Of a stretch of DNA of 64,000 bases, positions 1-64,000 are shown in pieces (position 1 is the first letter of the stretch; each line of letters begins with the position of its first letter). Made by a program: the position numbers and the translations under genes. This DNA comes from Bacteroidota bacterium (lineage in GTDB: Bacteria; Bacteroidota; Bacteroidia; Chitinophagales; Chitinophagaceae), in the NCBI GenBank assembly GCA_040388705.1, contig JAZKBI010000016.1, forward strand, positions 13,504 through 77,503, in the 5' to 3' direction. The notes beneath the pieces were generated by a model. It was not told where the DNA came from and did no database searches. It was given only the letters and a program-made list of their open reading frames with translations.

Positions 1-1215
1 GCCGATCAGGGTCACATTGCGGTATGGCAAAAAACCAAGGTCACGCATTGCTGTTTTTGCCATGCCACCTGTTATGTATGCGGCCTGGCTGCTGTCTGTA
101 ACGATCAATACGGGTTTTGCAGAATCTAATGCAAAACGGTAGACCATCCGGTTTGCATTACGCAGGTTGGTAGTGGTATGCCGCGCATGAGGTTCAATAA
201 ATACTGCATTGCCAGGAATACCTAGTTCATTCACCAGGTATTTTTTCATCTCTACGGCTTCGTTGAATGGTGTTTTGAATGGATGGACATGGCCGCCCGA
301 AACCACAATAAAAGGAGCGAGGCCTTTTCTGTATTCTGCAGCTCCGGCAATACAGCGTTTGATGCCGCCGGGGTCAAGTGATACCCCGGGTTTCTCCGGG
401 CCCAGCCCTGGAATCAAAATCATACTATAGGCAAATTGTTTCCATTTAATCTGCGAGATTTTTGCAAAGGCTGCGTTGTTGTAACCGCCGTTCAAGGGTT
501 CATATCTTGCTGCTTCATCCCTGCCATTCAGGTGCAGCAATGCCAGGGCGGTATTAACGGACCTTGTCCAAAATAATCCCTTTATATCTTCGGGTGTGTT
601 TATTGTCCTGGCAACTTCATTGCGAAAGTTAGCATCAAATCCGGGATCGTTTTTTTCAAAGCTGATCGAATCAATTTTTACATAGACAGGCGGTTTGCCT
701 GCCAGGTAAGTGTCGAATATATAATTAACCGCCATAACGCTTGTGTTCCAGGCCGTGCGGAGAAACACCGTATCATGATCAGTTTCTTCTTCAGCATACA
801 AGTGGTTGCTTCTCAGCCGGCTGATAAGCTTTTGGAATATTGGGCTCCTGCGGTACAATTCCTGCAACCTGTTGCCAGCCTGCAACCGTTCCTGGTCATT
901 CCATTTGAGGGAATCGGCCAAACAGTCAACATTGCCGCAGCTTCGCAGTGCCAACTTCCAGCGGCGTTGCTGCGCTGCAGTAATCTTATGCAGTAAAGCA
1001 TCCCTCTTTAGCAGGGAACTGCTGCCTGCATTATTTGTTATACTCAGGAAGAAAGGAAAAATTTTTTGCGCCAGAATGCTGTTATTTACCTTTTGTGCGG
1101 GGCGACTTGTAATGGTATCCCGACCCATATTAAATGCGGCCCGCGCATTTGTACAGGTTATTATGGCCACAAAAAAAAGCAACACAGCGGCACGCATGAA
1201 TTTGTTGTTACACAT
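1..1215 (-). CDS. Secreted YdcF/DUF218 (ElyC/SanA-like) domain protein, 3' end runs off the window
   Basis: Missing from the ORF track because it has no stop in the window. Hand translation from ATG at 1215 gives MCNNKFMRAAVLLFFVAIITCTNARAAF (signal peptide), then LIPGLGP, FIVVSGGHVHPFKTPFNEAVEMKKYLVNELGIPGNAVFIEPHARHTTTNLRNA and VLIVTD, the DUF218 pattern. Confidence 0.8.
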   Translation of the reverse strand, partial: MCNNKFMRAAVLLFFVAIITCTNARAAFNMGRDTITSRPAQKVNNSILAQKIFPFFLSITNNAGSSSLLKRDALLHKITAAQQRRWKLALRSCGNVDCLADSLKWNDQERLQAGNRLQELYRRSPIFQKLISRLRSNHLYAEEETDHDTVFLRTAWNTSVMAVNYIFDTYLAGKPPVYVKIDSISFEKNDPGFDANFRNEVARTINTPEDIKGLFWTRSVNTALALLHLNGRDEAARYEPLNGGYNNAAFAKISQIKWKQFAYSMILIPGLGPEKPGVSLDPGGIKRCIAGAAEYRKGLAPFIVVSGGHVHPFKTPFNEAVEMKKYLVNELGIPGNAVFIEPHARHTTTNLRNANRMVYRFALDSAKPVLIVTDSSQAAYITGGMAKTAMRDLGFLPYRNVTLIG

Positions 1216-1246
1216 TTTGTATTTTAAATCGTTTCTAAAAAAGTAA

Positions 1247-1271
1247 GAAGTGCTGTACGGAACAGCACTTC
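1247..1271 (-). terminator. Probable intrinsic terminator/attenuator between susD-like and DUF218 genes
   Basis: Perfect 10-bp stem GAAGTGCTGT-ACGGA-ACAGCACTTC, followed on the minus strand by TTACTTTTTT. Confidence 0.55.
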
Positions 1272-1297
1272 GGTAATCAGAGATCAACTATCAAAAA

Positions 1298-3055
1298 CTA
1301 TTTCCAACCTGGGTTTTGTGTCAGTTTTGGGTTAAGGGCAATATCCTCCAGCGGAATGGGGTAGAGATAATCTTTACTTTCATCAAAACTGATCGTGATA
1401 CCTTTTAATGGATAGAAGTTTCCGGATGTTCCGTTTGTCAAAGCCTTTTGATTTACATTAATGATGCTGGTTGTTCCGGCGGGTGCGCCCGCAGCGTTAC
1501 CATTGTGCAGGAATACATCTGTTTTTCCATCGTTATCAAAGTCAAATGAGCCGAGGCTTGGAAAATAAATACCCACCATGGGTTGCTCCAGCTTTTTGCC
1601 TTCTTTCCAGCGCATCAGGTCATCCCAGCGAAGGCCTTCATTGAACATTTCTATCCTGCGCTCGCGCCTGATCTCCAGGATCACTCCCTTATTGGCGCCG
1701 CTTTCCACGTTCGGGTATTGTGTAAACAGGTACGGATCGGGGCTTGCATTGGCCGCCGCCAGGTTCATATTTGGCATGCCCGCTCTTGCACGCAGCAGGT
1801 TGATTGATTTATCCAAATCGGCCTGGGTAAGGGTACCGAGTTCTGCTTTAGCTTCTGCAAAGTTCAGCAGCGTTTCTGCATACCTTAAAATTATCAGGTC
1901 GGAATACGACCCATTGGATACCCACTGGTCTCTCGTTGATAATGCCTTTGACACCCTGTATCCTGTAGTTGTAATACTAAGGGTAACGGGTTCCTTGGCC
2001 GTTTCTCCATATGCTGCAAAATTTGGCCCAACCGTTGTTTGGGAAAGGCGTGGGTCGCGGTTCTGCATTTCATCGTAGAACTGCTTTGTCTGGTAATTAG
2101 GGATATCGGTAAAGCGCGTTCCGTCTTTCATCAGGTAACTATTGATAAAATCTTTTGGAATGCCATATGCACCGCCTGTGGCAGACGTCATAAAATAGTT
2201 GATGCCATTCACCTGGAAATCCTTGTTGAAATCCCTGGCAAGGATGGTTTCCGTAACGTCCTGGTCTTTGCGTGCAAACAATTCCCTATAAGCAACCGTT
2301 GGCCCGCCCGTTGTAAACAGTTTGTAGGCGCCTGATGTCATCAGCGTTTCGGCAGCAGCCGCTGCTTCGGTAAGGAATTTATCATAATTGCCAAGTCCAT
2401 GGTATTTTCTATATGTTCCCTCAAACAAACATATCCGCGTTTTTAATGCCAGTGCAGTATAACCGCTTACTGTATTCAACTGTACGGCCTTGGGAATGTT
2501 GTTGATGGCATAATCGAGATCAGCAAGCACTGTATCCATTACAAGGACGCGCGAATCGCGGGGCTTATAAAGATCAGGGTCACTCGCCTCCAGCACTTTC
2601 GTGTATAATGGTACATCTCCGAAAGTTTTTACCTTATCATAATAAAACCAAGCCCGGAAAAACCTGGCAATACCGCCATATTTAAGTTTTGCCGCAGCGT
2701 CAGGACATTTTTGGTAATTCTCAAGGAAATAATTGATGGACCTTAGGTTCGCGAAATTCCAACCGCCGGTTCCGCGCGCAACCGGTACCACCCTGGCGCC
2801 CTTTACGCGGTCTGCTGCCAGCAGGGGGATGATGTTATCTGACGAGGCATCGTCGGTATAAACCGTATAAATGGTTGATGATGACAACGGTACCAGATCA
2901 TAGAAACGATTGGTATATACGTTAAGGTCCGTTGCGTTGTTAAAAAATGCGTCTGCGTCTATCTTGTCCTGCGGGATTACATCCAGGAAGTCTTTTTTGC
3001 AACCGGTCATAACAAGAAAGCACAAACCGATGATGGCTATAAATGTTTTTTTCAT
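1298..3055 (-). CDS. RagB/SusD family nutrient-uptake lipoprotein
   Basis: Lipobox LVMTGC-KKDFLD; SusD motifs ARFFRAWFY, LRYAETLLNFAEA, RRERRIEMFNEGLRWDDLMRW and YLYPIP...NPKLTQNPGW. Confidence 0.95.
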   Translation of the reverse strand: MKKTFIAIIGLCFLVMTGCKKDFLDVIPQDKIDADAFFNNATDLNVYTNRFYDLVPLSSSTIYTVYTDDASSDNIIPLLAADRVKGARVVPVARGTGGWNFANLRSINYFLENYQKCPDAAAKLKYGGIARFFRAWFYYDKVKTFGDVPLYTKVLEASDPDLYKPRDSRVLVMDTVLADLDYAINNIPKAVQLNTVSGYTALALKTRICLFEGTYRKYHGLGNYDKFLTEAAAAAETLMTSGAYKLFTTGGPTVAYRELFARKDQDVTETILARDFNKDFQVNGINYFMTSATGGAYGIPKDFINSYLMKDGTRFTDIPNYQTKQFYDEMQNRDPRLSQTTVGPNFAAYGETAKEPVTLSITTTGYRVSKALSTRDQWVSNGSYSDLIILRYAETLLNFAEAKAELGTLTQADLDKSINLLRARAGMPNMNLAAANASPDPYLFTQYPNVESGANKGVILEIRRERRIEMFNEGLRWDDLMRWKEGKKLEQPMVGIYFPSLGSFDFDNDGKTDVFLHNGNAAGAPAGTTSIINVNQKALTNGTSGNFYPLKGITISFDESKDYLYPIPLEDIALNPKLTQNPGWK

Positions 3056-3066
3056 TTTCTGCTGAT

Positions 3067-6000
3067 TTAAAATGTTACGCTCAATCCGAATGAATACACT
3101 TTTCCTAAAGGATACGATTCTCCTGCCCTTGCAATGGTTGTTGCATTACCCGGGCTTGAATAATTGATGCCTGAACCCGCGGTTTCAGGATCGATATACT
3201 TGGTGAGGTTGCCAAAACTCCAGGTAAACAGGTTCTCGCCGCTGAAGTATACCCGAAGGCGCTGAATACTTATTTTCTTAGTGAGTTTTTCAGGCAGTGT
3301 ATAACCAAGGGTAAGGTTCTTGATACGCAGGTAGCCAACATTGGTGAGATAATAATCGTTTACCTCGCCAAGTGAGCGCAATGCGCCAAGTGATGCATAT
3401 CCCCTGCTGATCTGCGGGTAGGTATTTTGCGGAGTCTCCGGCGTCCACGCATTGGTGATAAGGTCTTTGCGGATGAACGACAGGTAAGGCCTTTCATAAC
3501 TGCCCCAGTAAATATTACCGGTAGGATACCAGTCCTGGTGCATCACACCGGTTCCTGCAATCATCAGGTCAAAGTTTTTCCATTCAGCGCTGACATTAAA
3601 TCCAAATGGAAGTTTTGGCATGGCGTTACCGATCTTCACCAGGTCGCCATGATTGGCCAGTGTATTGTTGCCCTTGTTAATTGCGCCATCCCCGTTCACA
3701 TCCGCATAGATCAGGTCTCCGCCGCGCAGTCCTTTGAACTGGGTATTCTGTACAATGTTCAGTTCATAATTATATACCTGGCCTAGGCTCGTTGATGGAT
3801 TGGTGAATTTTGCCTGGTAGGCCTGCGCCTCTGCATCGCTCTGGAACTGGCCGTTTATATGATAACCGTAGATATCACCCAGCTGCTGACCTTCGTAAAA
3901 AGAACTCATTAACCCATTGGGGTTTGGATACTTGGTTATTACGCCGGTGAAATTGTATAGACTAACGGTAGCTTTTATACGGAGTGGGGCGCCTTTTACG
4001 TTGAACATGTCATGGTAACTGAGCGACAATTCAAAACCCCGATCGCGCAAACTCGCAATGTTTTCCTTGGGTTCTGAAGCGCCAAATACCGCCGGCAGTG
4101 GCTGACCGGGTACATACATTCCGGAGATATCTTTCTGGTACCAGTCAAATGAAGCCGTGAGTTTGTCGTGGAAGAAACCCAGGTCAGCGCCAAAATCTAT
4201 CGTCTTGGAATTTTCCCAGCTTACAACGCTAGGCAGCGGCGCCGGGGCACCCACATAATTCAGGCGTGAGCCGTTTACCAGCCAGCCGGTTTGCCCGGTA
4301 GAAAGAATTTGTGAGAACGTGTAAAGATCAATATTCTGGTTACCGAGTTGGCCGTAAGATGCCCTCAGCTTGAGCGTGTTAACAGTATTCTTAAATGACT
4401 TGAAAAAATTTTCGCGGCTCAGGTACCATCCCGCAGAAACAGAAGGGAAAAATCCATACCTGCTGATGGCCGGAAAACGGGATGACCCGTCGTAACGACC
4501 GTTAACTTCCAGCAGGTATTTATTTTTATAGTCGTAGTTGAACCTGCCGAAATAACCCATCACTGACCAAACACTACCCGAACCGGTAGCCTGCAACATA
4601 TTGGTGCCCAAATTTAAGCTTGACAGGTTATTGATGAGCAGGTTGCCCTGCTGTACGGTTATATTATCTGCATTGAACTCTTCCTGGTTATAACCCAGCA
4701 GCAGTTTCAGATGATGCGCATCATTGGCAAGGCTTTTTGAATAAGTACCATACACATTGAGTGCATTGTAATAATTGCGGTTGCGGATTTCAGTCAGGCT
4801 GTTAACCCCAACAGTGGATGGTATAGCCTTAATGGTGGTTAGATAGGTTATAGGATTTTCCCTCACGGTATTCGCAACCTGGTTGATCGTATTGCTGTAA
4901 TCGATATTCAATACGAGGTCCTTGATAGGGGTGATTTTACCGCTAAGGGTATTCACCAATTGCTCCGAATAGTTGCGCGCATAGTTGTCACGGTTGGCAA
5001 GCGCTGCGATCTGGCCATAACCATTGTAATCATATGGCACACCGTCAATCATGCTCGGCATAAAAGGGAACAGGAAATAATAGGTGTTGCCATTATAGAT
5101 ACCACTGTACCCGCTTTTGGAACCTGCATAGTCTATCTGGTTAGAGGTGCTCACAGAAATATTGTCGCCAACTTCAAGCCACTTGTTTGCTTTGAAATTT
5201 ATGTTCCCTTTGATATTGTATTTAACCAAACTGGCCCCAACATTTGTTTGGATGGTGCCCACGTTGTATGACCTTCCGGAGAGGTATGCCTGCACTTTAT
5301 CATTTCCACCCGAGATGGAAATATTGTGTGTTTGTGACGGCTGCCATTGCCTGAAGATGAGATCATACCAGTTGGTATTGTCAAAGAATTTGTAAGACCC
5401 GTCAGCTTGTTTTTCCCTGAACGGCGCAAGTGTACCTGCCGCCACCTGCCGCGCTTTGTCATAATCCGCTTCGGTAGTCCAGCCGGTATAATTGGTGCCA
5501 TTGTACCCCGATAGTGCAGCATCGACCGTTCTGCCATAAACATAAGGGTCACTGATATAGTCTGTTCTCACAATTGGCGTGGTGGCGCCGAAATTGTTGG
5601 TATAGTTAACAACAATAGTTCCATCCCTTCCTTTTTTGGTGGTAACAAGAATTACCCCGAAGGCGCCGCGCGCACCGTATATCGCAGCGGAGGCAGCATC
5701 TTTCAAAACTGTTACGTTCTCTACATCGAGCGGGTTAACGCGGTCGATGTCGCCCTGGATTCCATCTATGAGTATCAGGGGCGAACCGCCGTTAATGGAG
5801 TTGAATCCACGGATATTGATATCAGGTTTGTCACTGGGATCACCGGTATTTGCCTGGATATTTAATCCCGGCAGCAATCCCTGCAATGAGTTGGTCAGAT
5901 TAGCCGTAGGATGGTTGCCGATATCCGTTCCGGAAACCTGTACCACAGCACCTGTAAGATTCACTTTTTTCTGTACACCATAACCCACCACCACTACTTC

Positions 6001-6633
6001 GTTCAGGTTCTGCACACTTTCCGTAAGCGACACCGCGCTCAGGGCCGCAACATTCTTTGCGGCGAATTCACGGGTAATATAGCCGGTAAAACTTATGATG
6101 ATCGTTTCGTTTTCGTCCACATCGGTCAGTTCAAACGAGCCTTCTGCGTTGGTTACGGTCACTTTGCTTTCGCTCCTGGTTTTTACGGATGCGCCGGCAA
6201 GGGCATTTCCGTTTTTGTCTGTTACGCGACCTTTAACCGGAATCCGAAGCATCACCGGTTCTGCGGGTGTGGCGACCAAAGTTTTCTCCTGCAGCAGTAT
6301 GGTCCGGTCTACGATTTTGTAATCGAGGGCAAGGTTTTTGAAACAGGCAGCCAGGGTTTCTTCTATTGATGCTCTCTTAACCTGCACTTTTACCATTTGC
6401 TCAACATCTTTCGCATCGTAAAAAAACACGTATTGCGATTGTGCTTCAATGGCTTTGAGTACTTTCTTCAGCGGCACATTCACCTCATCGAGTGTAATCC
6501 GCTGGCTGTATCCCCTGGCGCTGACATCTGCCAGGCCCAGGATCATTATAAAGGTTATCAGTTTCATCACCAATGCGATTTTTGGGGGCAGCCATACGCG
6601 TGGTATGGCCAGGAAACAATTGGGTAAATTCAT
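3067..6633 (-). CDS. SusC/RagA TonB-dependent receptor with N-terminal STN signalling extension
   Basis: STN-like N-terminus, VVVGYG..KK.NLTGAV, plug motif NPLDVENVTVLKDAASAAIYGARGAFGVILVTTKKG, C-terminal SFGLSVTF. Confidence 0.95.
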   Translation of the reverse strand: MNLPNCFLAIPRVWLPPKIALVMKLITFIMILGLADVSARGYSQRITLDEVNVPLKKVLKAIEAQSQYVFFYDAKDVEQMVKVQVKRASIEETLAACFKNLALDYKIVDRTILLQEKTLVATPAEPVMLRIPVKGRVTDKNGNALAGASVKTRSESKVTVTNAEGSFELTDVDENETIIISFTGYITREFAAKNVAALSAVSLTESVQNLNEVVVVGYGVQKKVNLTGAVVQVSGTDIGNHPTANLTNSLQGLLPGLNIQANTGDPSDKPDINIRGFNSINGGSPLILIDGIQGDIDRVNPLDVENVTVLKDAASAAIYGARGAFGVILVTTKKGRDGTIVVNYTNNFGATTPIVRTDYISDPYVYGRTVDAALSGYNGTNYTGWTTEADYDKARQVAAGTLAPFREKQADGSYKFFDNTNWYDLIFRQWQPSQTHNISISGGNDKVQAYLSGRSYNVGTIQTNVGASLVKYNIKGNINFKANKWLEVGDNISVSTSNQIDYAGSKSGYSGIYNGNTYYFLFPFMPSMIDGVPYDYNGYGQIAALANRDNYARNYSEQLVNTLSGKITPIKDLVLNIDYSNTINQVANTVRENPITYLTTIKAIPSTVGVNSLTEIRNRNYYNALNVYGTYSKSLANDAHHLKLLLGYNQEEFNADNITVQQGNLLINNLSSLNLGTNMLQATGSGSVWSVMGYFGRFNYDYKNKYLLEVNGRYDGSSRFPAISRYGFFPSVSAGWYLSRENFFKSFKNTVNTLKLRASYGQLGNQNIDLYTFSQILSTGQTGWLVNGSRLNYVGAPAPLPSVVSWENSKTIDFGADLGFFHDKLTASFDWYQKDISGMYVPGQPLPAVFGASEPKENIASLRDRGFELSLSYHDMFNVKGAPLRIKATVSLYNFTGVITKYPNPNGLMSSFYEGQQLGDIYGYHINGQFQSDAEAQAYQAKFTNPSTSLGQVYNYELNIVQNTQFKGLRGGDLIYADVNGDGAINKGNNTLANHGDLVKIGNAMPKLPFGFNVSAEWKNFDLMIAGTGVMHQDWYPTGNIYWGSYERPYLSFIRKDLITNAWTPETPQNTYPQISRGYASLGALRSLGEVNDYYLTNVGYLRIKNLTLGYTLPEKLTKKISIQRLRVYFSGENLFTWSFGNLTKYIDPETAGSGINYSSPGNATTIARAGESYPLGKVYSFGLSVTF

Positions 6634-6709
6634 TAGTTTTGTTTTGGGTTAAAGTAAAAATGATCTACAGATTATCGATCCCGTTTTACGGGAATACTTT
6701 GCCCTTTTG

Positions 6710-6745
6710 CCGTAGAAGTGCTTCGAACCACTTCTGCGGTTTTTT
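6710..6745 (+). promoter_or_regulatory. Hairpin between fecR and susC (11-bp stem plus T6 on the + strand)
   Basis: CCGTAGAAGTG-CTTCGAAC-CACTTCTGCGG-TTTTTT. Confidence 0.45.
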
Positions 6746-6815
6746 ATGGGCGGAACCTTCCTCAGGTTGGTTTTGGTTTTGCTGTTTTCATTTGGTCAGT
6801 TTTTAATAATAATAA

Positions 6816-8033
6816 TTATGGCATTACTATGATCTTCCTTCCTTCGATCCTGAAATGGATCTGCTTATAGCTGAGTACATCGGCCACCTTCAATGCCGTA
6901 ATGTTTCGATAGATCTTCCCGGAGAATACCCGTTTAGGAACTTCGCCTTCATAACTTACCTCTACATCATACCATCTCGATAATTGCCGCATCACTGTTT
7001 TTATATCCGCTTCCTGGAATTTAAACAGTCCTTCGTGCCAGGCCATCGCTTCTTCCACATCTGCGTCCTTGTTTATGATGATGCGCTGGTCTGCGTGTAC
7101 CACTGCCTGGTGGCCTGGCTGCAAAACCGCGCTACTTGTTCCATTTGAAATTCTTACCGAACCTTCCAGCAAAGTAGTTTTGATGGCAGGCTCATCACTA
7201 TAAGCATTAATGTTGAAATGGGTTCCGAGTACTTCAATTTTTTGTCCCGCAACAGACACTGTAAATGGTTTGGAAGCATCATGGGCCACTTCAAAATAAA
7301 CTTCGCCGGTGATCTCTACGCTGCGGCTGCTTCCCGCAAATACAGAAGGATACCTGATAGAAGAAGCAGCATTCAGCCACACTTTTGTACCATCTGAAAG
7401 AGTCAAATCGTATTTGCCGCCCCGGGGTGTACTTAACACATTATAGGCAATTGCAGCAGGCTGCTGTTCGGCAGGCGCTGATGCTTCGTAAATAACCTGC
7501 CCATCAGCTGTTTTTCGGATGATGGCCTGGTCCTCTTTGGCCAGTTCACCATTCTTTGCGTTATTGAGATTGATTCGCTTGCCGTTTGACAGAACCAGGA
7601 TGGCCTTGTTGCCGCCCGGCTCAAGGTTTTGGGGGGCAGCAGCAACAACTGACGGCTGCGTTACAGGCGCCTGTTTCGATTTGGAATTATAAAGAAAGGC
7701 TCCACTGGCTAAAATGATGATAACAGACGCGGCCGCTGCAACACCGCGCCAGATGTTGCGGCGCCGAATAAATACAACTGGCACCGGATTTTGCTGTACA
7801 ACCTGCGATTCACGGATGGTATTTATGATGATGGAGTATGCCGAATCAGCCACCTGTTGCAGGCGCTCATCGCTTCCCACCGCATCCGGCGCTTCCATTG
7901 CGGCCAGGACAAGGGGGTGGAGTTCAGACTCTCGGTCTGTATTGAAATATTGAAAAAGAACGCTGATGTCTTCTTCAGAACATTTGTTTGCGAGGTACCG
8001 GCTAAAAAGTGCGTTAAGCTGTTGATTTTCCAA
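6816..8033 (-). CDS. FecR family anti-sigma factor
   Basis: Transmembrane segment followed by TPRGGKYDLTLSDGTKVWLNAASSIRYP, GEVYFEV, VLGTHFNINAY and C-terminal AWHEGLFKF. TTG start. Confidence 0.93.
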   Translation of the reverse strand: MENQQLNALFSRYLANKCSEEDISVLFQYFNTDRESELHPLVLAAMEAPDAVGSDERLQQVADSAYSIIINTIRESQVVQQNPVPVVFIRRRNIWRGVAAAASVIIILASGAFLYNSKSKQAPVTQPSVVAAAPQNLEPGGNKAILVLSNGKRINLNNAKNGELAKEDQAIIRKTADGQVIYEASAPAEQQPAAIAYNVLSTPRGGKYDLTLSDGTKVWLNAASSIRYPSVFAGSSRSVEITGEVYFEVAHDASKPFTVSVAGQKIEVLGTHFNINAYSDEPAIKTTLLEGSVRISNGTSSAVLQPGHQAVVHADQRIIINKDADVEEAMAWHEGLFKFQEADIKTVMRQLSRWYDVEVSYEGEVPKRVFSGKIYRNITALKVADVLSYKQIHFRIEGRKIIVMP

Positions 8034-8114
8034 GCAGTCGTTTATACCAATACGAATGAATGCGAAGAAACATATGCCCGGGGTTGAAAAAAATAGTAAG
8101 AAAAACAGGAATAG

Positions 8115-8723
8115 TTATACCGCAGCGCCGATTGCAGAAGAAACCAGCAGCAGCAAGGCAACTTCATTGGCGATAAAATAGTGTTTGACCAAACGGGTGG
8201 CTTTCACAACGTGGTCGTTTACTGTACCGGATGATATACCAAGGAGTTGGGCAACTTCATCATAGCTCCTGCCTTCGAGCTTACAGAGGATAAAGATCTT
8301 TTTACGTTGCGGAGGCAGGCTATTAATGGCCATTTGCAGGGCAGCGTTACTTTCCCTGAAATTGATACTTTCTTCTGTGTTGTTTGCTCCGCCGGTAGCC
8401 ACCCGCGTAATATGAGCGATCAGTTTGCGGTCGCAGGCTGCTTTTCTCAGGTGATCAATAACTTTATTACCTGCTATCCTGAACAGGAAGGCGCCGAAAG
8501 AACGCTCAGGATCAAGGACTGCCCGCTTTTCCCAGATCTTCAAAAAAATATCCTGCAGCAGTTCTTTAGCTGTTTCTTCATCCTTCACCAGGCAAACAAG
8601 TTTTTTCAGGAGGGAAACGCTATATCTGCGGTATAGTGTAGCAAATGCCTGTTCGTCGCCATCTCTTAGCAAAATGACCAGTTCTTTCTCCTCTCGAAGC
8701 TCTGTCAGATCTTTGTACTGCAT
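8115..8723 (-). CDS. ECF RNA polymerase sigma-70 factor (Bacteroidota ECF-FecR type)
   Basis: GDEQAFATLYRRY, ELLQDIFLKIWE, and region 4 LPPQRKKIFILCKLEGRSYDEVAQLLGISSGTV. Confidence 0.93.
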   Translation of the reverse strand: MQYKDLTELREEKELVILLRDGDEQAFATLYRRYSVSLLKKLVCLVKDEETAKELLQDIFLKIWEKRAVLDPERSFGAFLFRIAGNKVIDHLRKAACDRKLIAHITRVATGGANNTEESINFRESNAALQMAINSLPPQRKKIFILCKLEGRSYDEVAQLLGISSGTVNDHVVKATRLVKHYFIANEVALLLLVSSAIGAAV

Positions 8724-8931
8724 CAGAAAACGATTGATGTTGAGATCATTTTGGTGTTGACGCCGCCCAAAGGTTTCAACAGCAATATGAAATTAGACAG
8801 AGTGAACTATTTTTCCAAGAAGTTTTTCTCCTAATGGTCAGGCGGCATGTAGTGGTAATGAATACTTCGCAAAGCATGCTGTCTGGTGCCTTCCTTTCTC
8901 CGCAATGTTTTCATCATCACGCTGATGCAGA

Positions 8932-8986
8932 AAACGCGAAGTGTTCGCCACGAATGTCTTCCGCCTGGGCGGAGACTTCGCGGTTT
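8932..8986. repeat. Nested REP-like inverted repeat
   Basis: Outer arms AAACGCGAAGT and ACTTCGCGGTTT enclosing TCCGCC-TG-GGCGGA (8960-8973). Confidence 0.45.
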
Positions 8987-9089
8987 GAATTAAAAAATAA
9001 TTTTCTATCACTAACCGTGTTGAGGATACCTGCCAAAGTAAATGTAAACGGCAAATGTGTCAATAGGTTCCTTTTATATTTATAAAAAT

Positions 9090-10976
9090 TCAATCTCGTG
9101 TTGCCCTTGCCCGGATACTTGTCCGCCCTTTGATGATATACCGAAGTGTTCTTCTTCGGATAGAAAGAGATCGTTCGAATTTGGTTTCATGAAATCGCTT
9201 TGCGCTGTATACATTTATTATGTCCGCTGCACTGATCATACCTGTGATCTTGCCGTCCACAGCATTGTCCAATACAGCAATCACATCCATTTTTCCATTT
9301 CCCATGATTTCTGCAACGGCGCCAGCATGCATGTTTTCCGTCACAAAGTATTCTTTCGGTGAGAGGATCTGTCGCACTGTTACCTCATCCGCAATCTGTT
9401 TATTAAATACTTTCTTGCGTTCCACATAACCCACAAAAGTTTCATCCTCATCTTCTACAATAAAAAGATCGTCAGCCCTTCTCGAAATATGTGAAGTGCT
9501 CCAGGTACGTAAATCGCCTACAGTTGTACCAGCACTGACCAATATGGACACTTTTTTCACGAGTTCTCCCGCGCCGATCGTGCGTAAAACATCGGGCTCG
9601 AAAGACTGGGGTGTTCTTACTCCTCTGCGCTGGATCTTCTCGGTCATAATACTGCCTTTAATCAGAAAAAAAGAAACCAGGTACGCTGCAGTGCACGCAC
9701 CAAGCAAAGGAAGCAGCCCATGCACATTGCCGGTTGTCTCCAATGCGAAAACGATCGCTGTCAGTATAGCGCGAGATGCACCGGTGAACATAGCAGCCAT
9801 CCCGATAAGGGCAGCAGTTGGAAGACTGATATGTGATGCAGGATAGAGATGCTGGATCAATAGTCCCAAAAGCGCTCCGAAGGCACCACCGATAGTGAAC
9901 AGCGGGGCCAGTGTCCCGCCAGATGTCCCACTACCGAGAGACAAAACCCAGGAAATGTATTTGAGAAAAGACAAAACCAACAGGGTGGTAATACTTAAGC
10001 TACCCGTTAAAAGTCCCGTGATGTTTTCATAACCAACTCCCATGGTTGCTGGAGCAAAATAACCGGTGACCCCAACCGCAATGGCTCCGATCGCCGGCCA
10101 CCACATCCAGTGGATGGGTAGTTTTTCAAACAGGTCCTCTACCCAGTATACCGATTTGGATACGCCTGCTGCAATGACACCGATAATCAGCCCCATGATT
10201 ATATAGGTTACCAGGTTCACTCCTGAAGGTTCAGCAACCGGTAGCATTTCAAAAACGTGATGGCTGCCAAACAGAAAAAGGTGCATAGCCGCGCCGGTGG
10301 TACAGGACAAAGCAACAGGTATGATCGACCTGGGTGAAAATTCAAACAGCAATAATTCAATAGCAAGCATGACTGCAGCAAGCGGTGAACCGAAAATAGT
10401 CGCCATTCCTGCACAGGCACCTGCCGTCAGCATGATCTTCCGTTCTTGGGCAGAGATCCGCATGATCTGCCCGGTAAGCGAACCAAACGCACCACCTGTG
10501 GCTATAATCGGCCCTTCTGCGCCAAAAGGCCCACCTGTACCAATAGAGATTGCTGCCGACAGGGGCTTTAAAAAAGTAAGCCTGGGCGGAATTTTGCTCT
10601 CGTTCATGATGATTTTTTCCATTGCCTCCGGAATTCCGTGGCCGCGAATTGCAGCCGATCCAAACCTGGCCATTACGCCAACGATTAGGCTTCCTGCAAT
10701 GGGTACCATGACAACCATCCAGCCCAGCGTATTGCCGGCAGGTGTTGCAGTCCGGAATGAAAATCGCTGGTAAAACGCGAGATTGGTGATCAGTTCAATC
10801 AGCAGTACAAGGCCTTTGGCGACCACTCCTATTATTATTGCGTTTACTATGGCCTGCAGGCTTAAAGGCAAAACGCGGGTAGTTAAGTCCGGATCGTGGA
10901 TAATACCTGTATTGTCTTCGGTGGTGTTTTCTAAAGAGGGGGAAAGCGGAATAATTTCTGACGCGTTCTTCATCAT
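9090..10976 (-). CDS. CLC family chloride channel/transporter with C-terminal CBS-like pair
   Basis: CLC motifs GHGIPE, GGPFGAEGP and GTSGGTLAP; multiple TM helices. Start moved from the track's 11075 to ATG 10976 (or 10973) because the upstream extension contains the operator palindrome. Confidence 0.88.
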   Translation of the reverse strand: MMKNASEIIPLSPSLENTTEDNTGIIHDPDLTTRVLPLSLQAIVNAIIIGVVAKGLVLLIELITNLAFYQRFSFRTATPAGNTLGWMVVMVPIAGSLIVGVMARFGSAAIRGHGIPEAMEKIIMNESKIPPRLTFLKPLSAAISIGTGGPFGAEGPIIATGGAFGSLTGQIMRISAQERKIMLTAGACAGMATIFGSPLAAVMLAIELLLFEFSPRSIIPVALSCTTGAAMHLFLFGSHHVFEMLPVAEPSGVNLVTYIIMGLIIGVIAAGVSKSVYWVEDLFEKLPIHWMWWPAIGAIAVGVTGYFAPATMGVGYENITGLLTGSLSITTLLVLSFLKYISWVLSLGSGTSGGTLAPLFTIGGAFGALLGLLIQHLYPASHISLPTAALIGMAAMFTGASRAILTAIVFALETTGNVHGLLPLLGACTAAYLVSFFLIKGSIMTEKIQRRGVRTPQSFEPDVLRTIGAGELVKKVSILVSAGTTVGDLRTWSTSHISRRADDLFIVEDEDETFVGYVERKKVFNKQIADEVTVRQILSPKEYFVTENMHAGAVAEIMGNGKMDVIAVLDNAVDGKITGMISAADIINVYSAKRFHETKFERSLSIRRRTLRYIIKGRTSIRARATRD

Positions 10977-11003
10977 CTGTTGGCTGGTGGTCAATAATTG
11001 TAC

Positions 11004-11029
11004 AAAAATATGATTTAAATCATATTTTT
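11004..11029. promoter_or_regulatory. FNR/CRP-type operator palindrome
   Basis: Perfect 26-bp palindrome AAAAATATGATTTAAATCATATTTTT. Core ATGAT-N4-ATCAT vs the FNR consensus TTGAT-N4-ATCAA. Confidence 0.65.
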
Positions 11030-11096
11030 CGGCAAGAAAATCTGCAAATTCGAATGATGTAGGCGATATAGCCAATATTTTTATTGACAGGTACCC

Positions 11097-11104
11097 TAAC
11101 TTTG
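11097..11104 (+). promoter_or_regulatory. Bacteroidota sigma-A -7 element for the Crp/Fnr gene
   Basis: TAACTTTG matches TAnnTTTG, 13 nt before the ATG. Confidence 0.5.
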
Positions 11105-11117
11105 AAGCTATCTTTTT

Positions 11118-11819
11118 ATGAAGAAAGAAACCAGAATATGTGACCTTTCAAGCTGCTTTATGTGTCGCAATAGCGTTCCTGAATGGCTTGCCTTTATCGG
11201 GGAACACAGGAAAAACATCAGCCTGAAAAAAAACGAACCGGTTTTTATGAAAGGCGATACAGTTACCGGTATTTTTTTCCTGTACTCCGGTAAAGTGAAA
11301 GTGCATACAAGATGGAACGATGACAAAGAGCTCATTCTTAGATTTGTAAAAACTGGCGATATACTGGGTCACCGGGGATTGGGAAGCCATTCAGTTTATC
11401 CCGTTTCTGCAACAGCCCTCGAAGAAACCATACTATGTTTTGTGGACGCGGAGTTTTTCCAGGCTTCGTTGAAAATGAACCCTTCGCTCACCTACAAATT
11501 GCTTCTTTTTTACGCTGACGAATTGCAGGATGCCGAACAACGTATGCGCGACCTGGTGCACATGGATACAAGAGGCCGGGTGGCGGATGCGCTGCTGTTG
11601 ATGCGAACCCAATTCGGCATCGATAAAAACGGTTTTATCGAAATGAACCTTACCCGCCAAAATCTTTCTGCTTTTGTTGGTGCTACCTATGAAACGGTTT
11701 TCAGAGTCATTACACAGTTGATCGAAGACAAGGTAATTGTCTCCAAAGACAAAAACATCAGGATCGAAAATGAAACATTGCTCCGGTCCTATTTACAACC
11801 TGATGTATTTAAAAAATAG
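11118..11819 (+). CDS. Crp/Fnr family transcriptional regulator with N-terminal Cys cluster
   Basis: cNMP-binding fold (IFFLYSGKVKV, GDILGHRG), HTH LTRQNLSAFVGATYETVFRVI, N-terminal CDLSSCFMC. Confidence 0.92.
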   Translation: MKKETRICDLSSCFMCRNSVPEWLAFIGEHRKNISLKKNEPVFMKGDTVTGIFFLYSGKVKVHTRWNDDKELILRFVKTGDILGHRGLGSHSVYPVSATALEETILCFVDAEFFQASLKMNPSLTYKLLLFYADELQDAEQRMRDLVHMDTRGRVADALLLMRTQFGIDKNGFIEMNLTRQNLSAFVGATYETVFRVITQLIEDKVIVSKDKNIRIENETLLRSYLQPDVFKK

Positions 11820-12112
11820 TTTTCCTTGACAGATTTATTTTTTAAGTATGATCTCACCGTTGCGGTGACTGTTTTCAAAAAATCGTAACAGCCGGCAGTC
11901 CTGGAAATCATGGTCATCCCTGAAAATATAGCCTAAAAAAAACGGGTGACCGGGCATCATAAAAACCACGTGCATAGATTTCGATATGGGCATTCTTATT
12001 AAAAGAAACCAGGCCGGCACGATTGGCACATCCACTGATGATCATAATACAAAAAACAGTACTGATCATATTTCTTTTCATCCAGACTGGTTATGGCAAG
12101 CTAAAAGTATAA

Positions 12113-14923
12113 TTAAAATTCCCCCTTCGCTTCTCCCGCCCTCTTCCCAAACTTCCTCGGGTAATACGCAAACGTCAGCATGAAATACTGCTGCAGGCCG
12201 TTGGTGATACTGGTTGAGGTTCCATAGGCGCTTACGCTGTTTGAGATGTTCCTGTATTGTTTCAGGATATCCATGGCAGCCAGCTTTAACTCTCCCTGTT
12301 GTTTCATGATCCGGCAGGTGGCAAACGCATTCCAGAGAATGGTGGGTTTGTCGAGACTGGAGTTGTTGACATGATCCAGGGTAGTGCCAAAGCTCACATC
12401 TTTCGGGTAGTTGACGTTCACGCTGATATTCGTAGTGTTGCTGCTGTTGCTGAAATTATTGAGTTGGCTCACGGTTTGTGCTACCTTGTTATGATCCAGC
12501 CTTTCCGCGATACTCAGCACCAAAACAGAACCAAGAGAAAACCGGAGCGAAACCAGGTTCGATAACCGCGTACTTTTACTGAGGTTATAGATCCCGTCGA
12601 TATAATTGGGTTGATTGCCTGAACCAAAGGTTCCGCTATACATAAGCTGCAGTGTGTTTTTCTTTATCCGTTTTGAAATATTCGCACTGTAATTCATATA
12701 GAGATCCTCGCTTTTGTCGGCATTGATAAAATACGAAGTTCTTTTCCCCGATGGCGCATTGATCACACTGTCAGTTACCGGGTTCTGAGTCCGGTTGTAC
12801 CCCCCGCTTATATACGCATTGACCGCATAGGGCGATTGCGGGTTCTGCGTAGTGTAACTGGTGTACATGCCCAGGCTATGGTTAACGCGGTTTTTAAGTG
12901 CGGGGTTACCAACCGTTATATTATAGGCATTGATATCGTCCACGATGGTGTATAATGCATCGATGGAGGGATAGTCGAAATTCTTACTGTAGTTAATCGA
13001 AGCGTTATAATTATTTTTCCTGGCAGTGTAACTGTAAAAGTTAAGCCCTGCATCATACCTGAAAAAATGGAAAGACCTGTCGAGGTTGCGCCAGGCTATG
13101 GTAGATGCATTTTTTTCCGACCTGATATCCTCCATGAATTTTGCCTGCAGGTTTATACTCCTGTAACCCGATGACCTGTTTTTTGAAAAAGATTTTGCTA
13201 CAGACAAAGCTGGAACATAACTGATTGTTCTCCTGGTATTCTCATTACTCAGGCTATTATTGACAGCATAGTTTTTTGCAGAGCTATCGAAATCACTTAC
13301 CCGCGAACTACCGTTTGTCTGGGAATAATTAAACGCCTGTTCCAGCCTGAGATCAATGCCGCCCAGATTGTACCTGCCAAACAGCAGGCGCCTGAAACCT
13401 CCATATGTGAGGTTTGCGCGGGCGCTAAAAGTCTCGTTATTATTAAGGTAACGGCGGTTGTAGGAAGTATCCTTATTATTCACCGTCATCGATTTAAACA
13501 CACTGATCACGTTCCTTTCAGAAGAAGAATGGGAGCGTTGCATATTAGCCGACATGTTTACGTTCGTAAGCGGCTGGTCAAAATCATTCCTTCCGAAATT
13601 CAGGTTCAGGTATTGATTGTCGGAGCGGTCGGTTTGCCGGGTAAATATGTCATTCGTGCTCTGAGGTGAGCCCTGTGCATCAGCAGTTGCCGAATGAGAG
13701 GATGAAATCCCGTTCCTGTCCTGGAAAGAGGCTGTTCCACTCAGGTTCATGTTATCATTATACGAATTGGTCTTCAAATAATTGACCCCTATCGTATGGT
13801 TGTTGCTGATGTTGTTCTGCTGACCTTCTTCTTTGATCAATTGTTCGGATCCTGCAACAATCCGGTTCTGCGTGCGCAGGTTGGTAACCCAACTATCGCC
13901 CCCGTTCTTATTGTAGTTAACGGTTAACCGGTTGTTTTGCCTGCTGTTGTTGGATTCGGAAAAATTCTGCGTTAACGATATACCCACTGAATGGTTCTTA
14001 TTGATCCCGCTTGCCCCGAACCTGCCCACCCTGGACAGATCGGGATTGATTGTACGGAATGTATTGTTCTGCATCATCGATTCAAGACTGCCGATATCCT
14101 TGTTTATGTTATTATACCCACCACCAAAACCTAAACTGGATTTTTTATCATAGGTCTGCATCACCAGGTCCGACTCAAACCGGTCATCTGTACCATAGCC
14201 AGCGCCGCCTTTTCCGAAATAGCCTTTTTTGGCGCTTTCCTTCAATTTTATGTTCATCGATAAAATGGAATCCGCTTGCTGCTGTCCCTGGTTCCCGATA
14301 TTCGCCCTGTCATATTCCTGGTATAACTGGATCTTATCGATAGCAGATTTGGGAAGGTTTTGCGTGGCAATACGTGGATCTGTTGATCCCGCAAAAGGCT
14401 TCCCGTCTACAAAAACATTTTGCACTTTCCGTCCCGATACCGTGATGCTTCCATCTGACCATACGGTCATTCCCGGTACCTGGTTCAATAACTCTTCCAC
14501 AACCTGGTGCTCTTTCAATTTAAACGCAGACGGGTTGATCTCGAGCGTATCGCCATTCATCCGCACAGGAATTTTGGTGGTTACCACTACCGAGCTGGTA
14601 TCTTTCGTATTAAGGGAAAGGAGAACATGCAGGGAATCTTTCCCGGTCAGCTGCAAAACGGAACTATATGTATTGTATCCTACATAACTGATACTGATAA
14701 GCACTTTGTTTTTAAGCGACAGTTTATCAAAAGAAACGATTCCGTTCCTATCAGATAACTGGTAGTTGAGTAGGCTTGAATCCTGGTTAAACAGCGTTAC
14801 GGTTGCCAGTTCAAGCGGTGTTTTTGTTGTTGAGTCATACACAACCGCTTTTAGTTTTCCTGCCTGGCCAAAAGCCACCACAGCACAACTTATCAATACC
14901 TGGACCAGGAATAGTTTTTTCAT
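12113..14923 (-). CDS. Outer-membrane beta-barrel protein with N-terminal carboxypeptidase-regulatory-like domain (OMP_b-brl_3-like)
   Basis: Signal peptide, LELATVTL, VEELLNQVPG, VDGKPF...IATQNLP..AIDKIQ, C-terminal YFMLTFAY. Confidence 0.8.
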   Translation of the reverse strand: MKKLFLVQVLISCAVVAFGQAGKLKAVVYDSTTKTPLELATVTLFNQDSSLLNYQLSDRNGIVSFDKLSLKNKVLISISYVGYNTYSSVLQLTGKDSLHVLLSLNTKDTSSVVVTTKIPVRMNGDTLEINPSAFKLKEHQVVEELLNQVPGMTVWSDGSITVSGRKVQNVFVDGKPFAGSTDPRIATQNLPKSAIDKIQLYQEYDRANIGNQGQQQADSILSMNIKLKESAKKGYFGKGGAGYGTDDRFESDLVMQTYDKKSSLGFGGGYNNINKDIGSLESMMQNNTFRTINPDLSRVGRFGASGINKNHSVGISLTQNFSESNNSRQNNRLTVNYNKNGGDSWVTNLRTQNRIVAGSEQLIKEEGQQNNISNNHTIGVNYLKTNSYNDNMNLSGTASFQDRNGISSSHSATADAQGSPQSTNDIFTRQTDRSDNQYLNLNFGRNDFDQPLTNVNMSANMQRSHSSSERNVISVFKSMTVNNKDTSYNRRYLNNNETFSARANLTYGGFRRLLFGRYNLGGIDLRLEQAFNYSQTNGSSRVSDFDSSAKNYAVNNSLSNENTRRTISYVPALSVAKSFSKNRSSGYRSINLQAKFMEDIRSEKNASTIAWRNLDRSFHFFRYDAGLNFYSYTARKNNYNASINYSKNFDYPSIDALYTIVDDINAYNITVGNPALKNRVNHSLGMYTSYTTQNPQSPYAVNAYISGGYNRTQNPVTDSVINAPSGKRTSYFINADKSEDLYMNYSANISKRIKKNTLQLMYSGTFGSGNQPNYIDGIYNLSKSTRLSNLVSLRFSLGSVLVLSIAERLDHNKVAQTVSQLNNFSNSSNTTNISVNVNYPKDVSFGTTLDHVNNSSLDKPTILWNAFATCRIMKQQGELKLAAMDILKQYRNISNSVSAYGTSTSITNGLQQYFMLTFAYYPRKFGKRAGEAKGEF

Positions 14924-14926
14924 CCG

Positions 14927-16213
14927 TTAATCTTTAAGCGTAAATTCTACCACCACCGGCATATTTTTATCGGGAGTTCCCTGTAAAAATGCAGACAGTT
15001 CTTTGGGAACCGCTATATCAGGGTTTTGCTTGAAAAAAGAAATCAGGAGATCTGCTTTCAGTAACTTATAAAATTTATGACCCGTCCGCATAACATTGTA
15101 TGGTGTTAAAAGTGACAGGTTATATTGTTTTGGATCTCCTTTTATTTTAGTGGCGTTATAAGCAGTTTTGGTTTGCTTATCATAAACAAAAACTTCATAG
15201 TGTGAAAAAAAACTCATGGTAATGTAAATCAGCCGTGAGTTCTCATAAAAATCATAAACCTGGTGAAATGCCCATCCATTGTTTCTTCTAAAATTTTCCC
15301 TTTCAGCTTTTGTTACAGATGCATCAGTGAAAAATGTGGCAGGAAGACTGTTCTCAAGAGGCATTACTAATTGGTAAAGGGGAGATAAGCTGCCTTTTAC
15401 CAATTTATATACGGTATCACAGTAGGGCCTCGTCAGATAAGAAATATAGGGTGTGTCTGAAGAAGCGGTAAACGCGCCTTCTTCGCTGAACAGGAATTTG
15501 GGTTCATTCACACGGTTATAAGGGAAATAGCTTTTTAGGAGTTTCTCATTCTCATATATGTTCACTTCATACCCGGTGCTGTCTTTATATAAAGGGCTGG
15601 TCGTAATTTTTGCCAGGATATACTGATTTGCATACAAAGAACGGGCGCCTATCAGGTCATATTTATCAGGCTTGGCTTTTTTGATCGCAAAAGTAGTATC
15701 ATTCAGATCGATCACATATTTTTTGAAATACTTAAGGTTGTGTTCGTTGCTCCAATCCAATTGGATCTTTACCTTGTCTTTCGAGGTAAGTGTATAGTTG
15801 CTGTTATTGCCAAAGAATACAATTTGATTTGTTCTTGCGTTGTATGCGGGGTATAAATTGTTGGCAAACGATTTAAAGTTTATTTTCTTAACAAAGGCGC
15901 CTGTCTTTGCATAGATGTGTAACACTCCTGCGGTATAATCGTTAACCAGGAAATATTTCTCCGTCATCTGCACGTTAGCATATTCACTAAAGCTAATTCC
16001 TGCAACAGTTTCAAATGGTGTAAATTTTATGGAGTCAACAAAGCCTGATTGTTTTTGAATGCCGGGGTTCTTCGGATTAATGTAGATCTTTTCAACCTGT
16101 TGCGCCCATATCGTATTTGCAAAAAAACAGCACCCTATTAAGAATACAGGAATGGAGGATCGGTTTCTCACAAAGCTCAATGACGAAAAAAAGTAAACAG
16201 AGCAATAACGCAC
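14927..16213 (-). CDS. 6-bladed beta-propeller protein (DUF5128/BF3164-like)
   Basis: N-terminal signal region, IKFTPFET, YAKTGAFVKKI, DTVYKL and C-terminal DKNMPVVVEFTLK resemble this family. Confidence 0.6.
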   Translation of the reverse strand: MRYCSVYFFSSLSFVRNRSSIPVFLIGCCFFANTIWAQQVEKIYINPKNPGIQKQSGFVDSIKFTPFETVAGISFSEYANVQMTEKYFLVNDYTAGVLHIYAKTGAFVKKINFKSFANNLYPAYNARTNQIVFFGNNSNYTLTSKDKVKIQLDWSNEHNLKYFKKYVIDLNDTTFAIKKAKPDKYDLIGARSLYANQYILAKITTSPLYKDSTGYEVNIYENEKLLKSYFPYNRVNEPKFLFSEEGAFTASSDTPYISYLTRPYCDTVYKLVKGSLSPLYQLVMPLENSLPATFFTDASVTKAERENFRRNNGWAFHQVYDFYENSRLIYITMSFFSHYEVFVYDKQTKTAYNATKIKGDPKQYNLSLLTPYNVMRTGHKFYKLLKADLLISFFKQNPDIAVPKELSAFLQGTPDKNMPVVVEFTLKD

Positions 16214-16405
16214 TTTCTATCGGTTAGTTTGGTTACTTGAAAAGTATACAAAAATAGATTTATAAACTCCCTATAAATTATAATTTTTTGTTAAGTGATC
16301 TTTTTATTTTACCAACGGTATGGTTTATCCTTTAAAGGCAAAGAAACGGTCTCTGCTAAACACCAAAACCCGAATGAAGACTGGGCCATCTCAAATTCTT
16401 GCTGA

Positions 16406-16519
16406 TTTGAACCACATAGCCACATAGAAACATAGTTGTAACACATAGTTCTTCTATGTGAAATCCTATGTTTTCTATCCACGCCTTTGGCGGGACAAGT
16501 TGTGGCTATGTGGTTCAAA
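16406..16519. repeat. Nested palindromic intergenic element (CACATAG family)
   Basis: Perfect 19-bp terminal inverted repeats TTTGAACCACATAGCCACA and TGTGGCTATGTGGTTCAAA, with internal CACATAG-TTCTT-CTATGTG. Confidence 0.75.
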
Positions 16520-16702
16520 AAAAAGTGAACAAGCACAACGCGAAAATTTAAAATGCATCCAAAAGATTTCGGCTATTTCAAAATCCTGTTAATATTCTTA
16601 TCTTAGTGGGATAGCCGAAATAATAAAACAGCGTTTAGATTCAGCAAATATATTGTTGGCGTCATGCCCAAATTATCACTCACTATTAAACCGCTTTGGT
16701 TT

Positions 16703-17077
16703 ATGTGTCGCAAAATAATCCTGGCTTGTTTTATTCTTTGTTCCTGTTCAACTACGCGGATGGTAGAAACTGATTTGTATTTTGGACAAACAAGGCCCGA
16801 TGGCAGTATGATCACAGAAACTGAGTGGACAAATTTTAGGAATAATCAAATTGCAAAAGTGTACAAAGAAGGTTGCACCGTCATAAAAGCCTCGGGAAAT
16901 TGGCTTGATCCTGTAACACATAAGCTGATAACTGAACCTAGCTACCTTGTTATACATAATTATAACAGCTCTTCTCAAAAATCACAACAGATCGACAGCC
17001 TCAGGTATTGGTACAAGACCATGTTTCAGCAACAATCGGTATTACGGGTTGACAAGAAAGCTAAAGTGAGTTTTTAG
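16703..17077 (+). CDS. DUF3574 family lipoprotein
   Basis: Lipobox ILCSC; TDLYFG...G..ITETEW..F, EGCTVI.ASGNW and QQSVLRV. Confidence 0.8.
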   Translation: MCRKIILACFILCSCSTTRMVETDLYFGQTRPDGSMITETEWTNFRNNQIAKVYKEGCTVIKASGNWLDPVTHKLITEPSYLVIHNYNSSSQKSQQIDSLRYWYKTMFQQQSVLRVDKKAKVSF

Positions 17078-17145
17078 GTTGATCATATTCCTTCCAAAAT
17101 CCGATTGCAATGATCAGTTGATTCCGGTTTGAAGTTTGCCTGTTC

Positions 17146-18375
17146 TTAAAACGCTTCACCCAAATTCAATATGATGGACCTGTAATCTTTACTCATTCCA
17201 TAATCAATACCAATATTCGTTCTCGAACCTTTGTTGAACTTTATGCGCAAGCCTGCTCCACCCGCCGGGTTGATACCGGTAAACTTGTTGTTCACGTCTG
17301 TTACGCTGTTAACATTTGCAAAAACAACAAAACCGAATAACCCGTTTTTCGTAATGTCGCGGCGGTATTCACTTTCAAAGTAAAGTAGCGTTTTGCCGCT
17401 ATACCTGTTTTGATCTATCCCACGGCCGGACCGGTTATAGGGATCCCATCCAATCCCAGGCAGATCCAGTAAAGGTGTGGGGCCATTAAAGACTGTCCAC
17501 ACATAGGACCACAAGGCGAGTGTATTCTGCTGCAATCGGTTGGCTGGATTTAATGAAATGTATTTCCTGACATCCAGGTACAAAGATTGCCAGTTAGCGT
17601 TGCTGCCAAGTATTTTCGGATTGATGCGGTAAACCATATTCGCATATACACCAGGCAATGGGTTGATGGAATTGTTCCGCGTATCATACAACAGGTCAAA
17701 CGAAATACCAGATGCGAATGAGTTACTGCCTGTGCCTTCATTGTAGCCTGTATACTGCTTCAGATTTACCACCGAATCATCTGTCTTTATATTCAGGTGA
17801 TAATCGAGATGGTAACCACCACCCGCAAAGAAGTACGGTGTAATTTTCTTCAGTGCACTCTGGTAAACCCTGACGTATTTATAATCTACCAATAATTTTT
17901 GATCCTCGGGGCGAACCCCGCCAACACCCCAGGTATATTGCGGATAAAAAAGGAAACGCATATCTCCCTGTATCGTCCAGGTATTATTGGCTAGCCAAAT
18001 ACTTGTTCGTAGCGGCAATCCAAAACGATCACTGAAACTCCAGTAGGGTGTGAAGGTGGCGCTGGATATATTGGTTGTGTTCTTAGGGCCGAAATAAGTA
18101 GCGGCGGTTGTGGTGGTGATCAGTGCGCGGCCGCTTCCGCCCGGAACGGAACTGTTGAAAGGCAGCAATGAAAAATATACGTTCTTTCCACGCTCTTCCC
18201 TGATGGCTTTGGGAGCACGGAATTTGAAAAGGTCCCGGGCTACATCTATTAAATCCCTCTGTCCTATCGTATCCCGTCTTTTAACAGCTGTGGGGGGAAT
18301 AATCACCCCGGATGCATCTTGTGCCAAGGTAGAAAAGGAGATAAAAACGGCTAAGAGAACGAAAAGGTTGCGCAT
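17146..18375 (-). CDS. BamA/TamA (Omp85)-family outer-membrane barrel without POTRA domains
   Basis: Signal peptide, LLYDTRNNSINP, GRGIDQNRYSG, LYFESEYR, GGAGLRIKFNK, NIGIDYG and terminal GEAF. Confidence 0.75.
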   Translation of the reverse strand: MRNLFVLLAVFISFSTLAQDASGVIIPPTAVKRRDTIGQRDLIDVARDLFKFRAPKAIREERGKNVYFSLLPFNSSVPGGSGRALITTTTAATYFGPKNTTNISSATFTPYWSFSDRFGLPLRTSIWLANNTWTIQGDMRFLFYPQYTWGVGGVRPEDQKLLVDYKYVRVYQSALKKITPYFFAGGGYHLDYHLNIKTDDSVVNLKQYTGYNEGTGSNSFASGISFDLLYDTRNNSINPLPGVYANMVYRINPKILGSNANWQSLYLDVRKYISLNPANRLQQNTLALWSYVWTVFNGPTPLLDLPGIGWDPYNRSGRGIDQNRYSGKTLLYFESEYRRDITKNGLFGFVVFANVNSVTDVNNKFTGINPAGGAGLRIKFNKGSRTNIGIDYGMSKDYRSIILNLGEAF

Positions 18376-18735
18376 CCCTTTAGTGATTAAAAGATCATGC
18401 CGCGCAGCCTTACTGAAGATCTTTGCGCCGTTTTCGAAACACGGTCAGTTGATAAATGGCCAAATGATTTCCACTAACAGCTTTAGAAACGACTAATACT
18501 AACTTGAGCAGACGTCTAAATCAGACTCAATTGGTAAACACGATCGTATTTTGAACCTTCGCGTAAAAACCATCTACTATGTGGCGGAAGACAATCACTT
18601 CCGCCTTACACAGCATACCGCAAAACCAACTGTAAGAAAACAGGATGGATGGAAATCCTTCCTGGTATGCACCAAAACTAAATGCACATGAGAAAATATT
18701 TTTTGTGATAGCAGTTATACATTTTTATAACTAGC

Positions 18736-19191
18736 CTATTTGAGCGCTACGGAGAATTTTTTGGTAGCAGGTGGCAAACACTGCTGATCGTTGCATACCA
18801 TGAACTCTATACTACCGGCGATATTTGTTTTTAAAGCTTTTTTCAGTTTAACGATCTGTACAAAATCTACTTTGTTACTGAATTGCTTTACATCAACACC
18901 GAATAATTTTTCGTGATGTTGTTCGAGCTTGCCCACTTCTTTTACATTTCCTGTTATTATCGCCAAAGGGTTACTGCTGAATGTAACAGTTGTATGAACA
19001 GGGCCACCAGCTGGCGTTGTTTGCGAATAGATATGCCAACCACTTTGTATCGCTGCTGTTATGTGTATTTCATAGGTAACCGCATCTGTTTTTTTTGCGC
19101 TGTAGGTAAGACTTACCGGTTCTTGTACCTGCGACATGGCGGAAACACAGGATACCATCAGCAATACGGTTACAATTAGTATCTTTTTCAT
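18736..19191 (-). CDS. Stand-alone DsbD N-terminal (nDsbD-like) domain protein
   Basis: Signal peptide, GWHIYS and MVCNDQQCLPP (Cys pair like nDsbD). Confidence 0.8.
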   Translation of the reverse strand: MKKILIVTVLLMVSCVSAMSQVQEPVSLTYSAKKTDAVTYEIHITAAIQSGWHIYSQTTPAGGPVHTTVTFSSNPLAIITGNVKEVGKLEQHHEKLFGVDVKQFSNKVDFVQIVKLKKALKTNIAGSIEFMVCNDQQCLPPATKKFSVALK

Positions 19192-19228
19192 TTTGTATAT
19201 TTTATTCAGGTAAAAATAATAGCTGCTC

Positions 19229-30080: not shown

Positions 30081-30100
30081 CCCCGCATAAAATGCAGGGG
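30081..30100 (-). terminator. Probable terminator of the blaI-M56 operon
   Basis: CCCCGCAT/ATGCAGGGG hairpin followed on the minus strand by GTTTGTTTTG. Confidence 0.5.
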
Positions 30101-30129
30101 CAGATAAATGAAGAAGATTAAAGTGTTAT

Positions 30130-31476
30130 TTACTTTTCTGAAACCAGGTAGGTGATCGATTGTTTATTCCGGTAAATCACTTTTTTTCCATTCTGTGTTG
30201 CCGGTATCCATTTGGGACCGGATGAAAGAACCCTTATGGCATCTTCTTTTGAACCATAGCCCGGATCAGTTAATGCTTCTACCTCACTGATAGCTCCTTC
30301 TTTATCTACTATAAAACTTAATTGAACGGTATACTTGCCCGGAGGTCCTCCTTTTTTCTTTATTATATCCGGGTTCAAGGTCCGCCTAAGAAACCTCTGC
30401 CATGCATCCTGCCCACCAGGAAATTTTGCTGGTTCCTGAACTACCGTAAAAGTCCTTGGGTCTTTGTCTTTATTCGTTGAAGAGGATGGCGGCAGTACTT
30501 TAACAGCGCCGGTTTTTTTAGTATCCGGAACTGTCTTAAATTTTGGTGCAGTTTGCTCTTTAGAAAAACTTGCGTTGGTGTTGCCGGTAATTGTATTCTC
30601 TTCCTTGGCAATTACCTTGAAAGAAAAAATAGCCATGGTTAACACCAGTAAGGGCAATGCAATCAGCCTCCGCAGATAACTATACCGTGTGTTCTTTGAT
30701 GTGGTTAACATAAACAGCCTCCTTTTAATTGATGAATAAAAAAATGATTGGGTTGGTTGTAAAAAATGATCTCCGTAATGTGTCTGCAATAGCATTTTTG
30801 CAAAGCTTTCCGTGCCTGAATTACCAATGGCTTCTTCGTCGGCTATAAACTCGTGAATGGTGAGCAACTCTTTTTGAATGATCCAGTAAAAAGGGTTTAC
30901 CCACAATACGGAACACAATAGTTGACAGAACAAACGGTCCCATGTGTGTTTCTGCTGAATATGTGTTAACTCATGTTTGAATATTTTTTTGCCCTCTTCC
31001 TGTTCTAATGAAATGGATCGTTTCCAGAATAAGTTCTTTAAATAGGAGAATGGGGCATCGTCTTCTTCGGTATCGATAAAATCAATATCCTCCATTTTGG
31101 TAACGACCGAGTTTCTTTTCAGCCAATAAATTTTATTGATATTGATAACCATTGCGAGTAAGAACCCGGCAGCAATTAAGATACATGTGGCAAGTGCCCA
31201 GTCGATCCAGTTCCAGGCTGGTGCGACCGATGTTCCGCCGGCATTAATTATATAATTCAGGATCTCGCCCGATCCAAAGCTGATCGGTTTGTCTACAGTG
31301 ATCCATTTGAAATTCAGCAATGGAATGGTAATACTCAATACCAGGCTGAACAACAAATAAAACCGGTTATAGTAGTGGAATTTTTTATTTCTAAGTGCAA
31401 CCCAATAATAACTTAGAAAGATACCGGCAACCAAAATGGTTTTCAAAACATACATGAAAATGGCCTGGCTATTCAT
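30130..31476 (-). CDS. M56 (BlaR1/MecR1-like) metallopeptidase fused to a C-terminal TonB_C-like domain
   Basis: HELTH zinc motif, WVNPF.W, HEFIAD; C-terminal PAKFPGG...LSFIVDKEG...KWIPATQNGK. Confidence 0.9.
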   Translation of the reverse strand: MNSQAIFMYVLKTILVAGIFLSYYWVALRNKKFHYYNRFYLLFSLVLSITIPLLNFKWITVDKPISFGSGEILNYIINAGGTSVAPAWNWIDWALATCILIAAGFLLAMVININKIYWLKRNSVVTKMEDIDFIDTEEDDAPFSYLKNLFWKRSISLEQEEGKKIFKHELTHIQQKHTWDRLFCQLLCSVLWVNPFYWIIQKELLTIHEFIADEEAIGNSGTESFAKMLLQTHYGDHFLQPTQSFFYSSIKRRLFMLTTSKNTRYSYLRRLIALPLLVLTMAIFSFKVIAKEENTITGNTNASFSKEQTAPKFKTVPDTKKTGAVKVLPPSSSTNKDKDPRTFTVVQEPAKFPGGQDAWQRFLRRTLNPDIIKKKGGPPGKYTVQLSFIVDKEGAISEVEALTDPGYGSKEDAIRVLSSGPKWIPATQNGKKVIYRNKQSITYLVSEK

Positions 31477-31837
31477 GGGATTTGTTTTTTAATTGTTTAA
31501 GCAATAGTTCCAATTCTTTGATCGACATCTGTTTTTTGTCTACCAGGAATGAGATCACGCTGGAATATGAGCCGGCAAAAAAACTTTCAGTTAAACCGGC
31601 AATTCTTTGTTCAGTGTAATCCTCTTTAGAGATCAGCGGGACATAAAAATTATTTCTGTTCGGGTTCTGGATACCCACGAATTGTTTTTCAACCAGGATT
31701 TTTAAAAGTGTAGCAACTGTATTGTGATGTGTCCTGGGTTCAGGTAAGTTCTCAATGATGTCTTTCAAGAATCCCCCATTCTCCAACGACCATAAAGCGT
31801 GCATAATTTGTTCTTCCGCCTGTGTAAGTTTTTTCAT
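31469..31837 (-). CDS. BlaI/MecI/CopY family repressor
   Basis: LTQAEEQIMHALW, HNTVATLLKILVEK and YVPLISKEDY; overlaps the M56 start. Confidence 0.92.
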   Translation of the reverse strand: MKKLTQAEEQIMHALWSLENGGFLKDIIENLPEPRTHHNTVATLLKILVEKQFVGIQNPNRNNFYVPLISKEDYTEQRIAGLTESFFAGSYSSVISFLVDKKQMSIKELELLLKQLKNKSHE

Positions 31838-31883
31838 CCTAACTAATTTATTAGTCTAAATTAAGACTAAATATTTAGTTAGG
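31838..31883. promoter_or_regulatory. Double BlaI-type operator (46-bp imperfect palindrome)
   Basis: CCTAACTAATTTATTAGTCT-AAATTA-AGACTAAATATTTAGTTAGG contains two ACTA-N6-TAGT boxes (31842-31855, 31866-31879), directly upstream of the blaI-like ATG. Confidence 0.7.
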
Positions 31884-32062
31884 AAAATAATTTTTTTGGG
31901 TCTTGGGTCAGTGTTTGGATTCGATCGGGGTATTTATATTGCAAATCAATTGATTATAAAAGAGCTATAAGGCCTTCAGTGTCACAATAGAACTCCTAAT
32001 TAACAGTAGAAAAGGTAAACCGGAACGAGGTTTAAAAACAACCGGATGTTAGATCATTCATC

Positions 32063-32923
32063 TCAAAGCTGGAAATAGGGTTGATACATTCCACCTGCCA
32101 GCGCTGTTACCTGTGAAAATAAATTTCTTAGTTTCCCGGCATTGCCGGTTAAAGTATGGCTGTTGATACTTAAAATTGCTTCCACCTGTTCTTTAAAGTT
32201 ATCCGGGCATTTTGGCATCTGTACAATTTTTAGAAATGCACTTTTATCACCGAGAGAATACAATTCATTCAAAGCAAACAATGCGTCAGTAATATTTTTT
32301 AAGATGCGGGTAAAACAACCAACAGTATTATGTATATCCCCTTTTCTGGCGAACTTCTCCGCCTGCCAAAGTGCAAATTCGGCGGCCCACAATGATTGCT
32401 GTATGATCGTTTGTTTAAGTTTCAGCGGGTAATGCCTGACTTCTTCCTTCATTTCCTTTATCACATGATAAGGATCGTAAAGTGGATAACAGTAGTTCGT
32501 TTTTGCAAGATAAATAACGGAAGAGAAGCCAAAGGGCGGTTGTTGTTCAAAATCATTTTCCCATATTCCATTCACGGATTTTTCTATAGTGGCTCGAACC
32601 TGGTCGATATTGCGGTATAAAATATCCACTTCTCCTGATGCAGTGTTTAGCCAGGCGCCACCATTTACCCAAGCTCCCCATTGATAGAAACCGGTGACGG
32701 TCATTGTATCATCAACGTTATATTTCCCGGCAATTAATTTTACCTGTTCAATATCAAATGGAGATACTTCGTAGTAGTATATGCCGATGTCAAGGTCGGA
32801 GTTCTCATTCGCCGTTCCAATACAGTGGGAACCGCCGAGCACAACAGCTACGAGATTATCAACTTTCTTCAGATCATTAACGATTTCGTCGAGTATCTGT
32901 TTTTTAGTTTCGGGTATTTTCAT
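32063..32923 (-). CDS. Pol-beta-type nucleotidyltransferase domain protein (DUF4037-like)
   Basis: VVLGGSH..G...ENSDLDIGIYY catalytic motif; WGAWVNGGAWL. Confidence 0.8.
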   Translation of the reverse strand: MKIPETKKQILDEIVNDLKKVDNLVAVVLGGSHCIGTANENSDLDIGIYYYEVSPFDIEQVKLIAGKYNVDDTMTVTGFYQWGAWVNGGAWLNTASGEVDILYRNIDQVRATIEKSVNGIWENDFEQQPPFGFSSVIYLAKTNYCYPLYDPYHVIKEMKEEVRHYPLKLKQTIIQQSLWAAEFALWQAEKFARKGDIHNTVGCFTRILKNITDALFALNELYSLGDKSAFLKIVQMPKCPDNFKEQVEAILSINSHTLTGNAGKLRNLFSQVTALAGGMYQPYFQL

Positions 32924-32959
32924 TCTTAACTTTAGAATTAATTCTACTCATGCAGCCAA

Positions 32960-33556
32960 TTAGAGGTCGTTTAACCCCTTTCCTTTTAGAATTTGCGCTA
33001 TATATTTCTCAACCCTTGCTTCTCTCGTTTTAGATTGTTTGGGTGCAGAAAAATAAAAAATGTATGCTCTCTGTCGTCCCGGCGTCAACGCATTGAACGC
33101 AGTTTTCAACGCTGGCTTTTTATTTAATTTATTTTGAAATTCTTCAGGGATGGTGAATTCTGCGGTCTCTTTTAATTTTACTTTCAATCCAGCTTTTTCC
33201 ACTTCGATGGCTTCATAGATGTAGGCTTTCAGGATCTTTTTCATTTTAATTATTTCCTTCGCGTTGGTGAACCGCACCTGGCGCGCAGCCTGCACATTCT
33301 TCGTTTGCTGAACGAGAATACTACCGACATCATGTAACAAAGCGCCTTTAAAAAACAAAAGTGCACAGTATTCTTTAAACGCATGTATTAATACAATATT
33401 GGTTTTATTGAATGTGTAGCAGGGACAGCCCCATTTCAATTCTTCCACCAGCCCACAATCAAGAACGATAGTCCTGAGTTGTTCCAGTTCTTCCTGCCAG
33501 TGGTTGGCATTGCTAAAATAAAAATCAACTTTTGGATTCATTTCAGTCTTTGTCAT
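32960..33556 (-). CDS. YdeI/OmpD-associated family protein (DUF1801 N-terminus)
   Basis: EELKWGCPCY, FFKGALL, QAARQVRF and ALTPGRQRAY. Start placed at ATG 33556. Confidence 0.88.
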   Translation of the reverse strand: MTKTEMNPKVDFYFSNANHWQEELEQLRTIVLDCGLVEELKWGCPCYTFNKTNIVLIHAFKEYCALLFFKGALLHDVGSILVQQTKNVQAARQVRFTNAKEIIKMKKILKAYIYEAIEVEKAGLKVKLKETAEFTIPEEFQNKLNKKPALKTAFNALTPGRQRAYIFYFSAPKQSKTREARVEKYIAQILKGKGLNDL

Positions 33557-33577
33557 AGTAATTTTTTTGTACAAAAT

Positions 33578-34150
33578 TCAGACTCTTAGCGATCCCCGGA
33601 ACCCCCTGGCGGCATAATAAGATTCAGCACCATTGTGGTACAGGAAAACGGTATCATAACGGCGATCGCAAAAAACGGCGCCACCAAGTTTCCTGATGGC
33701 AGCAGGTGTTTTTATCCAGCTCGATGTTTTTGTATCAAACTTTCCAAGTTGCTGCAGTTCCCGGTATTCTTCTTCAGTTAAGATCTCAATACCCATATCG
33801 GATGCCATCTCAACTGCACTGTTTTCGGGTTTGTGTTCTTTCCTCGATTCCAGTGCTTCATGATCGTAGCAAATACTTCTGCGGCTTTTTGGGCTTTCTG
33901 CTGAACAGTCGTAAAAAATGTATTCGCCTGTTTTTTTATCAAAGCCAATAACATCGGGTTCGCCGCCGCTTTCTTCCATTTCATTGAGCGACCAAAGCTT
34001 TTCCGTGTCGGCTTCCAGCTTTGCCTGAACGCTTGCCCATTCAATGCCTTTGTGCCGGGCCTTGTTTTTATCAAATCGATCTTTCAAAACACTGAGTAGT
34101 TGCTTGTTTTGGGCGGGCGCCAGTTTTTTATGGCTATTAATCTTGCTCAT
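33578..34150 (-). CDS. DUF4256 domain protein
   Basis: WSLNEMEESGGEPDV, RRSICYD.EAL, FDTKTSSWI and NGAESYYAARGFRG. Confidence 0.85.
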   Translation of the reverse strand: MSKINSHKKLAPAQNKQLLSVLKDRFDKNKARHKGIEWASVQAKLEADTEKLWSLNEMEESGGEPDVIGFDKKTGEYIFYDCSAESPKSRRSICYDHEALESRKEHKPENSAVEMASDMGIEILTEEEYRELQQLGKFDTKTSSWIKTPAAIRKLGGAVFCDRRYDTVFLYHNGAESYYAARGFRGSLRV

Positions 34151-34206
34151 AGGTTATTTTATTTGTTGAATAGTTCCCATGTGTACGACTCCTATTCTTT
34201 GTTATG

Positions 34207-34665
34207 TTATTTTAATTGTGTTTCTAAATAGGCAGATAGTTTTTCAACACTTTGTTTCAAGCCCTCATCCGCTTTAAAAACCCTGACTACTGTGTCGAAC
34301 AATTCAGTTGTTTCAAACCCCATTGTCCATTCCATGAAGGTTTTTTTCTCATGTGGCTCAAACACAATGGTAGCCAGGTAATTTGGGTTATAGTGCTGGA
34401 ACACGATTTTTTTTTGTTGAACGATTTCACCGAAGATGCTTTTATTCGGATAATTTTTTCCGTCGGGTCCGTTAATCGTTAAACGCCATTCACCGCCTTC
34501 AGTTACGTTCATAGTATGGATTGTATTGGTAAAACCGGCAGGCGCCCACCAGTTGGCAATATGTTCAGGGTTAGTCCATACTTCCCAAACCAACTCAATA
34601 GGAGCATCCAGCATTTTTGTGATACACAATTCCTTGCCAGGGTCATTGTTTGTTTTTGTTTTCAT
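34207..34665 (-). CDS. SRPBCC/AHSA1 domain protein
   Basis: LDAPIELVWEVWTNPEHIANWWAPAGF and GGEWRL...GPDG..YPN. Confidence 0.9.
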   Translation of the reverse strand: MKTKTNNDPGKELCITKMLDAPIELVWEVWTNPEHIANWWAPAGFTNTIHTMNVTEGGEWRLTINGPDGKNYPNKSIFGEIVQQKKIVFQHYNPNYLATIVFEPHEKKTFMEWTMGFETTELFDTVVRVFKADEGLKQSVEKLSAYLETQLK

Positions 34666-34671
34666 TGTATT

Positions 34672-35055
34672 TTATTTATCAACTGAAATGAGTTTTCTGT
34701 CTCCGGGCCTGAAATACCAGGATACTGCAGTCAGGATCAGTAATAATATCGGGCCGAAATATTCTTTGGCACCATCCCCAATAGCTAAATGAGAAAAGAT
34801 CGCGCCCGACATAACAAAGAAAAACCCGGCATAGGCCCATTCTTTCAACAAAGGAAATTTAGGAATAAGTACAGCTATGACTCCTAAAAATTTCCAGATC
34901 GCCAGTATGGTAAGAAGATAAACAGGAAGGCCCAGGTGCGTAAAAAGAGCGAGCTCCTCTTTTGTTTTCAACAATTGCACGAGCCCGGTTGAAACCATTC
35001 CTAAAGAAAGCCAGGCTGTGGCGATCCAATAGATAATTTTGTTTCTCTTTTTCAT
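34672..35055 (-). CDS. DoxX family membrane protein
   Basis: IYWIAT, LGLPVYL..L..WK.LG and LKEWAYAGFFF. Confidence 0.9.
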   Translation of the reverse strand: MKKRNKIIYWIATAWLSLGMVSTGLVQLLKTKEELALFTHLGLPVYLLTILAIWKFLGVIAVLIPKFPLLKEWAYAGFFFVMSGAIFSHLAIGDGAKEYFGPILLLILTAVSWYFRPGDRKLISVDK

Positions 35056-35060
35056 ACTAT

Positions 35061-35525
35061 TTATTTTATATTTTTTACAATATCCTGCAATCGGTTATGT
35101 GCCATATTTATTCCTTGTGCAAAGGGTAGTTTCAAAATCTGTTCTCTGATTGCGGCGGATCTATATATTATATGCATGGTGAGTTTGCTTGTTTCCTCAG
35201 AGAGCTTTTCAAATTCCAGGAATTCCAGCTGAACCGCAAACGGCGTATTCTCCATTTCAAATGTTCGTGTGATCCGGGAATTCGGACTAAACTCATGGAT
35301 CACGCCATTGAACCCATGTTTGTTTCCTTTGGGATCAGTTGTTTCAAATTGGTAACTGCCATGCTTTTTGTTTTCGAGTTTCAGCACTTTTGTTCCCATC
35401 CATTGTGCAACAATATCGGGCTCCGTGTACGCTTTAAAAAGCAAGTCCAATGGCAGATCAAATTCCCTTGTGATCACAAGGTCCTGTTTGCCGTCTTCTG
35501 TAGTGATCTTTGTTTTTCGCTCCAT
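35061..35525 (-). CDS. SRPBCC/AHSA1 domain protein
   Basis: ITREFDLPLDLLFKAYTEPDIVAQWMG and ITRTFEME. Confidence 0.88.
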   Translation of the reverse strand: MERKTKITTEDGKQDLVITREFDLPLDLLFKAYTEPDIVAQWMGTKVLKLENKKHGSYQFETTDPKGNKHGFNGVIHEFSPNSRITRTFEMENTPFAVQLEFLEFEKLSEETSKLTMHIIYRSAAIREQILKLPFAQGINMAHNRLQDIVKNIK

Positions 35526-35531
35526 ACGGAT

Positions 35532-35855
35532 CTATTTTTTTGTTTTGTATTTTTTCATGATGCTTTCCAGTTTATTAAATCTGTCATCCCACATGATCCG
35601 GAACGGTTCAATGAAATCGGCTACTTCTTTCATATTTTTTGCATTGATAAGATAATAAATTTCCCTGCCGTTTTGCTCCTGTTTAAGCAATGCACATTCG
35701 GTAAGTATCTGCAGGTGTTTTGAAACGGTCGGCCTTGCTGTGTCAAAGTTTGCAGCGATCGCGCCCGCTGTCATAGATTGCGAAGCAACCAGCAGGAGTA
35801 TGGCCCTTCTTGTAGGGTCGGCTATTGCCTGAAATACGTCTCGTCTTAAATTCAT
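35532..35855 (-). CDS. ArsR/SmtB family transcriptional regulator
   Basis: [29 protein letters not shown] and GREIYY. Confidence 0.93.
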
Positions 35856-35904
35856 TGCGTAGCTATTTGACTACAAATATATGTGTAGCTATTTAACTAC
35901 GCAA
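35855..35904. promoter_or_regulatory. ArsR-type operator pair flanking a -7 promoter element
   Basis: GTAGCTATTTGACTAC (35859-35874) and GTAGCTATTTAACTAC (35885-35900), each GTAG-N8-CTAC. TATATTTG on the minus strand (35874-35881) lies between them. Confidence 0.7.
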
Positions 35905-36064
35905 ATTTTTTTTGAAATTTTTTTATGGATGGCCTCCGCACCGAAACGGTGGTACCTGCGATGGCGGTTAGAATTGTCTTTTCGTGTATATTTATTGAGC
36001 TTGCAATAAAATTTGCGATGCCGATCTTCAAATCGATACGAATAACAATCTTTATAACTGATAT

Positions 36065-36484
36065 ATGTATTCACGCATCTTAAAAATAACAGGAAAGAAA
36101 AATGGTATTCTCATTCTCCTTATATGTCTTTCCTTTATAGCCATATCTGCTACAGGCCTGCGGGAGGACAAACCTGTTAACCTGAAAGTTCTTCCAAAAG
36201 ATATCAGTGAAAAAGACCTGAATAAGATCATGGTAGAAGATTGTGGTGACGGCTTAGGCGTAACCTGCGATTATTGCCATGTGGAAGACAAGACATTAAA
36301 GAAATTTGATTATGCCAGTGATGCTAAATCAACGAAAGATACCGCCCGTTCTATGATGCGCATGACGCTCGAATTGAACAAAAAATATTTTGGCCAAAAT
36401 CAGCCGGTAATAGGAGACTCAACTATGCCGGTCACCTGCTATACCTGCCACCACGGGTTTCCGGCGCCTAATGAAAAAAAATAA
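36065..36484 (+). CDS. Exported diheme c-type cytochrome (reaction-centre cytochrome c subunit-like family)
   Basis: Signal/TM segment, NLKVLPKDI, LGVTCDYCH and VTCYTCHHG (two CxxCH). Confidence 0.8.
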   Translation: MYSRILKITGKKNGILILLICLSFIAISATGLREDKPVNLKVLPKDISEKDLNKIMVEDCGDGLGVTCDYCHVEDKTLKKFDYASDAKSTKDTARSMMRMTLELNKKYFGQNQPVIGDSTMPVTCYTCHHGFPAPNEKK

Positions 36485-36572
36485 GGAACCAACCTGAAGC
36501 ATGAACTCAATTCATTTCTGCCAGGTTAACTAAATCGAAAATTTTCATTGGTTCAGCGCTTATTTTTGCCGG

Positions 36573-37184
36573 ATGCAACCCATCAAAAACATCATATTCG
36601 ACCTTGGCGGCGTATTAATGGATATCGATTTTGGCCTTACACACAAGGCATTTGAGGATCTGGGCGTTCACGATTTTGCGAAATTGTATAACCAATACAG
36701 CGCCGATACTTTTTTTTCCGATTTTGAGAAAGGGAAAATACCAACCAAGGATTTTTTTGATCATATCCGCCGCATCTGTCAATGCGATCTTCCCGATGAT
36801 TCCATCCGTAATGCCTGGAACGCCCTGTTGATCGGTTTTCCCGCGGAACGCAATGAATGGTTATTCCGTATCGGGGAAAAATACCGGATCTGTCTTTTCT
36901 CCAATACCAATATCATCCACTACGAATCCTTCGCTAAAACATTCGAAGAAAAAACAGGAAAGGAGTTTAATTCATGTTTTGCAAAAGCATACTACTCACA
37001 CGAAATGGGATTGCGCAAACCGGATCCTGCATCTTATATGCAAATAGTTAACGAACAACAATTAGATATTGCTGAAACGCTTTTTATTGATGATACGGTT
37101 AAGAATGTAGATGCAGCAAGGGATTTGGGGTTGCAGGTGGTGCATTTGGTAAAACCACAGACAGTTTTAGGTTTGGGACTCTAA
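36573..37184 (+). CDS. HAD family phosphatase (YihX-like)
   Basis: IIFDLGGVL, FSNTN, RKPD and LFIDD. A TATTTTTG -7 element lies at 36561-36568. Confidence 0.92.
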   Translation: MQPIKNIIFDLGGVLMDIDFGLTHKAFEDLGVHDFAKLYNQYSADTFFSDFEKGKIPTKDFFDHIRRICQCDLPDDSIRNAWNALLIGFPAERNEWLFRIGEKYRICLFSNTNIIHYESFAKTFEEKTGKEFNSCFAKAYYSHEMGLRKPDPASYMQIVNEQQLDIAETLFIDDTVKNVDAARDLGLQVVHLVKPQTVLGLGL

Positions 37185-37296
37185 CCCCATCTGCCTTCGG
37201 CATCTTCCCCTGGGAGGGGAAGACGACACTAAGATAGCAGTGCGATGTTAGAAGGTCCTCCCCTTTTAGGGGAGGTGTCCAACGGACGGAGAGGTA
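37184..37296. repeat. Double-hairpin REP-like element
   Basis: TCTTCCCCT-GGG-AGGGGAAGA (37203-37223) and CCTCCCCT-TTT-AGGGGAGG (37257-37275), between convergent genes. Confidence 0.6.
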
Positions 37297-37306
37297 GAAA
37301 TGAAAT

Positions 37307-37540
37307 TTATTTCACTTCCTCAAACTCAATATAATCCCCGCCCTTAGTTTTTTCCTCTGGTTTTTGTTGTGCCTGAGCGGTTTGCTGGCGTTGATACTGT
37401 TCTTGTTGCGCTTGTTGCTGCTCCTGCATCTCACGAATCTTGGTTTTTACCTGCGAAGTGGCTTTACTCACAGGTATTACAAGGTCGACGACGATCTTGT
37501 ATACCAAGTAGATAAGGAACGCGTATAAAATATACTTCAT
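37307..37540 (-). CDS. Small membrane protein (DUF4834-like)
   Basis: MKYILYAFLIYLVYK..., Gln-rich middle and terminal GDYIEFEEVK. Start at ATG 37540 is supported by TACCTTTG on the minus strand at 37548-37555. Confidence 0.75.
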   Translation of the reverse strand: MKYILYAFLIYLVYKIVVDLVIPVSKATSQVKTKIREMQEQQQAQQEQYQRQQTAQAQQKPEEKTKGGDYIEFEEVK

Positions 37541-37595
37541 AAGAACGCAAAGGTAAAGGCAAAAAGAGCTCTTTTTTGTTAAAAACAGGAAAACT

Positions 37596-37661
37596 GCTAT
37601 GAGCTGCGAGCTATGAGCCGTGAGCGGGCGGCTCATAGCTCATAGCTCGCAGCTCACGGCT
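37596..37661. repeat. GAGCTNN/NNAGCTC heptad inverted repeat, copy 1
   Basis: GCTAT GAGCTGC GAGCTAT GAGCCGT GAGC-GGGCG-GCTC ATAGCTC ATAGCTC GCAGCTC ACGGCT. Confidence 0.85.
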
Positions 37662-37676
37662 GGTATTAAAGAGAAA

Positions 37677-37709
37677 TTTGGAAGTTTAGGCACAGTTTAC
37701 CTACATTTG
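37677..37709 (+). promoter_or_regulatory. Sigma-A promoter of the rimP-nusA-infB operon
   Basis: TTTG (37677-80), 21-nt spacer, then TACATTTG (37702-09), matching the Bacteroidota -33/-7 consensus. Confidence 0.65.
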
Positions 37710-37729
37710 CACCATACAAAGAATCAACA

Positions 37730-37754
37730 GAAGGGAGCGGCTACCGCTCCCTTC
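37730..37754 (+). promoter_or_regulatory. rimP leader hairpin
   Basis: Perfect 11-bp stem GAAGGGAGCGG-CTA-CCGCTCCCTTC, 11 nt upstream of the rimP ATG. Confidence 0.6.
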
Positions 37755-37765
37755 TCCTTTTTGGT

Positions 37766-38236
37766 ATGGCAAACGAAGCAGAGATAAAACAATTGGAAAA
37801 ATTCCTCAGCGGGATACTGGGGGAAGAACCGGAATATTTTTTGGTGTCGCTCCGCATTAAACCCACCAATAACATTAAAGTGTTTATTGATGGAGACCAG
37901 GGGATGGCGATCGATAAATGTGTGCGTTTCAACCGTAAACTGTATAAACTGATCGAAGAAAGCGGGATGTATCCTGAAGGCGATTTTTCGCTGGAACTTT
38001 CTTCACCAGGCTTAGACGAACCGTTGAAAATGACCCGCCAATACACAAAAAACATTGGCAGGGATGTTGAAATAACCTTCAACGACGATACCAAAAAAGA
38101 AGGCAAACTGCTCTCAGTAACAGAAGCGGATATCTTAATAGAACACACAGAAGGGAAAGGCAAAAAATCGGTAACGCAGCAATTGGTGATCCCTTTTGAC
38201 AATATAAAAACAACAATCGTTCAAATCAAATTTTAA
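37766..38236 (+). CDS. rimP: Ribosome maturation factor RimP
   Basis: IKVFIDGD, LELSSPGLDEPL and Y.KNIGR; upstream of nusA. Confidence 0.95.
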   Translation: MANEAEIKQLEKFLSGILGEEPEYFLVSLRIKPTNNIKVFIDGDQGMAIDKCVRFNRKLYKLIEESGMYPEGDFSLELSSPGLDEPLKMTRQYTKNIGRDVEITFNDDTKKEGKLLSVTEADILIEHTEGKGKKSVTQQLVIPFDNIKTTIVQIKF

Positions 38237-38242
38237 AGGGCA

Positions 38243-38340
38243 GCTTTGAGCCTTGAGCTACGAGCTGCGAGCCAAACACAAAACAAAAACGTTCAAATCC
38301 AGCCGCAGCCTATGGCTCATAGCTCATAGCTCACGGCTCG
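38243..38340. repeat. GAGCTNN heptad inverted repeat, copy 2 (rimP/nusA)
   Basis: GAGCCTT GAGCTAC GAGCTGC GAGCC ... GGCTC ATAGCTC ATAGCTC ACGGCTC. Confidence 0.85.
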
Positions 38341-38358
38341 AAGCAAAAAACAACAACT

Positions 38359-39609
38359 ATGGCAAGTATCAACCTGATTGAGGCATTCCAGGAATTCAAA
38401 GACGCAGAAAATATCGATCGTCCAACCATGATGAAAGTGGTGGAAGACGTATTCAAAACATTGCTCCGTAAAAAATTCGGAAGCGATGATAATTTTGATG
38501 TGATCGTGAACGCGGAGAAAGGTGACCTTGAAATTATCCGCCGCCGAACAATTGTTGACGACGGTGAAGTGATGGATCCGTTGGCGGAAGTGGCCTATAC
38601 ACAGGCATCCAAGATAGAACCCGATTTTGAAGTGGGTGAAGAATTATACGAAGAAGTAAACATATTCGATTTCGGCCGCCGCGCTATTCTCGCCGCCAAA
38701 CAAACACTGGCCAGCCGCATCAGCGACCTGAAGAAAAATGTATTAATTAAAAAATATGGCGACCGCATCGGTGATATCATCAGCGCGGAAGTGTACCAGG
38801 TTTGGAAAAAAGAAGTGTTATTGCTGGATGAAGAAGGCAATGAACTGATCCTTCCAAAATCAGAACAGATCCCGCAGGATTATTTCAAAAAAGGGGAAAA
38901 CATCCGTGCAGTAGTTGCGCGCGTTGACCTGAAAAATAATTCACCGGTAATCATCCTTTCAAGAACAAGTCCTTTATTCCTTGCTAAATTGCTCGAAATA
39001 GAAGTACCTGAGATCTTTGACGGATTGATCGCTATCAAAAAGATCGTTCGCGATCCGGGAGAAAGGGCGAAAGTGGCCGTTGAATCATATGATGACAGGA
39101 TCGACCCGGTTGGAGCATGTGTGGGTATGAAGGGAAGCCGGATCCATGGCATTGTTCGCGAATTGAAGAATGAGAATATTGATGTGATCAATTTTACCAC
39201 CAATATCCAATTGCTGATCCAGCGTTCGTTAACGCCGGCCAAGATCAGCTATATGGAACTGGACAACGATAAGAAACATGCAGAAGTTTACCTCAAAGCC
39301 GACCAGGTTTCATTGGCTATCGGCCGCCGCGGTGTAAACATCAAACTGGCATGCGAATTGACTGGCTACGAGATCGATGTGTACCGTGAAGATGAAGAAG
39401 TGGCTGATGAATTTGATATCGATATGGATGAATTTGCAGATGAGATCGAACCATGGATCATCGAAGAATTCAAACGCATCGGTTGCGATACTGCACGCAG
39501 TATCCTGAAATTATCAGCGGAAGAGCTCGAAAGAAGGACCGACCTGGAAAAAGAAACGATCGAAGAAGTAAGAAGGATCTTGCAGGAAGAGTTTGACAGA
39601 GAGGAATAA
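38359..39609 (+). CDS. nusA: Transcription termination/antitermination factor NusA
   Basis: S1 and KH motifs: RDPGERAKVAV, DPVGACVGMKGSRI and SLAIGRRGVNIKLA. Confidence 0.98.
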   Translation: MASINLIEAFQEFKDAENIDRPTMMKVVEDVFKTLLRKKFGSDDNFDVIVNAEKGDLEIIRRRTIVDDGEVMDPLAEVAYTQASKIEPDFEVGEELYEEVNIFDFGRRAILAAKQTLASRISDLKKNVLIKKYGDRIGDIISAEVYQVWKKEVLLLDEEGNELILPKSEQIPQDYFKKGENIRAVVARVDLKNNSPVIILSRTSPLFLAKLLEIEVPEIFDGLIAIKKIVRDPGERAKVAVESYDDRIDPVGACVGMKGSRIHGIVRELKNENIDVINFTTNIQLLIQRSLTPAKISYMELDNDKKHAEVYLKADQVSLAIGRRGVNIKLACELTGYEIDVYREDEEVADEFDIDMDEFADEIEPWIIEEFKRIGCDTARSILKLSAEELERRTDLEKETIEEVRRILQEEFDREE

Positions 39610-39670
39610 GCAGCATAGAACCAACTATCTTTGTCGATAGAGAGTCGGTTGGCATAATATTAATATAAAC

Positions 39671-39723
39671 GTCCATGGACCATAGTCCATAGCCCATGGA
39701 CCATCGACTATGACCATGGACCA
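39671..39723. repeat. CCATRGN heptad tandem repeat (nusA/infB)
   Basis: CCATGGA CCATAGT CCATAGC CCATGGA CCATCGA CTATGA CCATGGA CCA. Confidence 0.8.
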
Positions 39724-39734
39724 AAAAACACTGA

Positions 39735-42689
39735 ATGTCAGAACTGAAATTACCGAGACTGTTAGCAGCCGCCAAAGAATTCAATATTGGCCAGGATACC
39801 CTGGTCGAATTTTTGGTGAAGAAAGGATTTAACCGCGATGACCTGAAGCCTACCGCAAAGCTCCAGGAGGACCAATACTATGCACTGCAGGCAGAGTTCC
39901 AGAGCGATAAAGTTGCCAAGAACAAAGCCGACCAGGTAGAGATACCCAAAGGCGCACAGGCAGAAGGCAAGAAAAAAAGAGACGAGGAAGAGATCACTTT
40001 CAGGAAAGATGAAAAGAAATCTACCCCGCCAAAAGAAGAGCCGAAACCTGCAGAACCCGCACCGGTAGTAGTGGCAGAAGTGCCGAAGCCAGAGCCAATT
40101 GTAGAAAAAGCACCTGCACCTGTTGAGGCAGAAGTTACAAAAATTGAAGCGCCGGAACTTGAAGGAACTACGGTTATCAATAAGATCGATCTGTCTGCCA
40201 TAGATTCTTCAACACGCCCGAAGAAAACGGCTAAGAAGAAAGAGGAAAAAACAGACGAGGCGCCCGCACCTGTTGCCGAAACAAAACCGGTAGCGAAACC
40301 TAAAAAGAAAGATGCTGAGCCTGTTGCAGAAGTAATTGCTCCGCCACCGGCACCGGCGCCTGTGGTAGAAGAAGAAACGGGCCCAACCATCGAGAACATC
40401 AAGGCAGAAAAATTAGAAGGCCCCAAGATCCTTGGTAAAATAGAATTGCCCATTAACAGCGATACACGTCCCAAGCCTATGGGCAGGGATGAAAAACGCA
40501 AACGCAAACGCATCCCGGTTGATAAAGCCGGCGCCCCGGGCCAACCCGGACAGGCAGGCGCAGGCGGTGGTGCACAGCGCGACCCGAATGCAAGGCCAAC
40601 CGGCCCTAATCGCCCAATCGTTCCCGCCAATAACAATAGCGGCGGACGTGATAACCGTGGCGGACAAGGCGGTGGTGGCGGATTTAACCGTGGTGGCGGA
40701 CCAGGTGGTGGCGGTAACCGCGCCGGAGGAAACCGTAGTGGTGGACCAGCAACACGTCGCGAAGACAAAGAAATCGATCAGAAAGCAATACAGGAAAAGA
40801 TCCGCGAAACGCAGGCCAAGCTTGCGGGAACCGGTGGACGTGGTAAGAGCCTCAAAGCAAAATACCGTCGTGCCAAACGTGATGAAGCTGCTGAGAACAT
40901 GGGCGATGAGGTAGTTGACAACAAACTGCAGGTAACCGAGTTTGTAACCGTGAGCGAACTCGCCAACCTGATGGATGTAAGCTTTGCCGATGTAATTGGC
41001 AAGTGTATGAACCTCGGTATCATGGTATCGATCAATCAACGCCTGGATGCGGAAGTTATTGAACTCGTGATCAGTGAATTTGGTTTTGAAGTTGAATTCA
41101 TCGGTATCGAAGATGCTGATGAACTGGAAGAATATGATGACGAAGATGGTGAAGAAGAACTCGTTCCAAGACCGCCGATCGTAACCATCATGGGTCACGT
41201 GGATCATGGTAAAACATCTTTGCTCGATTATATCCGTAGTGCTAACGTAGTAGCGGGTGAGGCCGGTGGTATCACACAACACATCGGTGCCTACGAGGTA
41301 ACCTTACCAAATGGTAAAGCGATCACCTTCCTTGATACACCGGGTCACGAAGCGTTTACCGCGATGCGTGCACGTGGTGCGAAAGTGACGGATATCGCGA
41401 TCATCGTGGTTGCTGCAGACGATGCGGTGATGCCACAGACCAAAGAAGCCATCAGCCACGCACAGGCTGCGGGTGTACCGATGATCTTTGCGGTGAATAA
41501 AATTGATAAAGACGGCGCACAGCCGCAGAAAATATACGAGCAGTTATCACAGATGAATATCCTCGTGGAAGCATGGGGCGGTAAATTCCAGAACCAGGAG
41601 CTCTCTGCCAAACAGGGATTGAATGTGGATCTGTTGCTCGAGAAAGTATTGCTCGAAGCAGAAGTATTAGATCTGAAAGCCAATCCTGAAAGAGAAGGAA
41701 GCGGAACCATTATTGAAGCATCTTTAGATAAGGGCCGCGGTTATGTAGCCACCATCCTTGTACAGAACGGAACCCTGCGCCAGGGCGACCTGATCGTTTC
41801 AGGCCAGAATTACGGACGTGTAAAAGCGATGTTCAATGAGCGTAACCAGCGTATTGAAGAAGCGCCGCCATCAACACCTGTTGTGATATTGGGATTGAAC
41901 GGTGCCCCACAGGCCGGTGAAAAATTCCGCGTGTTTGAAGATGAGGCAGAAGCAAAAGAAACAGCTACTAAACGTGCACAGTTACTGCGTGAGCAGGGAT
42001 TGCGTGCGAGAAAACATATTACGTTGGATGAGATCGGCCGTCGTTTGGCGCTCGGTAACTTTAAAGAACTCAACGTCATCATTAAAGGTGATGTGGATGG
42101 ATCTGTAGAGGCATTGAGCGATTCATTGCAGAAGTTATCAACCGAAGAGATCGCGATACGCGTGGTACACAAAGGCGTTGGACAGATCTCTGAGAGTGAT
42201 GTATTGCTGGCAACAGCATCTGATGCAATCATTATCGGGTTCAACGTGCGTCCTTCGATGCAGGCAAATAAACTGTCTGAAACAGAAGGCGTGGAGATCA
42301 AATTATACTCCATCATTTACCAGGCGATCGACGAGATCAAGAGCGCGATGGAAGGTATGCTTGAACCGAAATTACAGGAGAAGATCACTGCCAACGTGGA
42401 AGTTCGCGAAGTGTACAAATTTGATAAGGCCACCGTTGCCGGATGTTTTGTACTCGAAGGAAAGATCGCGCGTAACAGCAAGATCCGTATCATCCGTGAT
42501 GGTATCGTTGAATATCCAAAAGGCGAAGGCGCCAGCGCAGAACTGGGCAGCCTGAAACGTTTCAAAGACGATGCAAAAGAAGTAGCATCCAACATGGAAT
42601 GCGGATTGACCATCAAGAATTACAATGATATTAAGGTTGGCGATATAGTGGAAGCGTTTGAGGAAGAGGAAGTGAAGAGAACATTGTAG
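39735..42689 (+). CDS. infB: Translation initiation factor IF-2
   Basis: [30 protein letters not shown] and NKIDK, after a long low-complexity N-terminus. Confidence 0.99.
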
Positions 42690-42696
42690 AAAGCCA

Positions 42697-42811
42697 GCTA
42701 CGAGCTTTGAGCCGTGAGCTGCGAGCTATTAGGGAGAAGGTATAGACGGCGAAAACTGTTTATACCTTTTGCGTTCAAAGGCTCACAGCTCATGGCTCAT
42801 AGCTCACAGCT
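42697..42811. repeat. GAGCTNN heptad inverted repeat, copy 3 (infB/surA)
   Basis: AGCTAC GAGCTTT GAGCCGT GAGCTGC GAGCTAT ... GGCTC ACAGCTC ATGGCTC ATAGCTC ACAGCT. Confidence 0.85.
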
Positions 42812-42885
42812 TATTTTTTGTTAAAAGCCTTAACTACCCAACAAAAACAACACCGAATAACTATTTTTGACTGATATAGAAACTT

Positions 42886-44298
42886 ATGAAGAAGCTTATA
42901 TTCTCTCTTATCGTGCTTGGATTAGGTGCAGCCGTTACAGGATCTGCGCAGGTGAAAAAAGTGGTGGCCGATAAGATCGTTGGACAGGTGGGTGATAAGA
43001 TCATCCTTCAGTCTGATATCAAGAATGCCATGGATGATATCAAGAGAAATGCTGCCGGCCAGGAAAATATTATTCTTCCTACCGAATGCCAGATCATGGA
43101 AGGACAGTTGATCCGCAAGGCGCTGATCCTGCAGGCACAGAAAGATTCGCTGCATGTAAGCGATGAGGAACTGGATGGAGATCTTGAAAACCAGATCCGT
43201 TACATGATCCGTCAATATGGATCAAAAGATGTGCTGGAAGAGATCGCGGGCAAAACGGTTTACCAGATCAAGGAAGATTTCAGGGATAATTTCCGCGACA
43301 GGAAATTATCAGAGCAGATGCAGAACAAGATCGTTGAATCGATCAAAATCACTCCTACAGAAGTAAAAGCATATTACAGTAAGATCCCGAAAGACAGTTT
43401 GCCTTTCTATGAAAGCGAGATCGAACTAAGCGAGATCGTTATCCATCCAAAAGCAAATAAGGACGTAGAAGAATACGTATCCAAACAATTATACGATTAC
43501 AAAAAACAGGTAGAAGCACAGGGCCCGAAAAAGTTTGACCAGTTGGCCAAACTCTATAGTGAAGATCCGGGTGTAAAGGAAAATGGCGGCCAGTACACGT
43601 TGAACAGGAATGATAAGAATGTATGGGATCCGGCGTTTCTGCAAGCCGCGTTTAAATTGAAAGAAGGGCAGATCTCACCAGTGATCAAATCACAATTTGG
43701 ACTGCATATTATTATGATGGTGAGCCGCTCGGGTGATGAAGCGGTGGTAAAACATATTCTTCGCATTCCGCCGGTAACCGAAGACGAGATCAATGAAACA
43801 AAACAATTGCTGGATAGTGTTCGCCGGAAACTGGTGGACGGATCTTTAAGTTTTGGTGCTGCCGTTAGCAAATACAGTGACGATAAGAACAGCAAATTCA
43901 GCGCGGGTTCAAAAACCGGAAGGGATCCTGTAACAGGCGCCGCAACTACTTTTCTCACCATTGACCAGCTCGACAAAGACATAGTTGTTTTCCTTAAGGA
44001 CCTGAAGCCGGGTAGCTATTCTGTTCCGCAGGTAGCGAAAGACGAGCAGAATGGCCAGATCGTACGTATTCTTTATTTGCGAAACCGCACCGAGCCACAC
44101 CGCGAGAACTTGAAAGAAGATTATGACCGCGTTGCTAAACGTGCATTGGAAGGAAAGAAAACCGGCGCGCTCGAAAAATGGTTTAAGGATCATATCCCCA
44201 CCTATTTCATTTCTATTGATAAACAATTTGCTTCATGCAGCAGCCTGGACGAGTGGAGAAATGCTGCGGCGGGTTCTGCGCAGGCAAGAAATAATTAA
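42886..44298 (+). CDS. surA: SurA-like periplasmic peptidyl-prolyl isomerase
   Basis: Signal peptide, VADKIVGQVGDKIILQSD and two parvulin domains (LAKLYSEDPG, SQFGLHII). Confidence 0.85.
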   Translation: MKKLIFSLIVLGLGAAVTGSAQVKKVVADKIVGQVGDKIILQSDIKNAMDDIKRNAAGQENIILPTECQIMEGQLIRKALILQAQKDSLHVSDEELDGDLENQIRYMIRQYGSKDVLEEIAGKTVYQIKEDFRDNFRDRKLSEQMQNKIVESIKITPTEVKAYYSKIPKDSLPFYESEIELSEIVIHPKANKDVEEYVSKQLYDYKKQVEAQGPKKFDQLAKLYSEDPGVKENGGQYTLNRNDKNVWDPAFLQAAFKLKEGQISPVIKSQFGLHIIMMVSRSGDEAVVKHILRIPPVTEDEINETKQLLDSVRRKLVDGSLSFGAAVSKYSDDKNSKFSAGSKTGRDPVTGAATTFLTIDQLDKDIVVFLKDLKPGSYSVPQVAKDEQNGQIVRILYLRNRTEPHRENLKEDYDRVAKRALEGKKTGALEKWFKDHIPTYFISIDKQFASCSSLDEWRNAAAGSAQARNN

Positions 44299-44323
44299 GC
44301 GAACCTGGTAGCATAAATAATGG

Positions 44324-44353
44324 ATCCCGTGCTTTTGTGGTACGGGATTTTTT
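44324..44353 (+). terminator. Terminator after surA-like gene
   Basis: ATCCCGTGC-loop-GTACGGGAT followed by a T-run. Confidence 0.55.
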
Positions 44354-44370
44354 GTGCCCGGCCTTCTTTG

Positions 44371-44464
44371 ATTTTGAAATTTTGGAATTGGGAAATTGGG
44401 AAATTTCTTTCGGTTCCCGCACTCGAAACAATTCCAAAATCTCCCAATTCCAAAATTTCAAAAT
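44371..44464. repeat. TTGGGAAA/TTTCCCAA octad inverted repeat, copy 1
   Basis: Arms ATTTTGAAATTTTGGAATTGGGAAATT and AATCTCCCAATTCCAAAATTTCAAAAT (1 mismatch in 27). Confidence 0.85.
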
Positions 44465-44515
44465 GGCTCCGAAAATAAATTTGGTAAATTGAATGTATAT
44501 ACATACATTTGTGTT

Positions 44516-44986
44516 GTGAAATTAGAACAGGCCATACAAAGTACAAAATTCAAAAGCGAAGTGCAGAAGGCAGGGTTAAATATATTGTATACGGCCTGGT
44601 GGCTGAAAACGGTAATCAGCAAGGAGTTGAAAGAATTTGGTTTAACGCATGAGCAGTACAATGTGCTCCGGATCCTGAAAGGAAAATACCCCGAACAGAT
44701 GTGTGTAAGGGATATCGCCTGCCGCATGATCGAAAAAAGCTCAAACGTGCCGCGAATCATTGACAGGCTGGAGTTAAAAAAACTGGTAAAGCGTTCTACG
44801 TCCGCCCTCGATAAACGGGAAACAGTGATCACGCTAACGCAGGGTGGCATAAGTATTTTAGATGCATCAACGATCATGGTGAACAACATAACAGACGAGT
44901 TGCTGGCCATCACAGAAAAAGATGCCGGACACTTAAACCTGTTACTTGAAAAAGTAAGAGCAACCGAAAAAAACCTAGTTCCATAG
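44516..44986 (+). CDS. MarR family transcriptional regulator
   Basis: GLTHEQYNVLRILKG, SNVPRIIDRLE.K.LV.R and DKRETVITLT. GTG start at 44516 follows TACATTTG (44504-11); the track's upstream extension runs through the repeat. Confidence 0.92.
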   Translation: MKLEQAIQSTKFKSEVQKAGLNILYTAWWLKTVISKELKEFGLTHEQYNVLRILKGKYPEQMCVRDIACRMIEKSSNVPRIIDRLELKKLVKRSTSALDKRETVITLTQGGISILDASTIMVNNITDELLAITEKDAGHLNLLLEKVRATEKNLVP

Positions 44987-45052
44987 GGACGCCATATCGG
45001 GAGCCGATTTTTTTTGAAAAAATAGGTGTATATACACGTAAAAATAAACATT

Positions 45053-45772
45053 ATGAAAACGATATTACATAAAGCAAACACAAGAGGCCACGCCAATCAC
45101 GGCTGGCTCAACAGTTACCATAGTTTCAGTTTTGCGGAATACCACAATCCTGAACGCAACCATTTCGGCGCATTGCGTGTGTTGAATGATGATACGGTTT
45201 CTAAAGGAATGGGTTTTGGTAAACATCCGCATGAGAACATGGAGATCGTATCGATACCCTTATCTGGCGACCTGCACCACAAAGACAGTACAGGAAGAGA
45301 TGAGATCATTCGTGAAAATGATGTGCAGATCATGAGCGCCGGAAGCGGTATCGCACACAGCGAAACAAATGCGAATAACGATAGAGACGTAAAATTTTTA
45401 CAACTCTGGGTTTTTCCAAAAGAAAGAAATATTGAACCCCGTTATGAACAGAAAACATTCAAACCCGAAGACAGGTTAAATAAAATATTAACCGTTGTTG
45501 CACCTGATGATCAAAATGCAGTATGGATCAACCAGGATGCATGGTTTTCTCTCGGCAATTTTTCAAAAGATTTTATGGCAACCTATCAATTGCATAAAGA
45601 AGGCAATGGCGTGTATGCATTTGTCCTGAACGGAAATGTAACCATCAATGATCAGGCACTTGAAGCACGCGATGGATTCGGTGTTTCGGAGACAGATGCG
45701 ATCAACATCAAAGCCGACAGCGATGCTGAAATATTATTGGTAGAAGTACCCATGCAAATAAAAGGAGTGTAA
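45053..45772 (+). CDS. Pirin family protein (YhhW-like)
   Basis: RGHANHGWL, FGALRVLNDD, GFGKHPHENMEI and QIMSAGSGIAHSE. Confidence 0.93.
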   Translation: MKTILHKANTRGHANHGWLNSYHSFSFAEYHNPERNHFGALRVLNDDTVSKGMGFGKHPHENMEIVSIPLSGDLHHKDSTGRDEIIRENDVQIMSAGSGIAHSETNANNDRDVKFLQLWVFPKERNIEPRYEQKTFKPEDRLNKILTVVAPDDQNAVWINQDAWFSLGNFSKDFMATYQLHKEGNGVYAFVLNGNVTINDQALEARDGFGVSETDAINIKADSDAEILLVEVPMQIKGV

Positions 45773-45774
45773 TT

Positions 45775-46647
45775 ATGAAAACGAACAGAACTATCAAAAG
45801 CATTTTATATGCGCAGCCAATGGATATGGGCGGCATGCCCATCAGGCAACCGTTCCCTTCTCACAAAGCTGAACAGGTAGATCCGTTTTTATTACTGCAT
45901 CATGCAGATATAAAAGTGCCAACGCGTGTTGATACAAAACATGCAGGTGTTGGGCCACACCCGCACCGCGGATTTTCTCCTGTGAGTTTTATTTTCAAAG
46001 GAGGCGTTCATCACCGTGATAGTCGCGGGAACAACAATATTGTTTATGCTGGCGGCACACAATGGATGAATGCAGGGATGGGTGTGATACACAGCGAACG
46101 GCCCCCTGAAGATATTCATGAGATCGGCGGAAGACAGGAGTTGATCCAGTTATGGGTAAACACACCTGCCAAACATAAAATGGATGCACCCAACTATCAA
46201 CCGTTGACCGCGGAAGAAACGCCGGTTGTTAATTCTGCAGACCAACTCACTTCAGTGAATGTGATCGCGGGAGAATTGAATGGTGTGAAAGGCCCGGTCA
46301 AAACATTGTCATCCGTAAATACTTTCACAGCAACGATGAAGAAAGGAGCGAAATTCTTTTTCGAAGTTCCATCAACACACAATGCTTTTATCTATATCAT
46401 GGATGGAAAAGTAAATGTAACCGGCGACGGCGAAGTGGATGGTAAATACGTAGCCGTATTCAATAATGACGGCGAAGGATTTGAACTCGAAGCGCTGGAA
46501 GACACCCAGTTCTTCATCGGAACCGGTGAACCACTCAATGAACCTGTTGCCTCCCACGGCCCGTTTGTAATGAACAGCCAGACGGAATTAATGGAAGCAT
46601 TTCGTGATTACCAGGTGGGGAAGATGGGGGTGTTGATTGAAGAATAA
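45775..46647 (+). CDS. Pirin family protein (second paralog)
   Basis: DPFLLLHH, GPHPHRGF, QWMNAGMGVIHSE and GPFVMN. Confidence 0.93.
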   Translation: MKTNRTIKSILYAQPMDMGGMPIRQPFPSHKAEQVDPFLLLHHADIKVPTRVDTKHAGVGPHPHRGFSPVSFIFKGGVHHRDSRGNNNIVYAGGTQWMNAGMGVIHSERPPEDIHEIGGRQELIQLWVNTPAKHKMDAPNYQPLTAEETPVVNSADQLTSVNVIAGELNGVKGPVKTLSSVNTFTATMKKGAKFFFEVPSTHNAFIYIMDGKVNVTGDGEVDGKYVAVFNNDGEGFELEALEDTQFFIGTGEPLNEPVASHGPFVMNSQTELMEAFRDYQVGKMGVLIEE

Positions 46648-46657
46648 GAACAAAGCA

Positions 46658-46770
46658 CGTCATTTCGAGGAGGAACGACGAGAAAACTCATCACGAGAAA
46701 TGAGCTTTTAAGAAGAAATCTACTAAACGAGATGAGGTTTCTCACGATGCTTCGCTCGTTCGAAATGACG
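46658..46770. repeat. GTCATT..GAG-type REP-like element
   Basis: Outer arms CGTCATTTCGA and TCGAAATGACG; inner arms GAGAAAACTCATC and GATGAGGTTTCTC. Confidence 0.75.
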
Positions 46771-46801
46771 AAAAATATTAAACAACCTAAAAACAAATAA
46801 A

Positions 46802-47329
46802 ATGTCAACTTACAAAATCGATGCAGCACACAGTGAAATTACTTTTAAAGTAAAACACTTAATGATCACCAACGTAACAGGTAGCTTTACAAAATTTGAT
46901 GCCACCATGGAAAGCGAAGCCGCTGATTTCAGCGATGCTAAAATTTCTTTTGAAGCAGATGTGAACAGCATCTCTACCAACAATGAACAGCGTGATGGAC
47001 ACTTAAAGAGCGATGATTTTTTCGCTGCTGAAAAATTTCCAAAGCTCAGCTTCATATCAAAGAGCTTCACAAAAAAGAGTGATAACGAATACACCTTAAC
47101 CGGCGACCTTACTATCCGTGATCATACAAAAACAGTTGAATTGAGCGTGGAGCATGGTGGTACCGCAACCGATCCTTACGGCCAGGTAAAATCAGGATTC
47201 GAGATCAATGGTAAGATCAACCGGAAAGATTTTGGATTAACCTGGGGTGCAGTAACAGAAGCAGGCGGTGTTGTGGTGAGTGATGAAGTGAAACTGCATT
47301 TGAATGTGCAGATGATCAAGCAGGCGTAA
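46802..47329 (+). CDS. YceI family lipid/polyisoprenoid-binding protein
   Basis: YKIDAAHSEITFKVKHLMI, RDGHLKSDDFF and INRKDFGLTW. Confidence 0.93.
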   Translation: MSTYKIDAAHSEITFKVKHLMITNVTGSFTKFDATMESEAADFSDAKISFEADVNSISTNNEQRDGHLKSDDFFAAEKFPKLSFISKSFTKKSDNEYTLTGDLTIRDHTKTVELSVEHGGTATDPYGQVKSGFEINGKINRKDFGLTWGAVTEAGGVVVSDEVKLHLNVQMIKQA

Positions 47330-47350
47330 CTGGTAGTTGAGCAGCAAGTC

Positions 47351-47435
47351 CGTCATTGCGAGGCACGAAGCAATCTGTGTCTCAACGTGCAGTCTGTTAT
47401 TCGAAACACAGACTGCTTCGTGCCTCGCAGTGACG
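47351..47435. repeat. GTCATTGCGAG-type REP-like element
   Basis: 30-bp arms CGTCATTGCGAGGCACGAAGCAATCTGTGT and ACACAGACTGCTTCGTGCCTCGCAGTGACG (2 mismatches). Confidence 0.85.
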
Positions 47436-47461
47436 TACCTTTCCTATTCAACATAGTTCCC

Positions 47462-47842
47462 ATGACAACCGCCACCATCGCTTCCGCCAACTACACCGTA
47501 AAACTGCAGAATGGCAGACACGAATTCTTATCAGATGAACCGTTAGAAAAAGAAGGAGCAGATGCTGGTCCCGCACCGGATGAATTGCTGGAAGCTTCGC
47601 TGGCCAGTTGTACCGCCATTACTTTGCGCATGTATGCTGAACGAAAAAAATGGCCTGTAGCAGAAATTGAAGTAACCGTAACCCTTGAAAGAGTGGAAAA
47701 GAAAACCATCTTTACTAAATCGATCAGGGTAAATGGCGAGATTGATGATACACAAAGGCAACGCCTGTTAGAGATAGCCGAATTGTGCCCGGTTTCAAGA
47801 ACCTTGCGGGGTGAAGTGGAGATCAACGGAAATATTTCCTGA
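47462..47842 (+). CDS. OsmC/YhfA family protein
   Basis: SDEP...GAD.GPAPDELLEASLASCTAITLRMYA and LEIAELCPVSRTL. Start placed at ATG 47462, downstream of the repeat. Confidence 0.9.
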   Translation: MTTATIASANYTVKLQNGRHEFLSDEPLEKEGADAGPAPDELLEASLASCTAITLRMYAERKKWPVAEIEVTVTLERVEKKTIFTKSIRVNGEIDDTQRQRLLEIAELCPVSRTLRGEVEINGNIS

Positions 47843-47912
47843 TATCATAAAGCAGGAGATTGTAGCTGGTGAACAAAGAGTAATAATACATGTTATTTAT
47901 ATCAGGCGATTC

Positions 47913-48011
47913 TCTCTGTGCAACTCCGTGTTCTCTGTGTCTCTGTGGTGAAAAAATATCGAAGCGAAAACTTCACCACAGAGACACAGAGAACACGGAG
48001 CTACACAGAGA
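47913..48011. repeat. CACCACAGAGACACAGAG-type inverted repeat
   Basis: Perfect 29-bp arms CTCCGTGTTCTCTGTGTCTCTGTGGTGAA (47924-52) and TTCACCACAGAGACACAGAGAACACGGAG (47972-48000). Confidence 0.88.
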
Positions 48012-48067
48012 TTTCACTAAACAAATGGTGATAGTAAACAAAAAATATCCGGTTAATCGGAGTGAGT

Positions 48068-48631
48068 ATGAATATAGAGATCATATCAGGCAGCCCTAAA
48101 AAAGACAGCACCTCAAACCGGGTGGCGGTTTTTTTACAAAAATATCTTTCAGAAAAAACGCATCATACGATTAACATTATTGACGTGCGCGACTGGAACC
48201 TGCCCTTATTACAACAGGTTTTTACCAGCGAGGAAAAGGCACCCGATGCATTTAAGCCGTTAGCTAAACGAATGTTTGCCGCAGATGCTTTTATACTGGT
48301 GTCGCCGGAATACAATGGCAGCTATTCGCCGGCCCTGCAAAACCTGCTTGACCATTTTCCAAAGCAGAGCCATAAGGCATTCGGTATTGTAACGGCTTCG
48401 GCCGGGCCAATGGGTGGGATGCGGTCAACACAGCAATTGCTGCTGCTGATACCGGCGCTTTTTGGTATCGCATCTCCGCATATGCTGGTAACGCCTTTGG
48501 TGGATAAGAAATTTGATGCCGAGGGAAACCTGATCGACCCTGTTTTCCAGGCCAACATCGACAATTTTGTTAAAGAATTCCTGTGGCTGGCGCAGACCCT
48601 GCACCTGGAACTGGAAACTGTATATAATTAA
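48068..48631 (+). CDS. NAD(P)H-dependent FMN reductase (flavodoxin-like)
   Basis: IISGSP, ADAFILVSPEYNGSYSPALQNLLDH and SAGPMGG.RS. Confidence 0.92.
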   Translation: MNIEIISGSPKKDSTSNRVAVFLQKYLSEKTHHTINIIDVRDWNLPLLQQVFTSEEKAPDAFKPLAKRMFAADAFILVSPEYNGSYSPALQNLLDHFPKQSHKAFGIVTASAGPMGGMRSTQQLLLLIPALFGIASPHMLVTPLVDKKFDAEGNLIDPVFQANIDNFVKEFLWLAQTLHLELETVYN

Positions 48632-48642
48632 CGATAAAAAAT

Positions 48643-48674
48643 GTGGCGGAGTTGTAACTTCGCCACTTCTTTTT
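48643..48674 (+). terminator. Terminator between the FMN reductase and purF
   Basis: GTGGCGGAG-TTGTAA-CTTCGCCAC-TTCTTTTT. Confidence 0.6.
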
Positions 48675-48684
48675 AATAACTACC

Positions 48685-50532
48685 ATGAGTGATGATATTA
48701 AACACGAATGCGGGCTCGCCTTCATTCGTTTAAGAAAACCCTTCTCCTATTACCTGCAAAAACATGGCGCTGTCACGTACGGGTTAAATAAACTGTACCT
48801 GCTGATGGAAAAACAGCACAACCGCGGGCAGGACGGGGCGGGTATCGCCGCAGTAAAACTCAATGTTGAACCCGGCAATCCATTCTTACACCGCATGCGT
48901 AGTTGTGCACAACAACCCATCGCCGATCTTTTTTTTAAGATAGGACAGGAAATAACGGAACTGGAAAAATACCAGCCGGATATCAAACAACATCCGGGCC
49001 TGATGAAGGGCCACCTACCATTTTTGGGAGAAATACTATTGGGCCATTTACGATATGGTACCCAAGGGAAGAACAATGCTGAATTCTGTCACCCATTTAT
49101 TAAAAGGGATTTGATGCCGGGAAAAAATCTTGCACTTGCGGGAAATTTTAACCTGGTGAATACGGATGAATTGTTCGACCTGATCAATATGGATCCCGGA
49201 GAATTTCAAAAACAAAGCGACCTTGCGGCGATGATGGAAGTCTTGCATCATTTCTTAGCAAAGGAAGACGAAGCGCATCCTAACGCTGCCGATATTGCGA
49301 CTGTTTTGAAAAAAGCAACACCACTGTTTGATGGTGGTTATACAATTGGCGGAGTATTAGGAAACGGCCACAGTTTTGTAATGCGTGATGAACACGGGAT
49401 CCGTCCCGCTTATTATTATATCAATGATGAAGTGATCGTTGCAGCAAGTGAAAGAGCGGCTATCCGCACTACATTCAATGTAGGCGAGAATGAAGTATTG
49501 GAACTGATGCCAGGAACCGCATTGATCGTTGATGACGCAGGCAATTATAAAATAGAAAAGATCCTTGAACCCAAAGAAAGAAGGGCCTGCAGTTTCGAAC
49601 GCATTTATTTTTCACGCGGAAGTGATGAAAAAATTTACCGCGAAAGAATTGCATTGGGTCATCACCTGAGCAAGACCGTTTTGGAAAGTATCAGTTACGA
49701 TCTCAAGAATACCATCTTCTCTTATATACCGAACACCGCCGAAGTTGCTTTTTACGGCCTCGTAAAAGGCATGGAAGAGTATCTCAACAAAATAAAAGTA
49801 GAACGTATACTGAGTTGGGGCAATGATTTCACGCCGGAGAAACTGGAAGAAATGGTAACGCGAAAGATCCGCCAGGAGAAGATCGCGATCAAGGATGTTA
49901 AGCTCCGCACATTCATTACAGAAGACGCGAACCGGAATGAAATGGTGCAACACGTATACGATATCACTTACGGAACTGTTCGCCGCAACGAGGATACACT
50001 AGTAGTAATTGATGACAGCATTGTTCGTGGAACCACTTTAAAAGAAAGTATCGTGCGTATGCTGGCGCGATTGCAACCTAAGAAAATAATTGTTGTTTCA
50101 TCGGCCCCGCAGATCCGTTACCCGGATTGTTATGGAATTGACATGAGTAAACTCGGCGATTTCATCGCTTTTCGCGCAGCCATCGCTTTATTGAAAGAAA
50201 GAAACATGGAAGATGTGCTCACCGAGATCCATGAAAAAATAAAAGAACTGCAACGCAATAATCAATTGCATACTGAGAATGTAGTGCGCCAGGTTTATAA
50301 ACCATTTACCACCCAGGAGATCTCCGACAAGATCGCGCAACTCATTACACCGCCCGAGCTCAATATCGATATACAGGTCATCTATCAAACCATCGAGGAC
50401 CTTCACGATAGTTGCCCAACCAATACAGGTGATTGGTATTTCACAGGAAATTATCCAACACCGGGAGGAAATCGGGTTGTGAACAAAGCTTTCCTAAATT
50501 ATATTGAGGGGAAGAATGTGAGAGGGTATTAG
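48685..50532 (+). CDS. purF: Amidophosphoribosyltransferase
   Basis: Propeptide MSDDIKHE-CG, GHLRYGT, CSFERIYFSR, PRPP motif VVIDDSIVRGTT and PQIRYPDCYGIDM. Confidence 0.93.
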   Translation: MSDDIKHECGLAFIRLRKPFSYYLQKHGAVTYGLNKLYLLMEKQHNRGQDGAGIAAVKLNVEPGNPFLHRMRSCAQQPIADLFFKIGQEITELEKYQPDIKQHPGLMKGHLPFLGEILLGHLRYGTQGKNNAEFCHPFIKRDLMPGKNLALAGNFNLVNTDELFDLINMDPGEFQKQSDLAAMMEVLHHFLAKEDEAHPNAADIATVLKKATPLFDGGYTIGGVLGNGHSFVMRDEHGIRPAYYYINDEVIVAASERAAIRTTFNVGENEVLELMPGTALIVDDAGNYKIEKILEPKERRACSFERIYFSRGSDEKIYRERIALGHHLSKTVLESISYDLKNTIFSYIPNTAEVAFYGLVKGMEEYLNKIKVERILSWGNDFTPEKLEEMVTRKIRQEKIAIKDVKLRTFITEDANRNEMVQHVYDITYGTVRRNEDTLVVIDDSIVRGTTLKESIVRMLARLQPKKIIVVSSAPQIRYPDCYGIDMSKLGDFIAFRAAIALLKERNMEDVLTEIHEKIKELQRNNQLHTENVVRQVYKPFTTQEISDKIAQLITPPELNIDIQVIYQTIEDLHDSCPTNTGDWYFTGNYPTPGGNRVVNKAFLNYIEGKNVRGY

Positions 50533-50628
50533 GATTTTGGAATTTTGGGATTGGGAAATTGGGAAATTTCCATTCGGGCGGCGGGTTTCAGCAATTCCAA
50601 AATTTCCCAATTCCAAAATTCCAAAATC
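50533..50628. repeat. TTGGGAAA octad inverted repeat, copy 2
   Basis: Arms GATTTTGGAATTTTGGGATTGGGAAATT and AATTTCCCAATTCCAAAATTCCAAAATC (1 mismatch in 28), between convergent purF and fabH-like genes. Confidence 0.85.
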
Positions 50629-50632
50629 TTCC

Positions 50633-51712
50633 TCACACCCTGTAACAAATCGCATTAATATTCATCCCCGCTCCAACAGAAGCAAACATGATGATATCAC
50701 CCGGCTCTATTTCGTGGGCGCCGAATTTTTCATGTTTTACAAGATCATATAAAGTAGGGATGGTGGCAACGGAACTGTTGCCGAATTTATGAATACTCAT
50801 GGGCATGATGTCTGAGGGCACATCTTTCAGTCCGTATAATTTGTAAAGCGCTTTTACAAAACCCTCATCCATTTTTTCATTGGCCTGGTGCAGGAAGAAT
50901 TTTTTTACATCGGTTACCTGCAGGCCGCATTTATCCAGACATGCTTTCATAGCCAGCGGAACATTCTTGATGGCGTATTCATATACTTTGCGCCCCTTCA
51001 TTTTCATGTAACGAACATCGGGATCTGCATCGGGAAAATTAGATTTTCCGTATTGAAGAAAAAAGGCTTCATCCACACAATGGCTCTGTACGCTGCAGGC
51101 AAGGATACCACTTTCGGTTTCATCAGCAGGAACTGCTTCGATAATCGTAGCACCTGCGCCATCGCTGAAGATCATACTGTCGCGGTCGTAGATATCGATC
51201 ACACGGCTTAATGTTTCGGCGCCGATGACAAGGCATTTTTTTGCCATGCCTGATTTGATATAGGCATCAGCCTGTATCACGCCCTGTATCCAACCCGGGC
51301 AGCCGAATAAAATATCATACGCAACACAATTTGGATTTCGTATGCCAAGTGATTGTTTTACTCGGGATGATAAGGCAGGTAACGCGTCTGTCTGGATAGT
51401 ATCTTTTAATACGTTCCCGAAATTATGTGCCACAATGATCTGGTCGAGTGTTTCAGGATCAACACCTGAATCTTTGATCGCATTGCGTGCGGCCATAGTG
51501 GCCATGTCAGATGTGTTCATGTCACTATCTGCATAACGCCGTTCTTCAATTCCGGTGATATCCCTGAACTTATCTACAATTTCATTGGGGGCGGCTACAA
51601 TCGGTTGGTGATCTTCTCCATAAAACTGCTGTGTGGCAAAATCCCTGTTGGTTTTGATATTCGGGGGAATATAGCTTCCCGTACCTGTGATCACGGTTCT
51701 TATCTGCGGCAT
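50633..51712 (-). CDS. fabH: Beta-ketoacyl-ACP synthase III (FabH family)
   Basis: Catalytic triad motifs FGCPGW, LHQAN and GNSSVATIP; ITGTGSYIP; TACATTTG promoter on the minus strand at 51790-97. May be a paralog rather than the housekeeping FabH. Confidence 0.85.
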   Translation of the reverse strand: MPQIRTVITGTGSYIPPNIKTNRDFATQQFYGEDHQPIVAAPNEIVDKFRDITGIEERRYADSDMNTSDMATMAARNAIKDSGVDPETLDQIIVAHNFGNVLKDTIQTDALPALSSRVKQSLGIRNPNCVAYDILFGCPGWIQGVIQADAYIKSGMAKKCLVIGAETLSRVIDIYDRDSMIFSDGAGATIIEAVPADETESGILACSVQSHCVDEAFFLQYGKSNFPDADPDVRYMKMKGRKVYEYAIKNVPLAMKACLDKCGLQVTDVKKFFLHQANEKMDEGFVKALYKLYGLKDVPSDIMPMSIHKFGNSSVATIPTLYDLVKHEKFGAHEIEPGDIIMFASVGAGMNINAICYRV

Positions 51713-51844
51713 ACAATGGGTTAGTACTTTTAAAACGAGCTATCGGGTGTACCGCCTGCAGGCGGGCCTGCCTGCCAGTAGCAGGATTTCAAATGTAATA
51801 ATTAATCACACACAAAAAAGCGACCGGCCGTTAGTAAAAGCTAA

Positions 51845-51973
51845 GAGCAGTGAGCTATGAGCCTTGAGCCAAAACCACAAAGCTCACGGCTTCCTGCGTG
51901 GTCACAAAAAAAAGCTGTGAGCTCCCGGTAAAATACCGCCAGGCTCACAGCTCAGGGCTCATAGCTCGCAGCT
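51845..51973. repeat. GAGCTNN heptad inverted repeat, copy 4 (manC/fabH)
   Basis: GAGCAGT GAGCTAT GAGCCTT GAGCC ... GGCTC ACAGCTC AGGGCTC ATAGCTC GCAGCT. Confidence 0.85.
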
Positions 51974-51976
51974 ACC

Positions 51977-53059
51977 TTATAAATATTTATCTCCCTTATT
52001 CCTCTTCACCTCAGCCACATATTCTTTGATCGATTGTTCTTTTTCCTTCTTGCAGATCAGTAATACATCTTTGGTATCTACAATGATAAAATCATCCATA
52101 CCCTGCAATACAACTAATTTTTTATTGGGGGCCGACACCATGCACTTGGTCGCATCGATCACGATTACATTTTCACCGGCCACAGCGTTACCGAGATAAT
52201 CTTTTTCGAGATTATCGTATGCGCTGTTCCATGTACCGAGATCGCTCCACCCAAAAGAAGAAGGGATCACGTACACATTGTCCGCCTTTTCCATGATGGC
52301 AAAATCGATCGAGACGTTGGTGCACAAAGGATAGATGCGGTTAATAGCTTCCTTCTCTTTGGGTGTGTTCAGGTTTTCTTTTTCGCCATCAAACAGGTCG
52401 AACATTTCGGGCTGATACATTTCAAATGCTTTCACCACATTTTTTACCTGCCACACAAAGATGCCCGCGTTCCAGAGAAAATCGCCGCTGGCAAGAAAGG
52501 TCTTGGCCAGTTCAAGATTTGGTTTCTCGGTAAAGGTCTTTACCTTATAAATACCGTCAGCAACAGCCATGGGTTCATGTTGTATATACCCGTAGCCCGT
52601 ATTCGGATGCGTTGGTTTGATGCCTAATGTTACCAAGGATTTGATATGTTTTACGAAATCGAGGGCCTGTATAGTGATCTTGCGAAAATTCTCATTGTCC
52701 AAAATCATATGATCACTGGGCGCTACGATCAGCGATGCTTCAGGATCTTTCTGCAATAACTTAAATGAAATATATGCAACACATGGAGCCGTGTTTTTAC
52801 GGCTTGGTTCGGCAATGATATTTTCCTCAGGTATCCCGGGCAGCTGTTCTTTTACAATATGGCAATACTCCTCAGAAGTAACCACGAAAATGTTCTCTGC
52901 CGGTATAAAGGCCGCATAACGCTCAAATGTCCACTGGATAAGTGATTTCCCTGTATTCAGTATATCAAGAAATTGTTTTGGATAAGCAGTACGACTACTT
53001 GGCCAGAAACGGCTTCCGATACCGCCTGCCATGATCGCAACATAGTGATGCTTGTTCAT
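51977..53059 (-). CDS. manC: Mannose-1-phosphate guanylyltransferase
   Basis: IMAGGIGSRFWPSSR..PKQF, EPSRKNTAPC, PSDH, TFTEKP, WNAGIF and WSDLGTW. Start placed at ATG 53059. Confidence 0.93.
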   Translation of the reverse strand: MNKHHYVAIMAGGIGSRFWPSSRTAYPKQFLDILNTGKSLIQWTFERYAAFIPAENIFVVTSEEYCHIVKEQLPGIPEENIIAEPSRKNTAPCVAYISFKLLQKDPEASLIVAPSDHMILDNENFRKITIQALDFVKHIKSLVTLGIKPTHPNTGYGYIQHEPMAVADGIYKVKTFTEKPNLELAKTFLASGDFLWNAGIFVWQVKNVVKAFEMYQPEMFDLFDGEKENLNTPKEKEAINRIYPLCTNVSIDFAIMEKADNVYVIPSSFGWSDLGTWNSAYDNLEKDYLGNAVAGENVIVIDATKCMVSAPNKKLVVLQGMDDFIIVDTKDVLLICKKEKEQSIKEYVAEVKRNKGDKYL

Positions 53060-53122
53060 TAATTCGAAAGTTAGATAACGGGCAATTTTGCGCTGCAATA
53101 TTACAGGCTTTATTTGTAATTA

Positions 53123-53229
53123 AGCTATGAGCTTTGAGCCATGAGCTGCGAGCCTGGTCTGTGTAACGGGGAAGCGGCCATCAAAATGTTCCAGCCTAGC
53201 TCATGGCTCGTAGCTGATGGCTCAAAGCT
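53123..53229. repeat. GAGCTNN heptad inverted repeat, copy 5 (kdsD/manC)
   Basis: AGCTAT GAGCTTT GAGCCAT GAGCTGC GAGCC ... AGCTC ATGGCTC GTAGCTG ATGGCTC AAAGCT. Confidence 0.85.
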
Positions 53230-53232
53230 TTT

Positions 53233-54195
53233 CTAAACAATTCCTTCCCTCACCAGGTCATGAATATGTAAAATACCCAGGTACTTACCGTTTTCAGCTA
53301 CGATCAACTGGCTGATATCATTATTCCGTAATGTGTCCAGCGCTTCCACGGCCAATAAAGAAGGCTGTATGGTTTTGGGATTGGCAGAGAGGATGTTTTT
53401 TGCGGTGATTGATTGAATATTGTCGCTTCTTTCCAGCATCCTTCTCAGGTCGCCATCGGTAATGATACCTGCTAATTGCCCGTCGGCATCGATAACTGCG
53501 GTTACGCCCAGTCTTTTTTCTGTGATCTCAACGATCACCTCTTTCAAGGTGGCCGAAGGCAATACGGCTGGCTTCTCATTAGCTGTATAAAGGTCGCTGA
53601 CCCTTAGATATAGGCGTTTTCCAAGGTTACCTCCCGGGTGGAACTTTGCAAAATCCTGACCCGTAAAACCATTCAGTTGCATCAGGCAAACAGCCAGCAC
53701 ATCACCCATAACCATCTGGGCCGTGGTGCTGCTGGTGGGGGCAAGGTTATTGGGACAGGCTTCTTTACTTACCGTAGTATTTAACAGGATATCGGCATTT
53801 ACCGCGAGGAAACTCTCCGTATTTCCCACCATCCCTACCAGGGTATTGCCAAAATTTTTGATCAGGGGAACCAATACTTTGATCTCGGGGCTTTCGCCGC
53901 TTTTGCTGATAATCATTACCACATCTCCCTCCTGGATCATACCCAGGTCGCCATGAATGGCATCGGCCGCATGCATAAAAAGAGCAGGCGTACCGGTGGA
54001 ATTCAGCGTAGATACGATCTTCTGGGCCACAATAGCGCTTTTGCCGATCCCACTGATCACCAGGCGGCCTTTTGCTGCATGCACGGTTTGAACGGCTTTT
54101 TCAAAAGAAGCATCGATAAAAGCGGCCAGCCCTGCAACGGATTGGGCCTCTAATTGTATGGTATGCAAGGCGGTTTGAGCGATGGATGAATTCAT
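53233..54195 (-). CDS. kdsD: KpsF/GutQ arabinose-5-phosphate isomerase (SIS plus CBS)
   Basis: SGIGKS, STGTPA.FMH..DA.HGDLG, NLAPTSST and FHPGGNLG. Start placed at ATG 54195 because TACCTTTG overlaps the track's TTG start. Confidence 0.92.
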   Translation of the reverse strand: MNSSIAQTALHTIQLEAQSVAGLAAFIDASFEKAVQTVHAAKGRLVISGIGKSAIVAQKIVSTLNSTGTPALFMHAADAIHGDLGMIQEGDVVMIISKSGESPEIKVLVPLIKNFGNTLVGMVGNTESFLAVNADILLNTTVSKEACPNNLAPTSSTTAQMVMGDVLAVCLMQLNGFTGQDFAKFHPGGNLGKRLYLRVSDLYTANEKPAVLPSATLKEVIVEITEKRLGVTAVIDADGQLAGIITDGDLRRMLERSDNIQSITAKNILSANPKTIQPSLLAVEALDTLRNNDISQLIVAENGKYLGILHIHDLVREGIV

Positions 54196-54412
54196 GGCGA
54201 ACAAAGGTAAACTTTAACGGTTAACCATACATATTGCCATGATACTTCGTTAACTTCGCCATCCTTATTATAAAACTTCCTCCTGACCAGGGAACACTAA
54301 CTGGATTATTGCCTCGCCGGATTGATAACTTTTACACGATAAAGTCCGGAAAATGAAGTATATTATTACCTGTTACTCCCGCGAAGTAGGGAAGAAAATT
54401 GATTTTTGATAC

Positions 54413-56698
54413 ATGGCTACTACTGCAAAAAAAGCAGCTCCCAAAAAAGCTGCACCTTCAAAAAAGACTGCTGCCCCCAAAGCAACACCCGTAAAAATTG
54501 CCCATACCTACGATATTTGCGGTGCACTCGAACAATATTTTGGCTTCCGCGAATTTAAAGGAACACAGGAACTGGCGATCAACAGCGTGTTGAGCGGCCA
54601 GGACACTTTTGTGATCATGCCCACGGGCGGTGGCAAAAGTTTATGTTACCAGTTACCCGCGATGATTATGCCGGGTTGCGCCATTATTGTATCGCCATTG
54701 ATCGCTTTGATGAAGAACCAGGTTGACCTGGTACGCGGTTACAGCGAAAATGATGAAGTAGCGCATTTCCTGAACTCATCACTTAATAAAGGACAGATAA
54801 AAGCCGTTCGCGATGACCTTACTGCCGGCAAGACCAAACTTTTATACGTAGCACCCGAAACGCTCACCAAACAGGAGAACCTCGATTATTTCAGCGACCT
54901 GCAGATCTCTTTCTTCGCGGTGGATGAAGCGCATTGTATTTCTGAGTGGGGCCACGATTTCAGACCGGAGTATAGAAGGCTTCGCGAAATGATGGATATC
55001 ATCAACCCCGATATTCCTGTGGTTGCTTTAACAGCAACTGCAACACCCAAAGTAAAAAGTGATATTGTAAAAAACCTCGGCCTTCGTGAACCGAATATTT
55101 TTCTTTCTTCGTTTAATCGGTCCAATCTCTATTACGAGATACAGCCGAAGATCGAAAAAGAACAAACGATCAAGAGCATAGTTAAATTCATTACTGGTCA
55201 CAAAGGAAAAAGCGGGATCATTTATACGCTCAACCGCAAAACAACGGAAGAACTGGCGGAGATCTTAATGGCCAATGGCATCAAAGCCGTTGCATATCAT
55301 GCCGGGCTTGATCAAAAATTACGTGCAGACAGACAGGATAAATTTTTGAATGAAGATGTGCAGGTGATCGTTGCCACCATCGCATTCGGAATGGGTATTG
55401 ATAAACCGGATATCCGTTACGTGATCCATTTCAATATTCCCAAATCAATAGAAAATTATTACCAGGAAACCGGCCGCGCGGGGCGTGATGGTATGGAAGG
55501 TATTTGTGTGCTGTACTATTCACACAAAGATGTTTCCAAGCTCGAACACCTGATGCGGGATAAACCTTTAAGCGAAAGAGAAGTAGGCGCTCAACTCATT
55601 GATGAAACGGTAGCCTACGCCGAAAGCGCTGTTTGCCGTCGTAAAATACTACTCCATTATTTTGGAGAAGACTGGGACACACCCAATTGCGGCAACTGCG
55701 ATAATTGTAAACATCCGAAAGAAAAAATAGAAGCCAAAGACGAAGTGGTGAAGATGCTGAAAGTGATCAAAGCACTGGACGAACGTTTTACCACCGATTA
55801 CGTGGTGAACGTAGCCATGGGTAAACTCACACCACAGATCAATATTTACCGTCACGATGCTTTGCCCGTTTTTGGAATCAGCACCGACACTGATGCTCAT
55901 TTGCTGAACAGTATGGTGAGACAGATGTTGCTGGAGAACCTCATCAAAAAAGATATTGAAGAATACGGCTTACTCAAGCTCACAGACAAAGGAGAGAAGT
56001 TTATAAAAAAACCAACCTCCTTTAAAATTGTGCTGAACAATTTATTTGAAGACGCACAGTTTGATGAAGATGAAGGAGAGAACGCCTCACAAACAGGCGC
56101 GGCAGCGGATGACAAATTATTCGAGATGCTGAAAGAACTGCGTGGAGTAGAAGCCAAGAAAAAAAGCCTCCCGCCATTCGTGATCTTCCTCGAGAATTCG
56201 CTGCAGGATATGGCCACCATCTATCCCACTACGCTGGAAGAAATGGAAAAATGCCAGGGCGTAAGCAAGGGCAAAGCCATTAAATACGGCAAGCCATTCG
56301 TAGAACTCATCGCGAAATATGTGGAGGAAAACGATATTGAAAAGCCGGATGATTTTGTAATGAAGAGCGTGGCCAATAAAGCCAACAACAAAATTTACAT
56401 CATCCAGAACGTTGATAAAAAAATTCCATTAGAAACCATCGCCAGGAACAAGAGCCTCAAACTCGATGAGCTCCTCGAAGAAATGGAAACCATCGCCGCC
56501 AGCGGCACCAAACTCAACCTCGACTATGCCATCGACGAATGGCTCGATGAATACGACCAGGAAGAGATCATTGAGTATTTCAAAGGTTGTCAAACCTCTT
56601 CCCTCCAAATAGCGCAGGAAGAATTGAGTGAGAATAATTATAACTGGGAGCAGTTGAAAATTATGCGGATCAAGTTTTTGAGTGTGTTTGGGAATTGA
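54413..56698 (+). CDS. recQ: ATP-dependent DNA helicase RecQ
   Basis: [41 protein letters not shown], Zn motif CRRK...CGNCDNC, RQC and HRDC domains. Confidence 0.97.
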
Positions 56699-56727
56699 TC
56701 GCGGATTTGAATATTGATTTTGTGAAG

Positions 56728-56753
56728 AGCCCGTTCTGCATGAGCGGGCTTTT
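56728..56753 (+). terminator. recQ terminator
   Basis: AGCCCGTTC-TGCAT-GAGCGGGCT-TTT. Confidence 0.6.
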
Positions 56754-56850
56754 CTGTGCCTGATAGCTGCCTTTAACTTTTGGAAAGCTTCAAACTTATC
56801 AAAAGTTGTATTGCAATCACAAACGCGATACGGCCACGTCTGGAATAAAA

Positions 56851-56893
56851 GTCAACTCAATTGTCTCCACAGTGCGGAGACAATTGAGTTGAC
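56851..56893. repeat. 18-bp perfect inverted repeat duplicated inside yhcG
   Basis: GTCAACTCAATTGTCTCC-ACAGTGC-GGAGACAATTGAGTTGAC; the core is 28/29 identical (inverted) to 57446-57474. Confidence 0.9.
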
Positions 56894-57158
56894 TGCACTG
56901 TCCACCTTTGCAGATTTACTTCATCGCGGTAATATATCAGTAGGCAAACCGATCTTCCGGAGCGCCGTGTCTAAAAACGGTTGTTTGGCCGAAAAGTTAA
57001 GAGTGTTTTTACATCACTATCAGCGTATTAATACTCTATGAAAAACAAACTCTAATTATTTCCTTTGTTCATAGTGTGATACAGTTAGCGTTTCCCACTA
57101 TGCAAGGTCCACCAAAGAACGAAAACCGATATTAGGATAAACTCCAAACTATGAAGCA

Positions 57159-58202
57159 ATGCCTACAGAAATAAAACCCTCCCGATTTTTAATAGACGAA
57201 ATAAAACTGCTAATCGATGAAAGCAAACAGCGGGTAGCTGTAGCAGTAAATGCGACTTTAACTATGCTTTATTGGAATGTTGGTAGAAAAATAAATGAAG
57301 AGATACTTGCCGATAAACGGGCTGAATACGGCAAACAGATAGTGCAATCACTAGCACTGCAATTACAAGCAGAATATGGTACTGGTTGGAATGAAAAACA
57401 ATTGAGGCATTGTCTCCGCTTTGCAGAGATAATTCAAGACAAACAAATTGTCTCCGCACTGCGGAGACAATTGACCTGGACACATATAAAATCAATAATT
57501 TATATCGATGATGAGCTGAAAAGGGCGTTTTATATTGAAATGTGTAAAATTGAAAAATGGAGTACAAGAACATTACAGGAGCGCATCAATTCCCTGCTCT
57601 ACGAAAGAACTGCTATTAGCAAAAAGCCGGAAGAAACCATTAAGCAGGAATTGGCAATATTCAAACAAACACAACAAATTACACCCGATCTGGTTTTTAG
57701 AGACCCGTACTTTTTAGATTTCTTGGGACTAAAAGATACCTACTCCGAAAGAGATTTGGAGTCAGCAATTGTAGCTGAATTGCAGCGCTTTATTACAGAG
57801 CTGGGTAGCGACTTTTCGTTCTTGGCCCGCCAAAAACGAATAATGGTAGACAATAAAGACTATTATATTGACCTGCTTTTTTATCACAGGCGGTTAAAAT
57901 GTTTAATTGCCATAGATTTAAAAATTGGAAATTTTGATGCGGCCTACAAAGGCGAGATGGAGCTCTACCTGAACTATTTAGAAAAACACGAAATGGTAGA
58001 GGGTGAAAATTTACCTATTGGCCTGCTGCTTTGTACGGGTAAAAGCCCAGAGCATGTTGAACTGTTGCAATTACACAAAAGCAATATAAAAGTAGCCGAT
58101 TACTTTACTATTCTGCCGTCGAAGGAGATATTACTTGATAGGCTGCATAGAGCTATAGATATAGCAAAAAATCAAATAGCCCAAAGAGAAAGTGATCAAT
58201 AA
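57159..58202 (+). CDS. yhcG: YhcG/DUF1016 PD-(D/E)XK nuclease
   Basis: VAVNATLTMLYWNVG, RAEYGKQIV, FRDPYFLDFLGL, FLARQKRI, DLLFYHRRLKCLIAIDLK and PIGLLLC. Confidence 0.92.
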   Translation: MPTEIKPSRFLIDEIKLLIDESKQRVAVAVNATLTMLYWNVGRKINEEILADKRAEYGKQIVQSLALQLQAEYGTGWNEKQLRHCLRFAEIIQDKQIVSALRRQLTWTHIKSIIYIDDELKRAFYIEMCKIEKWSTRTLQERINSLLYERTAISKKPEETIKQELAIFKQTQQITPDLVFRDPYFLDFLGLKDTYSERDLESAIVAELQRFITELGSDFSFLARQKRIMVDNKDYYIDLLFYHRRLKCLIAIDLKIGNFDAAYKGEMELYLNYLEKHEMVEGENLPIGLLLCTGKSPEHVELLQLHKSNIKVADYFTILPSKEILLDRLHRAIDIAKNQIAQRESDQ

Positions 58203-58259
58203 ATTTTCCCGAGATGCGATATGCGAGTGATTGCTTTAACATGCCAATGCAATAAATAT

Positions 58260-60899
58260 TTAAACCTTCTTGATCAAATCCTTCGCCTTGTCCGCGTTGT
58301 ACGCTCCCGGAATATCTTTTTTATCGAACACCATAAAATAAAAATAATTATCACCTGCCTTGTCAGACCATGTATTGCCTAAACGGCATTTAGCAGCACT
58401 GTCTGAATTGTCGCGGTCATCCCCTTTGGTTTCTATGATAATAACTTTACCCGATGTAGTAACTGCAATAAAATCAGGATAATGATTACTCTTAAACCCA
58501 TTGATAGAAAATCCTTTTCCTCGACCAAGGTTTCTGTGCCAGAAAGCAATATTTGGTAAACTTGCAATGTCCTGGATAACGGTTGTCTCAAAATTATTCA
58601 TATCACCTTCACGTTCATACAATGACTTGGTAATAGACGAACCTAGCATGCCCGGTACAATCATATCAGGAAAACGCCAAACAGGCTCTGTTTGTATTTT
58701 TTTTGTTTTGACCATGTCATCGAACTGACCCTCGGCATAAGCATCAGCGTGCTGGCGTATCCTTTCTTTAATTTTAGCGGCGTAACTGTACTTCCTGGAA
58801 AGGATATCCTGCAATTGATCAGCAGTTAATCCGCCTAAAATCCTTTCAATATAAGTTCTGATCTCAGGATCTGAAATAGGATACATATCCCCAACCATTT
58901 GTATTAACTGGTGTGAGATGTCTTTTATCTGATTCTCTTTTGGTTTTGCCAGAATGTATTCTATAATTGGATCTTTAAGTAATTGATCTTCTATCTTTAT
59001 CCTGCGGGGCGTATATTCATCCTTACCTGTTAATTCAACATCTATCTTATATAAGTCTGAAGTGATTTGATCAAAATCAATTTTTGAATCTTCGTTGTTG
59101 AGTTTGAAGTTCTTCAATAGAGATTCCTGGTTAAGTAGCATACTGTCCGTTCCAAAAATATCGCTCTTAGGAACGCTTAAGAAAAACTGGGGTAATACAA
59201 TACCCGAAGCCAATGCTTTGTTGGCCTCAGTCATTTTGTACCGTTTTACTTTGTCTCCCATTTCCTGAAAAATATTTTCGTCAACGGGTTGCTGACTTTG
59301 TTGTTCAATAATGGCTGCCATTTCGCGATCCTGGGCTTCAGCCATGTGTTCTATTTCCGTAATAACTGTTGCTTGTGGTAGTGCGCCTGATGTAATTTCA
59401 GAATCAAACCAAATTCTTCCCACTTCAATATCTTCTGTATTTGCCTTTGCTTCCTGTTCTTCCGGAAATAAAAGTTGCCCTAATTGTTCTTGTGCTGCCT
59501 GCTGCTTCTCTTCCTCCGTCATTTGGTCTTTACCGCGGTAGTCTTTTCCACTAAACCCGGAACCTTGTAAACCAGCTACTATATTGTCTAGCGTTTCGTT
59601 AAATTTCGCAGAGGCAGTTAGTACATACGAGACATTCAGCAAAGCGGCAATATGTTTCATTACATAGGGTTGGCGCAGTACACGACCTAATATCTGTTCC
59701 ACATCAACCGCAGATGATTTATCAGCAAGAGAAGCCAGTATATAAGCAAAGGGGCAATCCCATCCTTCCTTTAAAGCGTTAATGGTGATGATATATCTAA
59801 CTTCACAATCTCTCGACATCAGATCAAGTCCTTTCAACTCATCTTTTTCAGCGGTTTTGATTTTTATCTGTGTTTCCGGTATCCCTACTTTTAATAATTG
59901 ATCCTTCAGTTTTTCAAAAGTGGTATTATCCTCATTGGTTTTAGATTGTGCCTGGAACAAAACAATGGGGCGTATATATTTTCCTCCCAGTTTCTCTTCT
60001 TCTAATGCAAGTAATTCTAGTTTCCGCTGGAGGTGCAGTGCACTGTTGATCACATCGGTTTTGTCGTGGTGGTTGTAAACAATCACGGGAAGCTTAACCA
60101 TGTGCTCCTTTTTTAATTCAATGGCCGGAACAAGGCTAACAATATTACTGTTATCTTTTGGCGTGGCGGTTAGGTCTAAAACAAAAGAAGGATTAAGTGC
60201 ATTCAGCATATCTACACTTAGATCACTTTCTGCATTGTGGCTCTCGTCGACCACTAACACCGGATGGAGGCTGCGGATCACATTGATCAATGAAGTATCA
60301 TCCGTATTAGCCATTACGTGTGATTTGCTTTTGTATTGACTTGCAAATGAAGCAAGCTGCCCGTTTTCCTGATAAACTTTCCTGTCTTCTTTGTTTTTGG
60401 CGCGCAAACTGGCAAAGCCCATCACAATAATGGATAACTGTTCTTTTACAACTGTTGGATTAAAATTTGAACCCTGCAGCAAATCTTTTTTCTCATACAC
60501 TTCTACGCGATGGTTAAAAAGACCATCTAATTTTTGCCGGTAAGGATGATCCGGGTTGCGAAGATTGGAAACGGTTTGATCCAGTAAATTACTCCAGGGT
60601 ACCAGCCAGATTACTGCCTTTGGTATTTCATTGGAATATGCATTAAAAATGGAGTGTAAAGCATTACAAGCAATAAAAGTTTTGCCGCCTGCTGTTGGAA
60701 CTTTAATACAAACATGGGCAGCATTTGGAATGGTATTCTTATATGGCTGCATCCCTTCATTCGTGATTGGGTTGTAAGTACCGATACGATCCTGCCAATA
60801 TTTATTAAAAGCAATGTCGGTTTTCTTATACTGCTGCACATATCCCAGATAAGTTTCCAGGTCTTTGATTACTTTATGTTGATAGCTCTTTAGTTCCAT
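58260..60899 (-). CDS. res: Type III restriction subunit (SF2 helicase plus PD-(D/E)XK nuclease)
   Basis: KVPTAGGKT, VDESH, ALKEGWDCP, EQILGRVLR and C-terminal YPDFI...IETKG. Confidence 0.88.
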   Translation of the reverse strand: MELKSYQHKVIKDLETYLGYVQQYKKTDIAFNKYWQDRIGTYNPITNEGMQPYKNTIPNAAHVCIKVPTAGGKTFIACNALHSIFNAYSNEIPKAVIWLVPWSNLLDQTVSNLRNPDHPYRQKLDGLFNHRVEVYEKKDLLQGSNFNPTVVKEQLSIIVMGFASLRAKNKEDRKVYQENGQLASFASQYKSKSHVMANTDDTSLINVIRSLHPVLVVDESHNAESDLSVDMLNALNPSFVLDLTATPKDNSNIVSLVPAIELKKEHMVKLPVIVYNHHDKTDVINSALHLQRKLELLALEEEKLGGKYIRPIVLFQAQSKTNEDNTTFEKLKDQLLKVGIPETQIKIKTAEKDELKGLDLMSRDCEVRYIITINALKEGWDCPFAYILASLADKSSAVDVEQILGRVLRQPYVMKHIAALLNVSYVLTASAKFNETLDNIVAGLQGSGFSGKDYRGKDQMTEEEKQQAAQEQLGQLLFPEEQEAKANTEDIEVGRIWFDSEITSGALPQATVITEIEHMAEAQDREMAAIIEQQSQQPVDENIFQEMGDKVKRYKMTEANKALASGIVLPQFFLSVPKSDIFGTDSMLLNQESLLKNFKLNNEDSKIDFDQITSDLYKIDVELTGKDEYTPRRIKIEDQLLKDPIIEYILAKPKENQIKDISHQLIQMVGDMYPISDPEIRTYIERILGGLTADQLQDILSRKYSYAAKIKERIRQHADAYAEGQFDDMVKTKKIQTEPVWRFPDMIVPGMLGSSITKSLYEREGDMNNFETTVIQDIASLPNIAFWHRNLGRGKGFSINGFKSNHYPDFIAVTTSGKVIIIETKGDDRDNSDSAAKCRLGNTWSDKAGDNYFYFMVFDKKDIPGAYNADKAKDLIKKV

Positions 60900-60900
60900 C

Positions 60901-62565
60901 TTAGAAACGGGTTATATCCCTCGGGATCTTTTTGAAAACGATATTTTTTTTCAACATAAAATCTGTCGGTAACAGGCAGTTGTCTGCATAGATTACATAT
61001 TGTCCGGCCTTTACCTTGATGGTGCTGAGCATTTCAAAGTCGAGAGTGGTCAGACTGTCTGTTTCATAAATAAAATAGTAAGCAGTTTCTTCTTTCTTAC
61101 CCAGGAAATATTGTTCAGTATATGCTTCTGTATCGGTTGGGAATACTGTTCTTGTTTCACTATACCAAACATATTGTCTTACTTTTTCTTTACCCAAAGC
61201 GCTATTCAGACATTCATTGTTGGCCCCAATAAATAGCGGTTCTCCCAATGAGTAGTAGTCAAAAGCACCGTCTGCTCCTTCTGTATGATTGTAACCGGTT
61301 ACCACCCGTTTGACTCTTTCGGCAGTAGTTGTTTCGGCATAATCTTCCATTTCTATTAAAATGAATTTTCGGTTACCGCTATCTTGTTTATTTAAATTGA
61401 GCACGGCATGGGCGGTAGTGCCGGATCCGGCGAAGGAATCAAGGACAATATCACTATCAGATGTACAAAAACTAAGTAGGCGACGAACAATCGTTTCAGA
61501 TTTAGGGTTCTTAAAAAAATCTTTATGAAACATTTGCTCTAATTCTTTTGTAGATGCCCTGCCGTCTTCATAGATCACGCTTCTTAATCTATCTTTTACT
61601 GTATCTAGTCTTTTTTTGGGCTTAATCAAAGTAGTTTCATCTGATCCAAACATTATATCGTCGTTTTCGATCAATTCTTTCATGGTCGTTTCCGGAAACC
61701 TAAAACCTTTCTCAGGGATTTTACAAGGCATTCCTGTCACAGGATGTATTACCTCGTAGTTATATCCTCCAAATTTTGTGTTAGCAACATCTGCATCATG
61801 AAATACTCCTTTTTTGTCAACGTTATCATAATGGGTCACTTGAGGTAATAAATCTTTGTTTGCCTTTATCCATTTTCTAAGGTCTTTTTGAATTGAGTCA
61901 ATGTCGTTTGTGAATTTTTTCTTTAACTCTTCATACTTGGATTGGATAGATTCTGCAGCCAGCGATTTTGCATACCAATGCCCTTGTAAACTATTGTTGG
62001 CGGCGTAGCAAAGAACGTACTCGTGTTCTGTTGAGATTTGCGTTGGATTATTATCGGTAGCAGTTTCCCATATAATATTTCCAATAAAATTCATTGGACC
62101 AAATATCTCATCGAGTATTAGTTTTAGGTTAAACACTTCGTTGTTGTCTATAGAAATAAATATTACCCCTTCCGGCATCAACATTCTTTTCAACAGCACT
62201 AACCTTGGATACATCATACAAAGCCATTTGTCATGACGACTCAGGTCTTCGCCTTCTTTTCCAACAACTTGATCTAGCCATTTTTTTATTTGTGGATGAT
62301 CAACCTTATCACTGTATTTCCATTCATCTTTTCCAGTATTGTAAGGCGGGTCTATATATATACACTTTACTTTTCCCTCATATTCAGGCAATAATGCTTT
62401 TAAAGCTTCGAGGTTATCTCCGTGAATGATTTTGTTGCCGCTGTCGGTTTCCGTACTGCCTATGTGACCATTGGTAAACCCATATTCATGCTCCAATACC
62501 CGAAAAGGCACATCCCTGTGATGGTTCATCACCTTTTCTTTTCCTATCCAATGGAGTGTGGGCAT
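60901..62565 (-). CDS. mod: Type III site-specific adenine DNA methyltransferase (beta class)
   Basis: IIHGDNLEALK, CIYIDPPYNTG, WLCMMYPRL, PKSETIV and VLDSFAGSGTT; 1 nt upstream of res. Confidence 0.93.
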   Translation of the reverse strand: MPTLHWIGKEKVMNHHRDVPFRVLEHEYGFTNGHIGSTETDSGNKIIHGDNLEALKALLPEYEGKVKCIYIDPPYNTGKDEWKYSDKVDHPQIKKWLDQVVGKEGEDLSRHDKWLCMMYPRLVLLKRMLMPEGVIFISIDNNEVFNLKLILDEIFGPMNFIGNIIWETATDNNPTQISTEHEYVLCYAANNSLQGHWYAKSLAAESIQSKYEELKKKFTNDIDSIQKDLRKWIKANKDLLPQVTHYDNVDKKGVFHDADVANTKFGGYNYEVIHPVTGMPCKIPEKGFRFPETTMKELIENDDIMFGSDETTLIKPKKRLDTVKDRLRSVIYEDGRASTKELEQMFHKDFFKNPKSETIVRRLLSFCTSDSDIVLDSFAGSGTTAHAVLNLNKQDSGNRKFILIEMEDYAETTTAERVKRVVTGYNHTEGADGAFDYYSLGEPLFIGANNECLNSALGKEKVRQYVWYSETRTVFPTDTEAYTEQYFLGKKEETAYYFIYETDSLTTLDFEMLSTIKVKAGQYVIYADNCLLPTDFMLKKNIVFKKIPRDITRF

Positions 62566-62705
62566 TCAGTTAATCCTGATTTTCTGGCGTGCGAATTGTC
62601 TTTAAAGAACAATATTAAACTATTAAGACAATTAAATATACTTTAAGTACATATTACTTAACTGTAAAGACAGCTGGTAAATAATAGGTACAGGAATTTT
62701 GGAGT

Positions 62706-63074
62706 GTGAAAGAAAATACGATTGGAACACGCATCAGGAAGCTCAGGGTAAGCAAAGACTTAACCCAGGATAATATGGCAATGGACTTAGGAATCACCGC
62801 CGGCGCCTATGCAAAAATTGAAAGAGGAGAAACCGACCCTTCCGCCACCCGCCTGCTGGAAATCGCCGAGATCTTAGAAGTAGACGTTACCGTATTCTTT
62901 AGAGACAACACACCCGCCGCCAAATTTGAAGACCCGGGTAACCAATATGGATTTGCCACCAAACAGGATGTAGAAAAGCTTACACATCTCATGCAGCAAA
63001 TGAACCGCGAGATAGAAAAACTGAAATCCCAAAACTCCCCGAAGAAAAAAACCGCGGCCAAGAAAAGAAAGTAG
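62706..63074 (+). CDS. XRE/Cro-C1 HTH transcriptional regulator
   Basis: IGTRIRKLR...LTQ..MA..LGI...AYAKIERGET; basic C-terminal tail. Confidence 0.9.
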   Translation: MKENTIGTRIRKLRVSKDLTQDNMAMDLGITAGAYAKIERGETDPSATRLLEIAEILEVDVTVFFRDNTPAAKFEDPGNQYGFATKQDVEKLTHLMQQMNREIEKLKSQNSPKKKTAAKKRK

Positions 63075-63079
63075 GCCCC

Positions 63080-63114
63080 TTGTCTCTTGATTCTTGTTTC
63101 TTGATCCTTGTACC
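63080..63114. repeat. TTGWNNC heptad tandem repeat (single arm)
   Basis: TTGTCTC TTGATTC TTGTTTC TTGATCC TTGTACC. Confidence 0.7.
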
Positions 63115-63160
63115 TTTTATGGAATCCTCCCCACATCAGCGTCTCATTTAAAAAACGCTT

Positions 63161-63670
63161 ATGTCCGAAATTCAACAACAGGACAACCGCAGCAAGCGCT
63201 CCGGTATCCGCAGCAAAAAATTATCTACCCGTATTGATCTTACGCCGATGGTAGATCTTGGGTTTCTACTGATCACTTTCTTCATTTTTACAACAACCAT
63301 GCATGAATCCAAAGGAATGAGTATTGTTGTGCCGGATGATAAACCAACGACGGAACCCAATACGGCAGGCGAGGCCAAAACCATTTCCCTCATTTTACAA
63401 AATGATGACGTGATCCATTACTATCACGGCCTCGACCAGAAAGGATCGCAATCCACCAATTATTCGGTAGCCGGGCTTCGTGCGGTTATTCAGCAAAAGA
63501 TCCGGGAAGTAAAGGAGCGTTTTGGCAGCAAAGCCGATGCGATCATCCTGATCAAGCCTACGGATGGCGCGAGCTATAGGAACATCGTTGCTGTGATGGA
63601 TGAAATGCTGATCAATGATGTAAAAAAATATGTGCTCATGGAGCCGTCTGCAGAAGAAAAATCCCTGTAA
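63161..63670 (+). CDS. exbD: ExbD/TolR family biopolymer transport protein
   Basis: IDLTPMVDLGFLLITFFIFTT with the conserved Asp; IKPTDGASYRNIVAVMDEM. Confidence 0.9.
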   Translation: MSEIQQQDNRSKRSGIRSKKLSTRIDLTPMVDLGFLLITFFIFTTTMHESKGMSIVVPDDKPTTEPNTAGEAKTISLILQNDDVIHYYHGLDQKGSQSTNYSVAGLRAVIQQKIREVKERFGSKADAIILIKPTDGASYRNIVAVMDEMLINDVKKYVLMEPSAEEKSL

Positions 63671-63693
63671 GAAACGGGAATTTCCCCGTTTCT
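63670..63693. terminator. Hairpin terminator after exbD
   Basis: AGAAACGGG-AATTTC-CCCGTTTCT. Confidence 0.5.
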
Positions 63694-63816
63694 GTACGCA
63701 AATGAAATTTATTGGCATCATACTTGTGATATTTGAGCAGCGATCACAACAATAGACGTGTCATTACATTACCCCGGTGGAATGACATTTTTATAATAAC
63801 AGCTTAAACAGAGAGT

Positions 63817-64000
63817 ATGTATATCCAGAATTTGCAACCGGGCCTTGTAGACAACCTGAGCTACGTTACGGTAATGGCCAATAAGACCGGGCGTCTTATT
63901 TTAAAAGTGTTAGATATTGAAGGGCGCATCGCTAAAACAGTTGTGGCCAATATTGACGAAGGCAAACACCAACTGGAACTCAACATGGGCGACCTGAACA
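63817..64000 (+). CDS. T9SS type-A C-terminal sorting domain-like protein, partial (runs off the window)
   Basis: Hand translation MYIQNLQPGLVDNLSYVTVMANKTGRLILKVLDIEGRIAKTVVANIDEGKHQLELNMGDLN resembles the CTD pattern (xxPNP...I.D..GR......G......L). Confidence 0.65.
   Translation, partial: MYIQNLQPGLVDNLSYVTVMANKTGRLILKVLDIEGRIAKTVVANIDEGKHQLELNMGDLN

Follow-up and report, generated by a model that had tools for sequence, protein, structure and literature searches.

A palindrome conserved in the codons of YhcG/DUF1016 genes and a second copy in the probable remnant of a decayed gene

Rickettsia palindromic elements are mobile in-frame insertions of 100-150 bp, found in many unrelated genes and translated as part of the protein. 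Integron attC sites and the REP/RAYT elements are palindromic DNAs with a conserved structure, a variable sequence and conserved outer boxes, and are tied to a particular enzyme gene. In the mitochondria of Nematomorpha, perfect inverted repeats lie inside functional genes, and protein and DNA structure are both kept (Mikhailov et al. 2019, PMC6649704). In invertible switches such as fimS and the hsdS shufflons (surveyed by Milman et al. 2023, PMC9881135), inverted repeats lie on either side of a promoter or of coding sequence, in the setting of a defence island. In Proteobacteria, template switching perfects and conserves short inverted repeats (Lavi et al. 2018, PMC5941160). Under this quasi-palindrome correction (the Ripley model), templating from arm to arm keeps the repeats perfect, both arms mutate together and the arms lengthen by copying of the flank (PMC5941160). 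The last three systems resemble the yhcG-type locus described here in the respects just given; that templating from arm to arm acts at this locus too is probable.

In the window, the stretch of 64,000 nucleotides that we analyzed, a yhcG-type gene on the plus strand (57159-58202) encodes a protein of 347 amino acids with a predicted helical DUF1016_N domain (Pfam PF17761, 146.4 bits with a cut-off of 32.8) and a predicted YhcG_C nuclease domain of the PD-(D/E)XK type (PF06250, 163.3 bits with a cut-off of 32.5). The best PADLOC match of the product is the candidate PDC-S02 (E=1.6e-125). An alignment of 54 sequences has a near-invariant D238 and an invariant L254-K255 in a putative PD-(D/E)XK core with the motif …IDLLF…AID/ELK…. 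The single-sequence AlphaFold model had a pLDDT of 40, too low to be of use; the alignment-based model (AF2) reached 72.7. In Foldseek the modelled C domain resembles NucS/EndoMS, Can2/Card1 and other PD-(D/E)XK nucleases. All matches came from the nuclease domain and none from the N-domain, for which neither the PDB, searched by sequence, nor Pfam at permissive settings gave a match and no DNA-binding fold was detected. The genes between 51977 and 63999 code for a nucleotidyl transferase, a SIS/CBS protein, RecQ, YhcG, the type III Res and Mod, an HTH_3 protein and ExbD. recQ (54413-56698, plus strand) is followed by a terminator-like hairpin at 56735-56748, and in a related strain from run X2 the sequence departs from the reference after about position 56709. 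The type III restriction-modification pair (58260-62565, minus strand; res 58260-60899, mod 60901-62565) is convergent with yhcG.

The perfect 13-1-13 palindrome that the first-pass annotation placed in yhcG is confirmed from the sequence. This palindrome, here called A (57446-57472, plus strand), reads AATTGTCTCCGCA-C-TGCGGAGACAATT with 13 of 13 pairs. It coincides with codons I97-L105 (IVSALRRQL) of the open reading frame, its centre being the first base of the Leu101 codon, and W107 and H109 of the invariant W-x-H motif come next. In the alignment-based model the encoded peptide corresponds to a helix at residues 95-104. A search of the 6.1 Mb genome found palindrome A and an upstream twin as the sole two copies. 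Perfect palindromes with 13-nt arms and a loop of 0-1 nt number only 31 in the whole genome. Palindromes of the ATT…AAT type with at least 11 of 12 pairs number only six, three of them tied to DUF1016 genes. With two genomic copies and six related-type palindromes genome-wide, a dispersed repeat of the REP/REPIN kind is excluded.

To place the palindrome in its family, we compared 79 homologs from many phyla with 63-77% amino-acid identity. Palindromy falls at exactly the same segment in this DNA alignment, so the one-off local duplication considered in the first-pass annotation does not hold, and the inner arms fall in some of the more variable columns. Matching copies near the gene, which that annotation had also proposed looking for, are present in a minority of homolog loci. 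Mean pairing at the A centre is 11.5 of 13, compared to 3.4±1.0 elsewhere in the gene (z about 8). There are 57 distinct versions of palindrome A in which the arms change in compensation, with 642 of the 741 arm pairs being Watson-Crick. The double changes fall at arm positions 5-9, and the compensatory swaps include G:C to C:G (V98L with Q104E). Synonymous sites are frozen, with Ile97 encoded by ATT in 77 of 77, Gln104 by CAA in 65 of 65, Leu101 by CTG in 67 of 70 and Leu105 by TTR in 73 of 73. The paired changes alter amino acids, giving coupled dipeptides such as VS-IR, SA-RR, YT-CR, ST-WR and HT-CT. No presence/absence pattern of insertion was found among the 79 homologs. Even two paralogs of the same genome that are only 33% identical carry palindromes (AATTCTGC…GCAGAATT) just 5' of FSHH/FTHH, the counterpart of the W-x-H motif. 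Palindrome A is thus this locus's version of a DNA-level element that DUF1016/YhcG genes carry in the codons of the helix just before the invariant W-x-H motif. The element is defined here by arms of at least about 11 bp in these codons and a centre on the first base of a codon, and A fits this definition. No published description of a coding palindrome in DUF1016 was found in the literature searched.

Pairing of the arms does not favor wobble. With the loop and the outermost pair left out, the sense strand has 14 G:U and 12 A:C pairs, and no instance in 57 uses GTT at Val98, a synonymous codon that would preserve pairing in RNA. Such strict Watson-Crick pairing, in which wobble is not preferred, suggests that the arms are matched at the level of DNA and not of mRNA, and a sense-RNA hairpin is rejected as the main constraint.

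Related copies of the element occur at up to two further positions in the N-domain. A degenerate copy at position B (57408-57434, plus strand), missed in the first-pass annotation, encodes HCLRFAEII with 18 of 26 self-complementary positions, and its ATTGTC motif is read with a shift of one base against the frame of A. A good palindrome, GTCTCCGC-TTT-GCGGAGAC, is present at position B in about 16 of 81 genes, and the mean there is about 5 of 13 (half of a mean of 10.3 of 26). Position C (57338-57364, plus strand; IVQSLALQL) is decayed here, with 8 of 26 self-complementary positions. In many homologs it is a good palindrome, with the second-highest palindrome score in the gene (mean 7.7 of 13) and at least 11 of 12 pairs in 11 loci. 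Identical arms are translated as VSA…RR in the frame of A and as CLR…AE in that of B. A cassette that occupies A in one genome can recur, unchanged or nearly so, at C in a different genome, and B centres have been converted to A-like centres, which changed a conserved Phe. These cases speak for copying at the level of DNA, whatever the reading frame.

The upstream twin (56850-56894, no strand assigned) lies about 590 bp 5' of palindrome A and reads AGTCAACTCAATTGTCTCC-ACAGTGC-GGAGACAATTGAGTTGACT. It was described as an 18-7-18 inverted repeat; the repeat is real, but its arms are one pair longer, 19-7-19, and it can also be read as 22-1-22 with one mismatched pair (95%). The 27-nt cores of the twin (56859-56885) and of A differ by two mismatches in direct and one in inverted orientation (26 of 27 inverted); in a 29-nt register the reported identities of 27/29 direct and 28/29 inverted hold. 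Such a core match has 0.00 expected occurrences by chance (100 shuffles). The plus strand does read IVSTVRRQLS*, as reported. The further statement that the flanks lack yhcG homology is wrong, as homology is present in a frame shifted by one base. There, an open reading frame of 76 codons (56811-57041, plus strand; frame open from 56718) appears to be a strongly diverged partial DUF1016_N domain, roughly residues 62-146, with a translation that includes …YGHVWNKSQL-NCLHSAETIE…CLAEK…QRINTL*. Both hmmsearch and tblastn support this homology. An hhalign comparison with the family profile gave a short alignment of 25 columns with 56% identity (P=0.0085), and a Pfam scan gave no match.

Nucleotide identity between the flanks of the twin and the gene is 49-52%, compared to 45% for shuffled sequence, with the palindrome itself identical at 25-26 of 27 positions. 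Flank identity this near to random rules out that the twin arose by a recent segmental duplication. It is reasonably supported by these sequence comparisons that the twin is the family palindrome left at position B of a decayed partial copy of the DUF1016 N-domain, in a frame other than that of A. Its arms are lengthened by a 9-nt inverted copy of the coding flank (AGTCAACTC / GAGTTGACT), as template switching would produce. The twin is probably neither free-standing nor half of a locus-specific switch.

A fossil or orphan copy beside an intact gene is found at three other homolog loci (L070, L063 and L117), and deletions or tandem expansions at the palindrome are found at L107, L118, L060 and in E. 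coli. The yhcG of E. coli K-12 shows the family feature too, with three tandem palindrome units of 39 nt and a perfect orphan 28 nt past the stop codon. The number of units varies among E. coli, and the perfect orphan persists in strains without yhcG. Some truncated E. coli yhcG variants carry IS1 or IS3; these are ordinary insertion-sequence events, the IS1 junction being inside palindrome unit 3. Extra copies show no consistent placement (-300 bp from the ATG at this locus, about -220 bp at L070, +28 bp past the stop in E. coli), which together with their retention in E. coli strains without the gene speaks against the dual operator for autoregulation or looping proposed in the first-pass annotation.

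On balance these data are probably best explained by a self-perpetuating DNA palindrome that readily rearranges and persists when its gene decays. A strand-symmetric DNA process would keep the arms complementary; the likeliest is quasi-palindrome template switching, in which a hairpin templates the correction, combined with short-patch conversion between nearby copies. The outer arms would be locked because the Ile-Val and Gln-Leu codons are mutual reverse complements. The inner five arm positions would drift at a roughly neutral rate, always as pairs, with the protein tolerating the coupled changes of residues 99/100 with 102/103. Such palindromes may duplicate, promote local rearrangement and survive the decay of the gene around them, a history that could lead to the fossil-plus-gene arrangement at the yhcG locus. 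The compensated arm changes and the 9-nt inverted flank copy on the fossil palindrome are predictions of the template-switch model. On this reading the twin and A would not be an operator pair or invertible switch dedicated to the locus.

Mutation alone leaves two things unexplained: that across phyla the family keeps A far better than C or B, and that coding palindromes are otherwise rare in the genome. Within the fossil, the B copy is perfect, with lengthened arms, but the palindrome at the A position has decayed; persistence is therefore not automatic. The palindrome could instead be a working DNA site, a duplex operator or a hairpin/cruciform that is bound or cut by dimeric YhcG or a partner, a reading we consider rather unlikely. 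On this view the in-gene copy and the orphans nearby would have a role in autoregulation, self-recognition or defence-related sensing. Long-term retention at a fixed position with covariation across phyla is consistent with such a site, as are the strand-symmetric pairing and the recurrence of orphans beside genes. The twin keeps the A sequence of the gene despite its diverged flanks, and this identity could reflect selection for one shared binding specificity. On the protein side, the C domain is like NucS/EndoMS-type nucleases, which act on DNA as dimers, and in the model the variable residues 99, 100, 102 and 103 share one helix. However, the orphans are upstream here and in L070 but downstream in E. 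coli, where a perfect copy is kept even in strains without yhcG. Whatever reads the site would have to co-vary with the variable inner arms or disregard them, the N-domain has no detectable match to a DNA-binding fold, and template switching fits all the DNA-level signatures too. A more specific form, decidedly unlikely in our judgment, is that YhcG/DUF1016 genes are self-addressed modules in which the palindrome, as duplex, hairpin or cruciform and with the orphans beside the gene, is the cognate site of its own NucS-like dimeric nuclease and the inner arms are a co-varying address code. Such a site could serve in autoregulation, in marking self and non-self, or in mobility, and the code would change together with the encoded helix residues.

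Another proposal was that a hairpin donor or target diversifies the segment. In its full form, positions A, B and C and the orphan or fossil copies would act as donors and acceptors that deliberately vary helix residues 99-103. The proposal is partly supported by the fast paired divergence, by cassettes common to several positions and frames, and by the homoplasy of cassette type, none of which shows an adaptive value. Divergence is 0.57 at the inner arm positions compared to a gene mean of 0.35, and the changes are paired. Close relatives can differ by a whole cassette, as in L021 and L028, with four differences in 10 inner positions at 13% overall divergence. On the 79-leaf gene tree the cassette type changes 47 times, only modestly above the median of about 40 for control words, and columns 99 and 102 rank just 44th and 48th of 347 in variability. 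Neutral drift with arm correction predicts the same pattern, there is no sign of positive selection and no ligand is known; deliberate diversification is improbable. Nor was the palindrome supported as the main breakpoint of allele recombination by a two-tree likelihood scan, which peaks near residue 143, the domain boundary, and has only a step between residues 95 and 103. Differences in rate between the partitions may contribute to the two-tree signal.

An RNA element, either a 12-bp hairpin in the yhcG mRNA for translation or stability or minus-strand terminators against antisense read-through from the type III operon, is very improbable. The predicted hairpin is very stable, and on the minus strand both copies fit the pattern of a stem and T-run, the twin having a 20-bp stem followed by TTTTATT. 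Against this, the E. coli units have no T-run in either direction, G:U pairs and the wobble-compatible GTT are not favored as described above, and the copies in other frames and the orphans in strains without the gene are left unexplained.

The recombination switch proposed earlier, in which the inverted twins would flip or remove a 587-bp segment with the promoter and the first 100 codons to turn the nuclease on or off, is extremely improbable. The two copies do lie on either side of the promoter and the 5' end of the gene, with an inverted identity of 28/29. However, the neighbors scanned (51977-63999, which takes in some 5 kb on the left and 6 kb on the right) encode no site-specific recombinase, few homologs have the twin arrangement, and 0 of 4,468 E. 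coli genomes are inverted between in-gene and orphan copies. A survey of programmed inversion (PMC9881135) counts both ways: its finding that DUF1016 genes are enriched beside the inverted targets is for a switch, but they are neighbors of the targets and not targets themselves, which is against it. Assembler contigs of run X1 that hold this sequence at 297x give the reference arrangement only, with no alternative junctions. A single opposite-strand joint comes from another sample and has low likeness. The antisense frame is not conserved, being open from A to C in only 38 of 79 homologs, and an antisense gene or in-frame invertible cassette is rejected with a median of 46 open codons in this frame compared to 43 and 38 in the remaining two on the antisense strand.

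A nuclease family that is widespread and linked to defence islands, with the E. coli K-12 gene among its members, hides an in-frame element that overrides the choice of codons and even of amino acids. If the palindrome only perpetuates itself, it shows with unusual clarity for a natural example how template-switch correction has shaped a protein over very long times, and the fossils, tandem units and breakpoints at these loci would be explained as well. If it is a real DNA site, it would offer the first functional clue for the uncharacterized YhcG/DUF1016 family. Either reading is directly testable in E. coli K-12. For annotation, short palindrome-bearing open reading frames or orphan hairpins that adjoin DUF1016 genes should be treated with caution as they are often gene remnants.

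Like the Rickettsia elements, the DUF1016 palindrome is translated, but it has no insertion pattern in the 79 homologs and is not dispersed. It shares with attC and REP/RAYT the conserved structure with variable sequence, the conserved outer boxes and the tie to an enzyme gene. Compared to them, it is perfect, lacks extrahelical bases, is 27 bp long and coding, and has two genomic copies; neither an integrase nor an HUH transposase is encoded among the neighbors scanned. The yhcG locus differs from fimS and the hsdS shufflons in having no recombinase, no alternative orientation in the assemblies and no coding capacity when inverted. Unlike the Nematomorpha repeats, which reach 284 bp and occupy many mitochondrial genes of one animal lineage (PMC6649704), the palindromes are of 25-27 bp and belong to one homologous position in one prokaryotic gene family. 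Lavi et al. 2018 (PMC5941160) analyzed non-coding repeats and did not mention yhcG, whereas the DUF1016 palindrome is coding, holds one fixed codon position across phyla, couples residue changes, and is present in two to three copies per gene with orphans nearby.

The product of the yhcG-type gene at 57159-58202 (plus strand) matches DUF1016_N (146 bits), the YhcG_C PD-(D/E)XK domain (163 bits) and the PADLOC candidate PDC-S02. Its codons I97-L105 are covered by a perfect palindrome, AATTGTCTCCGCA-C-TGCGGAGACAATT (palindrome A, 57446-57472), as the first-pass annotation of this DNA had claimed and the window sequence confirms. Only 31 perfect palindromes with 13-nt arms are found in the whole 6.1 Mb genome. 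The second, near-identical inverted repeat reported about 590 bp upstream is also present: AGTCAACTCAATTGTCTCC-ACAGTGC-GGAGACAATTGAGTTGACT at 56850-56894 (the upstream twin), which is 19-7-19 or, allowing one mismatched pair, 22-1-22. The 27-nt cores of the two differ at two positions directly and one inverted, with zero such matches in shuffles, and they are the only copies in the 6.1 Mb. The observation holds up and is far beyond what chance would give. Within yhcG there is also a third, degenerate copy (position B, 57408-57434).

To determine how widely the segment is palindromic, a possibility the annotation had raised, we fetched 80 homolog loci from many phyla (encoded proteins 63-77% identical). 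Almost every one has a palindrome at these nine codons. When 79 genes were aligned by codon, the centre of A averaged 11.5 complementary pairs out of 13, against 3.4±1.0 for the gene's remaining centres. Synonymous choice is frozen at A (Ile97 ATT 77/77, Gln104 CAA 65/65, Leu101 CTG 67/70, Leu105 TTR 73/73), and elsewhere in the homologs these amino acids take mixed codons. There are 57 distinct 27-mers at A. Arm positions 5-9 vary jointly on both sides, including G:C to C:G changes that couple V98L with Q104E, and the encoded dipeptides pair almost deterministically (VS-IR, SA-RR, YT-CR, ST-WR, HT-CT). The genome's two paralogs, at only 33% identity, have two palindromes apiece of the AATTCTGC…GCAGAATT type just 5' of FSHH/FTHH, the counterpart of the W-x-H motif. 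Palindrome A belongs to a DNA palindrome shared across the family, not found in print, and is accompanied by a fossil copy.

The pattern of substitutions argues that the constraint acts on DNA rather than mRNA. With loop-adjacent and outermost pairs excluded, sense-strand G:U mismatches number 14 versus 12 A:C, and G:U is not commoner than other mismatches either. Val98 GTT, synonymous and keeping the RNA pair by wobble, occurs in none of the 57 versions of A; by contrast, GTT is freely used for the Val at position C (57338-57364), 108 nt upstream in the same frame, where some cassettes recur, unchanged or nearly so, that other genomes have at A. Position B lies 38 nt upstream of A and carries GTCTCCGC-TTT-GCGGAGAC in about 16 of 81 genes, read as CLRFAE. 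Its arms are those read as VSA…RR at A, the element being independent of reading frame, and in several genomes its centre has been converted to an A-like one, altering a conserved Phe. On the minus strand, palindrome A and the upstream twin fit a terminator pattern; the E. coli units do not. In an AlphaFold model built with a 54-sequence alignment (pLDDT 72.7, N-domain mostly ~80-89), A encodes helix 95-104, with W107 and H109 coming next; C lies in helix 55-73 and B in helix 79-91. Foldseek matches, to NucS/EndoMS, Can2/Card1 and similar nucleases, all fell in the C domain, and the searches gave no identifying match for the N-domain fold.

The annotation saw no other yhcG homology in the flanks of the upstream twin; it is there in a frame shifted by one base. 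The twin and its left flank translate as LQSQTRYGHVWNKSQL-NCLHSAETI, which hhalign places on family-profile residues 67-92 (LQLQAEYGTGWNEKQLRHCLRFAEII) with 56% identity (P=0.0085), and hmmsearch and tblastn arrive at this register too. Both also extend a weaker likeness (CLAEK…QRINTL versus CKIEKWS…ERINSL) to a stop codon at 57041. From these alignments, the ORF at 56811-57041 (plus strand) is a partial N-domain copy, about residues 62-146, that has decayed; the twin occupies its position B and is apparently a fossil, a palindrome left behind there. Outside the palindrome, nucleotide identity to yhcG is 49-52% (shuffled sequence 45±3-4%); the palindrome portion is identical at 25-26 of 27 positions. 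Palindromy is gone at the fossil's own A position. The 9 bp by which each twin arm is extended (AGTCAACTC / GAGTTGACT) consist of coding flank (…K S Q L) on one side and an inverted copy of it on the other, which a template-switch event would be expected to produce.

Comparable arrangements are found at other homolog loci. At L070 an intact gene follows an N-terminal fossil, whose perfect B-type palindrome precedes the gene's A centre by about 507 bp; L063 and L117 have upstream fragments or orphans, L107 a deletion beginning at the palindrome, and L118 and L060 additional units between residues 95 and 97. Paralogs stand in tandem at L016, L030, L053 and L092, near full length and about 32-35% identical to the query. 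L051 has an N-terminal fragment of a second copy within the 3-kb flanks. Judging by these five loci, the family often occurs in adjacent divergent pairs.

E. coli served as a population proxy. The K-12 yhcG contains three tandem 39-nt palindrome units, with a perfect orphan palindrome 28 nt 3' of the stop codon; O157:H7 has a single in-gene unit. Strains lacking yhcG retain a single perfect palindrome in the gltD-nanQ interval, whose arms show compensated differences from the K-12 orphan and match an in-gene unit of other strains. In a common variant the 3' part of yhcG is replaced, with the changeover falling precisely at the right-hand end of unit 3. At L095 (2052-2357) and L096 (1966-2271) what takes the place of the 3' part is a 101-aa ORF, which one record calls 'transposase' and another 'hypothetical', its left junction being the exact end of that unit. 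In strain STK39-3-E the 5' part of yhcG has been lost in an IS1-associated deletion with its endpoint within the left arm of unit 3 (L099:1440-1560), a single case that may be coincidence.

For the mechanism we lean towards self-perpetuation, in which templated correction and conversion would keep the arms complementary and local rearrangement would arise as a by-product. The inner ten arm positions have a divergence of 0.57, versus 0.35 for the gene and only 0.28 for the whole 27-mer. Along the tree, cassette type switches 47 times, against 57 with shuffled labels and a median of about 40 for control words; such turnover amounts to rapid drift in pairs or replacement of cassettes, modestly beyond controls only. 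A two-tree likelihood scan of the 79-homolog codon alignment places the best breakpoint close to residue 143, away from the palindrome, at the boundary of the N and nuclease domains. The fossil ends at the equivalent of residue 146, and the two together suggest domain-wise exchange between alleles. A genuine function of the palindrome as a DNA site is less likely in our estimation, at a modest but appreciable probability. An invertible switch, also proposed in the first-pass annotation, is highly improbable, as no recombinase lies among the scanned neighbours of yhcG (recQ to the left; a type III res/mod pair, an HTH_3 gene and exbD to the right), the antisense frame through A is not conserved, and a synthetic junction for inversion between in-gene units and orphan had no colinear match in 4,468 E. 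coli genomes. Contigs of run X1, the likely source sample (297x), hold the reference arrangement only.

Other features were noted, near the gene and elsewhere in the genome. A related strain in run X2 (depth 28, recQ ~6% diverged) has different DNA from ~56709 on, so a variable region begins immediately after recQ and takes in the fossil, yhcG and the type III system. The 122-aa HTH_3 (Xre-type) gene at 62706-63074 (plus strand), divergent from the type III mod, may encode a controller protein of that restriction-modification system. A different palindrome, AACTTTTGGAAAGCTTCAAACTTATCAAAAGTT (56775-56807), separates the recQ terminator from the fossil. It has relatives at C19:31402-31437 (containing a perfect TTTTGGAAAGTTTCAAACTTTCCAAAA), at C15:87671-87703 and, outside this genome, in a single genome from the genus; a small dispersed hairpin repeat is one possible reading. 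Two further families, the 27-bp perfect palindrome YTTGARGTCRCAAATTGYGACYTCAAR (C2:3992, C3:551978, C3:552232, C3:831554, C5:214945, C9:68375) and TAACCCCAGCCTTAAGGCTGGGGTTA (C3:105158, C3:128463, C3:823198), look like REP-like dispersed hairpins.

Full-text searching of the DUF1016/YhcG literature found no description of the palindrome. DUF1016 genes are enriched beside targets of programmed inversion, and are not reported as targets themselves (PMC9881135). Coding palindromes are known from the mitochondria of Nematomorpha (PMC6649704), and the published account of conserved perfect inverted repeats in Proteobacteria is template switching (PMC5941160).
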